64,000 nucleotides of DNA from Chloroflexota bacterium (GCA_965221905.1 OZ244922.1:3200001-3264000); one strand, 5' to 3'. Positions 1 through 64,000 are shown, counted from the first letter of the stretch. Notes: generated by a model from the letters alone, not told the origin. Made by a program: numbers and translations.

Positions 1-1
1 C

Positions 2-151
2 GCTGCCGGCAATGGCATTATAGTGGTCGTGAATAGCGGCGGGCGCATCGAAGTCGCCTTTCCCAATACGAGCGCGGCACGCGCGCTGAATATGGACGTT
101 GGCGAAGAGATTTTCGTGACCCCTGCACACTTGGAACATGAAGAAGAGTAG
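2..151 (+). CDS. C-terminal end of SAM-dependent chlorinase/fluorinase / SAM hydroxide adenosyltransferase (DUF62) family protein (5'-partial)
   Basis: Frame 2 reads ...GIIVVVNSGGRIEVAFPNTSAARALNMDVGEEIFV...*, resembling the NSxGxLEIA...SAA..L...G C-terminal motif of the family. Confidence 0.6.
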   Translation, partial: AAGNGIIVVVNSGGRIEVAFPNTSAARALNMDVGEEIFVTPAHLEHEEE

Positions 152-193
152 CGGTGCGCGGCGGTTAGACGGACTTGTAGAAGGAGGCAGCAC

Positions 194-934
194 ATGGGCA
201 CGCTCATGCCGGAACGCACCAAAGCGCTGACAGAGAGCAGCGACGCATTCTTGGCGTACCTCGCTGACTGGTACGCCGGTCTGGAACCGCTCGACGTGAA
301 AGCTGATTGGGCCGCGAACGGGATCGCGGCGAAAAATGTCGCCGTGCTTGTCGTGGACATGGTCAACGGTTTCTGTCATGCAGGCCCCTTGGCGGGGGAG
401 CGGGTGAAGGCGCTCATTCCACCGGTGCGGGCTGCGATTGAGCGCTGTTACGCCCTTGGCGTGCGCCACTTCCTGCTGCCGCAAGACACCCATCAACCCG
501 ACGCCTTGGAGTTTGCGCAGTTCGGTCCGCACTGCGTGGCGGGCGAGAGCGAATCCGATACCGTACCCGAACTCGCCGGCTCGCCTGCCGCCGCTGCCTT
601 TACGGTCGTGGAAAAAAACTCTCTGCACCCGGCATACGGCACCGGGCTTGCGGATTGGCTCGACCGGCATCCTGAGGTACGGTACTTTCTCGTCATTGGC
701 GACTTCACCGACCTCTGCGTCTACCAAACGGCAATGTACCTGCGTCTCGCGGCCAATTCCGCCCAGCGCGATTGTCAGGTGGTGGTACCGGAGAATTGCG
801 TGCAGACCTACGATCTGCCTGTTGCTCCCGCCCAAAGCATTGGCGCAATGCCGCACGACGGCGATCTGCTGCACCTTGTCTTTCTCTATCACATGGCGCT
901 GAACGGTGTGCGCATCGTAAAAGCAGTAGAATAA
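194..934 (+). CDS. Isochorismatase/nicotinamidase-family cysteine hydrolase
   Basis: VVDMVNGF, DTH, PHC, KNS and TDLCV motifs (Asp-Lys-Cys triad); AAGGAGG RBS. Confidence 0.9.
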   Translation: MGTLMPERTKALTESSDAFLAYLADWYAGLEPLDVKADWAANGIAAKNVAVLVVDMVNGFCHAGPLAGERVKALIPPVRAAIERCYALGVRHFLLPQDTHQPDALEFAQFGPHCVAGESESDTVPELAGSPAAAAFTVVEKNSLHPAYGTGLADWLDRHPEVRYFLVIGDFTDLCVYQTAMYLRLAANSAQRDCQVVVPENCVQTYDLPVAPAQSIGAMPHDGDLLHLVFLYHMALNGVRIVKAVE

Positions 935-959
935 CACCACATGGTCTTGCGCTCACTCT

Positions 960-1196
960 GGAGACCTTTGCATAACCCTTGCCGAGGCGAGAAAGTCCCC
1001 TCTCCCGGCGGGAGAGGGTTAGGGTGAGGGGGAATCCCCGCAATCAGGGCCATTTTCACCAATTTTGCACACTTACGTATAGGTCTTAGAGGTTGAAAGG
1101 ACAGGATAAGCAGGAATCCCCTCACCCCGGTCTATACACTCCCCATGGAGAGGGAGTAATTCTTGCGCCTCTGGCGGAAGCTACACAAAGGTCTCC
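960..1196. mobile_element. MITE-like non-autonomous element with terminal inverted repeats and internal REP-like hairpins
   Basis: GGAGACCTTTG (960-970) and CAAAGGTCTCC (1186-1196) are perfect inverted ends; internal CCCTCTCCC..GGGAGAGGG..GGGTGAGGG unit and an inverted copy; related copy at 21036-21249. Confidence 0.55.
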
Positions 1197-1371
1197 GCTG
1201 GGAGAAGGATGGGATGAGGGTGAGGATGACTTAACAGCAAGCCAACGCCAACTTCCCGCGCCCCTTGGATTCCGGCGCACGCCGGAATGACGTGGGCTAT
1301 TCCGAGAATTCCTGAAGGGCGAGAATTGTCTCCCACAGCGTTCAAAAGGAAATTGAGAGGAAATAGCTACC

Positions 1372-2280
1372 GTGAAACTTGTGCAATACTATGATGTCGA
1401 TCAGAGCATTCGTGTCGGCGTGGTGCAAAACGAGCAGGTCGTCGACATCACCGATCCGGCCCAAGACCTGACGACAACGCTTGATTTCGTTGACGAGGCC
1501 CGCCGGCAGCGGCGGTCGCTGGATGACGTAATCGCGGACCGGGTTGCCGAGGCGTCAGGCGGCGCGCACGCGTACGAAGAACTCCTGGAGCCGGGCGAAC
1601 CGAGGCTCACCATGCCCCTCTTCCCGCCGCAGGTCTGGGGCTGCGGCGTCACGTATCGCCGCAGTGCTGAGTTTCGCGATGGCGATATGGAAGGGCCGAT
1701 CGGAATTTACGATAAGGTGTACCGGTCGGATCGGCCGGAGATATTCTACAAAGGCGATACCCTGCACTGCGCGGGGCCGAATGAGCCAATCGGCATCCGC
1801 GTCGATTCCACGTTTACGGCGCCGGAACCGGAGCTGGCCTATGTGCTGGGCTACAATAACGAGATCATTGGGTATACGATCTGCGACGACGTTTCGGCCT
1901 GGGACATCGAGCGCGAGAATCCTCTCTACCTCCCGCAGTCCAAGATCTTCCTGGGGTGTACGGCCCTAGGGCCTACGCTGGTGACGGCCGGCGAACTCAC
2001 GGACCCGTATCACTTGGAGATTACGGCCCGCATTCGCCGCAACGGTGCAGTGATATTCGAGGGTTCGGCAAATACGGACCAGATTCGTCACCCCTTCGAG
2101 ACCCTTACCGCATATCTCGTTCGCAATAACCCGGTGCCGGTAGGCACGGTAGTGAGCACCGGCACGGGCATCATCGTGACCGAGGAAGCCGCATTGCGCG
2201 AGGGCGACGTTGTGGAGATCGAGATTGACGAAATCGGGCTGCTTTCCACACCTGTGCGCCAACTGACCGCTAAGGACTAG
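1372..2280 (+). CDS. Fumarylacetoacetate hydrolase family protein (2-keto-3-deoxy-pentonate dehydratase-like)
   Basis: VWGCGVTY, RPEIFYK, PEPEL, DDVSAWDIERENPLYLPQSK and STGTG motifs. Confidence 0.9.
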   Translation: MKLVQYYDVDQSIRVGVVQNEQVVDITDPAQDLTTTLDFVDEARRQRRSLDDVIADRVAEASGGAHAYEELLEPGEPRLTMPLFPPQVWGCGVTYRRSAEFRDGDMEGPIGIYDKVYRSDRPEIFYKGDTLHCAGPNEPIGIRVDSTFTAPEPELAYVLGYNNEIIGYTICDDVSAWDIERENPLYLPQSKIFLGCTALGPTLVTAGELTDPYHLEITARIRRNGAVIFEGSANTDQIRHPFETLTAYLVRNNPVPVGTVVSTGTGIIVTEEAALREGDVVEIEIDEIGLLSTPVRQLTAKD

Positions 2281-2454
2281 GCTTCTTCAGATCATCAAGA
2301 ATGAGCAGCCCCTGTTGCTGTGAAGACAGTTAATGGACCGGTCGTCATTCCCGCTTGTGCGGAATTGACGAGCTATTTTCCGCTGGCTGACACGAGCACA
2401 ACTGGGGTCAAGTGCGAGTGAGATAGCGATAGGCAGTTTAGAGCAAGTAACGTC

Positions 2455-3153
2455 ATGAGCACCACACTCGCACCGACGATCGGCACGTATCAGGAAAAAT
2501 CACTGCACGCGGCGCTCAAGGCTTGGTACGCCGCGCCCGGCGATAGAACGGAACAGCCCGTAGACGGCTACGTGGCGGACCTGGTACGCGGCGACGAACT
2601 CATCGAGATTCAGACTCGGAACTTCGGCGCGCTGAAGCGCAAGCTCGCCATCCTTCTGCAGAGTCACACGGTGCGCCTGGTGCATCCAATCCCCACGCAG
2701 AAGTGGATCGTGCGGCTGGACCGGGACGGGACAACCGTGCTCAGCCGCCGCCGCTCGCCGAAGCGCGGCAGTGTCTTCGACGTTTTCGACGAGCTTGTGA
2801 GCATTCCCCGCCTCGTCGCTAATCCGCAGTTCTCGCTGGAGGTATTGCTCGTTGAGGTTGAGGAAACGCGCTGCCACGACGGCCGCGGCAGTTGGCGGCG
2901 GCGCGGCTGGAGCATCCACGATCAGATTCTCGTCGGCGTAGAGTCGCAACACCGCTTCAGTGGTCCCGCAGACTTTGCCGCCCTCTTGCCCGCGACACTG
3001 CCGGAACCGTTTACGAGCAGCGAGCTTGCCGCCAGCCTTGGTCTGCGCCACGCAAAAGGCCAAAAGATCGCCTACTGCCTGCGCCACATGGGAGCCATCC
3101 ACATTGTCGGCAAGCAGGTTAACGCTTACCGATATGAGCGGTCATCCCTGTAG
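2455..3153 (+). CDS. Conserved hypothetical protein with PD-(D/E)XK nuclease-like motif and possible C-terminal winged helix
   Basis: EKSLHAALK...E...ADL...IEIQT pattern; C-terminal FTSSELAASLG...YCL...G. Confidence 0.6.
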   Translation: MSTTLAPTIGTYQEKSLHAALKAWYAAPGDRTEQPVDGYVADLVRGDELIEIQTRNFGALKRKLAILLQSHTVRLVHPIPTQKWIVRLDRDGTTVLSRRRSPKRGSVFDVFDELVSIPRLVANPQFSLEVLLVEVEETRCHDGRGSWRRRGWSIHDQILVGVESQHRFSGPADFAALLPATLPEPFTSSELAASLGLRHAKGQKIAYCLRHMGAIHIVGKQVNAYRYERSSL

Positions 3154-3206
3154 CCGCTATTCTAGGCAAAGTGCCGCGGCCAGGAATCGCAGAATACCAA
3201 AGTCAC

Positions 3207-3246
3207 GCAGCAGCTACATCCACGTATGGGTGGATGTAGCTGCTGC
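3207..3246. terminator. Perfect 17-bp hairpin between convergent genes
   Basis: GCAGCAGCTACATCCAC-gtatgg-GTGGATGTAGCTGCTGC. Confidence 0.6.
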
Positions 3247-3331
3247 TCGCGCCTGCAACACAAAAAGAGAAGGAAGGCTGCTTTCACGCGTGGCCTTCCT
3301 TCTCTATTGCTTTCTTTGTGAAGGTAGTCAG

Positions 3332-4399
3332 CTACCCCAGCGGGAACGTCACCGGCGCGGGCGAAATCTTGCCGGCCTTCTGAATGCCGACGGCGATTTC
3401 CAGCGCGTGGCGCGCCTCGTCGCCAGTGATGGCCGGCGGGCGGTTCTCGTGGATCGCCTGCACCATGTCTTCCACTTGAACCTTATGGCCGTTCCAACCT
3501 TTGACCGTGGGGTCGGCGGCAGCGGTCATGCGCGCGGAGTAGCCGGACTTCATCTCCTGCTCCTCCTCTTCTTCCCGGTCGCCCTGGATGCGCCAGGTTT
3601 CGACACCGGCGTTGGTCAGGCAGATGCTGCCCTTCTCGCCAAAGAAGTGGAAGTTGTGGTCGAGGCCGGGATAGGCCGACGTGGTGAAGACCATGTTACC
3701 GAACGCGCCGCTGGCAAAGCGCGTGTTCACCACGGCCAGGTCTTCCGTCTCGATATCGTGGGTAAAGGTGCCAATCTGGGCCGTCAGCGATTCCACGGGG
3801 CCCATGATCCACTGGAGCAGATCGATGCTGTGGATGCCTTGGTTCATGGAGGCGCCGCCGCCATCAAACTTGAACGTGCCGCGCCAACTGACCGGACCCC
3901 CGCCGGAAAAATACTCCGACGTGCGCAGCCAGTAGAGCTGCACGTCGGCGTAGAAGACGCGTCCCAAACGGCCGGAGGCAATGGTCTCTTTCACTTTGGC
4001 ATAGAGCGGATGGAGGCGCGATTGAAAGATCGCCGCCAGCTTTACGTTGTTCTCGCGGCATGCCGCGATGAGCGCGTCCGCCTTTTCAAGGGTTACGTCC
4101 AGCGGCTTCTCGCAAATCACGTGCTTGCCAGCTTCCGCGACTTGGATACCCAGTTCGGCGTGGGTGCCGGTGGGCGTGCAAATGTTGACCACTTGCACCG
4201 TATCGTCGGCCAGCAGCTCCGCCACGGAACCATAAGCCGTGACGTTATGCTTCCCCGCGAGGCCCACGGCGAATTGCGGCTCCATATCGGCGATGCCGAT
4301 CAACTGCGCACCCGCGGCGTCCTTGATCGCCTGCGTGTGGGAACCGGCTATGCCCCCGGCGCCAATCACGCCAAAGCCAATGTCCTGTTGTGTCGCCAT
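3332..4399 (-). CDS. Gfo/Idh/MocA family oxidoreductase
   Basis: GVIGAGGI, CEKP and GGGASMNQGIHSID motifs; start set at MATQQ after GGAGG. Confidence 0.9.
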   Translation of the reverse strand: MATQQDIGFGVIGAGGIAGSHTQAIKDAAGAQLIGIADMEPQFAVGLAGKHNVTAYGSVAELLADDTVQVVNICTPTGTHAELGIQVAEAGKHVICEKPLDVTLEKADALIAACRENNVKLAAIFQSRLHPLYAKVKETIASGRLGRVFYADVQLYWLRTSEYFSGGGPVSWRGTFKFDGGGASMNQGIHSIDLLQWIMGPVESLTAQIGTFTHDIETEDLAVVNTRFASGAFGNMVFTTSAYPGLDHNFHFFGEKGSICLTNAGVETWRIQGDREEEEEQEMKSGYSARMTAAADPTVKGWNGHKVQVEDMVQAIHENRPPAITGDEARHALEIAVGIQKAGKISPAPVTFPLG

Positions 4400-4685
4400 C
4401 TCGTACCGTCCTCCTTCTGCTCGCTCACGTTTAGCATTCTTCGCCCCGCCCTCGCCATTATCGTCGGGCAAAGCTTGCACACTACATGCTATCCCTAACT
4501 CACCTCGACGTATCGTCCGGTGCTTCGATCCTTCGACAAGCTCAGCACATGCAAGCTAGGACACACAAGCCCAGCACAAATTGTCTCTTTCCCCTTGCCG
4601 TTCGCCCCCGTATCGAGGTACGGGGCAGGCTCTGAGCCTGTCGCAGGGCATCTCTACTCGCAAAGCCGCTAATGCAAAACATACA

Positions 4686-5987
4686 CTACGCCACTTCCGA
4701 ATGCTGTACGTCTACTGTCAGCGTACTATCGCGATGGGGACCGACACCCACCATGCAGATTCTAACGCCGCCGGCCAATTCGCTAATGCGTTCCAAGTAC
4801 GCCTGAGCGTTGGGTGGAAGCTCGTGCCACATGCGCGCGCCGGTGGTTGGCTCCTGCCAACCGGGCATTTCTTCATAAATGGGCCGCGCGCGGGCCATCA
4901 CCCGTGTGTCCGGCACCGTCTCGTGGCGTGTGCCGTCCACGTCATAGGCAACGCAGACCTTGAGCGTCGGTAGTTGGTCGAGCACGTCAATCTTGGTGAC
5001 GGCAATCGACGAGAAGCCGCAGAGTTCGGCGGCATAGCGCACGGCCACGGCATCGAACCAGCCGCAGCGGCGGGGCCGTCCGGTAGTAGCGCCGTATTCC
5101 TCGCCAACTTCCCGCAGGGTCTCGCCCATCTCGCCGGTAAGCTCCGTCGGCACCGGGCCTTCGCCGACCGCCGTGGTGTAGGCTTTCACCACACCGATGA
5201 TGTTCTTAATCTTATGCGGCGGCACACCTGCGCCGGTGGCACTGCCGCCAGCGATTGGCGACGAGGACGTGACGTATGGGTAGATGCCCCAATCAATATC
5301 ACGCAGCGCGCCAAGCTGGCCCTCCAGGAGAATTGTCCTATCCTCTTGCAACGCCCGCTGCACCATCGGATGGGTATTCCTAATGTACGGCGTAAGCTCT
5401 TTGCCCCACGCCACTAGCTGTTCGAGTATATCCGCATATGAAAGCGGATCGTGGTCGTATACTCGCGTGAGGAGGCGATTCTTAACCGCCAAAATGTGGC
5501 GCAAGTATTCGCGCAGGTGCGTCGCATCGGTAAGATCGCCAATGCGCAACCCCACGCGCGCCGCCTTGTCCGTATAGCAGGGCCCAATGCCGCGTTTGGT
5601 GGTGCCCTGCGCGTTCTTACCGCGCGCCTCTTCCTCCAAGCCGTCGAGCAGCACGTGATACGGCATCACCACCTGCGCCCGCTCCGATATGTGCACGCGG
5701 CTGGGCGGAGTCTCCACACCGGCGTCATTCAGCAACTTCATCTCTGTGAGGACTGACTGCGGATTGATAGCCATGCCGGCGCCGAGCACGTTATGCACGT
5801 GGGGGTAGAATACCCCACAGGGAAGGAGATGCAGCGCGAACTTGCCATGGTTGTTGACAACAGTATGGCCTGCGTTGTCCCCGCCCTGGTAGCGAATCAC
5901 CATGTGGGCCTGCGAAGCCAATACGTCTACTACGCGCCCCTTGCCCTCATCTCCCCACTGGGCTCCAACCACGGCTGTAACTGGCAT
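4686..5987 (-). CDS. purA: Adenylosuccinate synthetase
   Basis: GAQWGDEGKG, QGGDNAGHT, GTTKRGIGP and EYGATTGRPRRCGW motifs. Confidence 0.97.
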   Translation of the reverse strand: MPVTAVVGAQWGDEGKGRVVDVLASQAHMVIRYQGGDNAGHTVVNNHGKFALHLLPCGVFYPHVHNVLGAGMAINPQSVLTEMKLLNDAGVETPPSRVHISERAQVVMPYHVLLDGLEEEARGKNAQGTTKRGIGPCYTDKAARVGLRIGDLTDATHLREYLRHILAVKNRLLTRVYDHDPLSYADILEQLVAWGKELTPYIRNTHPMVQRALQEDRTILLEGQLGALRDIDWGIYPYVTSSSPIAGGSATGAGVPPHKIKNIIGVVKAYTTAVGEGPVPTELTGEMGETLREVGEEYGATTGRPRRCGWFDAVAVRYAAELCGFSSIAVTKIDVLDQLPTLKVCVAYDVDGTRHETVPDTRVMARARPIYEEMPGWQEPTTGARMWHELPPNAQAYLERISELAGGVRICMVGVGPHRDSTLTVDVQHSEVA

Positions 5988-6151
5988 GGATGCCTCCCTC
6001 AACACAAGCTAAACCAAGCCCTCAGTCTAGCAGAAATACCGTACCCCGGCATCACCGGCGTGATGCGCCATTGCTCATGATACCCTATGCCCGCGCGCCG
6101 GACAAACCACGTGCATAGATCGGAGCACTTGGCCTCAAGAGTAATTGACAG

Positions 6152-6769
6152 TTAGTGTTTGTCCGTTGCCAATCTGTCTCCCGGACTTTCGTGCGTAGCA
6201 TCCAACGAGACAGCCAGCAGCAATCCGCCAATGAGCAAGAAAGCGCCCAGCGCCATTACGGGTATAGAAATCAAACCGAACTCGCGCACCCACATGGCGT
6301 TGCAGGGAGCTTCCGCGCTGCAGCTTGTCGCCTGTTGCAGGCTGGGCACTCGTTGCACCAGCGCATGGTAGAACGCGAGAGCCGCGCCGATGCCGGCCAG
6401 CGGCAGCGCGTACCAGCGCACGGCGCGATCATCGCGGAGAGCGCCGATGCCAAGGACGATGACCAGCGGATACATAGCGATGCGCTGCAGCCAACAGAGC
6501 GTGCAGGGCGGAAAGTGGGAAACCTCGGAGAGGTACAGGCTCCCGAGGGTCGCCACCAGGGACACGATCCACGCCAGGCCGAGCGCAGAATCTTGGACGT
6601 GGGCCCACAAACGCGCCGAGGGACTCAAGGGCAAAGAGGGCTCAGTTCGCGCCAGGAAATGCCACAATCCTACGACGGCAAGCAGCGCAACGACCGCATA
6701 GGCGAACAACGTAAGCAGCGCAAGAGCTTGGGGTACGGTCCACACGTCGTATGGCGCTCCTTCATCCAA
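6152..6769 (-). CDS. Disulfide bond formation protein B (DsbB/BdbC family)
   Basis: PCTLCWLQRIAMYP motif, second Cys pair (SCSAEAPC), several TM helices. Confidence 0.9.
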   Translation of the reverse strand: MDEGAPYDVWTVPQALALLTLFAYAVVALLAVVGLWHFLARTEPSLPLSPSARLWAHVQDSALGLAWIVSLVATLGSLYLSEVSHFPPCTLCWLQRIAMYPLVIVLGIGALRDDRAVRWYALPLAGIGAALAFYHALVQRVPSLQQATSCSAEAPCNAMWVREFGLISIPVMALGAFLLIGGLLLAVSLDATHESPGDRLATDKH

Positions 6770-6848
6770 CCGGAGTACGTCACATTAGCCGCTTCCCGCC
6801 GCCAACCGCCGTGGCAGTCCTCAAAGGCTTCCAGCCGGATTCGGACTC

Positions 6849-8078
6849 TTATGTCGACACCATTGTCCGTTTTTCAACGGGGTGCACGGCCAAGCGGCCC
6901 ACGGGCGGCAGCGAGTCTCCAATTAGCGGCAGGGCATAGTCGCGGAATGATTCAGACGGCATGTTGCCGTCCTTATTGATGAAGGCGCGGGGTACACAAT
7001 TCTCGGCGTTGGCTACTGCCGCCAGAGGCGCTGTACCGGTCGTTGATTGGTAAGGATCGTTACTCGTGCGCTCCAGGGTGATCATGACGCCGCCGGCCCC
7101 GCCAATCGCCTCCTGCACTGCTGCCCGGCCGACCGTATAGGCCTCTTCGCGATCCACCGTGGAGGCAGCAACCATCGAAGACCGTTGCAAGGTGCCGGGT
7201 CGATTTGCCCGCGCCTTTATCCCCAACCGTTCCCGCACACGCCGCGCCAGGTAGTTGGCACTCCCCGCGACAATGATGTGGCCGAAGGAATCGGAGTTCA
7301 CGGTAGCCTCGGAGAGTCCCACAATCTCGCCCTCTGCCGTCTTCAACATCTCCGCCACCGCCACCGTGGCAAACCCAAATTTCACAAAACAGCGCGAGAC
7401 ATCATCGAGAAAGCGCTCTTCGCTAAACGGGACCTCAGGCAGATACACCAAGTGCGGGGGATCGATCTCGTCCGCTTTGCCCAAACAGCTCGCAGCGGTC
7501 AGCCATCCGGCATGACGCCCCATGCTCTCGTAGAGCGCGACCCTATCGTAGCCTGCCATTGCCTCGACATCCCGTCCCATGTCGCGCACTGACAAGGCGC
7601 AGTAGCGAGCGGCGCTGCCGTAGCCTGGGGAGTGGTCGGTGTACATAAGATCGTTGTCTATGGTCTTCGGCACGCCGATCACGCAGAGTTCGTAGCCCTC
7701 GCGCTCGGCCATGTCGGCGATGCGCTGGCTCGTATCCATTGAGTCATTGCCGCCGTTGTAGAGGAAATACCGGATGTTGTGGGCGCGAAACACCTCGAGG
7801 ATGCGCGTGTAGTCGTCCGGCCGCAGTTTGCGGCGGCAGGAACCCAAAGCGGCAGCCGGCGTATGCTTGATGCGCTCCAGCAGTTCCTCGCTCACCCCTC
7901 CCAAGTCCATCAAGTCTTCCTTCAACAAGCCTTCAACGCCGTGCCGCAAGCCATAGATATTCTCAATGGCAGCATGCTTGCCCGCCTCATGCAACACGCC
8001 CACCAGGGTTGCATTGATGACAGCGGTAGGCCCTCCCGATTGACCCACTGCCAAATTGCCGCGCAGAGTGGAAGGCAT
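6849..8078 (-). CDS. pfp: 6-phosphofructokinase, likely PPi-dependent
   Basis: QSGGPTAVINA, GGNDSMDT, PKTIDNDL and MGRHAGWL motifs; Asp in GGxD plus Lys in PKTIDND is the PPi-type signature. Confidence 0.88.
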   Translation of the reverse strand: MPSTLRGNLAVGQSGGPTAVINATLVGVLHEAGKHAAIENIYGLRHGVEGLLKEDLMDLGGVSEELLERIKHTPAAALGSCRRKLRPDDYTRILEVFRAHNIRYFLYNGGNDSMDTSQRIADMAEREGYELCVIGVPKTIDNDLMYTDHSPGYGSAARYCALSVRDMGRDVEAMAGYDRVALYESMGRHAGWLTAASCLGKADEIDPPHLVYLPEVPFSEERFLDDVSRCFVKFGFATVAVAEMLKTAEGEIVGLSEATVNSDSFGHIIVAGSANYLARRVRERLGIKARANRPGTLQRSSMVAASTVDREEAYTVGRAAVQEAIGGAGGVMITLERTSNDPYQSTTGTAPLAAVANAENCVPRAFINKDGNMPSESFRDYALPLIGDSLPPVGRLAVHPVEKRTMVST

Positions 8079-8102
8079 GGAAGATTTCTTACTCCTCTCG
8101 TA

Positions 8103-9143
8103 TCACGCAAGTGCGTACTTTGTCAACATATCGATATTTTGATCGCGATATCGAGGCAATCTGCCCAAGGCGTCGTCTGCGCTGATGCCGTGGTGAATAA
8201 TCTCACTGATAACCGTGCCCACTGCCAGAGGGTCATCCTGCCCAGGATAGAGCACGTTGCGTCCCACCATAGCCCCGCGCACGTTCGGACCGCCGCTCAA
8301 GCCGCGGGCAAACTCGCGAATCGTCGGTTCGGGATCATTATGCGACGCGCCGCCAAGCATCAAGAGCGGCATGGTCGTCGCCCGCACCACGCGCTCGTAG
8401 TCCTCACACACGGGAATCTTCAGCCACGTGCGCGCCGTATTGCCGCCCAAACCCGACAGCACGCCGATCTGCTTGAGCAGTTCGATGGGGTCCTTGACCG
8501 GTTGGTAACCGTTTTCCGTCCGCTTGACCGGCAGCGGCTCCAGGAAACTCGGCAGGCCCATCGCGCTCAGTTCGCTGACCGCCTCCGCTATATACATGAG
8601 AGTCTTGCCGGAACCCGGCTCATTTGGATCGAGACGCCACAGCACCTTGGCTCCATCCAGGTTCGCCTCGGCGATACCTTCGGCGGTGTAGGCGCTCATA
8701 TCGTCATCCATCTCGAAGACCGTGTTTGAAAGCCCGGAGCGGTTCATCGAACCCAGCAAGACCTTGCCATCCAAGAAGCTCGGTCCGCCGCCCTGCTTTA
8801 CGAGGTAATTGACGATGAAAACGTCGTCTAGAACGTCCGGTGTGGCCATGAGGCCGTCAACCAAGTCACCCATCAACGGCCGCAGCACGCGGCCCAAGTA
8901 CGTATGGCGGTCCGTCATTCCCAATGGGTCGGTGGGCGTGGCGGTGGACATGCGGGCGGGATGATCCGCCGCCAAGATGACGAGTTTGCCGTCCGGCGCT
9001 AACTGCCGGCGTCGCTTGCGCGAGCGCTGCTCCAAGGCCACGATTTCGGGCTTGTCCACCCGTACGTCAGTGATGCGCCAAAACACGTCTTCGGGGAAAA
9101 ATCGATCGAGATTAAATTCGTACGTACGCGACGCCTCTGCCAT
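8103..9143 (-). CDS. Class I aldolase-like TIM barrel (Cgl0159/DeoC-FbaB-like)
   Basis: LAADHPAR, GSMNRSGL, FEMDD, TWLKIP and VGRNVLYP motifs. Confidence 0.8.
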   Translation of the reverse strand: MAEASRTYEFNLDRFFPEDVFWRITDVRVDKPEIVALEQRSRKRRRQLAPDGKLVILAADHPARMSTATPTDPLGMTDRHTYLGRVLRPLMGDLVDGLMATPDVLDDVFIVNYLVKQGGGPSFLDGKVLLGSMNRSGLSNTVFEMDDDMSAYTAEGIAEANLDGAKVLWRLDPNEPGSGKTLMYIAEAVSELSAMGLPSFLEPLPVKRTENGYQPVKDPIELLKQIGVLSGLGGNTARTWLKIPVCEDYERVVRATTMPLLMLGGASHNDPEPTIREFARGLSGGPNVRGAMVGRNVLYPGQDDPLAVGTVISEIIHHGISADDALGRLPRYRDQNIDMLTKYALA

Positions 9144-9457
9144 GTAGTGCCTCCGGTGACAATCGTGCAGTGTGCATGCCCGCACTCCATCTTATACCAA
9201 TTCAATTTGCCTACGCTACACATTGCATATAGCGCAGCATTACCATTCGTCGTTACTCTGTGTACGGAAGGAAAACTCCCGTTCCAAATTCGGAGATTGG
9301 CAGAATGCCGGTTAGGTCAATTGCCAGGACAGTATGCGGCAATCATGGTTCGCGTGAATAACCGGCAAAGAAAGCATATCATGGTCTATTGGGTGCAAGT
9401 CCTCGATCAGCAAGGAACAGTGCCGGCCCATTTGTAAGGAATAAGAGAAAGTCCTAG

Positions 9458-9877
9458 ATGCCTGATAGCTCTAGTCCGCAGCCCCACGTGCCCGCTGAAA
9501 CCAAAGGACGGCACAAGACCATCGCCGTCGTTGCCGGGGAATGGCACCTGCGAGCACTCGTCCGCGCTGCCATTGAGAACAAGCGCACGAGCGTTGTCGA
9601 GGCGTCGTCTTTGCAAGCACTGAACGCGCTGGCCCACGACGAACGTCTTGCCCTTGTAATTCTGGATGCCGACCTCGCGCCTGACAACACGGTGCCTGAT
9701 TATGCCCCGCTCTTTTGTGACCCCGTGTTCGCGGCCATACCGCTAATCGTTCTCACCGACCGCACCGCGCGTGACGTTACGGCACTCACCGGCGCAAGTC
9801 AGCAGGTTCGCACGCTCTACAAGCACTTCAGCCCCTTCGAACTCCTAAACATCGTGTACACGCTCACGGGCTATTAA
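9458..9877 (+). CDS. Single-domain response-regulator receiver, atypical
   Basis: CheY-like pattern LVILD, IPLIVLT, KHFSPFEL; N-terminal acidic pair altered. Confidence 0.7.
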   Translation: MPDSSSPQPHVPAETKGRHKTIAVVAGEWHLRALVRAAIENKRTSVVEASSLQALNALAHDERLALVILDADLAPDNTVPDYAPLFCDPVFAAIPLIVLTDRTARDVTALTGASQQVRTLYKHFSPFELLNIVYTLTGY

Positions 9878-10107
9878 ACTCCCGACTGGGGTTTAAGGCT
9901 GTTGGCAGTGCTTGTTCGCTACAACTGGAAGCTTCTTCGACATCCTAATCCCAAAAGTAGGAACTTGACTGTGCGGGCCGTTCCAATCTCGTTGCAGGCG
10001 AGACAGGGGTATGCCATGCTAGACGCACGAGCGGCATTGAGTCACTCGTGCTGGCGGAAGCAGTGACAGGGATAGTCCAGCGGCCTTTCACGTGCAAGGA
10101 ATAAGAC

Positions 10108-10992
10108 ATGCAGAACTTTCGCGTTACCGCAGTCTCGTTGCGCAGCCGACCGGCGTCGCCGCAGGAGAACCTCGACCATCACGCCGCCTGGGTTGCGCGC
10201 GCCAAGGCGGACGATCCCGATCTCATCTGCTTTCCTGAGCTCGGCCTGACCGGCTACTCCATCACTTCAGCCATTTGGGATTCATCCGAACCGGTGCCGG
10301 GGACTTCCACCCAGGCGCTCGTCGATCTGGCGCGCACGCACAACGTTATGCTGGCCGCCGGCATTGCCGAGAACGACCGCGACATCGTCTATAACACCTA
10401 CGTTATTGTCGGGCCGGACGGGTACATCGGCAAGTCGCGCAAGATCCACATCCCACCGGCGGAGGTGGGCTATTGGCGCGGCGGCGGCATTCCACCGGTG
10501 ATCGACATTGGCCCCGCCAAAGTCGGGGTCAACATTTGCTTCGACAACTGGCTGCCGGAGTCCGGCCGCATGGTAGCGCTCCAAGGCGCTGAGGTGATTC
10601 TCGCTCCGTACGTGTGGTCTGTCGGCGACTGGAGCGACCCGCCCGACCATGTCAGCCGCAACCGCGCGTGGAAAGACTACGCCGGGCGCACGTTTCCGGC
10701 ACGAGCCATCGATAACGGCGTCTTTCTCGTTGCCATTAATGCCTGCGGTCCCGCTCCCGACAGCGAAAGACCGTACTACGGCAATCCCATGGTCATGATC
10801 TACAATCCGCTGGGCCAACTGGTGGCGGCTTCACCGGACGAGGCCGGTGACGAGGTAATGGTCACCGCCGATCTCGACATGCAACTCCTCGCCGAGCGGC
10901 GTTCGCAGGGCGTATTCCATCCCCGCTTCCGGCGGCCGGAGCTTTACGGCCTCCTGGCGGAAGGCGACATCGGCCCGCAAGACCCGCGCTAA
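10108..10992 (+). CDS. Carbon-nitrogen hydrolase (nitrilase superfamily)
   Basis: FPEL, SRKIH and ICFD motifs (Glu-Lys-Cys triad); RRPELY C-terminal motif. Confidence 0.92.
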   Translation: MQNFRVTAVSLRSRPASPQENLDHHAAWVARAKADDPDLICFPELGLTGYSITSAIWDSSEPVPGTSTQALVDLARTHNVMLAAGIAENDRDIVYNTYVIVGPDGYIGKSRKIHIPPAEVGYWRGGGIPPVIDIGPAKVGVNICFDNWLPESGRMVALQGAEVILAPYVWSVGDWSDPPDHVSRNRAWKDYAGRTFPARAIDNGVFLVAINACGPAPDSERPYYGNPMVMIYNPLGQLVAASPDEAGDEVMVTADLDMQLLAERRSQGVFHPRFRRPELYGLLAEGDIGPQDPR

Positions 10993-11144
10993 CTGGGGCA
11001 GACTCTCCCCCCTCGCACGTGCGTGCGTGTGATCTCTTCTAACTCCGAGTAAAACATTCGCCGTTTCAAGCGGAGGCTAGCCTATTTGCAGTCAATCCTC
11101 CCGCTTGCGAACCATAGAAAGTACAACCACGGACAACACTCCCG

Positions 11145-11453
11145 GTAGCGTAGGTTTGTAACCTGCGCCCACATGGTGGGAGGCAGTCCCTGTGAGCGCC
11201 TGGCCCTCATTCTTTAACGCTACGATAGTTCCCCCTCACCCCGGCCCTCTCCCTCGATGGAGAGGGGGCAATACGCGGACGAGAAAAGTGAACACGTGGC
11301 ATTTCCTAATTGCGCGAAACTGCTTGGTGCAAGCTCCCGCGCTACGATCTCTTTCTTTCATGCAACTAAGAGGAGCGGGGGACAAGTCCCCGCGCTACAT
11401 TCCTCCTAGCAGTCCCAATGCCGCTCCAAGCGGGGGGTAAGCCCCCGCGCTAC
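11145..11453. repeat. Cluster of mixed REP-like palindromes
   Basis: GTAGCGTAGGTTTGTAACCTGCGC, CCCCTCACCCCGGCCCTCTCCC..GGAGAGGG and three GGGGACAAGxCCCCGCGCTAC-type units. Confidence 0.75.
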
Positions 11454-11542
11454 GGTCCGTCTTGCAGCCCCTCGCGCGAGACCCTACGCAATTCACTTTA
11501 CACACCGGACACCCGCCTGCACCATCGTGGCGCACTGCGGCT

Positions 11543-11551
11543 TGCTATACT
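11543..11551 (+). promoter_or_regulatory. Extended -10 promoter element upstream of dop
   Basis: TGcTATACT about 30 nt before the ATG. Confidence 0.45.
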
Positions 11552-11583
11552 AGATTCCACAAGCGTAAAGGCAGGAATTATTC

Positions 11584-13098
11584 ATGAATCGCCCGGTAGG
11601 CATTGAGACCGAGTATGGCATGCTCTGCGCCAGCAGCACGCAAGCAGTGGACTTTGCCTATGAAGCAGCCATGCTCGTGCGCAGCGCGCCGCTGGAAGAA
11701 TGCTTTCGCGGCTGGGACTACACTGCCGAGGACCCGCGCTTAGACCTGCGTGGGTCACGCGTCGACCGCCTCGACCAAGACCCACACGACCTGCGCGACA
11801 GCAACGCTAAGAGCAAGCAACTCTCCCGACAGGAACTCCTTGCCGACACCGTGCTTGCCAACGGCGCGCGCTTCTACAACGACCACAACCATCCCGAGTA
11901 CTGCACGGACGCCTGTCTTTCGCTCCACGACCTCGTTGCCCAGGACAAGGCCGGTGAACGCGTGGTCTTTCGTGCCCAGCAGGCGCGGAACGCCGCCATC
12001 GGGAATGACTCGCACGTGCGCCTTGTGAAGAACAACTCCGACTACCACGGGCGCAGCTACGGCTGCCACGAGAACTATCTGGTGAAGCGCGCCGTGCCAT
12101 TGAATTACCTGGTTGCGGCCTGCATTCCCTTCTTCGTCACCCGTCAGATCTACGCGGGCGCGGGCAAAGCAGCGATTGAGTCGGCAGCTGGCCGCGCGGG
12201 CGGCTTTCAAATTAGCCAGCGGGCAGACTTCTTCGAAACCGAAGTCGGCATCAACACTACGACCAAGCGTCCGATTTTCAATACGCGCGATGAGCCCCAT
12301 GCCGATCCGCAGAAATACCGCCGCTTGCACGTCATCATCGGCGATGCCAATTGCTCTGAGTACGCCACGGCACTCCGCGTGGGAACCACGGCCCTAATGC
12401 TCGATCTGGTAGAAGAGGGTCTTGCGCCTCGTCTGCAACTCCGGCATCCGGTGCAAGCGCTCCAGACCGTCTCTCGCGACCTCGAACTGAAGCAACCCCT
12501 CGCGTTGGCTGACGGCACGACTATGCGCGCCATTGACATCCAACGCCACTACTGGGAAGCCGCGCAGCGCTACCGAGAGAGGGACGCCGAGACAACTTGG
12601 GTGCTCGACGAGTGGGGCGCCGTGCTCGACCTGCTCGAAGCGAACCCAACCCAACTGCGCGACCGTCTCGACTGGGTGGCAAAGCTGGCGCTTTTCGCTC
12701 AAGTCAGCGGCGGCACGAGTATCGATTGGGAAGACCCGGCGGTGCTCAGGCTCGATTTGGCCTACCATCTCATCGATCCCGACTTAAGTCTCTATCATAT
12801 GCTGACGCGCGCCGGTCGGATGCGGCGTGTCGTGACGGATGCGGCCGTTGCACAGGCGGAAACAACGGCCCCTGCAGGCACGCGCGCAGGTGTACGCGCC
12901 GCTTGCCTTGCCAAGTTTGCCGAGCACATTACGGAAATGGAATGGGGATCGATTACGTTTCAACACAATGGATCAGCTTTCACTCTGCCGCTCCCCGAAT
13001 TGTGGGGAGCATCTGTCGATAGCCAACAACAGATGCTCGATTCTTGTCAATCTATCGAGGAGCTCCGCCAAGCAGTGCGCCAAGGAGGTGACACGTGA
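11584..13098 (+). CDS. dop: Dop-like depupylase/deamidase (Pup-ligase family)
   Basis: GIETEYG, NGARFYNDHNHPEY, KNNSDYHGRSYGCHENY, QRADFFETEVG, TRDEPHAD, RRLHVIIGDAN and DLAYH motifs. Confidence 0.92.
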   Translation: MNRPVGIETEYGMLCASSTQAVDFAYEAAMLVRSAPLEECFRGWDYTAEDPRLDLRGSRVDRLDQDPHDLRDSNAKSKQLSRQELLADTVLANGARFYNDHNHPEYCTDACLSLHDLVAQDKAGERVVFRAQQARNAAIGNDSHVRLVKNNSDYHGRSYGCHENYLVKRAVPLNYLVAACIPFFVTRQIYAGAGKAAIESAAGRAGGFQISQRADFFETEVGINTTTKRPIFNTRDEPHADPQKYRRLHVIIGDANCSEYATALRVGTTALMLDLVEEGLAPRLQLRHPVQALQTVSRDLELKQPLALADGTTMRAIDIQRHYWEAAQRYRERDAETTWVLDEWGAVLDLLEANPTQLRDRLDWVAKLALFAQVSGGTSIDWEDPAVLRLDLAYHLIDPDLSLYHMLTRAGRMRRVVTDAAVAQAETTAPAGTRAGVRAACLAKFAEHITEMEWGSITFQHNGSAFTLPLPELWGASVDSQQQMLDSCQSIEELRQAVRQGGDT

Positions 13099-13319
13099 CC
13101 TGGTATGCTGGAGACAAGCCGCAGACGGAATGTCCCTCCCGCAAAGCGCGGGTAGACTCCGAGCGGCAAAGCTTCCGTCCCGCTGTGGCGGGTACCGAGG
13201 TGCCCACGGAAACGCCTACGAAGGCTCCGGAGAAGACCGAAACCGACGATCTTGACGAAGAAATCAAGCGCATTATTCGCGAGGTGCCCGATCCCACACC
13301 TCAGCCCGGCGGAGAGTAG
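13095..13319 (+). CDS. Prokaryotic ubiquitin-like modifier (Pup/UBact-like), 74 aa, C-terminal GGE
   Basis: GTG overlaps dop stop (GTGA) with AGGAGG RBS; low-complexity charged N-terminus; acidic helix DDLDEEIKRII; ends PQPGGE; lies between dop and pafA. Confidence 0.8.
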   Translation: MTWYAGDKPQTECPSRKARVDSERQSFRPAVAGTEVPTETPTKAPEKTETDDLDEEIKRIIREVPDPTPQPGGE

Positions 13320-13770
13320 CTAAGACCCATTCAGTTGCGCACAATAGACGCACACCACAGAGTCGTCGTAGCCCTTTATATAGTTTGCCCCTCATGAATC
13401 CTGCAGAAATGGCTTACGGGACGAGTGATCGGCCCAGTGGCTTGCGTCCCTGGCCGATACCTGAGTCACAATCCAAGCTTCAAGCCCTATCGCTAAACGT
13501 AATCACCTCATGTATGGCAAAGGATCCGTACCTCTAGCGCTACCACCGAAACCGATACCGTCACAGCGCCGGCACCCACCGCCGTGGCAACAGGCAAGAG
13601 CAGGGCGTCGAAACATCCAATGGAATTGCAGTGCTGGATATTTCGCCGACAGCATGGGAATATGGAACGGCAAGAACTGATGCCCATATATCGGTTGCCT
13701 TAGCCATTAGATAGCGCAGTCACGAGCCGTGACTCCTCAAGTACTAAATTCGAACGTGGCGGGCGGAACG

Positions 13771-13868
13771 TAAATCTTCACTCCAGCGAAGAACCTACCC
13801 CGTATCGAGTACGGGCAGAAGTCCAGCGGCTGCGGCGAAGATGGATTCCCGCTTTCGCGGTAATGACG
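13771..13868. repeat. ~95-bp composite palindromic repeat; inverted homologue at 59689-59785
   Basis: CCCCGTATCGAGTACGGG hairpin plus GATGGATTCCCGCTTTCGCGGTAATGAC; the same modules occur in reverse orientation near 59689. Confidence 0.65.
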
Positions 13869-13954
13869 GCGTTGAACGTGTTCTAATTGCAATAGATGCG
13901 AACCGGATTTACGAAACTGTCAACGAATTAGTCAGCTCTTTCAGGATTGCCAGC

Positions 13955-15463
13955 ATGGAAGATGCACTCTTTGGCACCGAAATCGAATACGGCTGTGTGG
14001 GTAGCGTACAACCGGTGCGGGCGGCAGTGTTGGTTAAGGATGCCATCTTTCGCGGGTGCAGGCACGGCCTCATCGATCCCCCGCCTCGCGAGTGGGGCGA
14101 AGTGCCGGGAAACGGCGGCTTTCTCTTCAACGGTGGGCGCATGTACTTAGACCTCGGCCACCTGGAGCACGCCACCGCCGAGTGCCGCACTCTAACGGAT
14201 ATCGTCGCCCACGAGCGGGCCGGTGAGAACATCGTCAATCAAGCCGTCCAAGTTGCCGGACTCAAATCTCAGGCCTACTTCGTCAAGAACAACACAGATT
14301 ACTTCGGCAATACGTATGGCTACCACGAGAATTACTGCATCCGCCAGAGTCCCTATGACAGCGGTCTGGTAGACGGCATGCTCCCGTTTCTCGTCACCCG
14401 CCAAATCTATGCGGGAGCCGGCTGCCTGCTGCCCCGCGGCGATGACACCCCGGCAGCCTTTTCTCTCTCCCAGCGCGCGCAATTCGTGACAATTGACGTT
14501 AGTCACCGGGTACGCTTTGGCGGCAGACCCATCATCAATTTGCGCGACGAGCCGCTTGCGGATCGGCGGTTCCGTCGCCTGCACGTCATCGTCGGCGACG
14601 TGAATCGCTCGGAGTACGCGACCGCGCTGAAAATCGGCTCCACTGCGCTAGTTGCCCAACTGCTGGAGCAAGGGTGGAACCCGCAGCTTATGCTTGCCGA
14701 CCCCGTGCGCGACTTGCGCCGCATTGCCGCAACCACCGGCGGCAAGTGGACCGTAGGCACGGTGGATGATGAGTACATTCCCGCCATCGAGGTGCAACGC
14801 CGCTATTTGCGCGAAGCCGAGCACCGCTTTGCGGGCCGGGACGCGGATACGGAATGGACTCTTGAAAACTGGGCCTGGGTGCTCGACGAACTCGAGCGCG
14901 ATCCGGCGCGCCTCGACGGCTATCTGGACTGGGTGACCAAACATGAGCAGATCAAGCGTTATGCCGGCACCGATAAGGCGTGGACCGACCCGGACTTGGT
15001 GAAGCTCGATCTCTCCTATCACCAAATAGACCCGTCGGTGAGTCTCTTCGATATTCTTGCAAAGCGGCACCGGAACCTCTACTGGGCGGATAGCGACGCC
15101 GTCTACACGGCCGAGGCGCACGCGCCGTCCGATACCCGCGCCCACGGTCGCAGCCTGGCACTGCGCGCGCTTGCCGCCGCCGGCGCGGATACGGCCATCC
15201 CTTGGCAAGATTTGAGAACCAATCTGGAAAACCTCATGTGGGACCGCCGTTTCTTCTTTCTCGCCTACGACTACGTGGACGATTGGCAAGACGTGGCCGC
15301 GAACAATAGCTGGGACGTTATTCCCTACGTGCTGGACTGGAAAGCCATCGCCGCGCACGGCCGGGTGCTGGAAATGCCGAACCCATTCGCTACGTACGAC
15401 GACGAGGCGCAACAGTTTGGGGAAAGCATCCGGCACATCTTCGAGGAAGAGGAAGCAGATTGA
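13955..15463 (+). CDS. pafA: PafA-like Pup/UBact-protein ligase
   Basis: FGTEIEYG, GNGGFLFNGGRMYLDLGHLE, KNNTD...GYHENY, RPIINLRDEPLA, RRLHVIVGD, DLSYH and TRA...DW...NPF motifs; start moved to MEDAL because the upstream extension is a translated repeat. Confidence 0.9.
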   Translation: MEDALFGTEIEYGCVGSVQPVRAAVLVKDAIFRGCRHGLIDPPPREWGEVPGNGGFLFNGGRMYLDLGHLEHATAECRTLTDIVAHERAGENIVNQAVQVAGLKSQAYFVKNNTDYFGNTYGYHENYCIRQSPYDSGLVDGMLPFLVTRQIYAGAGCLLPRGDDTPAAFSLSQRAQFVTIDVSHRVRFGGRPIINLRDEPLADRRFRRLHVIVGDVNRSEYATALKIGSTALVAQLLEQGWNPQLMLADPVRDLRRIAATTGGKWTVGTVDDEYIPAIEVQRRYLREAEHRFAGRDADTEWTLENWAWVLDELERDPARLDGYLDWVTKHEQIKRYAGTDKAWTDPDLVKLDLSYHQIDPSVSLFDILAKRHRNLYWADSDAVYTAEAHAPSDTRAHGRSLALRALAAAGADTAIPWQDLRTNLENLMWDRRFFFLAYDYVDDWQDVAANNSWDVIPYVLDWKAIAAHGRVLEMPNPFATYDDEAQQFGESIRHIFEEEEAD

Positions 15464-15648
15464 CTGTAGTGTTCACTGCGTGTAATACGCGCAATTGCCT
15501 TTCATACTTCGACAGGCTCAGCACGAACAGCATGGTGATTAGCACTATAGTCCGTCGCCTGAGAACGTAGCGCGAGAGCTTGTCCCTTGCTCCGATCTAC
15601 TACCGGAAAGCAATCGTTCCATTACGGCTATTCAGTCTGTCAAACGCG

Positions 15649-15676
15649 GTAGGGGCACGGCATGCCGTGCCCCTAC
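15649..15676. repeat. GTAG-type REP palindrome (family A)
   Basis: GTAGGGGCACGGCATGCCGTGCCCCTAC; copies at 47431, 60977 and 62280. Confidence 0.85.
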
Positions 15677-15708
15677 GTTCATATCAGTGAATGCCTGCCG
15701 CGAGGCGG

Positions 15709-17145
15709 CTACGTCTTCCGCCGCCACAACGTTCCGCTAGCCGAATCCTCCAGCGAAATGCCTAATGCCGCCAACTCATCCCGCACCTTGTCCGCCAGCG
15801 CAAACTGCTTCTCCTGCCGCAGATCGGCCCGCAATTCCACGAGAAGATCGATGAACCCTCCGGCATCGCCGTCACCGGTCGCCATCTCCAACTCCAAGAC
15901 CTCTTGCAGGTCGATGCCCAAGATGTCGGCCAGTGTCACCAGCGTTTCCTGGGCGGCCTGCAGTGTCGAGGGTTGCGCCACGGCTCCCAGGCGGTTGATC
16001 TCGCGCACAAGTTCGTAGAGCTGCCCCATTGCGCCGGCAGAGTTGAAGTCGCTATCCATGGCGGCAAAGAAGCCGGATTCCGCCTGCTGCGTTGCCCGAG
16101 CAAGCTCTGCGTCCGTGCTGGCGACTTCAGCATCCGTGCTGCCGTCACCGCTGCTCTGCACGCGCAAAGCGCCGGTAAAACGCGCCATTCCGGCCCGTGC
16201 CTGCTCAAGACTTTCCGGCGTATACGTGAGGGGCGAACGGTAGTGGACAGAGAGTAGGTAGAGCCGCAGCACCGGGCCGCTGTACTCGTCGAGGATGTCT
16301 TCGATGGTAATGAAGTTGCCGAGCGAATGCGCCATCTTTTGGCCGTTGATGGTAAGCAGGCCGGTGTGCAGCCAATACTTCGTAAACGGACTCTTCCCCG
16401 TGAACGCCTCGCTCTGCGCGATCTCATTCTCATGGTGGGGAAAGATGAGGTCGGCGCCGCCGCCGTGAATATCGATCTGCTCGCCCAGGGTCTCGTAGAT
16501 CATCGTGCTGCACTCGATGTGCCAGCCCGGTCGCCCCTGCCCCCAGGGGCTCTGCCACCAGGGCTCGCCGGGTTTCGCCGGCTTCCACAGGGCAAAGTCG
16601 CGCGGGTCGCGCTTACCCGGATCATCGTCAACGCGCCCCGAGGCCCCCGCCTGGATGCCGCTATCCTCAGTGCGAGTGGAGAGCGCGCCGTACTGCGAAA
16701 AACCGGAAACGGAAAAGTAGACCGCATCGTCGGCTGCGTAGGCAGCCCCCTTCTCGATCAACCCCTCGATCATCGCGATGATCTGCGGCAAAGTCTCCGT
16801 GACCTTGGGAAAGTCGTGCGCCCGCAAGACATTCAGATTTCCCATCACCGCGTCGTAGGCGTCCGTGTATTTCTGCGCCACTACATCGGCCGTAACTCCC
16901 TCACGCTCAGCCGCCGCGATGATCTTATCGTCAACGTCGGTGATATTCTGCACGTGCTGCACCTCGTACCCGCAGTACACAAGGTAGCGCCGGATCATAT
17001 CCATCGCCACAAAAAGGCGGGCATGGCCGACGTGCGGCTCGCGCTTGGGCGTCATGCCGCAGACGTACATCTTGACCTGCTTGCCGTCCAGGGCTGTGAA
17101 CGGCTCTCTTCGGCTGCCGAGCGTATTGGAAATGCTAAGCGTCAC
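15709..17145 (-). CDS. cysS: Cysteine--tRNA ligase
   Basis: [42 protein letters not shown] and KMAHS motifs; GTG start overlaps the end of cysE. Confidence 0.96.
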
Positions 17146-17824
17146 GGCACCTCTCCAGCGTCTCCTCGTGCTCGGCTGAAGCCCCATCATCCTCGAAGCG
17201 TGCCAGCCGCGCTTCCAGGTCTGCCACGCGTTTCTGCAACGCGTAGAGCGCTTCGGCCATTGGATCGGGCTGCACCACCCGCGCGCTCTCGCCCGTTTGC
17301 GGATCGCGCATGGCCACCACGTGTCCCGGCACGCCCACCACCGTGGCATGCGGCGGCACATCGTTCACAACGACGGCCCCCGCGCCAATAACACAGTCTT
17401 CACCGATCATCACCGGCCCCAAGATTTTCGCTCCCGCGCCTACCACGACGTTATCGCCCAAGGTAGGATGACGCTTGCCGGAATGCAGCGTCTGCGCCCC
17501 CAAAGTCACTCCCTGGTACAGTGTGACGTTTTCGCCGATTTCCGCGGTCTCGCCGATTACGACACCCATGCCGTGGTCGATGAAGAGCCCTGGGCCCAGT
17601 TGGGCCGCCGGGTGAATCTCGATGCCGGTGAGAAAGCGGGCAACGTGGGAGAGAAAGCGCGGAACCACAGGAATGTCCGCTTGCCACAGCGCGTGGGTCA
17701 TGCGATAGAACCAAATCGCGTGCACGCCCGGATAGGCCAAGATGATTTCGATTACGTTGCGCGCGGCAGGATCGCGTTCGAGCGTTACACGTATGTCCTG
17801 CCGCAGCGTATGAAGAATGCTCAT
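17135..17824 (-). CDS. cysE: Serine O-acetyltransferase
   Basis: [27 protein letters not shown] and KRHPTLG hexapeptide repeats. Confidence 0.96.
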
Positions 17825-17911
17825 TAGAAATACCCTCGTTACATCACTGCGCTTCTATCGACTAAGATTGCGCGTGGTGAGCTTGTGCTCGCGCGCAATC
17901 ACACAGGGCCC

Positions 17912-18502
17912 CTAGCGGGGCGGAATACACGCGCAGTCTTGCAGCGAGGGATCGTGCATCAGAAGCGCCACAGCGTGCACACCGATGCCGTGACCGGCGC
18001 CGATCGCGTCTAGTCCTTCGGTGGTTGTGGACTTTATGCCTACGGTCACTGCCGCCACTCCAAGCGTTCGGGCAATGTTGGCCTGCATCTTGGGAATAAA
18101 GCCCGCAAGCCGAGGCCTTTGCGCCAGAATTGCACTGTCTACATTTATCACACGCCACTGTCGTTCAGCCAGTAGCTTACGCACACTGCCCAACAATTGC
18201 AAGCTATCGGCGCCCTCGTATCGCGGATCTTCCGCGGGAAACTGGCGTCCGATGTCGGGCAGCCCCGCGGCTCCGAGCAGCGCATCGATGATGGCATGCA
18301 CCAGCACGTCGGCGTCGGAGTGCCCCGCAAGACCTTGATCGTGGGGGACGTGTACACCGCCAAGAATCAGGGGACGGCTAGGAGCAAGGCGGTGAATGTC
18401 GTAGCCGATACCGATGCGAAGCGCGGGGGCCGCGGGTGCTAATGCTGCGGCCTCTCCCTCATCTTGAACGGCAGGCGGCGTATCGGTTTGCGCTGCCTCC
18501 AC
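17912..18502 (-). CDS. ispF: 2-C-methyl-D-erythritol 2,4-cyclodiphosphate synthase
   Basis: RIGIGYDIH, GHSDADV, DIG..FP and KSTTTEGL motifs. Confidence 0.95.
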   Translation of the reverse strand: MEAAQTDTPPAVQDEGEAAALAPAAPALRIGIGYDIHRLAPSRPLILGGVHVPHDQGLAGHSDADVLVHAIIDALLGAAGLPDIGRQFPAEDPRYEGADSLQLLGSVRKLLAERQWRVINVDSAILAQRPRLAGFIPKMQANIARTLGVAAVTVGIKSTTTEGLDAIGAGHGIGVHAVALLMHDPSLQDCACIPPR

Positions 18503-19224
18503 TACGCGCCTCCATCGCTGCGCTGCGTGCGCACACTTCTGTGCGCACGCCATTGAGCGAATGCCAAGTCCGTTGGCGTGGTGATTTTCATATTACCATA
18601 GTCCCCCGGCACGACGTGGACAGGCGCGCCGGTAGCCTCCACCACGGCCGCGTCATCGGTGAACGCGGCGAGGTGCGCATGGTGCTCCTTGTACGCGCAT
18701 TCCAGCAGTGCGCGCGTGAAGACTTGGGGAGTCTGTATGGCGCGCAAGGCGCTGCGCGGTAGCGTCTCGCGTGCAATATCGTTCGTATCAACACGCTTGA
18801 TGGTGTCGGCGCACGGTATCCCAGGCACCGCCGCGCCGTGCTGCCGCGCGGCAGCAAGCAAGCGCGCAATTAGCTCCGGGGTCACGAACGGCCGCGCGGC
18901 GTCGTGCACGGCCACGTAAGCTGCCGGAGTGTCATCCAGCGCCTGGAGACCGTTCGCCACCGAGTGGCTCCGGCTCGTCCCGCCCGCGCAGACTGCATGC
19001 ACTTTACACCAGGAGCGCTTCCGGGCAAGCTCCCGGCAGAATCCGACGCGCTCCTCGGCCACGACGAGTATGATCGTGCTAACCGCCGCTGACGACTCAA
19101 AGACTTCCACCGTGGCGGCAAGCACCGACCGTCCGCCCAGTGGCGCATAGAGCTTGTCGTGGCCCTGCATGCGGCTGCTACTACCGCCACCCACAACAAT
19201 CGCCGCCAAGCTGGTATTCCTCAC
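18502..19224 (-). CDS. ispD: 2-C-methyl-D-erythritol 4-phosphate cytidylyltransferase
   Basis: GGGSSSRM, VHDAARP, QTPQ, TDD and NMKITTP motifs. Confidence 0.95.
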   Translation of the reverse strand: MRNTSLAAIVVGGGSSSRMQGHDKLYAPLGGRSVLAATVEVFESSAAVSTIILVVAEERVGFCRELARKRSWCKVHAVCAGGTSRSHSVANGLQALDDTPAAYVAVHDAARPFVTPELIARLLAAARQHGAAVPGIPCADTIKRVDTNDIARETLPRSALRAIQTPQVFTRALLECAYKEHHAHLAAFTDDAAVVEATGAPVHVVPGDYGNMKITTPTDLAFAQWRAHRSVRTQRSDGGA

Positions 19225-19479
19225 ACGCGCAGGCCTCCTTCAGGGAGCCTTATAACGCCCGCAAAAGTCCGCTCACAGTGAGCCCACTTGTTCTTAGCAC
19301 GTCGTAGCGTCTAATCATGAACGAACATCCCTTGACCCTTTTGACACGCTCAGAGACTGCCGTGTACTCGATACGAGGGGCGGACGGGATGGAAGTGCTC
19401 GACAGCATCTTTGCAAACACCCTCCTGCAGCGTGTGCGCTTGCTCTGCCGGACTCTCGGCACGGTATCACGTCCACTCC

Positions 19480-20928
19480 TCATTGCCGGCGCACAGCGGC
19501 TTCCTCTGTGCCTTCGCGAGCGCCTCCATCATCGCCCTTGCGGCTCGCTCCCTGCGCTTTTCCCAGGGCGAGACGGATAGACTGTCGCACACTCTCAGCG
19601 CGGGAGAGGTCGAGGCCGTCCTCGCCAAGCGATGCAAGCGCGCCGGTGCGCGGCAAGAGCACCCGGTTGTACCCCCGACGCGCCGCCTCCAGGACTCGTT
19701 CTTCCAACTTAAAGACGCTCCGCAGCTCACCTGCCAACCCGACTTCTCCAATCGAGACCATATCACCCGGCAGAGCGACGTCAACGACGCTGGATGCGAT
19801 TGCCAAACAGACTGCGAGGTCTACGGCGGGTTCGTCCAATTCCAGGCCGCCGACCACGTTCACATAGACGTCCTGGTCGGCCAAGCGTAAGCCCGCGCGC
19901 TTGGTGAGCACCGCAATCAGCATGTGCAGGCGGCTCTGATCGAATCCGTTCGCCATGCGTCGCGGTACCGCCAGCGGACTGTACGTCACCAACGCCTGCA
20001 CCTCGACGAGGAGCGGACGAGAACCCTCGAGCGGCACGGCAATGGCAGACCCCGGTAGTGGTTCCCGCTCTGCCAGAAACGCTGCCGAAGGGTTGGAAAC
20101 TTCCGCCAAGCCCCGCTCCTGCATGGCGAATATGCCCACTTCGTTCGTAGACCCAAAGCGATTCTTCGTGGCTTTCAGAATGCGGTAGTTGTGGTGCTGA
20201 TCTCCGTCCAAGGCCAACACCGTATCTACCATGTGCTCCAGCGTCTTCGGCCCGGCCACAGTGCCCTCCTTGGTCACGTGGCCGACCAAGAAAAGCGTGA
20301 CTCCCGTCTGTTTGGCCAGCGCGACCAACTGGGAAGCGCATTCTCGTACCTGTCCGATACTGCCCGGTACCCCCGATAGCTCCGCGCTAACCAGCGTTTG
20401 AATTGAATCGATGATCACCAGGCCGGGACGCACCTGCGCAATTGCATCCAGGATTCCCTCTAGACCAATCTCGGCGAGGACGTAAAGCTCCTGCGGGTCG
20501 AGACCGAGCCGTGACGCGCGAATGCGGATCTGTGCCGCGCTCTCCTCCCCCGACACATAGAGCACAGGCCGGTCGGCGTGCTCCAACGCTACTGCAAACT
20601 GGAGCAAGAGCGTAGACTTTCCGATTCCGGGGTCGCCGGAGAGCAGCACCGCGCTCCCCGGCACTAAGCCGCCGCCCAAGACGCGATGGAGTTCACCGAT
20701 CGGCACCGGAATGCGGATGAGATCGCTGGCAGGAATGTCTTGGAGTTTCCGCGCTTGCAGAGCGGCGGTGGGCGAGCGCACGCCGGAACGCCTTGCACCC
20801 GCGGCTCCCTCCCTCTGCACATTTTCGACAAAGCTATTCCAGGCCTGGCAAGAGGGGCACTGCCCCGCCCATTTCGGGGACTCTGAACCGCACTGCTGAC
20901 AAACGAAAACGCTCTTAGCCTTACTCAC
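19480..20928 (-). CDS. radA: DNA repair protein RadA/Sms
   Basis: C4 zinc finger, GDPGIGKST, KNRFG and Lon-like C-terminus. Confidence 0.97.
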   Translation of the reverse strand: MSKAKSVFVCQQCGSESPKWAGQCPSCQAWNSFVENVQREGAAGARRSGVRSPTAALQARKLQDIPASDLIRIPVPIGELHRVLGGGLVPGSAVLLSGDPGIGKSTLLLQFAVALEHADRPVLYVSGEESAAQIRIRASRLGLDPQELYVLAEIGLEGILDAIAQVRPGLVIIDSIQTLVSAELSGVPGSIGQVRECASQLVALAKQTGVTLFLVGHVTKEGTVAGPKTLEHMVDTVLALDGDQHHNYRILKATKNRFGSTNEVGIFAMQERGLAEVSNPSAAFLAEREPLPGSAIAVPLEGSRPLLVEVQALVTYSPLAVPRRMANGFDQSRLHMLIAVLTKRAGLRLADQDVYVNVVGGLELDEPAVDLAVCLAIASSVVDVALPGDMVSIGEVGLAGELRSVFKLEERVLEAARRGYNRVLLPRTGALASLGEDGLDLSRAESVRQSIRLALGKAQGASRKGDDGGAREGTEEAAVRRQ

Positions 20929-21035
20929 GAGCGACCCTCTCCGTGGCGGTTCTGTCCTGCTCTTATCGAACCTGCGCGTTCCATTCAGGGCCTACACGTG
21001 TATTGTATAGCGAATGCGCTGCCGGCACTCCCAGC

Positions 21036-21249
21036 GGACACCTTTGCGAAATCCTCGCCGAGGCCAGAGAGACCCCTCTCCAAATGGAGAACTTTGCGAA
21101 ACCCCTTCCACCGTGACGGGGGAAGGCTGGGATGGGAGTGCAAGACAGCTTCGCGGCAAGCTATCGCACACAACCCACTCACCTCTGGATACCGGTACGT
21201 GATACAGGGCAGGCATTTCGCCGCAATGACGGCGTTATTCAAAGTCTCC
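21036..21249. mobile_element. Second, degenerate MITE-like element related to 960-1196
   Basis: GGACACCTTTGCGAAATCCTCGCCGAGG..CCCCTCTCC start, internal GGAGAACTTTGCG, end CAAAGTCTCC. Confidence 0.45.
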
Positions 21250-21321
21250 AGCGGTAGAAACGCAAACAGCCCAGCAATTTGCCGGGCCGTTCTTCATCGA
21301 ACATAAATCGAATTCTTCGAT

Positions 21322-23787
21322 CTACGCCTGCTCCACCAACATGCGCACTTCCAAGCGCAATACCTCACCGTCACGGTCTACCGTAATGATATCCCCCGCG
21401 TGGAAATTCTCCGCCAGCAGGCCTTCTGCGAGCTCATTCTCAATCAAGTTTTGGATTACGCGCCGCAGGGGTCGCGCGCCATTATCGGGATCATAGCCTT
21501 GTTCTACCAACAATTCTTTGGCATCGCCGGTGACTTCCAGCGTAATCTCATGCTCGGTGAGGCGTGCCTGCACCTCAGCCAGTTGAATGTCTACGATACT
21601 TATGATGTCTTCTTTTAACAAGTGGCGGAAAACTACCACGCTGTCCACGCGATTCAGGAACTCAGGACGGAACGTCTTCTTGATCTCCGCCATCACGCGT
21701 TCCCGCATTTCCTTGTAAAACTGCCCCTCAGTGCGGAGATCTTCGGACTCCAACCTGAAGCCAATCGCGGCGTCACGCTTAATCAGGTGCGCGCCAACAT
21801 TCGAAGTCATGATGAGGATCGTGTTTCTGAAATCTACCGTGCGGCCCCTGCCGTCGGTTAGCCGCCCGTCTTCCATGATTTGGAGCAGCACGTTGAAGAC
21901 ATCCGGGTGGGCCTTTTCGATCTCGTCCAGGAGCACTACCGAGTAACTGCGCCGCCGCACCGCTTCGGTGAGTTGGCCGCCCTCTTCATAGCCCACGTAG
22001 CCGGGCGGAGCGCCGACCAATCGGGATATCGTATGCTTCTCCATATACTCCGACATATCAAGCCGGACCATGGCGTCGCTGCTGCCAAACATAAACTCTG
22101 CCAGTGCCCGCGCAAGGTACGTCTTGCCGGACCCCGTGGGCCCGACGAAGATGAAAGAGCCTATGGGTCGCTTCGGGTCCTTGAGACCGGCACGCGCGCG
22201 TCGCACCGCCTTGGATACGTTGCTGATGGCCTCTTCCTGGCTGACCACACTTCGGTGTAAGTTCTCCTCCATGTGGAGCAGTCGTTCAGATTCCTCTTGG
22301 GCGATGCGGGTCACCGGGATGCCCGTCCACATGGAGACCACGGTCGCCACGTCTTCTTTCGTGACATTCGGCCACTTCTCTTCTTCGTTCGGCCAGTCCG
22401 ATTCGAGGTCTTCGATCTTCTTGCGCAATTCCGATTCTTTCTCGCCGAGTCCAACCGCCTCGTCATACTGGCGGCTCTCGATGGCGTCTTCTTTCTCGCG
22501 CACGATCCCGTCGAGGTCCTTCACCGCGTTGCGCAGCGCATTGGAGGTGTTTGCCTGCTGGATACGAACGCGTGAAGCCGCTTCATCGATCAAGTCGATT
22601 GCCTTATCAGGCAAGAAGCGATCGGTCACGTAGCGACCCGACATCTCCGCAGCCACTTTAACGGCTTCATCGGTAATATGCGCCTTATGGTGCTCCTCAT
22701 AGCGTTCTTTGACGCCCTGAAGCACCGCAATGGTCTCCTCAATGTCAAGTTCCCGTACGTGCACAGGTTGGAAGCGACGCTCTAGCGCAGCGTCACGCTC
22801 GATATACTTGCGGTATTCGTCCAGCGTGGTGGCGCCGATGCATTGCAATTCTCCCCGCGCCAAGGTGGGTTTGAGGATATTGGCGGCGTCCACCGCACCT
22901 TCCGCTGCGCCGGCTCCCACAAGCGTATGCAGCTCATCGATAAAGAGCATGCAATCGCCAGAGCCACGGATCTCCTCGAGAATCTTCTTAAGCCGCTCTT
23001 CGAACTCGCCGCGATACTTCGTACCGGCCACCAATGCGCCGATATCCAAAGTAAGCAGCCGCTTTCCAAGCAAGGTTTCCGGCACGTCGCCGGCAATGAC
23101 CCGCTGCGCCAGCCCTTCCACGATTGCCGTTTTGCCGACGCCCGGTTCTCCGATAAGGGCCGGATTGTTCTTGGTGCGGCGCGAAAGTATCTGCACCACA
23201 CGCTCGATTTCCTGCTCGCGACCAATAACCGGATCAAGCTTATCCCCACGCGCCGCGGCCGTGAGATCAATGCCCATCTGGTCGATCAATGGGGTGCGTG
23301 AGGTTGATTGGCGTCCGCTACTATCCTGGGTGAGGCGTGAAGGTTGCTGGCTCACCGATTGGATGACCTTCTGCCGCACTTTTTCCAGGCTCACGCCCAG
23401 GCTTTCCAGGACGCCGGCCGCAATCCCTTCACCCTCTCGAACCAGGCCGAGCAGCAGGTGCTCGGTGCCAATGTAGTTATGTCCCAGCCGACGCGCTTCC
23501 TCAACCGCAAGCTCAATGACCTTCTTCGCGCGGGGTGTCAGGCTGATCTCACCAACGTTGACGCGCTCTCCCCGACCGATGATGAACTCCACGGCGCTGC
23601 GCACCTTGGTAATGTCCACACCCATGTCGTAGAGGACTTTTGCCGCTATTCCCTCGCCCTCGCGCACAAGGCCCAACAACAGGTGCTCGGTGCCAATGTA
23701 GTTATGGTTGAAGCGGTTTGCTTCTTCCCGAGCAAGCATGAGAACTTGCTTCGCCCGTTCCGTATACTTGTCGTAGAGAGGACTCAC
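21322..23787 (-). CDS. clpC: ATP-dependent Clp protease ATP-binding subunit ClpC
   Basis: Two Clp-N repeats, [11 protein letters not shown] middle domain, [11 protein letters not shown] ClpP-docking loop. Confidence 0.97.
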
Positions 23788-23789
23788 AA

Positions 23790-24461
23790 CTACTCTCCTT
23801 GGCTCACCGCTTGTCTAACCTGTTGCCGCATTCTTTGCAGATTCATGCCCACACCTTGCAAGATACTCGCTGCAATACCCTCACCCTCGCGCACGAGGCC
23901 AAGGAGCAAGTGCCCGGTGCCAACGTTGGCGTGTCCCAGCCGACGCGCCTCTTCAGCCGCAAGCTCAAGTGCCTTCCGAGCGCCCGGTGTGAAGCCGATC
24001 TTGTCGCCTTCAACATGCTCCCCTCGTATAACCGCAAGCACCACGCTGCGCACTTTGGAGAGGTCCACTCCCAGGCTTTCCAAGATGCCTACCGCAATTC
24101 CATCACCTTCACCGACCAGGCCGAGCAGAAAATGCTCCGTGTCAATATGCTCGTGACCCAACCGACGGGCCTCCTCAACTGCCAGCTCGATGACCTTCTT
24201 TGCGCGCGGTGTCAGGCTGATGTCCCCTGCCTCCGCGCCCTCGCCCCGACCAATGATAAACTCCACCGCACTGCGCGTCTTGGTGAGATCCACACCCATT
24301 TCGTGGAGGATTTTTGCCGCTATGCCCTCACCTTCGCGCACAAGCCCAAGCAGCAAGTGCTCGGTGCCGATGTAATTGTGGTCGAACCGACCAGCCTCTT
24401 CCCGGGCAAGCATGAGAACCCGCTTTGCTCGTTCCGTAATCTTGTCGAACGGGGGACTCAC
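23790..24461 (-). CDS. Stand-alone Clp N-terminal-domain protein with three Clp repeats
   Basis: Three [17 protein letters not shown]-type repeats nearly identical to the ClpC N-domain; no ATPase; GTG start VSPPFDK parallels clpC start. Confidence 0.88.
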   Translation of the reverse strand: MSPPFDKITERAKRVLMLAREEAGRFDHNYIGTEHLLLGLVREGEGIAAKILHEMGVDLTKTRSAVEFIIGRGEGAEAGDISLTPRAKKVIELAVEEARRLGHEHIDTEHFLLGLVGEGDGIAVGILESLGVDLSKVRSVVLAVIRGEHVEGDKIGFTPGARKALELAAEEARRLGHANVGTGHLLLGLVREGEGIAASILQGVGMNLQRMRQQVRQAVSQGE

Positions 24462-24543
24462 GACAATTCTCCTCGGATCCACTGTCGCAGGCTACGGTAC
24501 ACGCTTCACGGCTTCGCGTCCGATCAGAAGGGCGGCCTGCCCG

Positions 24544-25746
24544 CTAGCTCTCCAAGTCTCCTTGCTCATCTTCAGATTCGACTTGCGCTGTATCTTCCTC
24601 CACTCCTGCTTGGTCCATCGCGGTAGCCAGCTTCTCTTCTAGGTCAATAGGAGACAACCGCATCCGGTGACGCTGGGGATCGGCACTGAGTACCCGGAAT
24701 GTGAGCTCTTGCCCTTCTTCCAGAAAATCACGGCCTTCCGGAGACATCTCGGAATTGTGCGCCAATCCCTCGACACCGTCTTCGACACGCACGAACGCGC
24801 CAAACGGTGCTATCTTTATGACAACCCCAGGCACCTCTCTGCCCACCGGATACCGCTCCTCAATTCCTTCCCAAGGATCCTTCTGCGTGCGCTTGATGGA
24901 AAGACCGATCTTCTTGCTCTCGTGATCCAAGCTAAGGACACAGACCTCCACTCGTTCACCGACTCCCAGCACCTCACTTGGGTCTTCCACCCGGCTCCAG
25001 GAGATTTCAGAAATGTGGACCAAGCCGTCTGCGCCTCCCAAGTCCACGAAAGCGCCGAAGCTGCAGAGGTTACTGACTACGCCTTCCCGTGTCTGCCCAA
25101 CTTCAAGCTCTGTAAGCAACTGCTCCCGTTGGTGAGCACGCATCTCACGCTCTGCTAGGCGCTCAGAAAGGATCAGCCGATTGCGGCGGCGGTCTACTTC
25201 GATGATTTTCAACTTTAGCGACCGGCCGATTAGCTCGGAGAGGCGGGCCAGCAGGTCTTCTTCGCTCGCGTCGCGGTTCGGCGGCCGTTCCAGCGAAACG
25301 AGTTGGGAACTTGGCACGAACCCACGCAGCCCGATATCCACGATGACGCCGCCTTTATTGGCGTCGATAACGGACGTCTCAAGGATTTCGCCGTTGTTGT
25401 AGCGCTCTTCGATCTCTCGCCAGGAGCGCTCTGCCATTGCCCGCCGAATGGAAAGCAACGCATGTCCTTCAGCAGTCTCCGGGTTGACGACGTACACCAG
25501 CACCTTCTCACCAATGCTCATATCGACCGCTTCGTCCATCCGTGCTAGTTCCCTGCCGGAGACGATACCTTCTGCCTTGAGACCGATATCCACCATGATT
25601 TCGTCCGCGGCAGCCTGCACCACGACGCCCTCAACCACGTCGCCGCGCCGTACCGTGCGAATGGAGCTCTCAATTGCCCCCATCAGGGACTCCATCGTCA
25701 TTGGCTCTTCAGTCGTTGGTAATTCTTGCGTTAGTGATTCTTGCAC
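24544..25746 (-). CDS. rpsA: 30S ribosomal protein S1 (4 S1 domains)
   Basis: VDIGLKAEG, NKGG...RGFVPSSQ, FGAFVDLGGADGLVHISEISW and FGAFV...EGLAH motifs. Confidence 0.92.
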   Translation of the reverse strand: MQESLTQELPTTEEPMTMESLMGAIESSIRTVRRGDVVEGVVVQAAADEIMVDIGLKAEGIVSGRELARMDEAVDMSIGEKVLVYVVNPETAEGHALLSIRRAMAERSWREIEERYNNGEILETSVIDANKGGVIVDIGLRGFVPSSQLVSLERPPNRDASEEDLLARLSELIGRSLKLKIIEVDRRRNRLILSERLAEREMRAHQREQLLTELEVGQTREGVVSNLCSFGAFVDLGGADGLVHISEISWSRVEDPSEVLGVGERVEVCVLSLDHESKKIGLSIKRTQKDPWEGIEERYPVGREVPGVVIKIAPFGAFVRVEDGVEGLAHNSEMSPEGRDFLEEGQELTFRVLSADPQRHRMRLSPIDLEEKLATAMDQAGVEEDTAQVESEDEQGDLES

Positions 25747-25937
25747 TGGCTACCCTTAACCTTTTCACGCGTTACCTTATCCCACATAGCCACAATCCGG
25801 CTCATACAGTCTGTGTGGCCTGGCACCATTATAGTCACTGTCAGCCGCAAAAGTAAAGAACGGCGCGCCCGCCTATCCGCGCCCATCGCCCTTCTGGTAT
25901 GCTGAGAATAGACAGCCGCTACCGAGGAGAACTGCAC

Positions 25938-26264
25938 ATGTCAATGAAGATGCTGCGGCAGATGCAGCAAAAGATGACGAAAATTCAGGAAGAACTAGGT
26001 CATGAGACGGTTGAGAGCACCGCGGGCGGCGGGGCAGTGAAGGTCGTGATGACCGGCCATCAAAAAGTTTACGCTATCGAGATCCTTCCCGATGTGCTCG
26101 AGTCTGCCGTTACGCCGGAGGGCGAGGTAGACGAAGAGGTCGTGGTCATGTTGCAGGACCTGCTGGTCGCCGCTGTCAATGACGCCGTGAACAAGTCGCA
26201 AGAGCTTGCCAACCGTCGGCTTTCGGCAGTTACTGGCGGCATGAATATCCCCGGTCTTACCTAG
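25938..26264 (+). CDS. ybaB: YbaB/EbfC nucleoid-associated protein
   Basis: AGGGAVKV and MLQDLLVAAVNDA motifs; directly upstream of recR. Confidence 0.93.
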   Translation: MSMKMLRQMQQKMTKIQEELGHETVESTAGGGAVKVVMTGHQKVYAIEILPDVLESAVTPEGEVDEEVVVMLQDLLVAAVNDAVNKSQELANRRLSAVTGGMNIPGLT

Positions 26265-26301
26265 TCCCACCGTAATTCTCACCCAAGGAGTCAGCCTAGC
26301 G

Positions 26302-26910
26302 ATGGCACGGATGAGCCTGCCCGCACCAGTAGCGCGGCTCATCGAGGAGCTATCCAGACTGCCCGGCATCGGCCCACGCACGGCGCAACGACTCGCGTTC
26401 TACCTCCTGCGCTCGTCACCGGACCTTGCCCGCAACCTCTCTACGGCTCTCGTAAACCTGCGTGACCAGACGGTATGGTGCTCTCGCTGCTTTAACCTTA
26501 GCGAGCGCGATCCTTGCCCTATCTGTCAGGACCCGGACCGCGAACAAGACCGAATCTGCGTCGTTGAGGAACCGCTCGATCTCCTGGCAATCGAACGCAC
26601 CGGCCTCTATGCCGGTCTCTACCACGTTCTCCATGGTTCACTCTCGCCGTTGGAAGGCCGCAATGTGGAAGACGTGAAGATTGCCGAACTCATCGAGCGG
26701 CTGCGGGCGCATCCGGTGGAGGAGTTGATCCTCGCGATGGACGCCGACCATGAGGGCGATACCACCGCAAGCTATGTGGCACAGGTTTCCGCCTCTTTCG
26801 CTACGCGCATTACACGCCTCGCGCGCGGCCTGCCGACCGGTGCAGACCTGGAATATGCTGACGAGAGCACCATTGCCAGCGCCTTGCAAGGGCGACAGGA
26901 CAGCACGTAA
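26302..26910 (+). CDS. recR: Recombination mediator RecR
   Basis: LPGIGPRTAQRLA, C4 zinc finger, YHVLHG, TOPRIM and LEYADE motifs. Confidence 0.97.
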   Translation: MARMSLPAPVARLIEELSRLPGIGPRTAQRLAFYLLRSSPDLARNLSTALVNLRDQTVWCSRCFNLSERDPCPICQDPDREQDRICVVEEPLDLLAIERTGLYAGLYHVLHGSLSPLEGRNVEDVKIAELIERLRAHPVEELILAMDADHEGDTTASYVAQVSASFATRITRLARGLPTGADLEYADESTIASALQGRQDST

Positions 26911-26913
26911 CCC

Positions 26914-27702
26914 ATGCCCCGCCGCGATCCGAACCGCGTTTGGGAGCTTTTACGCCGCTACCGGGCGCTTGCCACTCGTTTCCCCCGATTTGCCTTGACC
27001 GAAATTGGCGCAGTGGAGCGATTTGGCCTCCGTTTTCCAATATTCGCCGGCACGGTAGGGCACGGCCCTCGGAGCGCCATCATCCTCGCCGGCACCCACG
27101 GCGATGAGATTGCCGGACCGCTTGCACTCCTTGAATTCTGGGAGAATGAAGCCAATCATGCCCTCACGCAGCACATCCGCTTCACCTTCTTGCCCCTCAT
27201 AAACCCCATCGGCTTTGCGCGGGGTATACGCGGCAACGGTGTGGTAGACCTCAACCGCCACTTCCAACGGCCCACGGCCCAACCCGAAAACGAAATCGTG
27301 CTGGGTTTCTTCCGCCGGCGGCAAGCAGAGCTTCTTATCTCCCTGCATGAAGACGTGTCCGCACAATGCTTCTACATGTATGAGAGCGGAGTTAGAGACC
27401 GGGCGCTGTTTGCGCAGATCGTCGCCGATGACGTCGCCCTGCTGGATGCATTGGAGTCGCAGGGGCACGCCGTGTGCGCGGGCGACCACGTGGACGGTAA
27501 CTACAATCGCAGCGGGCTCGTGGTGTCCAACCCCGGAACCGCCCGCGCCAGCCGCTCCGGCGCTCTGGAACCGACGCTCCGGCGGCACGGCGTCATTCAG
27601 CGTGTGGTGGGATTTGAGACACCGGGTCTGCTCCCTCTCACCGAACGTATCCGGCAACAGCAGATTGCGCTTCACCACGTGCTGCAGTCGTTCTTGGTGT
27701 AG
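26914..27702 (+). CDS. M14-like zinc peptidase (succinylglutamate desuccinylase/MpaA-like)
   Basis: GTHGDE, NPIG, DLNR, SLHED and FETP motifs. Confidence 0.82.
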   Translation: MPRRDPNRVWELLRRYRALATRFPRFALTEIGAVERFGLRFPIFAGTVGHGPRSAIILAGTHGDEIAGPLALLEFWENEANHALTQHIRFTFLPLINPIGFARGIRGNGVVDLNRHFQRPTAQPENEIVLGFFRRRQAELLISLHEDVSAQCFYMYESGVRDRALFAQIVADDVALLDALESQGHAVCAGDHVDGNYNRSGLVVSNPGTARASRSGALEPTLRRHGVIQRVVGFETPGLLPLTERIRQQQIALHHVLQSFLV

Positions 27703-27740
27703 ACCGCTTAATTGCTGATCCCGCCCCGGCAGCAGGTCCT

Positions 27741-27981
27741 GCTCGTCCCGGGAATTGGGTGAGAAAGTCTATGGCGCGTAGTAGGGCAATTGTGCGTTCG
27801 GGGACTGCAATACTGAGGAAGTCGCCCACACGGTGCCGCGAAAGTGGGGGTTCGTCAAAATCCCGGCAGCAGCGCAGGGCATTTGCTGCAGTAGCAGGGC
27901 ACTTGCTGCGGCAGCATAGCAAGTGCTGCAGTAATCGGAATGCTTCGCCGCTACCCAATTCGTTTGATATCCGGGCGAAGC
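27741..27981 (+). ncRNA. Candidate structured non-coding RNA of unknown family
   Basis: Long-range pairing GAATTGGGT/ACCCAATTC and CCCGG/CCGGG, a GAAA tetraloop hairpin, three tandem GCAGCA..TGCTGC-type hairpins; no credible ORF. Confidence 0.35.
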
Positions 27982-27996
27982 TCGGTAGCTATGTTT

Positions 27997-28025
27997 AAAC
28001 AAAGAAGCGCCCTTCAAGGCGCTTC
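27997..28025 (-). terminator. Rho-independent terminator for tRNA-Cys
   Basis: GAAGCGCC/GGCGCTTC hairpin followed by TTTGTTT on the minus strand. Confidence 0.65.
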
Positions 28026-28065
28026 CGGGCACGGTTCAGGGTATCTGTGCGCTAGCAATCATTGC

Positions 28066-28140
28066 TGGAGGCGACGAGCGGAATCGAACCGCTGTATAAG
28101 GGTTTTGCAGACCCTCGCCTTACCACTTGGCTACGTCGCC
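28066..28140 (-). tRNA. tRNA-Cys(GCA)
   Basis: GGCGACG acceptor stem, AGGGT-CTGCAAA-ACCCT anticodon arm, GGTTCGATTCC T arm, U discriminator and encoded CCA. Confidence 0.97.
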
Positions 28141-28256
28141 GCTCTGGAATCGAAGAGAATTTTCGCATCTCTGGCTAGCTTAAAGTATAGCCTTGGGAAT
28201 ACAGCGAGTCAAAAGCAAAAACGTGCTATGCTGCCTGCTGGGGGTAGACACGCATC

Positions 28257-29012
28257 GTGCAAGATTGGTACCAACGACTCCAGTTCGACCGCCTCATAGT
28301 CCTCAGCGCGATTGCCACGGCAGGCGTTCTGCTCACGTTGCGCGCGACCATGCCGCTGCTGGCAATTGCCGTCGTAGTCCTGCTCGGTGTCGTCACTGCG
28401 GCATTACGTCAAGTAGTTTCAGCCCGCGGCGATGACTCCGGTTGGATGGTGGCGCCGCTCTTGCTCACGTTAGCCAGTTCGCTCTTTTGGCGAGCTATTC
28501 CCGACGAACGCGCCACCCTGATTGGAAGCGCGCTGTTCGGCATCTTCTTTCTGTTCACGATCGTGGACTATCACCAGAATCGCTTTGGCCTTGCCACGCG
28601 ATTCGCAACGTGGCCCAATCAAGCAATCGTCTACATCACCCTCTTCATGCTCTTCGCAACACTCAGTTCGTGGGGCCTGCATGTGGCATTGCATTCCGCG
28701 CTTGTCGCGATTACTGCGTTTGCTGCAAGCATATCTATTCTATTCCGCGAGGGCCTGCCACGGGCCGCCACCCAAACGTATAGCTTGTTGATTGCGTTGG
28801 TCGCGGGGGAAGTAACCTGGGCGCTCATCTACTGGCCTCTGCCGATGTTTCAGGAGGCGCTTGCTCTCTTGCTGCACACTCACGTGGTGCTGGGGCTGGC
28901 ACGCGCGCACCATGCCAAGAAACTCGGCTTCGCGGCGGTCTTCGAATTTGGAACCGTGAGCGCCATCACTGCGGCCCTGCTCCTCTGGACGACTCTTAGC
29001 CCGCTAGGCTAA
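28257..29012 (+). CDS. Multi-pass membrane protein (DUF5656-like)
   Basis: About 8-9 TM segments; GEVTWALIYWPL motif. Confidence 0.65.
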   Translation: MQDWYQRLQFDRLIVLSAIATAGVLLTLRATMPLLAIAVVVLLGVVTAALRQVVSARGDDSGWMVAPLLLTLASSLFWRAIPDERATLIGSALFGIFFLFTIVDYHQNRFGLATRFATWPNQAIVYITLFMLFATLSSWGLHVALHSALVAITAFAASISILFREGLPRAATQTYSLLIALVAGEVTWALIYWPLPMFQEALALLLHTHVVLGLARAHHAKKLGFAAVFEFGTVSAITAALLLWTTLSPLG

Positions 29013-30003
29013 TGCGCGGCCGTACCTCGCCCACTCGTACCCCGGCGGTATTGAAGACCACAGGCGAGTGCAACTCGCGCAGACGATCATGTTGTTCGGG
29101 GCTGATGACCTTTAGCGCTTGCAAGAACTCCGGCACCAAGACAGGGTGCGCCCGCGCGTCGCCGTCCTCGATCTTGACTGCAATGCCCCAGCCTTGGGAC
29201 AAGGCGCCCGCGCAAAACAGGCCTTCAGCGCCACTCTTTGACACCACGTTGTCGCCCGCCACGCGCATGAGGTTCGTGGTAAAGCCATTGGTGCCCGATA
29301 CCATCTCCGGATAGGCCCGCATCGCACGCGAAATTCGCATCGCCGCAGCCTCGCGCTCCGCCGCGAGCCCTATGGGATTGGCAAGAACTGCAAATGCGCG
29401 CGCAATTTTCCGCAACGGAATGGCGAACACAGGCGCATTGCATCCGTCTACGGCAACATAAACGTCGTCCGGCAGCACACCGGATACTTCCGCCAAGACA
29501 CGGCGAAGACGGACCTGCGCCGGATGCTCCGGTGCCGTATATCCTTCAATCTGCCATCCGGCATGTTGGCAGAGCGCAAGCATGCTGGCATGTTTGCCTG
29601 AGCAATTATTATGTATCTTGCGCGGAGACTCACCGGCACGGATCAGCGCCTCCGCGCTTGGCGCATGGGTCGGCGCATGCGTGCCGCACGCGAGCGCTGT
29701 TTCGTCTAGTCCGATCTTCTGCAAAATGCTCTGCACAGCGGACACGTGGTACGGCTCGCCAAAGTGGGATGCGCATGTCACCGCAACCTCTCGGTCGCTC
29801 AAGCCAAAGCGTTCCGCAGCACCGCTCTCTACCATTGCCAGCGCTTGAATCGGTTTTGCCGACGAGCGGAGAAATGTCACGCGCTCCTGATCGCCGGCCG
29901 AGTAGTGTACGCTCCCTGCGGCATCCACCACAACAGCGTGCGCCCGATGCACGCTCTCAACGAGAGCGCCGCGCGTGACCTCGATCTGCATGGAATCAGA
30001 CAT
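28996..30003 (-). CDS. L-asparaginase II (Rhizobium AnsA-type)
   Basis: VESVH, RSSAKP, HNNCSGKH, DGCNAP, KSGAEG and KIEDG motifs. Confidence 0.92.
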   Translation of the reverse strand: MSDSMQIEVTRGALVESVHRAHAVVVDAAGSVHYSAGDQERVTFLRSSAKPIQALAMVESGAAERFGLSDREVAVTCASHFGEPYHVSAVQSILQKIGLDETALACGTHAPTHAPSAEALIRAGESPRKIHNNCSGKHASMLALCQHAGWQIEGYTAPEHPAQVRLRRVLAEVSGVLPDDVYVAVDGCNAPVFAIPLRKIARAFAVLANPIGLAAEREAAAMRISRAMRAYPEMVSGTNGFTTNLMRVAGDNVVSKSGAEGLFCAGALSQGWGIAVKIEDGDARAHPVLVPEFLQALKVISPEQHDRLRELHSPVVFNTAGVRVGEVRPRISLAG

Positions 30004-30159
30004 AAACCTCTCTCATCTCCTTTCCAGCGGGTGCCAGCCTACTATAGAATAGCGGTAGCATGGCTAGGCTGTGCATGCCCGCAGTTTGGTCGTGCGCGGA
30101 CAATTCTTATCCGTGACTATACGTGACATCTCCTTAGTATGCTAGAGGAGGCCGCAACC

Positions 30160-31350
30160 ATGGATCGTCTCAATATCGCTCTCGTCGGCGCCGGACGACG
30201 GGGCGCAGGCGCGCACGCTCCGGTTATCAGCGCGCTGGACGACGTGTTTAACTTCGTTGCCGTATGCGACGCCACGGAGGAACGGGCACAGGAGGTCGCG
30301 GCCCGCTATGGCTGTAAAGCCTATACCTCAGCACGCGACCTCATCGAGCACGAAACACTCGACATTGCCGACATTGTCGTGCCTGGGAACGCGCACCACG
30401 CGCTAAGCTGTTTCTTTTCCACACACGGCATTCACCAAATCGTGGAGACTGCCATCGCGGTCACGTTGCCCTTGGCCGATCTCATGATCGAGACTGCCCG
30501 GCAGCATCGTGTGAAGCTGGAAGTGGCGGAGAATTACTATCGCCAGCCACTCATGCGTTTGAGGCAGGCGGTCATCGACTCCGGCGCCATCGGCGATGTC
30601 AGCCGCATCTACCGCATCTTCGAGGAGGGCGGTTATCACGGCATGAGCCTCTTGCGTATCTGGGCCGGCGCAGACCCTACGGCAATCATGGGCGTCTCCC
30701 ACACCAGCCCTATCGTCCCTATCAAAGACCGTATGCTGCGACACCAAGAGAGCGAGAAGCTATCGATTGGAGTCATCGACTTTGCCAACGGGGTAACGGC
30801 GCTCTCCGCGTATTCCAACGTCATACACGCGCGGTCGCTCGGCCGCGGCGCGTTTCGCTGCTCGCAAATTGACGGCACCCACGGCACTATCGTGGGTGAT
30901 GAAGTCCATACCGTGCCTGCTGACGAACTGCTCACCGGCGCCCAAAGCTCTCCGGTGCTGCCGCAGCGCATAACCAGTGAACGGGACGGCATCGAAGTCC
31001 TGGAACGCCTCGAAGTAACGCTTCCCGACCGGCGCATCGCCTGGGAAAACCCCTTCCGCCGATATCCCTTAACCGAGAACCAGGTGCAGGTAGCCGACGA
31101 ATTGCTCAGTATCGCTACGGCGGTGCGCGAGGATGCTGAGCCGGCGTATGGCGCGCCTGCCGCGCGCCTCGACCAGGAGATGGACATCGCAACGCTGGAA
31201 TCCGGCGGCAAGGATCGCACAACGATTCCCTTGCCACTGCGGCAGCCAACGCAGCACGAAGAGCGCCTCCATGAAAGCTTCATGGAAAAGTATGCCTGCG
31301 AGCCAACGGACGTAGATAAGCTCGTGGACACGTTCTTTCCCCGTGGCTAA
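30160..31350 (+). CDS. Gfo/Idh/MocA family oxidoreductase (divergent)
   Basis: IALVGAGRRG Rossmann start, VAENY, YHGMS. Confidence 0.82.
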   Translation: MDRLNIALVGAGRRGAGAHAPVISALDDVFNFVAVCDATEERAQEVAARYGCKAYTSARDLIEHETLDIADIVVPGNAHHALSCFFSTHGIHQIVETAIAVTLPLADLMIETARQHRVKLEVAENYYRQPLMRLRQAVIDSGAIGDVSRIYRIFEEGGYHGMSLLRIWAGADPTAIMGVSHTSPIVPIKDRMLRHQESEKLSIGVIDFANGVTALSAYSNVIHARSLGRGAFRCSQIDGTHGTIVGDEVHTVPADELLTGAQSSPVLPQRITSERDGIEVLERLEVTLPDRRIAWENPFRRYPLTENQVQVADELLSIATAVREDAEPAYGAPAARLDQEMDIATLESGGKDRTTIPLPLRQPTQHEERLHESFMEKYACEPTDVDKLVDTFFPRG

Positions 31351-31435
31351 GCCGAGGCTGCAGACTCTAAAGCAAGGGTCGCACGTCATAATAAACATCA
31401 TCAGGCCTACGCATAGAGCGTGAAAGGAAGTTGCT

Positions 31436-31771
31436 ATGAAACAGCCGGTAGTGATTTCGTGGGACGAAGCACGTAAACGCGTACACGAGCGCGGCTTCTC
31501 CCTGCCCTTCGTAGGCGAGCAAGCCGGCGCGGAGGTGCTGCAGCTCCATCTCTCGTCAATCAACCCGGGCGAGGCAGCGCACCCACCGCACGAGCACGGC
31601 GGCGAAGAGATCATGTTTCTCATATCCGGCAGCGGTATGGCAACGCTCGGCGAGGACGAACACTCCATGGAAGCGATGGCCGCGCTCTTCGCGCCTGAGG
31701 GTACGCGCCACGGTTTGCGCAATAGCGGTGACGTGCCGATCACCTATCTGGTAATTCGCACAAGCGAGTAG
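31436..31771 (+). CDS. Cupin domain protein
   Basis: HPPHEHGGEE and PEGTRHGLRN motifs. Confidence 0.88.
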   Translation: MKQPVVISWDEARKRVHERGFSLPFVGEQAGAEVLQLHLSSINPGEAAHPPHEHGGEEIMFLISGSGMATLGEDEHSMEAMAALFAPEGTRHGLRNSGDVPITYLVIRTSE

Positions 31772-32108
31772 CACGCTGTACCCACACCGGCGCGTGAAAG
31801 GAGCGCTGGAGCGCCTGCAGCGTGCTTATGGGTTTCCCCGCACCTAACCTCGCCGCCTGGTAAACTCTCGGGCAATCCACTTCTTGCGAGTCGATTGCAA
31901 AGGTGTCGGCAAGAATCGCGGAACAGAGCCAGCCGCCTTCGCTTTACCTAACTACCTGCTAATCCAAGAGGGATCTAACCTCTGAATTGGCAGGCTAGTC
32001 CTATCCTCCATCTTAGGCGAGAGCCCATTTGAAAATTAGATTGGGATGGCGTTATTATAGACGATATTTGCTGTCCCATCCAAAACTAATACGTAGTGAG
32101 GTCTTGTA

Positions 32109-34415
32109 ATGGCAATGCGTCCACCACTCGAGCCACACACAAGGACAAAGATTGACACTCGCCTTGCTAACTTGGACTGGATTCTGGATCAGAGCAATAG
32201 ACACTGCAACGTTTTTCAGGGGCAGGCCAAGACAGATGAGCAGAATCGAAGATTTGAAGGGAACCAGCCAGATTATGTGCTGTATGAAACTGGCACAGAT
32301 ATACCTATCGCCATCATAGAGGCCAAGAGACCCGGTGAAAGCTTGGACGTCGCGATGGATCAAGCTATTGACAAGTATGCTAAACCACTACAATGCCCTC
32401 TTGCATTTGCTTTCAACGATACCTTCGTGACGGCCCGTCTTATGCAAGATCGCCCCCTAAAAATAGACGGCGAAGAACTACAAGATTTCATTGACCAGGC
32501 AACGGCGCTTCGGTTTTTCTACGAGGGGGCCGAATTACTATCGGCTCCCGCAGACATTAACTTCACACGGGAAGAGTTAATCTCAATATTCAAAAAGATT
32601 AACAATTCCCTGCGGAAGGAAGGACTGCGTGATGGATATGAGAGGTTCTCAGCCTTCGCAGAAATCCTGTTTCTAAAGTTGATTGATGAGTTTGAAAAGC
32701 TAAGTCAGCATAAGGGCAACGCGAAGCGCTTTGAAAATCGGCTGTTGTGGAGCCATTTTACCCTAAGGTTTACAAACGATAATCAAGGGTTATTGGATTT
32801 TGTTTCCGATTCTGTATGGAAGAGGCTCCAAGAAGAATTCGGTGACATCTTCAGCAGACCCTTGAGCATTAAGAGGCCCGGTACATTGCGGGAGATAATC
32901 AATGAGATTGACCCAATTAATTTGACTGCAACTGATACTGACATCAAAGGTGATGCTTTCGAATATTTCCTCAAGACAGTAACCAACGGAAATAAGGACT
33001 TAGGTGAATATTTCACGCCTCGCCACATTGTTCGCACTATGGTTAATCTGATAAAGCCGGGCTATGGTGAAACGATTTACGACCCCTTCTGCGGCACTGG
33101 TGGTTTCTTACTGGAGGCCTTCAAGTACTTGTTGTCACGAAACGACACAAGCGATCCCCGCGTGCTGAATTGGATAAAGCAGGAGGCGTTGCATGGTCGG
33201 GAAATTACTTCAACCGCACGCATTACGAAAATGAACATGATCCTGTTTGGTGACGGACACACCAACATTCACCAGATGGATAGCTTGGAGCATCCAGTAC
33301 TGGAGAAGTACAAGATTGTATTATCGAACATTCCGTATTCACAGAAAACGGAGTTCGGTTCTCATTATCCAATCCCCAGCAAGAATGCCGATGCGGTCTG
33401 CATGCAGCACATATGGCAGTCATTGAAGCCAGATGGGAGAGCTGCTGTGATAGTGCCCGAAACCTTTTTATATGATGGAGGCGCAGTTGGTCAGACAAGA
33501 GAGATGATCCTGAAGGGAAGCAGAAATTTCACAGTTGTATCGTTGCCCCGTGGTGTATTCATGCCGTATACGCCCACCAAAACCAATGTTCTCTACTTTG
33601 AAAAGGGTGGCCAGTTCAGGAACATATACTTCTTTGTAATCCATAACGATGGTTTTGAGCTCAATACGGGACGTCAGCCGATACAAGGTGATAGTGACAT
33701 CAGGACGCTCTTGAGTGAGGTTGAGACACCCCGCGCAATCGACGCTCGAGCAAACATAGTCGATCGCGACACACTAGAGAAGACTGGAAACTGGAATCTT
33801 AGGCCCTTTTACTACATGGAAGACATACCCGAAGCCAAGGGCAATATGATTCAGCTATCTGATGACCTAGTAATGGAGATCACTGACAAGAGAGATCCGG
33901 CTGCAGAACCGGATGCCAATTGGAGCATCTTAGAAGTTTCACAAAACGGGATATTCCTGGGTGCCACTCTAAGGGGCAGCGAAGCTACTCAGGAGTACAA
34001 ATTGGTGAAGGCTGGAGATGTAGTTTATAATCCCTTTCGCGTCAACATCGGGAGTATTGGTGTAGTTCCTCCACACCTTGACGGTGCTTTGGCAAGCCCC
34101 GCATATGTTGCATTTAGAGTAAGGCATGAGGGTTACCCCCCTTCGTACATCGTCTCAGTTCTCAAGCAACAACGGTACTTGAGAGTGATCATGAATTATT
34201 CTTTGTCATCGGCACGTGCCAGTTTACCTTTTAGCGAATTAATGCGCATCAAAATACCTAAGCTCGGAGATAAGGACCTAGAAGAGTTGCGTAGGCTTGA
34301 ATTCGACCTCAATGATCAACTTGAGAAGACAAGCAAAATCGTCGGACAAATAACCAGCCACGTGGCTAATGCTCTTCTGGATGCACACTCCGCCAACAGC
34401 CGCACGCTGAACTAG
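32109..34415 (+). CDS. Fused restriction-modification enzyme: HsdR_N-like nuclease, N6-methyltransferase and single TRD
   Basis: PDYVLY..IIEAKR; [18 protein letters not shown] and NIPY; C-terminal [16 protein letters not shown]...SPAY HsdS-like half; visibly lower GC. Confidence 0.88.
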
Positions 34416-34485
34416 GTTGTCCATAGATTTAAGTTACTTAGAATGCTATAGTAAATTTAGATTAAGGATAGAAGGATACTTCTGG

Positions 34486-34623
34486 ATGCCCAAGAGAACA
34501 TACCAACCCAAAGTGCGGCGCCGGCTGCGCAGACATGGATTTCGCGCGCGCATGTCTACGCGCGCGGGTCGACGGATACTCAAGAACCGACGCGAAAAGC
34601 AGCGCACGCAGCTCACCGTTTGA
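34486..34623 (+). CDS. rpmH: 50S ribosomal protein L34
   Basis: MPKRTYQP...HGFRARM...GR; TGcTATAGT extended -10 at 34444. Confidence 0.97.
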
Positions 34624-34777
34624 GCCTGTGCGGCCTGTTTAATCCTTTCCGTTTAATGCGCGTGAGTCTCTCGCGCCCCACGCGGGAGGGCTTTAGCAAG
34701 AATCGATGAACTCTTTCGCCGTAGCGCAGCCATTGCCGCAGCAAAGCCGTTGCCAAAGCAAAGCCGCTGCATGAGGA

Positions 34778-35155
34778 TTGAACCAAACGGAGAAGATAAA
34801 GAAACAACGGGACTTTGCTGCCGTATTGGCACAGGGCAAAGCGTGGTCGGCGTCTGCGACGAAGTCGACGCACACCGTAAGACTAATCGTCAAACCAAAC
34901 CAACTCACGCTCAGCCGATGTGGTTTCATTACGTCTAAGCGTGTTGGCAATGCTGTAACCCGAAACCGCGTCCGGCGGCGCTTGCGTGAGTCTATGCGCA
35001 CGCATTATCCACACGTCCGACCGGGGATGGATCTCATCTTTATTGCTCGGCGGGGTGCCGCCCAAGCCTCATTCTGGGAACTCAATAGACACGTTTGCGC
35101 GGTGCTCAGGCGTGCGCTCCTGCTGCCCCCGGAGTACAGGCCGCATGAACCGTAG
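34778..35155 (+). CDS. rnpA: Ribonuclease P protein component
   Basis: [19 protein letters not shown] (RNR motif); synteny. Confidence 0.95.
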
Positions 35156-35205
35156 GGTATACTGGCACAGTCTCGCATGAGGTTGAAGCGGAGAGAATAC
35201 GACAC

Positions 35206-35472
35206 GTGTCCTTCAGCAGCGCGGTAGCACTGCGGCTCATTCAGGCATATCGGCTGGCAATATCGCCGCTATTTCCGCCTAGCTGCCGCTACGCACCCAC
35301 GTGCTCCGAGTACTGTTACGACGCAATTGCGGAGTACGGGCTGCTGCGGGGCGGCTGGCTCGGCATCAAGCGCATCGCGCGGTGCCATCCGTTTCATTCC
35401 GGCGGCGTCGATCCGGTGCCCGAAATCGCAACGGGGAAGGCCGTGGCGGGCAGCCGCACGCAGCAGACGTAG
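35206..35472 (+). CDS. yidD: Membrane protein insertion efficiency factor YidD
   Basis: [10 protein letters not shown] and [14 protein letters not shown] motifs. Confidence 0.95.
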
Positions 35473-35601
35473 CAAGAGCCAAGGGAAACCGGCCCGCAAG
35501 GCCGCGCTCGCGGACAGTCGACACAAATGGCGAATTGCGCCAGTAGTGTGGCAATGAGACTAGACCGGAAAGAACAGCGAACTTAGGGAAAAAGAAATTC
35601 A

Positions 35602-36663
35602 GTGGAACTCTTTAGCACTCTTTGGAACGACATCCTCGTCGGCGGCTTGCAGAGCGGGCTGCTCAAACTCAACGACCTCACCGGCAGCTTCGGCGTTGCC
35701 ATTATCCTCTTTACCCTCATCGTTCGCCTTGTGCTCTTCCCCCTCAGCGTCACGAGTCTCCGCTCTTCGCGCCGCATGCAGTTGCTGTCGCCCCGCCTCA
35801 AGGAATTGCAGAAAAAACATAAGGGCGACCGTCAAGCCATGGCGCAGGCGCAGATGGAGCTCTATAAGGTGCACGGGGTCAATCCGCTGATGGGGTGCCT
35901 CCCGCAATTGGCGCAACTCCCCGTCCTCTTTGCGCTCTACTGGGCCATCATCAACGTGACGAGAGACAGCGGCAGCCTGGAAATGGCGTTCATTTGGATC
36001 GATGACCTGGGCCAGCCGGACGTCTGGTTGCCGCCGGGCATCGAGTTGCCCTTCAGCCTGCCCGGTTTGCCCGGTGTGCTGGCACTCACCGCAGGCGCCA
36101 CCCAGTGGGTCGTGCAGCGCATGATGATGAACCGCATGGTGACCGACCCGCAGCAGCAGATGATCCAGAACGTAATGCAGTTCATGCCCATCATGATCGT
36201 CTTCTTCGCCATGCAATTCCCCGCGGGACTTGCTCTATACTGGGTGATATCGAACACCTTCAGCATCGGCCAGCAATTCGTTATCATGCGGGACAAGAGC
36301 CTAAACGTACTGGCAACTGCACAGGCGACGGTGACCGCTAACAATACCAGCGAGAAGAGCGAAGCAACCCAAGCACCTTCCAAGCCGCCGGCTACCGCCG
36401 CGAGAAAGCAATCTGAGACACCTCAGATTCCGGCGAAGCCTCAAAAGGAGCAGACCGAAAAGCGCCCCAGCGGACTCTTCGGTGGGTTATCATTTGGTGG
36501 AGTGAGCCGCTCGGCAATACCTGATCTTACTGAAACGACACTGCAGGAACTCGGCCTGGATTACGCAGACGACCAGGGCAACGGCGCTGCAGCTAAAGCG
36601 CCCAAAACTGGCAAATCAAGGTCGCGCAAGAGGGAGAATAAAAAAGGTGGCGGAAAGCGTTGA
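35602..36663 (+). CDS. yidC: Membrane protein insertase YidC/Oxa1 with long charged C-terminal tail
   Basis: GVAII.FT..VR, GVNPLMGCLP..Q.P and PAGLALYW motifs. Confidence 0.95.
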   Translation: MELFSTLWNDILVGGLQSGLLKLNDLTGSFGVAIILFTLIVRLVLFPLSVTSLRSSRRMQLLSPRLKELQKKHKGDRQAMAQAQMELYKVHGVNPLMGCLPQLAQLPVLFALYWAIINVTRDSGSLEMAFIWIDDLGQPDVWLPPGIELPFSLPGLPGVLALTAGATQWVVQRMMMNRMVTDPQQQMIQNVMQFMPIMIVFFAMQFPAGLALYWVISNTFSIGQQFVIMRDKSLNVLATAQATVTANNTSEKSEATQAPSKPPATAARKQSETPQIPAKPQKEQTEKRPSGLFGGLSFGGVSRSAIPDLTETTLQELGLDYADDQGNGAAAKAPKTGKSRSRKRENKKGGGKR

Positions 36664-37381
36664 AGCAACCGGCAAGACCGTCGAAGATGCAATACAAGAC
36701 GCCCTCGAGCAACTAGGGGCTTCTCGTGATGCCGTAACTGTTCGAGTCCTCAGCGCAGGCACCGGGGGGTTATTCGGTATTGGCGCAGAGGAATCCCGGG
36801 TCCTGGTGGAGCTGAAACCGGAAGGCCCTGCTGAAGAGACCGATGAAGGTGGTTCGCCTGAAGAATCGGCCGCCCCCGAGCCGCCGGCGGAATCTCAGGA
36901 TTTGCCGCTCACTGAGGAACAACTGAATGATGCTTCAGAGCTCCTTCGCGAGTTCTTCCACCATCTCGGCAGTACGGTCACAATCGAAGTGACCGGCACC
37001 GAACCCCTCCGCCTTGACGTTTCCGGCGAGGGCACCGACGCCTTCATTGGTAAACGCGGGACCACGCTGCGCTCAATTCAATTCCTCTACAACCTGATGC
37101 TGACGAAACAGCTTGGCGAGCATGATCTCGTGGTCGTAGACATCGGCGGCTACCGCCAGCGTCGTGAGGAATTGCTGATCGGTATGGCGCGCCGGCTGGC
37201 CGACCTCGTCCGCGAGAACGGTAAAGCCATCACACTGGAAGCAATGCCGCCTCACGAACGACGCATCATCCACATCACCCTGGCTGAGGACGACGCCATT
37301 GAAACCCACTCCACCGGAACCGGCGACGAACGCCGTGTTGTGATCGAGTTCAAGCCGTCGGAGGCCGAGGCGGAGGCGTAG
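36647..37381 (+). CDS. jag: Jag/KhpB RNA-binding protein
   Basis: Jag_N (GKTVEDAI), KH (IGKRGTTL) and R3H (ERRIIH) domains. Confidence 0.95.
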   Translation: MAESVEATGKTVEDAIQDALEQLGASRDAVTVRVLSAGTGGLFGIGAEESRVLVELKPEGPAEETDEGGSPEESAAPEPPAESQDLPLTEEQLNDASELLREFFHHLGSTVTIEVTGTEPLRLDVSGEGTDAFIGKRGTTLRSIQFLYNLMLTKQLGEHDLVVVDIGGYRQRREELLIGMARRLADLVRENGKAITLEAMPPHERRIIHITLAEDDAIETHSTGTGDERRVVIEFKPSEAEAEA

Positions 37382-37558
37382 CTGCCGGTAACCTGCGGCA
37401 GGGAAAGTGGGGGCTACCCTCGTAGCCTGCCCTATGCCTGGCGCGCGCAGGTTGCGGACCTGCGCTACGAGAGAAAGGCGCAGACGCGCTGCCGGGTCAT
37501 GTTGCCCGGCTTGATCGACATTTGGCAATTCACCCATCGAGCCGCTCTTACGCGCTAT

Positions 37559-38368
37559 TTACTTCAACTCCGAATCGCTCAGCCGCACGTGCGCATCGCC
37601 GGCCGCAAAGCGCCGCACCTGCCCGTCGTCGGTATGCACGCAGAGATACCCGTCGCGGTCTTGGTCTACAACGGTGCCGTCATAGCCTCTCCTACCAACG
37701 CTCACCCGCACCTCTTGCCCGATCAAGCACGAACCGGCACGCCAGGCCTGCCAAACCTCGTCCGGCGCCGCCAGCCACCGACCATACCACTGTTCGAACG
37801 ACCGGAGGCTCGCGATAAGCAACACCTCGCGGGAAACCGGGCGTCCCAGTTGATCCGCGACCGTGGTGAGCGGTTGGTCGAGTGAGAGGGCTGTACCGGC
37901 AAAATTCACGTTTATGCCTGCCCCGACCACCACGCCGTGGTTCGTGGCTTCGGCCAGCAAGCCGCCGAGCTTTCTGCCCTGCACCACCAGGTCGTTCGGC
38001 CACTTAATCGCGGCGCGCAAGCATGTTATTTCCTCTATGGCTTCTTGCAAGGCCACCGCCAGCGGCCACATAACGTGCGGCCATCGTTCGGGAGCCAAGG
38101 TTGGCCGCAATAGTATGGAAAAGAGAAGGCTGCTGCATGGGGGCGCGAGCCATGAACGGCCTTGTCTGCCCCGACCGGCAGTCTGGGCATCGGCCACCAC
38201 AACTACACCAGGGTCGGCGCCTGCACGTGCCAGCGCATGGCAGACTTCCATGGTGGAATCGACTTCCGTCCGATAGACCACGCGCCGGCCGATTTGTTGC
38301 CCGCGCACGGCCTGGGCAACGTCCCACCAACGCAGCGGCTCTTGCTTCAACTCCATCAAAGGGCTCAC
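37559..38368 (-). CDS. birA: Biotin--protein ligase (no N-terminal HTH)
   Basis: QTAGRGRQGRSW, KWPND, KLGGLL and GAGINV motifs. Confidence 0.93.
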   Translation of the reverse strand: MSPLMELKQEPLRWWDVAQAVRGQQIGRRVVYRTEVDSTMEVCHALARAGADPGVVVVADAQTAGRGRQGRSWLAPPCSSLLFSILLRPTLAPERWPHVMWPLAVALQEAIEEITCLRAAIKWPNDLVVQGRKLGGLLAEATNHGVVVGAGINVNFAGTALSLDQPLTTVADQLGRPVSREVLLIASLRSFEQWYGRWLAAPDEVWQAWRAGSCLIGQEVRVSVGRRGYDGTVVDQDRDGYLCVHTDDGQVRRFAAGDAHVRLSDSELK

Positions 38369-38451
38369 TTGCCGGATGCTACTGCAAACTCAGCGCCCGG
38401 GCCCTCATGCCCCAGAGCGAATTCTGCACAATTCCTATCGGAAGCGCAGAG

Positions 38452-38492
38452 TCCCCCTCTCCATATGAGGGAGAGGGCCGGGGTGAGGGTGA
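38452..38492. repeat. REP-like CCCTCTCC..GGAGAGGG..GGGTGAGGG palindrome
   Basis: Same unit as at 997, 11230 and 41753. Confidence 0.7.
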
Positions 38493-38736
38493 ATTCCGGT
38501 CTATTTAGTCCAGTCCCACTCGCTTAGTCGATTTTCGCAAGGTATAAAAGGTCTAGAAGGAAGGAGACGGCCGGGGCGAGGGTGCTTTTTCTCAACCATA
38601 GCCTCATCCCAGCGGTTGTCAAAGTCACGCAACCACTTGCGTTGGCAACCGGCAATTACGGCGCGCCAAAGGCGTCCGCCATGCTCCACACGAGCGCGGC
38701 TCAAGCGGCAAACCGCCTCATGCTATAGTGAAAGTC

Positions 38737-40236
38737 ATGATTGAACACAGCACGGCGCTCTCCAACCAATTCCAACTACACCAGCGCGTCGCGGCGCAGA
38801 GATGGCGCGTGCTCGGCTTCTCCGGCGTGCTCGCCGTGCTCCTCGTGGCGTGGTTCCTGCCCCCCTTGTGGGCGCTCATCAGCATTGGGGCAGCCGCCGG
38901 GGCGTTAGCCGTCTTTGCCCATCCCGCCGTCGGCGTTGGGATGCTGCTCCTTACTGTCCCCTTTGGCAGCGTGCGCACCATCAGCCTGCCGGACAACGTA
39001 GACATTACCGTAAACGAGCCGTTAGTATTGCTTATCGGCCTCTCGTGGCTTGCGGGCATGCTCGCGGGACGCTGGCGCGCGCCCTCTCTGCCGTCGCTGA
39101 CGCTACCAATCATTATCGTACTCATCCCAATGGGGCTATCTGCGCTCTCTGCGGAGAGTCTGCTGCTAAGCCTCAAGGAAATCAGCAAGTGGTCTGAGCT
39201 ATTCGTCATCTACCTCGTCACTGCCACCACCGTGCGCAACCGCCGCGTACTCACCACGCTGGTGATAATACTGTTGTTAGCAGCGCTGGCCGAGGTAGGC
39301 ATCGGCCTGGTCCAAGTAGCGTTCCGCATCGGCCCGCCGCACTTTCTCGCCGGAGGCATTCTCATGCGGGCCCACGGCACCTTCGAACAACCTAACCCGT
39401 TCGGAGGCTACCTTGCGCTCATGTTGCCCATCGCGTTAGCCATCGCGCTTGCCGCGCCTCGGCCCGGCCTACGACTGCTTGGCTGGGGCGTTAGCCTGGC
39501 ATTCGCATTCGGTATTCTGGTTAGCCTCTCACGCGGCGCTTGGCTTGGGACGTTTGCGGCGCTCAGCGTCGTCTGGCTCCTCGAAAGCCAACGCAACCGG
39601 CTGCGCGCCTTTGTGCTGGCATACGCAGGCTTTACGGCAACTCTGACCGCCCTTGTCCTTGGAATACTACCGGAAGCCATACTGGCGCGTTTCACGGACC
39701 TATTCGTATACGGCTCACGCTTGGTGCAAGAGTTGCGCGCCGGTCCAAATGCCGATAACTGGGCCATTCTGGAGAGAGTTTCGCAGTGGTATGCCGGCTG
39801 GCAGATGTTCGCCAACAACCCCATCCTCGGCGTAGGCATCGGCAACTACCCCAAGGCATATGTAACCTACGCCCTCCCGGGTTGGCCGACCGGCGTCGGC
39901 CACGCTCACAACTACTACCTCAATCTGGCGGCAGAAGGCGGCTTGCTGACCTTCGTCGCCTTTCTGTTCTTCCTGGGCATTGCCTGGCGGTTAGCCGCGA
40001 GCACGTGGCGGCGCGCGCCGGACACTTGGAGTCGCATTCTCGCATTGGGACTAATGGGCAGCCTGGCCGCCTTCTCCGCGCATAGCCTCGTTGACAGTCT
40101 CTTCGTGCATAGCATCGGCATCCTGCTGGGGATACTCTTTGGGCTCCTCTCCGCATTGGGAGCTACACCACACCAGCGGAATGCCGCCAGCCAGGACCAG
40201 TCTGACGGAATGACGCCTCACGGCAGCAGAGTTTGA
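38737..40236 (+). CDS. O-antigen ligase (Wzy_C) family membrane protein
   Basis: RAHGTFEQPN, SLSRGAW, ER...W, GVGIGNY and HAHNYYL motifs; ATG lies 7 nt after TGcTATAGT, possibly leaderless (upstream GTG at 38728 is the alternative start). Confidence 0.88.
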   Translation: MIEHSTALSNQFQLHQRVAAQRWRVLGFSGVLAVLLVAWFLPPLWALISIGAAAGALAVFAHPAVGVGMLLLTVPFGSVRTISLPDNVDITVNEPLVLLIGLSWLAGMLAGRWRAPSLPSLTLPIIIVLIPMGLSALSAESLLLSLKEISKWSELFVIYLVTATTVRNRRVLTTLVIILLLAALAEVGIGLVQVAFRIGPPHFLAGGILMRAHGTFEQPNPFGGYLALMLPIALAIALAAPRPGLRLLGWGVSLAFAFGILVSLSRGAWLGTFAALSVVWLLESQRNRLRAFVLAYAGFTATLTALVLGILPEAILARFTDLFVYGSRLVQELRAGPNADNWAILERVSQWYAGWQMFANNPILGVGIGNYPKAYVTYALPGWPTGVGHAHNYYLNLAAEGGLLTFVAFLFFLGIAWRLAASTWRRAPDTWSRILALGLMGSLAAFSAHSLVDSLFVHSIGILLGILFGLLSALGATPHQRNAASQDQSDGMTPHGSRV

Positions 40237-40389
40237 GGACATTTGGGCGAGGCCGCGGCACGTGTGCCGTAGCGGCCTTCCGTTACGCCGTGCGATCCAG
40301 GCGATACTAGAACGAGAGCGCTTAAGGCGCGTACAGCGGCGCTGCCTGGCAACGGAATTCGTACCGCTAAAGCTTTGTTGTTATGTCAA

Positions 40390-41592
40390 TTAGCTGCGCA
40401 ATCGCTCCAGCGCCGTGCGAGCCTGTTCGAGCATCTGATTAGAGGCAGGAATAGAAAGCACGCGGGTGAAGTCCTCTATCGCCTTCTCTTTCTCCCCAAG
40501 CTTTTCATATATCTCACCGCGTTGGAGGAAAGCCTGCGCCAGTCCGGGATCCATTTCCACGGCTCGGTTGAGGTCTCGCAGCGCCTGCGTCGTATTCTCC
40601 TGAGCGGCGAGAATGGCCGCGCGCGTAATGAGATAGCGCGGGTCGTCCTGCGCCAAGTCTATGGCACGATTCGCGTCATCGAGCGCGCGCGCAAGCTCGC
40701 CCATCGCACGATATACGTCGGCGCGAGCAGCATACGGTTCCGGATTCTGCGGGGTTATGATTAACGCCTGCTGCAGATCTACCAGCGCCTCGTCATATCG
40801 CTCCAATTCCTGGAAGATACCCGCGCGCGCGACGTAGGGCTGCGGCTGATCCGGCGCCAACTCGACAGTCTTGCTCAGGTCGGCGAGCGCGGCCTCCAGG
40901 TTGCCCTCCACTTGCTGCACGAGTCCCCGCACATAGAATGCCTCAGCATATTCAGCATTGATCTCAACCGCTTTGCTCAAGTCGTCAATAGCGCCCTGGT
41001 AGTCATTGCGTGTCAAGCGGAGACTAGCGCGGCGGAAGTATAGCTCCGCCACATTGGGACGAAGCTGGATTGCCGTACCGTAGTCAGCCATCGCCTCGTC
41101 CAGGCGGTTCTGCGCATAGTAGATCGAAGCGCGAGCCAGATAGGCTTCAACAAAGCTCGGATCGAGTTCTAAAAGCCGCGTGAGGTCTTCGAGCGCGCCC
41201 TGCAAGTTTCCTATGTTGAGGAAGATTCCGGCCCGAAAGAAGATGTGACCGGCATCTTCGGGATCGCGTTCAATTGAGCGGTCCATGTCCCGCAGCGCAC
41301 TGGCGATATCACCGCTCTGCGCGTGCACGATGGCACGTTGATGGTAGGCGTGGGAGCTATCCGAGTACTTATCGACGGCCTCGTTGTAGATGTCCATCGC
41401 TGATTCCAGGTCGCCCTTTTGCACGGCTTCCTGTCCGCGATCCAACAGCTCTTGGAGACCGGCTTCGTCGCCCGACGATAGAAACGGGATGCTCGGCGTG
41501 CACGCGCCGAGCGCCAGCGTCAACAACACACCGGCCAGAATATACCGCGACCACCTCCATACTCCCATTACGCTATCACGCTCGCTTTCCAC
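40390..41592 (-). CDS. TPR-repeat lipoprotein
   Basis: Lipobox LGAC and about ten 34-aa TPRs; start may be ATG 41568. Confidence 0.88.
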   Translation of the reverse strand: MESERDSVMGVWRWSRYILAGVLLTLALGACTPSIPFLSSGDEAGLQELLDRGQEAVQKGDLESAMDIYNEAVDKYSDSSHAYHQRAIVHAQSGDIASALRDMDRSIERDPEDAGHIFFRAGIFLNIGNLQGALEDLTRLLELDPSFVEAYLARASIYYAQNRLDEAMADYGTAIQLRPNVAELYFRRASLRLTRNDYQGAIDDLSKAVEINAEYAEAFYVRGLVQQVEGNLEAALADLSKTVELAPDQPQPYVARAGIFQELERYDEALVDLQQALIITPQNPEPYAARADVYRAMGELARALDDANRAIDLAQDDPRYLITRAAILAAQENTTQALRDLNRAVEMDPGLAQAFLQRGEIYEKLGEKEKAIEDFTRVLSIPASNQMLEQARTALERLRS

Positions 41593-42102
41593 TATCGGCT
41601 TACTTTAGATTCATTCTACCACCCACGCCGTCCTTGCGGTGGCCGTGCGCCCGCAAGGCGAAGCGGCTGTATAGTGTGCCAACTCTTGCCACGAACTCTG
41701 GTTCGTAGTGCCTTGGGAGGTCTTGCCTCGACCCGGGTCGGAGGCGCAACACTCCCTCTCCATCGAGGGAGAGGGCTGGGGTGAGGGTGAACTATGCTTC
41801 ACTTCTACCAGTCCACCTGCTACACCATGCTACATAGAAAGACCCTCCTGAAGAGTGTGTCCGACAGGAGAATCCGTTCATCTTTCGACAAGCTCAAGAC
41901 GAACGGATCGTTCCGTCTACCACAAACTGTACGTGTGTCCGACAAGCGTGCCCACCCATCCTTCGACACGCTCAGGACGAACGGATCGTGACGTTCAGGA
42001 CGAACAGACCGGCACATTCACCACGAGCGATGCAATCATGCGCTCGCTTGTACACCAACTGCGCCTGACACGCGGTACCGGGAGTGCTTTCGTTGCTCCC
42101 GA

Positions 42103-43044
42103 TCAACCGCTAACCGGATTGCGCAACGTCCCGAGCCGCTCGATGGTGGCCTCGATAACGTCGCCGTCCTCGAGCGATGTCCCGGCTGCCGCGCCGACAC
42201 CTGCGGGCGTGCCGGTGGAGATCACGTCGCCGGGTTCCAGCGTGACGATGCGCGTGATCCACTCGACCAACTCAAAGCAGTTGAAGATCATCTGGCCGGT
42301 ATTGCCGCGCTGCCGTTCCACGCCGTTGACGCTGAGCGACATGGCGAGGTTATGGGGATCGGGAATCTCGTCCGCCGTTACAACCGCCGGTCCCATGGGG
42401 CCGTGGGTGTCGAACCACTTGCCGTTCAGCCAGTCGAAGTAGTCGTCCATCTCACGCGCTTCGCGCTCCCACGGCAGACTGAGATCGCGGGAGGAAATGT
42501 CGTTGAAGATCGTGTAACCGGCAATGTGTTTTGGCGCGTCCGCGGCGGCAATGTCACGGCCCGACTTGCCGATGACGATGGCAAGCTCGAGTTCCCAGTC
42601 AACGTTGGCAGTCATTTCCCACAACCGAACCGGCTGATCCTGTCCCACGAGCACCGAGTTTGGCTTCCAGAAGTACCGGGGCGTTTGGTGCGCCTTTTCC
42701 GGCGGTTCGTCGCCGCCTTCGCGAATGTGATCGGCGAAGTTGCCGGCCAAGCAGAACACCTTGTCCGGTCGGGGAATTGGCGGCAACAAACTCACATCCC
42801 CTGCACCGTGGGCAAACGGCGCGCTGCCGCCTTGCTCCCGCGCAAACCCCAGTACGCGGCGCGCTTGCGCCAAGCCAACGTCGCCCAATTCCAGCAATTC
42901 CTTCACGCCGTTAGGCAGTTTGGCGCCAACCGCACCGGCCTGTGACGTAAATGCGTCAGCCGCATCCTGCAGATCGTAGACGTGGTCTCCATCCAGCAGA
43001 CCCGCCCGCGGTCCACTGTCCTGCGCGTAAGTTACAAGCTTCAT
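42103..43044 (-). CDS. Fumarylacetoacetate hydrolase family protein
   Basis: CLAGNFADH, DWELEL, NDISSRD, GKWFD and TGTPAGVG motifs. Confidence 0.92.
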   Translation of the reverse strand: MKLVTYAQDSGPRAGLLDGDHVYDLQDAADAFTSQAGAVGAKLPNGVKELLELGDVGLAQARRVLGFAREQGGSAPFAHGAGDVSLLPPIPRPDKVFCLAGNFADHIREGGDEPPEKAHQTPRYFWKPNSVLVGQDQPVRLWEMTANVDWELELAIVIGKSGRDIAAADAPKHIAGYTIFNDISSRDLSLPWEREAREMDDYFDWLNGKWFDTHGPMGPAVVTADEIPDPHNLAMSLSVNGVERQRGNTGQMIFNCFELVEWITRIVTLEPGDVISTGTPAGVGAAAGTSLEDGDVIEATIERLGTLRNPVSG

Positions 43045-43295
43045 GAATCTCTCCTTGCCGTGTGTGAACCTAGAACTCAATCTCGTGGAACCCTAGCAAT
43101 TCCATTCCCAATGGCAGAGGTATCAGGCCTCAGCCAACCCTACCCTATACCATACAGAGGCTAGCGGCGCCGCGCACCTGGCTGACGGTTTCGCGCCGCT
43201 CCGACGCCTACCCCTGCTTTGTGCCCTGTCTACACGCCCAGTATACTGACAGCAAAGCATAATAGTGGGCAAAACGAGAGTGAGGTGAAAGGATA

Positions 43296-44276
43296 GTGAC
43301 TCCAATTCGCTGTGCCGTGCTCGGCACCGGCCATTCGCATGCGCTGGGCAAGCTCAACGTGTTGCGCAACTCTCCTGAGTGGGAACTGGTAGGCGTATGC
43401 GAACCGGACGCTGCCTGGCGTCAGCAGCGGCAGCAGGAGGCTAACTGGCAAGACCTGCGCTGGCTCGAAGAAGCAGAAGTCTTCGACGACCCAACTATTC
43501 AGATGATTGCGGTCGAGAGCGAGGTACCCCAGTTGCTGCCTTTGGGTCAGAAAGCCATCGACGCCGGTAAGCACATTCATCTCGACAAACCGGCGGGCAC
43601 GGATCTCGCCGTGTGGCGGGCGTTGCTCGCGAAGGCCGAGCAGCAGGACCTCATCATCCAGATGGGGTATATGTTCCGCTACAATCCCGGCTTCGACCTC
43701 GTGCGCCAGGCAGTGCGGGAAGGCTGGCTGGGCGACGTTCACTACGTGCGCGGCGGCATCAACTCCGCGAGCGATCCCGCCACCCGGGAACGGCTGCAAC
43801 ACTATCCCGGCGGCATCATGCTCGAACTGGGATGCCATCTGCTCGACATGATTACGCTGATCATGGGCCGACCGGAAAAGGTCACGCCCTTCTTGCGCCA
43901 GGACGGGCATTATGACGTCAAGATGTCAGACAACACCGTCGCCGTTTTGGAGTACGCGGGGGCGATGGGCATCATCGAGAGTTCGCTCCTGGAGATGGGT
44001 TCGCAAGATCGACGGCACTTCGCCGTCTGCGGCAGTCAGGGCAGCATCGTCCTGACGCCCTTGGAACCGCCGGCGGGTCGCCTCTTCCTCAATGAGCCGC
44101 GCGGGGGCTACCAGGCCGGCTGGCAGGACGTCCCATTTGAAAACATCCCACGCTACGAGCGCGATTTGGTGGAACTCGCCGCGTGCATCCGCGGCGAAAT
44201 GGAGTTTCCCTACACAAAGGAGCATGATTACATCACGCAGGAAACGGTCCTGCGGGCCTGCGGAGCGGCGGACTAA
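43296..44276 (+). CDS. Gfo/Idh/MocA family oxidoreductase
   Basis: GTGHSHA, HLDKP, GYMFRY and GGIMLELGCH motifs. Confidence 0.9.
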   Translation: MTPIRCAVLGTGHSHALGKLNVLRNSPEWELVGVCEPDAAWRQQRQQEANWQDLRWLEEAEVFDDPTIQMIAVESEVPQLLPLGQKAIDAGKHIHLDKPAGTDLAVWRALLAKAEQQDLIIQMGYMFRYNPGFDLVRQAVREGWLGDVHYVRGGINSASDPATRERLQHYPGGIMLELGCHLLDMITLIMGRPEKVTPFLRQDGHYDVKMSDNTVAVLEYAGAMGIIESSLLEMGSQDRRHFAVCGSQGSIVLTPLEPPAGRLFLNEPRGGYQAGWQDVPFENIPRYERDLVELAACIRGEMEFPYTKEHDYITQETVLRACGAAD

Positions 44277-44450
44277 ACAGCGTAGCGAATTCGCTTTCAT
44301 GACGGCCAAGATCAGACTGACGGAAGCGCCAGCGCCAGCCGCTTTCACGGAGCCGGTTCCAAACTCCGTTCATACTTCGACAGGCTCAGTACGAACGGAG
44401 TTTTGTTTGCTCTCAACTTTTGAATTGTCCGCACACAAAAGGAGTTTCCC

Positions 44451-45494
44451 ATGAGCGATGCACCCGACATTAGCGTTGAAGTCACGCCCTGGAAATACGA
44501 CGCCCAGTTCGTCTACTCCATGACCTATGACGAAGGCACTCTCGACGCCATCGTGAACTCGTTTCCGATTCACGAGGAGCACGACATTCCGGGGCACGTC
44601 TGCACCGTAAGCGGGCACTTGGGCCAGCAGCGCTTGGTGCGCGGCACCTCGATGCGCGAGGTGTTCTACATGAACCCGGAACAACTGCGCTTTCTGATCA
44701 ACAAGGGATGGACGATCAGCAGCCACTCCCATACGCATGTGCCGACGAACCAGGACGGCATCGACCTCGATCTGGAAGTGCGCCTGAGCAAGTGGGAACT
44801 GGAGAAAGCGACCGAACAGCCGGTGCGGCTCTTTGCCTACTGGGGCAACCTGCGCATCGCCCACAAGATACTACCCGTGGCCAAGGAAGCCGGGTATCAA
44901 GGCCTTCTCAGTATCGGCTACCCGTTCAATACGTCCGACTATGACGAGTGGGCAATCATGCGCGGCACTATCGGACGCGATCTGGAAGGGTGGCTCCAAG
45001 AACCGTCAGTCTCGCTTTACCACCACACCCGCAACGCCTTCCCGGGCGAACTCAGGCAGGAAACCACCCGCGGTCTGTGGCTTGTGGACATTTCGCACAT
45101 TGTCGTAGACCGCCTCCCCAAGGCCAACGGCCCCGGTCTCTGGAACCGCTGCATGACGCCATCCATCCTGGATGCGCGGTTGCGCGAAGTGCGGGCGCTG
45201 TGGGGCAACGATCTGTGGGCAACGGTACCCGAAGAAGTGGTCGAATACACGCTGCTGCGCCGCGCCGCCGCAGTGACGGTTACGTCCAACGGCACAGACC
45301 GAGCTACGTGCACCGTAAACCTTAATGGCCTACGGGACGACGTGACCGCCCGCGAATTAACATTCCGCGCGCAAACACCCTGGCGCAACGCCACGGTCAA
45401 CGGCGGCGCAATTTCCGCCCAGATGAAAGACGGAACATTGGTCTGGACCGCGACGGTCGAGGACGGCACGAAGTTTGTGCTCAGCGCGAACTAG
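44451..45494 (+). CDS. Polysaccharide deacetylase (NodB-like) family protein
   Basis: SMTYDEG, GWTISSHSHTH and FAYW motifs. Confidence 0.72.
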   Translation: MSDAPDISVEVTPWKYDAQFVYSMTYDEGTLDAIVNSFPIHEEHDIPGHVCTVSGHLGQQRLVRGTSMREVFYMNPEQLRFLINKGWTISSHSHTHVPTNQDGIDLDLEVRLSKWELEKATEQPVRLFAYWGNLRIAHKILPVAKEAGYQGLLSIGYPFNTSDYDEWAIMRGTIGRDLEGWLQEPSVSLYHHTRNAFPGELRQETTRGLWLVDISHIVVDRLPKANGPGLWNRCMTPSILDARLREVRALWGNDLWATVPEEVVEYTLLRRAAAVTVTSNGTDRATCTVNLNGLRDDVTARELTFRAQTPWRNATVNGGAISAQMKDGTLVWTATVEDGTKFVLSAN

Positions 45495-45736
45495 GCTACG
45501 CTGAGGTCTCTTGGCATAGACCGCAGTTTCCTTGCGTAATGGCGGCGGATCGCTCCATCATTCCCGCGCACGCGGGAATGATGGAGGCTAGTCTAGCCTC
45601 TTTTACTCGCTGGATTCAGCGTCTTTCTTCACATGATTGACAGATCTCTTGGTAGAGCTTACTATTTTGCTTTGCTTTTCTAAGCGGTCTTCCAACTTAC
45701 CATCTACTGCCCCGCTCAGACTTCCCACAATAAACA

Positions 45737-45777
45737 CTGTGCCGTTCACCCACTTATCAACCGGGTGAACGGCACAG
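45737..45777 (-). terminator. 15-bp hairpin downstream of the solute-binding protein gene
   Basis: CTGTGCCGTTCACCC/GGGTGAACGGCACAG followed by TGTTT on the minus strand. Confidence 0.6.
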
Positions 45778-45863
45778 CAGCCTATTCTTCGCTCAATGGA
45801 ACAGTGAAGTTCCCTAGGCACTTTATGCACGCAGGCAATCAGTGCACAAGGCGCATACGCTGT

Positions 45864-47252
45864 TTACAGTTGGTCGGCCCACTTATCGAGGACGACTTGC
45901 ACCTGCTCAGCGTGCTGCTTATTGGCCTCTTCGGGCGTCAGCTCCTTGGCGTAGGCCTTGAACCAGATATCGATGTTGATGCCGATGATCTCATCGTTAC
46001 CGGGGATGACCGGCACCCACTTGGCGAGCTCCAGCTCTGCCAGGTAGGCCTCAGCCTCAGGCACCTGCTCCAGGTAGCCGCCGTATGAAGCTGACTGGAG
46101 CGCGGGGATGTAGTCACCGGCACCAATTGACCAGCGCAGGTTCACGTCCGAGCCCAGGAAGAACTCGATGAGGGAGAAGCCCCCTTCACTATTGGCAGCG
46201 CCCTGCGGCTGTGCCAGTGCCCAGCCACCCTGGTAGTTGGTCGCCACGCCATCCGGCGGCAGCGGCATGGGCGCCGACTTGAAGTTCACCGCGGATTCCC
46301 ACGTCTTGCGATACGTGGCGGCATACCAGTGGCCGCCGATCATCTGAGAGACACCACCGTTGGTGAAGGCATCGTTGCGATCAGGCCTCTGCTGGCCCAA
46401 GAACTCGTCGATCCGTACATTGCCGCCGGTAAGGTCGACCATGTTGATCATGAACTTGAGCGCGGTCACACCCTTATCATTGTCAAAGTTGACACTCTTG
46501 TTGTCGGGCGAGAGATATTCGCCGCCCTGCTGCCAGAAGTGGATGTACCACTGCAAGCCGACCGGCGGATTGCCCGGCGAGCCGGTGGAGTAGCCAAGAC
46601 GCTCGATCACGCCGTCCTGCCCCGCTTTGTGGAGCTTGACCGTCGCCGATTGCAGCTCGTCCCAGGTGGTGGGCGGCCTTTCCGGATCAAGGCCCACTTC
46701 TAGAAAGTGGTCCACGTTATACATGTACGTGCGGGCGTCGGTATGCAGCCCTACCCCATAGATGTTGCCCTTCCACGTGCAGTCTTCCCGCAGCTTGGGC
46801 CAGATGTCGTCCCAGCTAAACGCTGCCGTCGCCTTGATGTGTTCGTTCAGGTTCAAGAGGAACCCCGGCGCGGAGAGCTGGCCCGCCAAATAGCGGTCCA
46901 TGTAGAAGACGTCCGGTGGTGCGCCGGCCGCCGCCGCGGTAATGAGCTTCTCTTTGCTGCCACTGCCGATGTGAGTCGGCGTGAGCGCCAAGTCGACGTT
47001 GGGATTCGCCTCCTGGAACTCGTTAAGGAGCACGTTGCCAATGTGGCCTTCCAACAAGAAGTCCTGGTACGTCCAGAACTTTACTTCGGCGGGGCCCATC
47101 ATCTCTTTGGAATCGGCCTCGCCATTTTCCTCCATTTCCGCAGCTTCGCCCTCGGCCATCGGGGCCGCCGTGGCGCATGCAGCAAACAGGGCTGCACCAC
47201 TAAATGCGCCCGCCGTGCCAATAAGCATTCTGCGTGTAAATCTTGACTCCAT
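45864..47252 (-). CDS. ABC transporter sugar-type substrate-binding lipoprotein, Tat-exported
   Basis: TRRML twin-arginine, FAAC lipobox, AGAPPD, YN...F...G, P.TWDE and GGWA motifs. Confidence 0.9.
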   Translation of the reverse strand: MESRFTRRMLIGTAGAFSGAALFAACATAAPMAEGEAAEMEENGEADSKEMMGPAEVKFWTYQDFLLEGHIGNVLLNEFQEANPNVDLALTPTHIGSGSKEKLITAAAAGAPPDVFYMDRYLAGQLSAPGFLLNLNEHIKATAAFSWDDIWPKLREDCTWKGNIYGVGLHTDARTYMYNVDHFLEVGLDPERPPTTWDELQSATVKLHKAGQDGVIERLGYSTGSPGNPPVGLQWYIHFWQQGGEYLSPDNKSVNFDNDKGVTALKFMINMVDLTGGNVRIDEFLGQQRPDRNDAFTNGGVSQMIGGHWYAATYRKTWESAVNFKSAPMPLPPDGVATNYQGGWALAQPQGAANSEGGFSLIEFFLGSDVNLRWSIGAGDYIPALQSASYGGYLEQVPEAEAYLAELELAKWVPVIPGNDEIIGINIDIWFKAYAKELTPEEANKQHAEQVQVVLDKWADQL

Positions 47253-47430
47253 CGGTCTCCTCCTCTGTATGAAACCGTACTACTCTACCTGTACTGCCCT
47301 GCCAAAGCGTATTCCATGTCTCGCGACGTGTCATACCAGCACTGGCGCGGTTAATTGTAGCAGGTATCAACCTTCTTGCCAATACAACCCATTGCGCATA
47401 ATTTAGGGACACGACACCTTGGCGCGCAAA

Positions 47431-47458
47431 GTAGGGGCACGACATGTCGTGCCCCTAC
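47431..47458. repeat. GTAG-type REP palindrome (family A)
   Basis: GTAGGGGCACGACATGTCGTGCCCCTAC. Confidence 0.85.
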
Positions 47459-47630
47459 TCCCTACATACGTGCCATTGCGTAGAGTTGACTTCTCACCCG
47501 CGGGAAGATGGCAGATTGAGCTGCTTATTGTATGCAAGCTCTGTAGAGCTGCGCAAAGAATCCCTCGTCTTCAACCATCGGCCGTTCGCCGTAGACGCCA
47601 CCACGGACCATCCAGGGTAAGACACACCGC

Positions 47631-49145
47631 CTAGAGCGGATCGGCAAAGGTACGCGTATCCTTGTCCGGGCCGTCGTATTCATCCAGCCAGTTCATCTCG
47701 CCTGTGAGCGGCCAGTGGTACTTTTCCGGGGGGCGGACCTGCCGGGTCCACCGCGCCATGAGCTCCAGGTCGGCCGCCTTCTGCTCCAGACGGCGGGCGA
47801 TGTAGTCGGGGTTCCAGTCCACGTGTACCTCTGAGAGCAGTTGCTCCTGTATATAGCGGAACTGCGGGTCACCGGCCAGGTCGGTAGTCTCGTGCGGGTC
47901 GTCTTCCAGGTTGAAGAGTTGCGTTGGTTCGCCCAAGTAGTAATTCAGTTTCCAAGGGCCGCGCCGCACCATGCGTTGGAAACGGCCGTGGGGCGCATAT
48001 TCCGCCAGCGCCTGATCCTTCCACACGTCTTTCTCGCCCCGCAACTGAGGCAAGAGCGAAACACCCCGCGCCTGCGGCAAGGGATTCCCGCCGAGCGCGT
48101 CTACCACCGTGGCTATTACGTCCACCGTGCTCACCACCTGCGGGCAATTCTTTCCCTCCGGCAGCACGCCCGGCCACGAGAGGATGGCCGGCACCCTAAT
48201 CGAACCCTCGTAGAAGGTCTGCTTGAACCAGAGGCCGTGCTCGCCCACCTGGTCGCCGTGGTCGGAGGTGTAGACCACCAGGGTGTTCTCCGCCAGGCCG
48301 TTCGCCTCGAGGGCCTCCAGAATCTGGCCGATCATGGCGTCCATGCGGTCCACAAGCGCCCAGTAGGCCGTGCGCGAGCGCATAATCTCATCGTCGGTGG
48401 CGCGGTCGAGCCCACACTGCTCCCGCCACCAGCCGATGTAGGGATGCGGATCGGTAGGCGGTTCAGGGTGGGTCGGCGGCGGCACCTTGCCCCAATAGCG
48501 GTCGTAGTCTTGCTTGCGCGCCACATACGGCTGATGCGGCAGCAGGTAGCCCACAGTCAGGCAGAATGGTTCCGTGAGCACACCAGCCCGTCTTTGCACC
48601 CCTAAGCGGTTGAGCACGTCCACTGTCGCGGCGGTGGTATCCTCGTCGATCACCTCGTAGCCGCTTTGGCCGGCACCGGACCGCTCCAACGCCACGTGAT
48701 ACGGCCCAGCCGTGCCGCCGCCCAGCATGCCCAGATCTATGCCGCGACCGCCGGGGTAGTTGGGCGAAGCGTCGCCGCCGATGCGGTCGGCATAGCCGTG
48801 TAGCTGGTCGGCCCCCACAAAATGCATACGCCCGATGAGCGTGGGGCGGTAACCCACTGCCCCCAGCGCGTGGGCGAACGTGGGGATGCCCGTGTCGAGA
48901 ATGTGCCGGTTGTCCCACGTCTCGATGTCGGAGGGATACTGCCCCGTCATGTACGACATGCGCGCGGGCACGCATAGCGGCGCGGTGCAGTAGACGTTTT
49001 GCAGCACCACGCCGCGCTCGGCGAGCCGGTCCAGATGGGGCGTTTCCACTATGGGGTCGCCGTAGCAGCCCGTCACGCTGGGATTGTGTTGATCGGAAAT
49101 GATGAAGAGCAGGTTGGGACGTTGCGCGGACGATTCTGCGGACAT
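47631..49145 (-). CDS. Cys-type sulfatase (choline-sulfatase-like)
   Basis: SDQH, CVPAR (CxPxR), GRMHF, PHQP and SDHGD...K motifs. Confidence 0.92.
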   Translation of the reverse strand: MSAESSAQRPNLLFIISDQHNPSVTGCYGDPIVETPHLDRLAERGVVLQNVYCTAPLCVPARMSYMTGQYPSDIETWDNRHILDTGIPTFAHALGAVGYRPTLIGRMHFVGADQLHGYADRIGGDASPNYPGGRGIDLGMLGGGTAGPYHVALERSGAGQSGYEVIDEDTTAATVDVLNRLGVQRRAGVLTEPFCLTVGYLLPHQPYVARKQDYDRYWGKVPPPTHPEPPTDPHPYIGWWREQCGLDRATDDEIMRSRTAYWALVDRMDAMIGQILEALEANGLAENTLVVYTSDHGDQVGEHGLWFKQTFYEGSIRVPAILSWPGVLPEGKNCPQVVSTVDVIATVVDALGGNPLPQARGVSLLPQLRGEKDVWKDQALAEYAPHGRFQRMVRRGPWKLNYYLGEPTQLFNLEDDPHETTDLAGDPQFRYIQEQLLSEVHVDWNPDYIARRLEQKAADLELMARWTRQVRPPEKYHWPLTGEMNWLDEYDGPDKDTRTFADPL

Positions 49146-49435
49146 ACGCATTCTCCTTGGAGTTGCTTACTAACCTGCGGCAAAACTGCCAACGCGGGCT
49201 AAGACATGCCTTCCATCCACCTTGGGCCGCTTTCTTGAGACGATAGTAGCATAGCAAGCGCGGCAAGCAGGCGAAGCTTTTTTGACAAGCCTTTCGCCCA
49301 CTTGCCGCACTCTTTCGACATTGCCTGTGCACTCTAGAATTCAGGGCAAACGCCCGCGCACAAGTCTGCGTGTGTGCGTTCACGCGCATTGCAGGCGCCG
49401 CCCTGCATTACTCACATCCCCGCAGCATCTAGCCG

Positions 49436-50800
49436 CTACCCGCCCAGATTGCTCAGGAACGTATCCATGATGGTTTGGAGCTCTTGCTCGGTATCCCGCA
49501 GGGTTTCCTCGATGGTCTTCTCGCCGCCGAGCGCGGTCGGTACTACCCTGAGCGTAGCCCCAAGCATCTCAGGCGCGCCTGGCGCAGGAATAACGAAACG
49601 CCGATTCTCCATCATCTCAGTCGTGAGCGTCCGAAACGGGTCGTTCTCATGATATTCCTCCGACCGGGCCACGTCGGCGCGAATCGGAAGCGTATTAAAA
49701 TTGTGCGACCAGCGCACGTTCACGCTGCCACTGCCGAAATGTTCGAGAAACTTCCAGGCACTCTCCGGTTGGCCGCTCTGGGTCGTCAGAATCCAGGTAT
49801 GGCAACCGCCGTAGGTCATGTGGCGGCCGTCGGGCGGCTTGGGCCAATGGGCAGCGTGGTATTGTACGTCCGGCACGTCTCTCTTCATGATGCCGTGGAG
49901 CGTGCTCGGCCAGTAGAGGTTGGCAACGTGGCCGTCGTAGAAGAGGAGGTGCGGACGGGTATCCTTACGGAAGTCCTCCAGCGCCTGCCAGCCTCCCTGC
50001 ATCTCGTATATCTTCATAAGCCAGCGCAGGCCTTCCAGAGCCTCCGGCGTGTTGATGGTCACGGTGCGCCCGTCGTCGCTCAGCGTCTCGCCGCCCAACT
50101 GCCACATGGGCACCATCCAGATGCTGTTGATCTGCCAGAGAGGCGCAAACGCTACCTGCTCGGTCGTATCACCGCTGATGCGCGTAAGCTTAGGAATCGC
50201 GTCTTCTAACGCTTCCCAGCTCTCCGGCGGGTTCTCGACGTCTACGCCGTTCTCCAGGTAGACCGTATCGTTCATAAAGACCGGCCGCACGTCCGGGCCG
50301 AACGGCATGCCCTGGATTTGACCCTCCCAGGTGAGGTCGCGCTGGAGCGACGGCCATATGTCCTCTCTACGCACGATGCTCGAGGCGGCCATGAAGGGAT
50401 CGAGCGGCTGGCCCACTTCCAGCGCCGCCAAGGTCTGCGCCTGCCACGAACCGGACTGGCCGATGTCGGGCCCGCTATTCGCCGCCATAGCGGCGATCAG
50501 TTTCGTGACGCGGTTGCCCTCGGGAATAGTGGAGTCTACAGTCAGCCCGGGATTTTGCTCTTCGAATTCTGCGACAACCTCAGCGCCAAGCCCCTCGCTG
50601 AGCGTCCAAAACGGAACGGTGAAGATCGTAATCGCGTAGGGCTCAGGGGCGGGCGCTTCCGTGGGAGCCGGCTCTGCCGCTGGTTTCTCTTCCATCGTTT
50701 CCGTCGGCACCATGGCGGTCCCACAGGCGGCCAGGAGACTTGCGGCTCCGGTTAGCACTGCACCCCGCAACACTGCTCTACGACTGGTTTTGCTGTTCAT
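49436..50800 (-). CDS. ABC transporter substrate-binding lipoprotein, Tat-exported
   Basis: SRRAVL twin-arginine, LAAC lipobox, GPDI and PESWE; true start MNSKT after GAGGAG. Confidence 0.9.
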   Translation of the reverse strand: MNSKTSRRAVLRGAVLTGAASLLAACGTAMVPTETMEEKPAAEPAPTEAPAPEPYAITIFTVPFWTLSEGLGAEVVAEFEEQNPGLTVDSTIPEGNRVTKLIAAMAANSGPDIGQSGSWQAQTLAALEVGQPLDPFMAASSIVRREDIWPSLQRDLTWEGQIQGMPFGPDVRPVFMNDTVYLENGVDVENPPESWEALEDAIPKLTRISGDTTEQVAFAPLWQINSIWMVPMWQLGGETLSDDGRTVTINTPEALEGLRWLMKIYEMQGGWQALEDFRKDTRPHLLFYDGHVANLYWPSTLHGIMKRDVPDVQYHAAHWPKPPDGRHMTYGGCHTWILTTQSGQPESAWKFLEHFGSGSVNVRWSHNFNTLPIRADVARSEEYHENDPFRTLTTEMMENRRFVIPAPGAPEMLGATLRVVPTALGGEKTIEETLRDTEQELQTIMDTFLSNLGG

Positions 50801-50988
50801 CGTAATCTCCTCTCGTGGCTCTCGGCGGCATCTTGTGTGACACAGGGCACACTCACTGCCTTTCGCCACAGCGTAACTCATGTTTCTTGTGCGTTGGATC
50901 AATAGGACACTACCGGTCGTTAGCCTGTCGGTTTTCCCCCTTTCCATGCATGGCGTTCTTGTCAAGATTATAACGCACTGGCACCTAA

Positions 50989-52174
50989 GAAAACTCTGAA
51001 CAAGTCCCTGGCATAGTATCATAGCAAGAAAGCAGGATACGGTGAGGAGCTGGGTAATGGAGCAACCGACGTTTGCCGACTTGGAGTACGCGCAGAAGAA
51101 GCGCAAGACGCGCCGGGAGAAGTTCTTGGAGCGGATGGACGCGCTGCTCCCGTGGGCGGAGATGGAGGCGCGCATTGCGCCGTACTATCCCAAGCCAGGG
51201 CGGGGGCGGCGGCCGTATCCCTTGTCGGTAATGCTGCGGATACACTGCGTGCAGTTGTTCTACAACCTGAGCGATCCTGGGATGGAGGACATGCTGTACG
51301 AGGTAGAACCGGTGCGGCGGTTCGTGGGGCTGCGGCTGTCAGAGGCGCTGCCGGACGAGACGACTATTCTGCACTTTCGGCATTTGCTGGAGAAGCACCG
51401 GTTAGGAGAGGGGTTGTTGGCGGAGATCAACGCGCATTTGGCAGGTCGGGGCTTGCGGCTGCGAGCGGGGACGGTAGTGGACGCGACCATCATCGCGGCG
51501 CCGACATCGACGAAGAACCGAGAGGGGGAGCGAGACCCGGCGATGCGGCAGGTGAAGAAGGGGAACCAGTATTACTTTGGGATGAAGCTGCACATCGGCG
51601 TCGACGCACAGACGGGGCTCGTGCATAGCTTCACCACCACATCGGCCAACGTGCACGACGTAACGCAAGCGGCGGCGTTGCTGCACGGCGCAGAGCAGCA
51701 GGTGTGGGGAGACGCCGGGTACGTGGGGGTGCAGAAGCGACCGGAGCATCAGGGGCGCGCCGTAGCGTGGCAGGTGGCGCTCAAGCCGGGGCTGCGGCGG
51801 AAACTGGCGCCTGAGAGCGCGGCGGCGCTGGCAGAGCAGCGCAAAGCATCGGTTAGGGCCAAAGTAGAGCATCCGTTCCTGTGGGTGAAGCGGCACTTCG
51901 GCTACGCCACGGTGCGCTACCGGGGTCTGTCCAAGAACAGGCAACGGCTGGCGTTGCTGCTGGGGCTGACCAATGTGATGACGGCCGCACGCCAGTTGGC
52001 AACATGACACGGGAGCAGTGCGCCCAAAACACGGCCAGGAGCGTATTGCGCTTCCAACGGGACCGCATCAAAGCCAAAACAGCCCCTCCCACATGCCAAG
52101 ACACACCTCAAACCACCCCACAATCCCGCACATACCCATAAACCGATGCATATCCCGACTTGCTCAGACCTTTC
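50989..52174 (+). mobile_element. IS5-family insertion sequence (1186 bp)
   Basis: 18-bp TIRs GAAAACTCTGAACAAGTC / GACTTGCTCAGACCTTTC (15/18 match); CTAA flanks both ends (50985-50988, 52175-52178). Confidence 0.9.
51057..52007 (+). CDS. IS5-family DDE transposase
   Basis: TRREKFL, PDETTI..FR, VDAT, GMKLHIGVD, GDAGY and RAKVEHPF motifs. Confidence 0.95.
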   Translation: MEQPTFADLEYAQKKRKTRREKFLERMDALLPWAEMEARIAPYYPKPGRGRRPYPLSVMLRIHCVQLFYNLSDPGMEDMLYEVEPVRRFVGLRLSEALPDETTILHFRHLLEKHRLGEGLLAEINAHLAGRGLRLRAGTVVDATIIAAPTSTKNREGERDPAMRQVKKGNQYYFGMKLHIGVDAQTGLVHSFTTTSANVHDVTQAAALLHGAEQQVWGDAGYVGVQKRPEHQGRAVAWQVALKPGLRRKLAPESAAALAEQRKASVRAKVEHPFLWVKRHFGYATVRYRGLSKNRQRLALLLGLTNVMTAARQLAT

Positions 52175-52484
52175 CTAAACCTACAGGGATTGGCAGGACT
52201 CTTACATTGATGTCCGGGGTCGCCTCGCGGAATGCCTCGGTGATGGCGTAGCCATGACTGCCGGGTGTGGCAAAACCGCCATAGGCCCAGTAGCTGATGG
52301 TCACCGGTTCAGCGGATTCGGGCACCGACTCCTGCGCAGCGGGCGCATCGCCCTCAGATGTGGGCGCAGTCGCGGGTACTGCACCGCAGGCAGCGAGTAC
52401 GATCCCTCCACTCATTACACCAGTGGCTGAGTTCAGCCTTCTACGCGTAACAAGCCTCGCCTTGGGTACCACTCCTGTGTGCAA
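52175..52484 (-). pseudogene. 5' fragment of a Tat-lipoprotein solute-binding protein truncated at the IS5 end
   Basis: TRRRL, LAAC, Ala/Pro/Glu linker and VTISYW; reading frame runs into the IS TIR. Confidence 0.8.
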
Positions 52485-52735
52485 TTACAACAGTCTCTCT
52501 CGTTGTTCAAGAGTATACACCGCTATTGACTATTTTGCACAATGCTTGTAAGTAAGTTAACTGTGTTCGAGGCAAGAGATCACGCGCGATGGATGCAGTC
52601 GGCTACGCCGCGCGGTGATGAATTGTCTACCCATGAAGCCGGGTATTGCACGCATAGCAAAGCCCTAGTTACAGGATCTATAGCGCAGATACCCAATACG
52701 CTAAGCGAGGAATGAGTGCGGCGCGAATCCGCTGC

Positions 52736-53308
52736 TTAGAAGGGCAAACTAAAGGAAAAGATTGCCCGCAGAATGGCCCAGATGCTGCTATAGACAGCGC
52801 CCACCCAGAAGATGCCGTTCAGGGTGGTGCCGATTACAACTAAGGAATACGCGCGCCTCCCCGTGATCCCCATCAGCCAGATGAGCGGTACGCCTGCCAT
52901 AGTGGGGCCGGAGAACGTATATACCAGAAGAACCATGAGGTCGCGCCGTCTTTCCGACGCATAGACAAAGTTGCGGATCTTCTGCAAACGTTCGGCCTTG
53001 GCGCGTATCCAGTCGGAGAGGTCTAGCTCGAGCAAGAGCAGGTAGAGGAGCGCGCCATTGAGGACGATCATCACCAGGATCGTGGCTGCCGTGGCAATTG
53101 GCGCATTGAACTTCAAGATCAGGAAGTTAGAAAACAGAGTCACAATTATGTCAATAGAGGGCCAGAGCGCAAGCGTGACCACCCGCCGCAGATATTTTCG
53201 CAGCACGAGCCGATTGATCTTGCGCCGTGGCACGCGGCTGACAACCATCGTCAAGCGGTCGGCGGATTCCCGGCGATTTGGAGGCGGCTCTAATGCTGTA
53301 GCTGCCAT
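52736..53308 (-). CDS. Hypothetical membrane protein
   Basis: About 4 hydrophobic segments; RBS present. Confidence 0.65.
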   Translation of the reverse strand: MAATALEPPPNRRESADRLTMVVSRVPRRKINRLVLRKYLRRVVTLALWPSIDIIVTLFSNFLILKFNAPIATAATILVMIVLNGALLYLLLLELDLSDWIRAKAERLQKIRNFVYASERRRDLMVLLVYTFSGPTMAGVPLIWLMGITGRRAYSLVVIGTTLNGIFWVGAVYSSIWAILRAIFSFSLPF

Positions 53309-53483
53309 GGATTACTTCCGTCCAATAATTGAAATGACAGGTGCAAGCACTGTGCTGTGCAGCCGTGTCTTGAATCCAATGTAAAGTATATCTTTAATAA
53401 ATGCAAACTACATCTTTTAAGACAATAGATGCTATCTCGTATGCGCCCACAATCATAATCTTAACTCTTAAGATCAGGTTGTG

Positions 53484-54773
53484 TCAGCGCCCGACCACGG
53501 TATCCATACCCACCAGCGGTACGTTCGTGATGAGCGAGGCCTCAAGGCTGAGGGCGCGCAAGTCTTCAGCTTCAAGATCGTGGACGTTAGCTTTGCCGCA
53601 CGCCCGCGATAGCAGTTGGATTTCCTGCGTCAAGGTAGCGATAAAGTTCGCCAGGTGCTGTGCTGCGTCTTCGAATCCCGGCAGGTTGGCTATTGATTCG
53701 AGCGCGGGATCAGCGCGTTCACGTTCATCCCATCCATCTGTCGTGCCGTCCCGCTCACTTTCGGCGTTCACTTGCTGAGCCCATGGTTCTAAAGCAACAA
53801 GCGCGGCGGTGCCGATCGAAACGGCGTCCACGCCCAGCGCCAGCGCCTTGGCAACGTCGGCGCCGCTCCGGATGCCGCCGCAGAGTATGAGGCTGACCTC
53901 GTCTTCTAGCCCCAGTGCCTCTAGCGCGTGCCGCGCCTGGCAAACTGCCGCGATTCCGGGCACGCCGGTGTGCTCATTCAGGATTGCCGGGCCGGTGGTA
54001 GCGCCGGCCTCCATCCCCTCTACCGTCACAATATCCGCGCCCGCTTTCGCCGCAAGCTGGACGTCGTCGTAAACGTGCGCGGCACTGATCTTGACGATGA
54101 TGGGCACCTGCCAATCGGTCGCTTCCCGCAATTCTTCCACCTTCTTCGGGAGATCATCCGGCCCTACCCAGTCGGGATGCCGTGTCGGTGAATGAGAAAG
54201 CCGCGAGTAAGCCGTTTCACGGTCCAAGCGCGCTGCCTGCGGTGATTCATCGCTACTTCGATAGGGCATGCCGATGCTCGGACTCACGCCCCGCACACTG
54301 ACGAGCTCAATGACATCGGCCTGCAAAAGATGCCGCGGATTAAAGCCGATGCGGTTTGGCAGCACTTCATAGGAGAGCATCTTTGCACACTCCCGTTCCG
54401 CCGCCAACATGCCGCCATGGCCGGTGGTATAGAGGATGCCGGCGCGCGAGGCTCCGAACGCCAGTGCGGCCCGCACCGCGGGCGGCAGCAATTTGGCGCC
54501 CATACCGGCAATAGTTATCGGGGTGCTCAGCACAAGCGGTCGCGCGGCAAACCGCGTCCCTAGGGTCGTTTCGGTAGTGCATTGCTCGTAGAAGGCTTCC
54601 AGCGGCACTCGGCTCAACGAGCATGGTATTAACGAGAGGTCGTCAAACGTGGGAAGGCCCCGTGACCGTTCGGAGCGCCCCAAACGAAAGCGGCCGGTTT
54701 CAGCCTTTTCCTGTATTTCGGCATATACCTGGGAAGTATACGGCGTGTCCTCAGTCCTCTCAGGCGAGTCCAT
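53484..54773 (-). CDS. glxD: FMN-binding glutamate synthase domain protein (GlxD/MgsC-like), divergent
   Basis: LPTFDDL, TLGTRFA..P, RHPDW.GPDDL, ELREATDW and GGIRSGADVAKALALG motifs. Confidence 0.8.
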   Translation of the reverse strand: MDSPERTEDTPYTSQVYAEIQEKAETGRFRLGRSERSRGLPTFDDLSLIPCSLSRVPLEAFYEQCTTETTLGTRFAARPLVLSTPITIAGMGAKLLPPAVRAALAFGASRAGILYTTGHGGMLAAERECAKMLSYEVLPNRIGFNPRHLLQADVIELVSVRGVSPSIGMPYRSSDESPQAARLDRETAYSRLSHSPTRHPDWVGPDDLPKKVEELREATDWQVPIIVKISAAHVYDDVQLAAKAGADIVTVEGMEAGATTGPAILNEHTGVPGIAAVCQARHALEALGLEDEVSLILCGGIRSGADVAKALALGVDAVSIGTAALVALEPWAQQVNAESERDGTTDGWDERERADPALESIANLPGFEDAAQHLANFIATLTQEIQLLSRACGKANVHDLEAEDLRALSLEASLITNVPLVGMDTVVGR

Positions 54774-54793
54774 AGGAAACTCTAACTTTCAGT

Positions 54794-55447
54794 TTACAAA
54801 ATGCTCGCCGTGCCCCCGGCGCTAAACTTGCGAAACGGACGCATGTGCGAAAGGCCGGCCGTGGCGACAATCTCTGCTACGTACGCGCGCTCTTCCGGTG
54901 TCGGCTCTGCTTCAACCACACCCTCGCCAAGCTGCTTTACTCGCCCTGCCACAAATATGCGGCCGCCATTCATGCCGTGACCCAGCCGTTCACCGGCGTT
55001 GCCGCAAACGATAAGATCACCGTGATGCATCATGAAGCCACTCATGTATCCCACGTCCCCCCCTATTACCACCATACCACCAACCATCCCGATTCCGGTG
55101 CGGGCGGCCGCATTTCCCTGCACACATATCATGCCCCCGTGAATCGCGGTGCCCGTGGCATTGCCCGCGTGCCCGCGCACGACGATGCTCCCGCTCTGGA
55201 GGCCTTCGCCCGTGCTCCACCCGGCGCTGCCGTGGATTTCGATCGTAGGCCCGTCGCCCATTGCGCCGCAGTAAAAGCCCACACTTCCCGCAAAGATAAG
55301 GTGCACAGATTCAAACAACGCCACGCCGAGACTGTGCCGGCCGCGCGGGTCGTAAACGTGGATATCGTGCTGCCCCTGCTCAATCGCGCGGCGAATGAGC
55401 CGGTTGACTTCTCGCGTAGAACGATCGACAGCTTCAATGAAGAACAT
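54794..55447 (-). CDS. glxC: GXGXG beta-helix protein (GlxC/MgsB-like)
   Basis: GRHSLGV, GSVGFYCG and repeated V.G.AG motifs. Confidence 0.82.
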   Translation of the reverse strand: MFFIEAVDRSTREVNRLIRRAIEQGQHDIHVYDPRGRHSLGVALFESVHLIFAGSVGFYCGAMGDGPTIEIHGSAGWSTGEGLQSGSIVVRGHAGNATGTAIHGGMICVQGNAAARTGIGMVGGMVVIGGDVGYMSGFMMHHGDLIVCGNAGERLGHGMNGGRIFVAGRVKQLGEGVVEAEPTPEERAYVAEIVATAGLSHMRPFRKFSAGGTASIL

Positions 55448-55474
55448 AGTGCCGACTTAAGGTAAGGCGAGCTG

Positions 55475-56404
55475 TTAAGAAGATTCCAAAGTGCTCGGTG
55501 TCCGCGTGGCCCAAACGTGCACTTCCTTAGCGTCCGGCTCCCAGGTGATCAAATCTTGATCCAGCCCTTCACAGACGGCGGCGGCTTCGGAGCTTACTAC
55601 CACGAATTCATCGGTTTCGGCAATAACAAGCGGGCGGCCGCCCATGAAGTCTTTGGCTGCGCCAAGCTCCTTCTCGGTGGCAACGACATAAGCATAGGTG
55701 CCGTCAAGCACGTCGAGAGAGGCGCGCATCGCCTCTTCCAGTGAAGCCCCTTGCTGCATTTCCATAGCGAGAAAACTGCCGATAATCTCCGCGTCGTTCG
55801 TCGTAAAGAAACGATGGCCCTGTGCCTGATATTTGCGGCGGAGCTTGTGATAGTTGGTGATCTGTCCCGTGTGCGCCACGGCCATGTCAGGCCGAGGGTG
55901 CGCCCAAAAGGGCTGCGAGTGGCTCACGTCTACCCGACTCTCAGTGGCGAGACGGGCTTGGCCGATCATGTGGGTACCTTGTATCGTGGAGAGAGCGTAC
56001 TCTTCTTCGAGATGGTCGATTGAGCCGACGTCCTTGATGATGCTGAGACGCCGACCGACGCTGAAACACTCGACTTCGCCGACGCTCTCGACAACGTCCA
56101 CGATCCCATGCACGTCTTCTACCTCATCGAGCACGAGTTGCAGCGAATGGCCCAACATGCGCGATTTGACGACGTTGGCTTTGCGACCCACGCGCCGCAC
56201 GACACGCCCACTCAGCGTGCGTCCGTCATCGCCTTCAATCTTCACTGAGACCAGCACTTGGCCGCGTGTCTCCCGCACGAAAAATGCAGCCCCGGTAGAA
56301 TCGGGCGTGTGCGGCGAAAGCGAACGCAGCATCTTGAGCGCGATGCGGCCGATCGGCGCATAGCCGTCGCCAGCGCGATCGAGGTAACCTACAACGCCAT
56401 ACAC
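55475..56404 (-). CDS. glxB: Class II (Ntn) glutamine amidotransferase-like protein (GlxB/MgsA-like) lacking the N-terminal Cys
   Basis: MYGVVG, DSTG, RLATES.V...HSQPF, HTGQITNY and NDAE motifs. Confidence 0.78.
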   Translation of the reverse strand: MYGVVGYLDRAGDGYAPIGRIALKMLRSLSPHTPDSTGAAFFVRETRGQVLVSVKIEGDDGRTLSGRVVRRVGRKANVVKSRMLGHSLQLVLDEVEDVHGIVDVVESVGEVECFSVGRRLSIIKDVGSIDHLEEEYALSTIQGTHMIGQARLATESRVDVSHSQPFWAHPRPDMAVAHTGQITNYHKLRRKYQAQGHRFFTTNDAEIIGSFLAMEMQQGASLEEAMRASLDVLDGTYAYVVATEKELGAAKDFMGGRPLVIAETDEFVVVSSEAAAVCEGLDQDLITWEPDAKEVHVWATRTPSTLESS

Positions 56405-56538
56405 GGTTCAAACCTCCCTCTCTATCATACGCCTTCAGACTGGAAAACACGCCGCAGCCGCATCATCCCTCACCCAATGTAATTGTGACGACGGCCCGGG
56501 CAAGCATTCTGCGCTGCATGCTCTTCATTATCATCAGT

Positions 56539-56670
56539 AGCGTAGGTTTGCAACCTGCGCCCAACGAGTGCGCCGGAGGTTTGCAACCTGCGCCCACCGA
56601 GCGCAGCGTAGGTTTGCAGCCTGCGCCCACCGAATGCAGCGGAGGTTTGCAACCTGCGCCCAGCGAGTGC
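56539..56670. repeat. Four direct tandem 33-bp units built on a REP palindrome (family B)
   Basis: AGCG[T/G]AGGTTTGCAACCTGCGCCCAxCGAxTGC consensus, 4 copies. Confidence 0.85.
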
Positions 56671-56835
56671 GGTGTTGCTCCGCAGCCCTCTACGGGTTAG
56701 CGCATTGCTACGCGAGCTACTCCCCGCCGCATCGGTGCAACCCAATGCATGTTTGGCATTCAGAACAAGCCTAATGTATAGACCGTCCAAGTGTCCCACG
56801 CGACCTCCAATTCGGGCAAATCCGGCGCTGCATGC

Positions 56836-56865
56836 TTGACCCTCTGTCCGCGCCAAACCTATAAT
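56836..56865 (+). promoter_or_regulatory. Sigma70-type promoter for tRNA-Thr
   Basis: TTGACC-N18-TATAAT. Confidence 0.7.
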
Positions 56866-56945
56866 TCAAGTGTGCCTGATGGGGCGGTTTTCAAACTGAT
56901 TACGTGGTTTACCGAATCAGGACGCGGTTTCAAACCGAAGTACGC

Positions 56946-57017
56946 GCCGACGTAGCTCAATGGCAGAGCAGCGGTTTTGTAAACCGCAGGTTATGGGTTC
57001 GACTCCCTTCGTCGGCT
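56946..57017 (+). tRNA. tRNA-Thr(TGT)
   Basis: GCCGACG acceptor stem, GCGGT-TTTGTAA-ACCGC anticodon arm, GGTTCGACTCC T arm; CCA not encoded (CCG follows). Confidence 0.96.
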
Positions 57018-57324
57018 CCGATTGCACTTTATGTCGAGGATATTTGGGGCGGGTGGTCACTACGCTGACGCGCCCGCCTTGTTACTATCGCGCCTCGAAT
57101 CTGCGCTGTTGCTGCCATTTCTCGCAGCAGTCGCTGTCCGATTGAACGTGCCGCTTGCTGCGAACGTACTCATAAAAACCTTCGAGACAGCTAAGGAACG
57201 CCAAGACAGCCAATTCTGGACGCGGAGCGGGTTGCAGACCTGCAGAGGCAGGCGCGGAACTGCTTACGCTATCGCAATTCACGAGAGACCGCTGCGACAT
57301 TACACAACCGTAGGGAGGTGAGAC

Positions 57325-59568
57325 GTGAGTGGTTCAACCCCCGAGCGTGTAACGATTGAGATTGACCCCCAGCCCGGCGCTGAGCCTGATCGGTGCGACA
57401 TTGCTTTCCACGGTGTTGACGGCTTGGTAGACCGTGGCTTGGCGCTCACCCTGCCGGCGGGCAGAGTCGGCGCCTGGGAGCTCACGGTCACCGTGAGCGA
57501 TACCGTCCGGCCCGGCGGCAGCTTCCTCTTCCAGCGCCACGGCTTCTTGCTCGCGCACCGCGTGCAGGACTATAACCCGCCGGCGCGTGACTACGTCTCG
57601 CTGGAAACAGATTCGGCGGCGCAACTGCGCCTCGTCGTAAACTCGCTTAACCAGTCCCACCGACCGAGCTTTGCCCAAGTGATCGTAACGGACGGCGTGC
57701 TCACAGCGGGCGATCGCTTTACCTTGCGGGTGGGCGACCGGCGTCAGGGCGGCGCCGGCAGCGAGGTCTACGATGCGACGACATTGGGGCGCTTCGTACT
57801 TGCCGTAGACCGCAACGGCAGCGGGACGTACCGTACACTCGCGTGCAGCCCGGCGACGGTTCGCATCATTTCAGAACCCCACGCGGACATGCTGCGCGTG
57901 CTCGGCCCCTCGGTGGTTGCGCCGGATGAACCCTTTGCCCTGCACCTCATTGCCTTCGATCGGCATCGCAACGTGTGCGCCCAGTACCGGGGAACGGTGA
58001 CGCTTACCGCCCCCAACGGTGCAAGCGACGCGCTCCCGCCAACGGTCTCGTTCACGCCGCGGGAACAGGGCATCCACATTATCGAGAATGTGCGCCTCAG
58101 TACGCCCGGACTCTACCGCTTCACAGCCACCGACGAAAAGACCGGCTTGCAGGCGCTGAGCAATCCCACGCTCTGCCAGGTCGCGCCAGAGCGGCGCCTG
58201 CTCTGGGGCGAGTTGCACTGCCATAGCTGGGGCGACACGACGCTCGCGCTGATGAGTGAACCAAATTTCAAGGTGCATCCCGCGCGACGGCACGACCAGG
58301 CGCGGCAGGTGGGCCGCTTGGACTTCTGCTCGCCCGGACCTATGTCCGCGCCAAACGACAAAGACCGCCCCGAGGTCTGGCAGGCGCACCAGGCAGCATT
58401 TCACGCCAATGACGAGCCAGGGACGTACGTGCCGTTTCTGGCTTACGAGGCGCATCCGGGCAGAGGCGGGGATCGCAATGTGGTCTTCTACACGCACGAA
58501 GACACCCACATCCCCATGAAAGCCCCTATGGACGACGTCATGGCTGCCTACGGTGGGCGCGATGACGTGCTCTTGGAGGCCCATATCGGCGGCGGCCCGC
58601 CCAACTGGACGGCATACCCCACCAAGGAAGCGCCATTGCTGGAAGTCACCAGCGGCCACGGTGCCTTCGAGTGGGTGCTGCAACGGGCGCTGCGCCACGG
58701 TTACCATCCGGCAGTAATTGGCTCTAGCGATGTCCACCTGCCCACGCTCGGCGCGCCGATGGCGGCCCATTGCTTCCGGGGACGCTTCAACAAAGAGCTA
58801 AATATCCGCGATTCAGGATTTGGGAGCGGACAGGTGGCCGGGGTATATGCGGAGGCCTGTGAGCGGCAGTCCATTTGGCAGGCAATCCAAAACCGCCGCA
58901 CCTTCGCCACAACCGGCGCGCGCATCATCCTGGACGTGAGCGTAAACGGGGAAGCAGGCGGCAGCATTATCGAGTCGTCAGGGCCTGTTGTAATTAACAT
59001 TCGCGCCCATGCCTGCGCGCCAGTCGAGCGCGTAGACCTGATCAGAGGCGACCGCTGTCTGGCATCCTGGTTGCCCGACACGTTGGATACCACGCTTGAC
59101 TTCACCGACGCGCAGCCGTTGCGCGAGGGGGCTTACTACGTGCGCCTGCGCCAAACCGACGGTGAGTTTGCCTGGAGCACACCGGTTTGGGTCACCTGCG
59201 CCCACGGCAGCAATACACCAGACCCAGACCTGCCGCTTTGGAACGCCCACGAGCCGGTTGACCTGGCGCAACTGCGCCCCAACGCCGCCGAGCAGTACGA
59301 ATCCGCGCTCCTGAATTACTTGGAGACCGAGGAAGACCCGGCGCTGTTTCAAGACCTGACGCCGGTGAAGCTGCTGGAGGAAGCTACGGGCCGCTCCGCC
59401 TTGTTCTATGCTTTCTTTGCACCCGACGGCTGGCCGGTAAGCATCCGCTGGTATTATGAATTCGACCTGCCCCGACTGCACCTAGACTGGGGCTGGCGGG
59501 ATTTCGGCGCACGTCCGACACCCACCAGCATCACCGAACCGGCGGAAGTCAAACCGCCCCTTGCCTGA
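57325..59568 (+). CDS. DUF3604-like / PHP-fold metallohydrolase
   Basis: WGELHCHS, FLAYE, GDRNV, EVTSGHG, GSSDVH, RRTFATTG.RI and YYVR..Q.DG..AWS.P motifs. Confidence 0.78.
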   Translation: MSGSTPERVTIEIDPQPGAEPDRCDIAFHGVDGLVDRGLALTLPAGRVGAWELTVTVSDTVRPGGSFLFQRHGFLLAHRVQDYNPPARDYVSLETDSAAQLRLVVNSLNQSHRPSFAQVIVTDGVLTAGDRFTLRVGDRRQGGAGSEVYDATTLGRFVLAVDRNGSGTYRTLACSPATVRIISEPHADMLRVLGPSVVAPDEPFALHLIAFDRHRNVCAQYRGTVTLTAPNGASDALPPTVSFTPREQGIHIIENVRLSTPGLYRFTATDEKTGLQALSNPTLCQVAPERRLLWGELHCHSWGDTTLALMSEPNFKVHPARRHDQARQVGRLDFCSPGPMSAPNDKDRPEVWQAHQAAFHANDEPGTYVPFLAYEAHPGRGGDRNVVFYTHEDTHIPMKAPMDDVMAAYGGRDDVLLEAHIGGGPPNWTAYPTKEAPLLEVTSGHGAFEWVLQRALRHGYHPAVIGSSDVHLPTLGAPMAAHCFRGRFNKELNIRDSGFGSGQVAGVYAEACERQSIWQAIQNRRTFATTGARIILDVSVNGEAGGSIIESSGPVVINIRAHACAPVERVDLIRGDRCLASWLPDTLDTTLDFTDAQPLREGAYYVRLRQTDGEFAWSTPVWVTCAHGSNTPDPDLPLWNAHEPVDLAQLRPNAAEQYESALLNYLETEEDPALFQDLTPVKLLEEATGRSALFYAFFAPDGWPVSIRWYYEFDLPRLHLDWGWRDFGARPTPTSITEPAEVKPPLA

Positions 59569-59688
59569 CGGAGACAATACTGGCCGGATTCTCGCCAAGA
59601 GGAACGTCATTCCTGTAAGTGTTGGCTAATCCGTTGACAAATTCGTCAATCCAGTTGATACCCCGGATAGTAGAAGACGGTCGGCTCC

Positions 59689-59785
59689 GTCATTCCGGCT
59701 TTCGCCGGAATCCATCTTCACTGCACCCTAGACTCAGGCCCCGTATCAAATACGGGGCCTGATATTAGCGCTGGAGGAGTGAATC
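59689..59785. repeat. Composite palindromic repeat, inverted homologue of 13771-13868
   Basis: GTCATTCCGGCTTTCGCCGGAATCCATCTTC plus GGCCCCGTATCAAATACGGGGCC. Confidence 0.65.
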
Positions 59786-59884
59786 CGCAGGTTTTCCGTC
59801 ACTTTCGCACAAGCGAGAACCTATACTTAGAGGAACATGCCCATGAGTTCCCCGCCATTCCCGCAAAGGAAGGAATTAAACGTC

Positions 59885-60916
59885 ATGCGCCCCCTTGCTT
59901 TCGAATACGACCTCTCGCAGCACGTCGATGAAGCGGAGCCCGCCATGCTTTTTGGCGGCTCCACGGTCGAGGAGTTACGCGATTGGCAAGAACGGTTTCG
60001 TGCCAAGGTGCTGAGCCTGCTGGGCATTCTGCCGGAGCGTGCCGCGCTTGTGATCGAATACGAACAGGAACTTGACTGCGGTACCTACATGCGCCACAAG
60101 ATCCGCTACCAGACTGAGCGCGACGTCTGGGTGCCGGCCTATCTCCTCGTGCCCAAGGGTGTTTCCCCTACGCAGAAGTCAGCGGCGATCCTCTGCCTGC
60201 ACGGTCACGGGCGGTTCGGCAAAGACAGCGTCGTCGGCATTGACGATACGCCGGAGCGCGCGGAGGAAGTAGACCGCCTGCAATACGATTTCGGCCGCCG
60301 CTTTGCGGAACAGGGGTACGTGGTGCTTGCGCCCGATCTGCGCGGCTTTGGCGAGCGCCAGCCCCATTACCCTGATCCCAAGCCCGACTACTGTTGCCGC
60401 AACTACATGGCCGCCACTCTGCTTGGCCGCACCGTGGTCGGCTACCAACTCTGCGACCTGCACGCGGCGCTGGATGTGCTGCAGTCATTGCCTTATGTCG
60501 ATTCTGAAAAGCTGGCCGCGGCGGGCCTCTCCTACGGCGGACGCATGACCATGGTGATCAGCGCCATGGACCCCCGCATCAAGGTCTGCGTGCCCTCCGG
60601 CTGCCTGAACATGTACCAGGAACGCTTCCAAAATCTAAAACAGTGCGGCTCGCAACTCATTCCCAGCTTGCTCCTCTACGGCGACACACCTGAGATATTC
60701 TCGCTCATCGCGCCGCGCCCGATGGTCATCGAGTGGGGCCTGCAGGATAAGCTCATCCCCCACGAGTGGGCCGAGCGCGGCCTCGCCCGCATCCGCAAAG
60801 CCTACGCCGCATCGGGAAGTCCTGACAACCTCACCCTGCACCAATTCGACAAAGGCCACGTCTTCGAAGGCACCGTAGGAGCCGATATGCTACACCAGTG
60901 GCGGCAAGGAGAGTAA
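59885..60916 (+). CDS. Alpha/beta hydrolase (dienelactone hydrolase / acetylxylan esterase-like)
   Basis: LCLHGHG, GFGER, GLSYGG nucleophile, LIAPRP, D and GH. Confidence 0.88.
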   Translation: MRPLAFEYDLSQHVDEAEPAMLFGGSTVEELRDWQERFRAKVLSLLGILPERAALVIEYEQELDCGTYMRHKIRYQTERDVWVPAYLLVPKGVSPTQKSAAILCLHGHGRFGKDSVVGIDDTPERAEEVDRLQYDFGRRFAEQGYVVLAPDLRGFGERQPHYPDPKPDYCCRNYMAATLLGRTVVGYQLCDLHAALDVLQSLPYVDSEKLAAAGLSYGGRMTMVISAMDPRIKVCVPSGCLNMYQERFQNLKQCGSQLIPSLLLYGDTPEIFSLIAPRPMVIEWGLQDKLIPHEWAERGLARIRKAYAASGSPDNLTLHQFDKGHVFEGTVGADMLHQWRQGE

Positions 60917-60976
60917 CAGGCAGAGACCTCGCCCAGTATGCGCCCGCCGACTCGTGAGCATTGGTAGGAAGATCCC

Positions 60977-61087
60977 GTAGGGGCACGACATGTCGTGCCC
61001 CTACGCCATTTACCCACTGCCAGCGGGGCGGATTGCTAGGTGCGGGCGACCGGGGAAGCGCTGGCGCAGGTTACAAACCTACGCTAC
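60977..61087. repeat. Adjacent family A and family B REP palindromes
   Basis: GTAGGGGCACGACATGTCGTGCCCCTAC then GCGCAGGTTACAAACCTACGCTAC. Confidence 0.8.
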
Positions 61088-61266
61088 CCAAACAAGACCG
61101 TCGAGACTCAAGAGACGGCTGGATTGTGTCTTTGGGGCAAGCAAGGAACTGCCAGATTGCGGCGTGAAGAGGGAGAGCTTTCCAGCCGAGAGCGAGATTC
61201 ATGACCAAGCAAGGAGCTGACCAACGCATCGATGTGGGTACATTTGTGGCTTTCAATCTCAACCCC

Positions 61267-62100
61267 CTATAGCCAGGCCGCCATCCAGTCGCTAATCTCG
61301 CGGGCCAGTTCGTCCGGGCTCTCGCCGCGGCTGGGCCTGGATACCTCCATCGTCCACGGGCCCACGTAGCCGATTTCCGCAAATGCCTGGCGAATGGCGG
61401 TCCAGTCATAGGAGTCCAACGCCGGTGAGTGGTGGTCGCTGTCGCCGTTGGGCGCGTCGAGATCGTGGATGTGTGTCCCACAGAGACGACTCCCGGCGGC
61501 TCGAATTTCGTCTGCCGGCTCCCGCTTGAGCTTGCCGGCGTGTCCCAGATCGATGATGAGACCCACTGACGCGCTGGGGTAGGGTTCGACGACCTCGCGC
61601 AGTTCTCCCATGTTGTTTAGCGGCATCTGGGGGTATGGCAGGTTTTCCAACGTGACCCGAACGCCTGTTTCTTCGATGGCTGGCAGCAGGGAGTCCAGCG
61701 AGCCTTGGATCCCTTCGCGCAGCCTCTGCGGCAGCATGGGGTCGTCAACGTCGGGGACAAAGTCCGGATTGGGGATCGGGTGAATGACCATCTCGGTAAG
61801 GCCGAGACTGCCGGCCAGCCGCAGATACCCGCTCAACACGGCGACGCTCTCCGTTCGCCACTCGTCATCGAGCGCAGCCAGGATGTTCCGGCCCGAGGGC
61901 GCGTGCATCGTCCGCGCGCGCACCGCGTGTCCCGCAAAGAGCGCCTGCAAACGGCGATCTTCATCCGCATCCGACCCGTAAACGTGGGGCTCTCGGACGT
62001 TCAACTCCACTTGCGGAAAACCGACCGCGGCGATGGCGTCCAAAGCGGCCGGAAGCTCGCGGTCTCTAAAGAGGGATGTTGAGCAGCTTGTGTTCTTCAT
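61267..62100 (-). CDS. Sugar phosphate isomerase/epimerase (xylose isomerase-like TIM barrel)
   Basis: LENL, DLGH, HIHD, DHH and ME metal-ligand motifs. Confidence 0.85.
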   Translation of the reverse strand: MKNTSCSTSLFRDRELPAALDAIAAVGFPQVELNVREPHVYGSDADEDRRLQALFAGHAVRARTMHAPSGRNILAALDDEWRTESVAVLSGYLRLAGSLGLTEMVIHPIPNPDFVPDVDDPMLPQRLREGIQGSLDSLLPAIEETGVRVTLENLPYPQMPLNNMGELREVVEPYPSASVGLIIDLGHAGKLKREPADEIRAAGSRLCGTHIHDLDAPNGDSDHHSPALDSYDWTAIRQAFAEIGYVGPWTMEVSRPSRGESPDELAREISDWMAAWL

Positions 62101-62279
62101 GGCTGAGCCTTTCGTAATTGAATTGATGGGACTGTAACCTAATGGGCCACGACGTTTCGCCAAAGGAGATCGAACTCAAGCTGAGAAATGGCGCGAGTAC
62201 TCAAACTGATTTCCGATCAATATACTCCTAGAGCAATCTTGCACTGCGTTTCAAGAAGAGGACCTCGCGCCCCGAAACC

Positions 62280-62388
62280 GTAGGGGCACGACATGTCGTG
62301 CCCCTACCCATTGCCTGCTCTTGGCGATTGGCAATGGCTGCGCCCTGCTGGAGAGGTAACGCGGACGCAGGTTGCAAACCTACGCTAC
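62280..62388. repeat. Adjacent family A and family B REP palindromes
   Basis: Same A-then-B arrangement as at 60977. Confidence 0.8.
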
Positions 62389-62453
62389 CGGAGCACAATG
62401 CCCATTTACCCTATTAATTCGTACCAGACGACCACTGCCACCAAAGCCGCAGA

Positions 62454-63122
62454 CTAGCCGTAACGCTCTTCGGTCCAGGGATCGCCGCGCATGTGGTAGC
62501 CGCGTTGCTCCCAGAAGCCGGGTTTGTCGGCATTCACAAACTCCAGGCCGCGCAGCCACTTGGCGCTCTTCCAGAAGTAGAGGTGGGGCACCATCAAGCG
62601 CAGCGGCCAGCCGTGGTCCAGCGCAAGGTTCTCGCCATTGTGCTTGTACGCCAGCAGCACGTCGTCGCGTAGGAAGTCCGTCAGCGGCAGGTTGGCGGTG
62701 TAGCCCTGCTCGGCGTGGACGATCACGTGGGTCGCCTCGGGCTTGATCTTGGCCTGCTCCGCCACGTACAGGGCCGGGACGCCCTCGAACACGTTGTCGA
62801 GCAGGCTCCACGTGGTGACGCAATGAATGTCGCAGAGCACCTTCTTCGTGGGCAGGCCCATAAACGCCTCATAGTCCCAGGCGAGCGGGTTTTCAACCAG
62901 GCCGACAATGCGGAGATCCCATCTGGCGGCATCGAAACGGGGCGTCGAACCGTAGGTGAGCACCGGCCAGCCGCGCGTGATCCACTGGCCCGGCGGCACA
63001 CGCGATCGGTCTGCGGGCCTGGCGTCCAGCGCGTCGGCGGCCTCCTGGCGCACGCTCTCCGGCATCGCCGTGTCGTCGTCTCCCTGCCTTCCAAGTCCTG
63101 CGAGGAACCGTCCCAAATCCAT
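62454..63122 (-). CDS. Sulfite oxidase-like molybdopterin oxidoreductase (YuiH-like)
   Basis: RVPPGQ, DIHCVTTWS, HGWPLRL..P.LYFWKSAKW and GFWE.RGYH..GDPW.EER motifs. Confidence 0.92.
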   Translation of the reverse strand: MDLGRFLAGLGRQGDDDTAMPESVRQEAADALDARPADRSRVPPGQWITRGWPVLTYGSTPRFDAARWDLRIVGLVENPLAWDYEAFMGLPTKKVLCDIHCVTTWSLLDNVFEGVPALYVAEQAKIKPEATHVIVHAEQGYTANLPLTDFLRDDVLLAYKHNGENLALDHGWPLRLMVPHLYFWKSAKWLRGLEFVNADKPGFWEQRGYHMRGDPWTEERYG

Positions 63123-63280
63123 TGTGCTTCTCCCTCCTGTCCACACCTGCCGCAAGGCTAATCGATGTCTTCCCCAATTGGCCGCTTTCGAATAGCAACC
63201 GCATCTGCACTGTTCGTTCCGACGCTGAAGGGTCCCACTCCCAATGTACCCGCTTACATCCGTTCATCCTTCGACAGGCT

Positions 63281-63410
63281 CAGGACGAACGGATTCTGAC
63301 TTCCTCAAGGCGCGCACGCCCAGGACGAACAGATTCCGACTTCCTCAGTACACGCTCGCTCAGGACGAACAGATTCCGACTTCCTCAAGGCAAACACGCT
63401 CAAAACGAAC
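63281..63410. repeat. About 3.25 direct tandem 40-bp units
   Basis: CAGGACGAAC[A/G]GATTC[C/T]GACTTCCTCA plus 13 variable nt, three times. Confidence 0.8.
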
Positions 63411-63672
63411 GGACGCTCATTTGCGCAGCCTGTCCGGCTCACTAGTCCGGCCGGCTAAACGCAACCGGCTCCGGCCGGATGATTGCAACCAGCCCATAAG
63501 CCCCATCCTTCCGGTAGCGCAGGTTTGCAACCTGCGCCCATCCGGCATACACGCCGGTCAGGCGCTCGCCCTACCATTTAGCGTGGCAACATTGCCTAGC
63601 GTCTCCTGACCGCGCGAGGCACACCCCCACCTATCTCCAGATTAGCATAGCTATCAGGCAACTTGTACGCCG

Positions 63673-64000
63673 TTACCCGCAAACCTGGCGGAAGACGCGC
63701 AAGTGGTTGAGGCCGAGCATCTTGCGCAGGTCGTCTTCTTTCCAGCCTCGAGCGAGCAAGCCCTCAGTGATTTGCGGCACCACGGTCGCGTCTTTCAGCA
63801 CGTCCCCGCCGCCGTCGAAGTCCGAACCGAGGCCGATGCAGTCTGTGCCGCCTACCTGAGCGATGTGGTCGAAATGGTCGAGCAGCCGCTCCAGGGTGCG
63901 CTTGCTTTCATCGGCATCCACGAACGCCGGTACGTACGTCACGCCGATCACGCCGCCGTTGGCGGCCACGGCCCGAATCTGGTCGTCGGTGAGGTTGCGC
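63673..64000 (-). CDS. Membrane dipeptidase (M19) C-terminal part (5'-partial)
   Basis: RNLTDDQI, GGVIG, DHFDH, IGLGSDFDG and G.N.LRV motifs. Confidence 0.9.
   Translation of the reverse strand, partial: RNLTDDQIRAVAANGGVIGVTYVPAFVDADESKRTLERLLDHFDHIAQVGGTDCIGLGSDFDGGGDVLKDATVVPQITEGLLARGWKEDDLRKMLGLNHLRVFRQVCG

Follow-up and report, generated by a model that had tools for sequence, protein, structure and literature searches.

The locus at positions 11584-15463 of the window, the stretch of 64,000 nucleotides of Chloroflexota DNA under analysis, includes a Dop-like gene, a small PQPGGE-ending gene and a PafA-like gene, and raises the question of what a protein-tagging cassette might do in a genome with no proteasome genes. 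From sequence and modelling, we consider it probable that the three genes form a working module for reversible lysine tagging, built on a third tag family and with a non-proteasomal outcome. All three ORFs were verified, and the source genome consists of one complete contig (3.52 Mb, 99.64% complete).

Organization of the cassette and its two enzymes

The first-pass annotation described two Pup-ligase-family genes flanking a small GGE-ending ORF. This arrangement was confirmed, both large ORFs matching the Pfam Pup_ligase model PF03136 (cut-off 25 bits) with 522.3 bits for the Dop-like and 358.9 bits for the PafA-like ORF. The Dop-like gene (11584-13098, plus strand, 504 aa) is followed by the tag ORF (13095-13319, plus strand, 74 aa, GTG start) and, after correction of its start, by the PafA-like gene (13955-15463, plus strand, 502 aa), the predicted tag-protein ligase. 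The surroundings were also as annotated: the upstream nitrilase was recovered as a Pfam CN_hydrolase gene (10108-10992), the upstream REPs as repeat elements, cysS (15709-17361) lies downstream in convergent orientation, and both clpC (21322-23787) and a stand-alone Clp_N gene (23790-24482) are present. An Rfam search of positions 10900-15800 returned zero matches.

The proposed translational coupling of the tag ORF to dop is plausible: the GTG at 13095 overlaps the dop stop as GTGA, and a strong ribosome-binding site, the Shine-Dalgarno AAGGAGGT read from the sequence within the dop end (13082-13089, plus strand), precedes the GTG by 5 nt. In three metatranscriptome libraries, contigs with 95-99% identity span the junction of the dop 3' end and the tag gene; they are a weak hint of cassette expression and no proof of transcription, and cassette stretches without such contigs have no evidential value.

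The PafA-like ORF was first called at 13841-15463 (plus strand, 540 aa). Its first 38 codons fall in a dispersed repeat, and the start was moved from 13841 to 13955 because all 13 diverged homologues examined begin at the equivalent of M39, with M-x-x-A/I-L/V-F-G-T-E. The repeat (~310 bp, 13622-13952), which separates the PafA-like gene from the tag gene, is outside the system; it has ~16 further genome copies with 66-75% identity and is missing at this place in relatives of the genus (e.g. L024 and L025), where pafA lies within a few bases of the tag gene. The spurious ATG at 13841 originates from a palindromic repeat core of 33 nt (GGATTCCCGCTTTCGCGGTAATGACGG type, 13837-13869), which occurs in ~65 copies in the genome. 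In RNA-library contigs, depth was very high at 13837 and 13869, and many loose ends fell at these two positions.

The best-scoring model for the Dop-like gene was TIGR03688 Dop (455.4 bits, below the equivalog cut-off of 492.3), the PafA model reaching 363 bits, and the protein aligned over its full length, Dop-loop region included, to Acidothermus Dop 5lrt/4b0r (382 bits). The PafA-like ORF scored 290.9 bits with TIGR03686 PafA (cut-off 551.3) and less, 256.8 bits, with the Dop model, both below cut-off; its product gave 216 bits with C. glutamicum PafA 4b0t. In the available part of a mutational study (PMC7947786), the features separating Dop from PafA are the Dop loop, 'VHA to LVGS' at the catalytic Asp and 'S102A, A103T, P104A'. 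By these features the Dop-like gene is Dop-type, having the loop (~40 residues), D-H at the catalytic Asp within N-D-H-N, and C-T-D after HPEY (FYNDHNHPEYCTD). The other paralogue is PafA-type, as the Dop loop is absent (YLDLGHLEHATAEC being aligned to PafA YLDVGSHPEYATAEC), L-D-L-G is found at the catalytic Asp and A-T-A follows the HPEY-equivalent motif. The motifs, annotated as intact in both enzymes, are invariant across diverged copies: NDHNHPEYCT around the catalytic Asp in 15/15 cassette Dop sequences, and D66 with the other core motifs in 14/14 PafA-like sequences. The same part of that study describes the alpha-loop threonines as conserved in both Dop and PafA (PMC7947786); the Dop-like gene keeps NTTTKRP, while the PafA-like protein has SHRVRFGGRP, lacking the two conserved threonines, versus SSATTRSRP in PafA. 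The Dop-like gene is thus predicted to encode a tag deamidase and de-tagging isopeptidase.

Distribution of the cassette and features of the tag

In a sample of 301 genomes from the phylum, the cassette was found in 31 of the 33 genomes of the window's class, across three families, and in none of the 268 others; in a set of 41 genomes it was present in five of six families. The two class members lacking it are small genomes (G031 and G244), in which it was lost. Enzymes and small ORF co-occur exactly, in the same 31 of the 301 genomes. Among 47 related Chloroflexota loci, dop and pafA are the only genes conserved together (47/47), no neighbour is conserved outside the genus, and all-against-all ORF clustering recovered the enzymes with the shadow ORFs antisense to them but no further shared gene; the idea that an accessory gene is conserved alongside the cassette was thus rejected. 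As judged from gene content, the cassette is a self-contained three-gene unit; no description of it was found in the literature.

The enzyme phylogeny suggested at first pass was carried out, and the two enzymes formed their own 100%-supported clades, nesting within none of the Pup and UBact clades sampled; that of the ligase is sister to UBact-type PafA, with a joint clade supported at 100. The central branch was weakly supported (72 and 68), the former value coming from a 63-row tree in which the Dop-like genes fall with Dop and the PafA-like genes with PafA; in the larger tree Dop and PafA of the Pup type form one group (93). A canonical UBact locus is present in one genome of the window's class, G017. 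A 30-row tree with its 16 cassette and G017 rows, both paralogues included, held in a single clade was not rejected by the AU test (p 0.454). The idea that G017 represents an ancestral state for its class was discarded, since in the larger tree the G017 enzymes group with UBact-type enzymes from metagenomes and not next to those of the cassette.

The tag is acidic (pI 4.7), rich in Pro, Thr and Glu, and ends in ...RIIREVPDPTPQPGGE; its 74 aa compare with ~55-60 aa in other families. A conserved core of 50 residues (13167-13316, plus strand) comprises TEAPT(K/E)(P/T) repeats, an acidic-basic helix DLDEEIKRIIRE and the Pro-rich tail VPDPTPQPGGE, and an alignment of 19 sequences showed 13 invariant columns. 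The motif P[DGN]PTPQPGG[EQ]-stop occurs in 48/48 cassette loci, the window included, with E at the end in 29 and Q in 19, and the last 17 residues are nearly invariant, 43 distinct DNA versions encoding just 12 peptides; the small gene is therefore not a chance ORF, and its coding variation points to a clear constraint at the protein level. The tag is single-copy and located between both enzymes in 39 of 41 relatives and in all 48 cassette loci. An identical 74-aa product is present in a public protein collection (P0080), and the database clusters of the tag are annotated as "hypothetical protein" in 146/146 cases, with no Pfam assignment.

Comparison with the established tags returned no homologue. 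The tag gave zero matches to Pup PF05639 at E up to 10, to the UBact models PF20513/NF033388 and to other Pfam/NCBIfam models. In the source genome, PF05639 had zero matches at E up to 1 and the best UBact match (18.2 bits, cut-off 27.8) lay elsewhere, the positive control, the UBact of G017, scoring 77.2 bits. Profile comparison by hhalign left homology undetectable, with probabilities of 0.33% against 32 UBact sequences and 5.1% against 14 Pup sequences, and homology between UBact and Pup was just as undetectable. A C-terminus-anchored ungapped profile score, computed on the last 23 residues with the two terminal ones excluded, was modestly high relative to column shuffles for all three tag-family pairs (z 2.55, 3.38 and 2.97); we read this signal as shared architecture only, the tag being no closer to UBact than to Pup. 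Exhaustive HMMER searches of 1.84 billion representatives with the tag profile returned 25 matches at E up to 0.001, of which 21 lay at E up to 1e-10 and were all short proteins with the motif at the end, the exception being a 2246-aa protein at 4.8e-10; zero bridges to other tag families emerged, and the ESM Atlas gave zero usable matches. The cassette tag, UBact and Pup all have an invariant Gln at -5 and an invariant Gly at -2, and the cassette tag falls within the broad definition of Pup-like tags given in the available part of Iyer et al. 2008 (PMC2588565), namely 50-90 residues, an adjoining PafA-family gene and a C-terminal G-[EQ]. Taken together with the separate enzyme clades, these data support the annotated distinct ubiquitin-like tagging system and, at the sequence level, a third tag family beside Pup and UBact.

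A model of the tag-ligase complex scored 0.76, the best control 0.01, although the score may partly reflect memory of the solved PafA-Pup complex (4bjr), even if the tag itself does not resemble Pup; the score mark was reached by 58/80 solved complexes and 2/110 mismatched pairs. The runs shared at least 68% of the contacts, with a partner pLDDT of at least 56. In the model, tag-core residues 29-50 contact ligase residues 11-21, 66-69 (including the catalytic Asp 66), 108, 115-122 and 332-371, and the C-terminus of the tag is placed at the ligase active site.

Possible outcomes of tagging

By analogy with PafA, the ligase would activate the C-terminal glutamate of the tag at its side-chain carboxylate with ATP and join it to lysines of target proteins, while the Dop-like enzyme would turn Gln-ending tags into Glu and take tags off again. 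The source genome encodes a Glu-ending tag, which could be ligated without prior conversion. The tag has one short amphipathic helix followed by the invariant Pro-rich tail PDPTPQPGG-E/Q, and the TEAPTKP-like repeats of its N-terminal half would be left free for a reader. With the last K/R at 12 residues from the end, tryptic cleavage would leave the 12-residue branch EVPDPTPQPGGE on the modified lysine (+1203.54 Da); the mass-spectrometry search for a GGE remnant recommended at first pass would fail.

The absence of arc, prcA and prcB, previously annotated for the window, extends to the whole complete contig. Proteasome 20S subunits (PF00227) had 0 matches, the best match to ARC/Mpa (TIGR03689, 153.4 bits, below cut-off) was limited to the AAA module of a 653-aa FtsH, and the ARC OB domain (PF16450) is absent, with a best E of 0.435. 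Among the 41 relatives, none had ARC above cut-off, the closest being G017 with its UBact-type locus (453 bits), and some PF00227 match was found in five, only that of G017 adjoining Pup-ligase genes. With no 20S proteasome and no ARC/Mpa, the tag cannot act as Pup and UBact are thought to, and a reversible and non-proteasomal mark is most likely. The AAA+ inventory is housekeeping only: two FtsH, two Lon, ClpX with ClpP, two ClpC-like proteins, RuvB, MgsA and DnaX. An 877-aa open frame of ClpB size occurs in the same genome.

If the system works, a regulatory or reader-mediated, non-degradative effect is in our judgement somewhat favoured, and delivery to a housekeeping AAA+ protease has a smaller but real chance. 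The fuller proposal, that the third tag family defines a lysine-tagging pathway free of proteasome and ARC/Mpa, with its own reader of the TEAPTKP-type repeats and a signalling rather than a degradative role, is put forward tentatively.

A degron function is the alternative that survives best, although we regard it as unlikely: tagging would still be degradative, with ClpC-ClpP, ClpX-ClpP, Lon or FtsH as the protease and a different unfoldase at work. These proteases are all encoded in the genome and the free, disordered N-terminal half of the tag is what an unfoldase needs as entry site; however, outside the genus the cassette has neither an unfoldase nor a protease gene linked to it. The suggested link to clpC and the extra Clp-N gene did not hold, since clpC belongs to a clpC-radA-ispD-ispF-cysE-cysS housekeeping block that explains its position and is near the cassette within the genus only, and Clp-N as a small separate ORF was seen, among the listed rows, in the window's genus only, whereas the cassette is class-wide; ClpC and the extra Clp-N gene were thus rejected as dedicated partners. 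Moreover, Pro/Thr/Glu-rich sequence offers AAA+ pores a poor grip, as the N-terminal half of the tag presumably would.

Returning to a dedicated tag-ligase pair, it is very improbable that the enzymes act on another substrate, for instance as a small-molecule gamma-glutamyl ligase/amidase pair, with the small ORF as a passenger. The exact co-occurrence in 31 of 301 genomes and the constant position of the ORF between the enzymes argue against it, as do the G-[EQ] end, which in the available part of PMC2588565 defines the substrates of this enzyme family, and the modelled placement of the tag end at the active site. Even less credible is a decaying, non-functional relic of proteasome loss: a repeat has been inserted between tag and ligase genes in the source genome and two small genomes of the class have lost the cassette, but its retention in 31/33 class genomes and in several families, the open frames, the invariant catalytic motifs and the clear protein-level constraint on the tag speak for function. 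An ordinary Pup/UBact-proteasome system with arc, prcB and prcA elsewhere in the genome, the outcome named at first pass as a refutation, can be dismissed for practical purposes, for although split arrangements exist (13 of 33 UBact metagenome loci lack dop in the fetched flanks), the complete contig holds no proteasome subunit, ARC above cut-off, ARC OB domain, Pup or UBact gene, no relative but G017 comes near an ARC, and UBact loci of at least 9 kb carry prcB and prcA directly after UBact (33/33).

Comparison with known tagging systems

In Gram-negative phyla the UBact locus has the order mpa/arc-dop-ubact-prcB-prcA-pafA; the original UBact paper is reportedly that of Lehmann and colleagues from 2017. 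The cassette resembles it in that a Dop-like and a PafA-like paralogue are present and the tag gene comes immediately after dop, in its PafA-like clade being sister to UBact-type PafA, and in a short, disordered tag with a G-[EQ] end and the invariant Gln at -5. It differs in lacking arc, prcB and prcA, the latter two adjoining UBact in every locus examined (33/33), and in a tag that misses the UBact models (profile-profile probability 0.33%) and ends in PDPTPQPGG-E/Q instead of RRYRQR(S/T)G-E/Q.

With actinobacterial Pup the cassette shares the enzyme family, the Dop loop in one paralogue and a tag that ends in GG-[EQ], with E as well as Q variants; unlike Pup, its tag has no PF05639 match (hhalign 5.1%) and a Pro-rich tail replaces the second helix of Pup. 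According to the available parts of two papers, some actinobacteria have lost the 20S proteasome (PMC8223512, PMC12288473), and proteasome-less C. glutamicum retains ARC, which disassembles ferritin non-degradatively (PMC12288473). C. glutamicum, with ARC, Pup, PafA and Dop, keeps ARC, whereas the cassette genome lacks that too.

A membrane-inserted Pup ligase with Pup was computationally predicted in Rhodopirellula baltica and Plesiocystis pacifica by Iyer, Burroughs and Aravind in 2008; in the available part of that paper, Pup-ligase genes likewise stand by a small G-[EQ] tag without linked proteasome genes, but the Rhodopirellula-type ligase carries an insertion of four transmembrane helices behind core strand 4, and a membrane protein is linked to it (PMC2588565). 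The cassette instead has two paralogues (504 and 502 aa) with no large insertion relative to soluble Dop/PafA, as judged by alignment and length, and 'Chloroflex' has 0 occurrences in PMC2588565.

In the parts of the literature covered, pupylation is treated almost entirely as a proteasome route, the ARC-dependent disassembly of ferritin in Corynebacterium being the one established non-degradative case. A ligase, a de-tagging enzyme and a tag kept under constraint without proteasome or ARC would show that tagging is useful by itself, and the cassette thus offers a clean natural system for roles of Pup-like tags beyond degradation. The cassette tag, UBact and Pup differ throughout except for the Q-x-(G/S/T)-G-(E/Q) end, which points to requirements of homologous active sites and could help in finding more tags that lack an annotation.

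The cassette and its enzymes

The genome of the window, a single contig of 3.52 Mb with a completeness of 99.64%, encodes three same-strand open reading frames within 11584-15463, as the first-pass annotation had described, and two of them matched the Pfam Pup_ligase family (cut-off 25 bits). Gene 1, a dop-like ORF of 504 aa (11584-13098, plus strand), returned a match of 522 bits, and gene 3, a PafA-like ORF of 540 aa as first called (13841-15463, plus strand), a match of 359 bits. Gene 2 (13095-13319, plus strand), with a GTG start, encodes the tag, a small modifier protein of 74 aa with the C-terminus PQPGGE. The tag GTG and the dop stop overlap as GTGA and the sequence AAGGAGGT precedes the GTG at 13082-13089, thus supporting the proposed translational coupling of tag and dop.

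A dispersed repeat with a unit of about 310 bp, present in about 16 genome copies at 66-75% identity, occurs between the tag and ligase genes (13622-13952, core 13837-13869) and 5' of dop (11130-11280). Its 33-nt palindromic core, of the GGATTCCCGC...GCGGTAATGACGG type, has about 65 copies in the genome. The insertion gives the ligase ORF a false N-terminal extension: the initial 38 codons of the 540-aa frame belong to the repeat and all diverged ligase homologues (13/13) begin at the equivalent of M39, so the start of the ligase gene was placed at 13955.

Four metatranscriptome libraries from two studies (X15-X18) contained contigs 95-99% identical across much of the cassette, and single contigs bridged the 3' end of dop and the tag in three libraries (12873-13297, 12921-13610 and 12966-13240), a hint of expression rather than proof of transcription. 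Coverage of the repeat core in the metatranscriptome contigs was very deep, with numerous loose ends, and the core is therefore probably common to many loci or organisms.

Among the NCBIfam models, gene 1 was best matched by Dop (455 bits, with 363 bits for PafA) and gene 3 by PafA (291 bits, with 257 bits for Dop), and neither gene reached the curated equivalog cut-offs of 492 bits for Dop and 551 bits for PafA. Gene 1 aligned over its whole length with Acidothermus Dop (5lrt/4b0r, 382 bits), Dop-loop region included, and shows the sequence FYNDHNHPEYCTD at the catalytic Asp. Gene 3 is without the Dop loop, reads YLDLGHLEHATAEC and matched C. glutamicum PafA (4b0t, 216 bits) and Dop (212 bits) nearly equally. 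The excerpted text of a mutational study (PMC7947786) names as features separating the two activities the Dop loop, the alpha-loop, the change 'VHA to LVGS', which adjoins the catalytic Asp, and 'S102A, A103T, P104A'. By three of these four excerpted features gene 1 is Dop-type and gene 3 PafA-type; in the fourth, the alpha-loop, two conserved threonines are missing from gene 3. The catalytic and nucleotide-site motifs, previously described as intact, proved invariant in 15 Dop-like and 14 PafA-like sequences 45-56% identical to those of the window.

The enzymes were placed in a 63-row tree comprising the cassette, G017 (a same-class genome with a UBact-type locus), 13 metagenomic UBact loci and Pup-type loci from Actinomycetota, Poribacteria and Myxococcota. 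The cassette PafA-like sequences formed a clade (support 100) with all UBact-type PafA as its sister (joint clade 100). The cassette Dop-like sequences also formed a clade (support 100), which shares an unresolved polytomy with the Pup-type clade and two groups of UBact-type Dop. The cassette enzymes thus form clades of their own outside every sampled Pup/UBact subgroup, with UBact-type enzymes as their nearest kin. The deep Dop/PafA split had weak central support, 72 in one tree and 68 in another, so gene 3 is named PafA for its signature residues, its lack of the loop and its place in the gene order rather than for its position in the tree. An AU test on a 30-row tree did not reject the grouping of the 16 cassette and G017 rows as one clade (p 0.454). 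With more UBact-type sequences added, in the 63-row tree, Pup-type Dop and Pup-type PafA grouped together (support 93), apart from their UBact-type namesakes; if this grouping is real, the Dop/PafA duplication or strong rate shifts occurred more than once.

The tag and its predicted binding to the ligase

The pattern P[DGN]PTPQPGG[EQ] followed by a stop was found 3' of dop in all 48 cassette loci (the window plus 47 fetched Chloroflexota loci), the C-terminal residue being E in 29 and Q in 19. Over these loci the last 17 codons occur in 43 DNA versions that encode 12 peptides, with 2-4 codons per invariant residue; judged from its sequence, the tag gene is a real gene. An alignment of 19 sequences returned the consensus ...TEAPTxP...DLDExIxRIIREIPDPTPQPGGE with 13 invariant columns. 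No Pfam or NCBIfam model matched the tag even at E 10, and the UBact of G017, used as a positive control, scored 77 bits on NF033388 (cut-off 35).

Profile-profile comparison of the new tag gave a probability of 0.33% (E 0.18) against 32 UBact sequences and of 5.1% (E 0.0077) against 14 Pup sequences, and the comparison of UBact with Pup gave 1.9% (E 0.025), so that the new tag is as distant from Pup and UBact as Pup is from UBact. Gln -5 and Gly -2 are invariant across the tag, UBact and Pup alignments, as Q-x-(G/S/T)-G-(E/Q), and the C-terminus-anchored ungapped profile score modestly exceeded column shuffles for all three tag pairs (z 2.6-3.4). The shared ends would reflect either very distant common descent or an architecture to which homologous binding grooves hold all three tags. 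A search of public protein collections with the tag profile retrieved 146 clusters at 90% identity; among the best 120 of the 146, every named one is a 'hypothetical protein' and none has a Pfam domain. An exhaustive HMMER search of 1.84 billion representatives returned 25 matches at E <= 0.001, and the 21 at E <= 1e-10 are all short, motif-ended proteins. At the level of these profiles, the tag is a third family beside Pup and UBact.

A model of the ligase-tag complex, built from the PafA-like alignment (14 rows) and the tag alignment (19 rows), scored 0.76, the best control reaching 0.01; the 0.76 mark is attained by 58 of 80 solved complexes and by 2 of 110 mismatched pairs. At least 68% of the contacts agreed in the model runs and the partner pLDDT was at least 56. 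In the model, residues 29-50 of the tag core (the conserved 50 residues), consisting of a helix and a Pro-rich tail, contact the ligase at three places: residues 11-21, an N-terminal strand with a Glu-x-Glu motif; residues 66-69, including the catalytic Asp66, plus 108 and 115-122; and residues 332-371. In this model the first 28 residues of the core stay free. Because the structure of a PafA-Pup complex has been solved, the known fold may account for some of the score, although the tag itself is unlike Pup.

Proteasome, ARC and genomic distribution

The proteasome subunit model PF00227, which also detects HslV, had no match in the whole genome. The best match in the genome to TIGR03689, the model for the unfoldase ATPase ARC/Mpa, was 153 bits, confined to the AAA module of an FtsH (653 aa, identified by Pfam); the ARC OB-domain model reached at best E 0.435, and the Pup and UBact models found no gene genome-wide. 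The absence of ARC, PrcA and PrcB, initially reported for the window, thus extends to the whole genome.

The closest loci come from MAGs titled as Chloroflexota, often complete chromosomes, and from a MAG labelled Thermoflexus hugenholtzii, and the next-best enzyme matches, at about 42% identity, were actinobacterial Dop proteins whose loci encode ordinary Pup. Pup_ligase genes occur in 40 of 41 genomes sampled from the window's class (six families) and the new tag, in single copy and flanked by both enzymes, in 39 of 41. A PF00227 match of any kind was present in 5/41 and ARC above cut-off in 0/41; only in G017 does the PF00227 match adjoin Pup-ligase genes. In the phylum sample (301 genomes), Pup_ligase and tag occurred in the same 31 of 33 genomes of the class, Pup_ligase in none of the 268 genomes beyond it, and the tag profile gave one weak match in these 268, inside a 222-aa frame (E 1.7e-4). 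The two class genomes of this sample that are without the cassette are small (2.0-2.1 Mb). The phylum sample drawn for the Clp_N survey described below includes the unpublished genomes G249, G171, G075, G293 and G198, all from outside the class, and the present sample, of the same kind, may include them too; no claim depends on one of them. Within the class genomes of the phylum sample enzymes and tag co-occur exactly, and proteasome and ARC are absent from the window's genome.

Weak PF00227 matches of 23-46 bits were also observed in 3 of 16 genus-mates, in 240-280-aa ORFs distant from the cassettes (G005:C1:2090244-2090720, G011:C1:901263-901739 and G010:C3:463628-464209); the window's genome has none.

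When 47 loci were compared over flanks of up to 10 kb, dop and pafA alone were common to all (13/13 in the genus, 34/34 in the others), no other neighbour from the window was kept beyond the genus, and all-against-all clustering returned no further universal gene. On synteny, the cassette stands alone. The window neighbours include a Cgl0159-like protein (PF22649; 8103-9185, minus strand) adjoining a phosphofructokinase-family gene (6849-8078, minus strand), and a response-regulator-receiver-like ORF (9458-9877; a weak match of 18 bits, below cut-off) upstream of a nitrilase-family gene.

Possible role of tagging and comparison with known systems

By analogy with PafA, the ligase would phosphorylate the gamma-carboxylate of the tag's terminal Glu and pass the tag to a lysine, and the Dop-like enzyme, by analogy with Dop, would deamidate Gln-ending tags and take tags off, following the biochemistry described in excerpts of PMC7947786 and PMC8223512. 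The main rival explanation for the purpose of such tagging is that the tag delivers targets to Clp, Lon or FtsH. The genome does encode two FtsH, two Lon, ClpX adjoining ClpP and two ClpC-like proteins, together with RuvB, MgsA, DnaX and an additional AAA+ protein, a ClpB-sized open frame of 877 aa matched by AAA and AAA_2, but its unfoldases are all housekeeping ones and show no linkage to the cassette. Because of this, and of the conserved TEAPTKP-type repeat in the free half of the tag, we lean towards tagging as a reversible mark, which a binding partner would recognise or which would itself affect the tagged proteins.

The first-pass annotation had also hinted at clpC and its extra Clp-N gene as partners, a candidate that was rejected on gene order and distribution. 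The genes cysS, cysE, ispF, ispD, radA and clpC follow 3' of the cassette on the minus strand, an order that occurs in Bacillus too, so that the proximity of clpC is ordinary. Directly upstream of clpC lies a stand-alone 230-aa Clp_N-repeat protein (23790-24482, minus strand), which shares about 77-79% identity with the N-domain of the ClpC encoded in the same genome. In the phylum survey (301 genomes, with 231 matches beyond those listed), small separate Clp_N ORFs (230-276-aa frames) were found, among the matches listed, in the window's genome and 8 sampled genus-mates, a genus-only distribution that does not follow the cassette. Nearly all other listed matches were N-domains of 820-930-aa ClpC, and most of the few in short frames began close to a contig start, no more than a few hundred bases in. 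The stand-alone protein may have arisen recently and may act as an adaptor or competitor of ClpC.

At title and abstract level, none of the papers listed in literature searches on pupylation, Pup ligase and UBact concerns a Chloroflexota cassette, an earlier mention in the original UBact paper or in supplementary files being possible. The string 'Chloroflex' is absent from the text of PMC7947786, which lists phyla with Dop/PafA homologues, and from that of PMC2588565 (Iyer et al. 2008), where, in the excerpted text, proteasome-unlinked Pup genes are described only with a membrane-inserted ligase.

Known UBact systems differ from the cassette in their gene content. In 33 metagenome loci of at least 9 kb, prcB and prcA lie immediately 3' of UBact in 33/33, whereas the cassette has neither; within the fetched flanks dop was present in 20/33 and arc in 10/33. 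Some UBact loci (L140-L143, L147, L159, L172, L173, L176, L178, L182 and L187) carry UBact-prcB-prcA with dop, pafA and arc all missing from the fetched flanks (at most 8 kb), so either other loci encode the conjugation enzymes or these are missing. G017, from the same class (family f2; loci L106-L109), carries a canonical arc-dop-UBact-prcB-prcA-pafA locus, unlike the cassette, and no copy of the cassette's tag. Three more solitary PafA-like paralogues lie on other contigs of the G017 assembly.

Proteasomal subunit genes have been lost in a subset of Actinobacteria, according to an excerpt of PMC8223512, and the proteasome-less C. glutamicum retains ARC, as stated in an excerpt of PMC12288473, whereas the cassette genome is without both. 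The analysis confirms the observation and supports the earlier reading of a distinct tagging system, and what appears to be new here is that enzymes of the Pup-ligase family are combined with a third family of tags in a genome with neither proteasome nor ARC.
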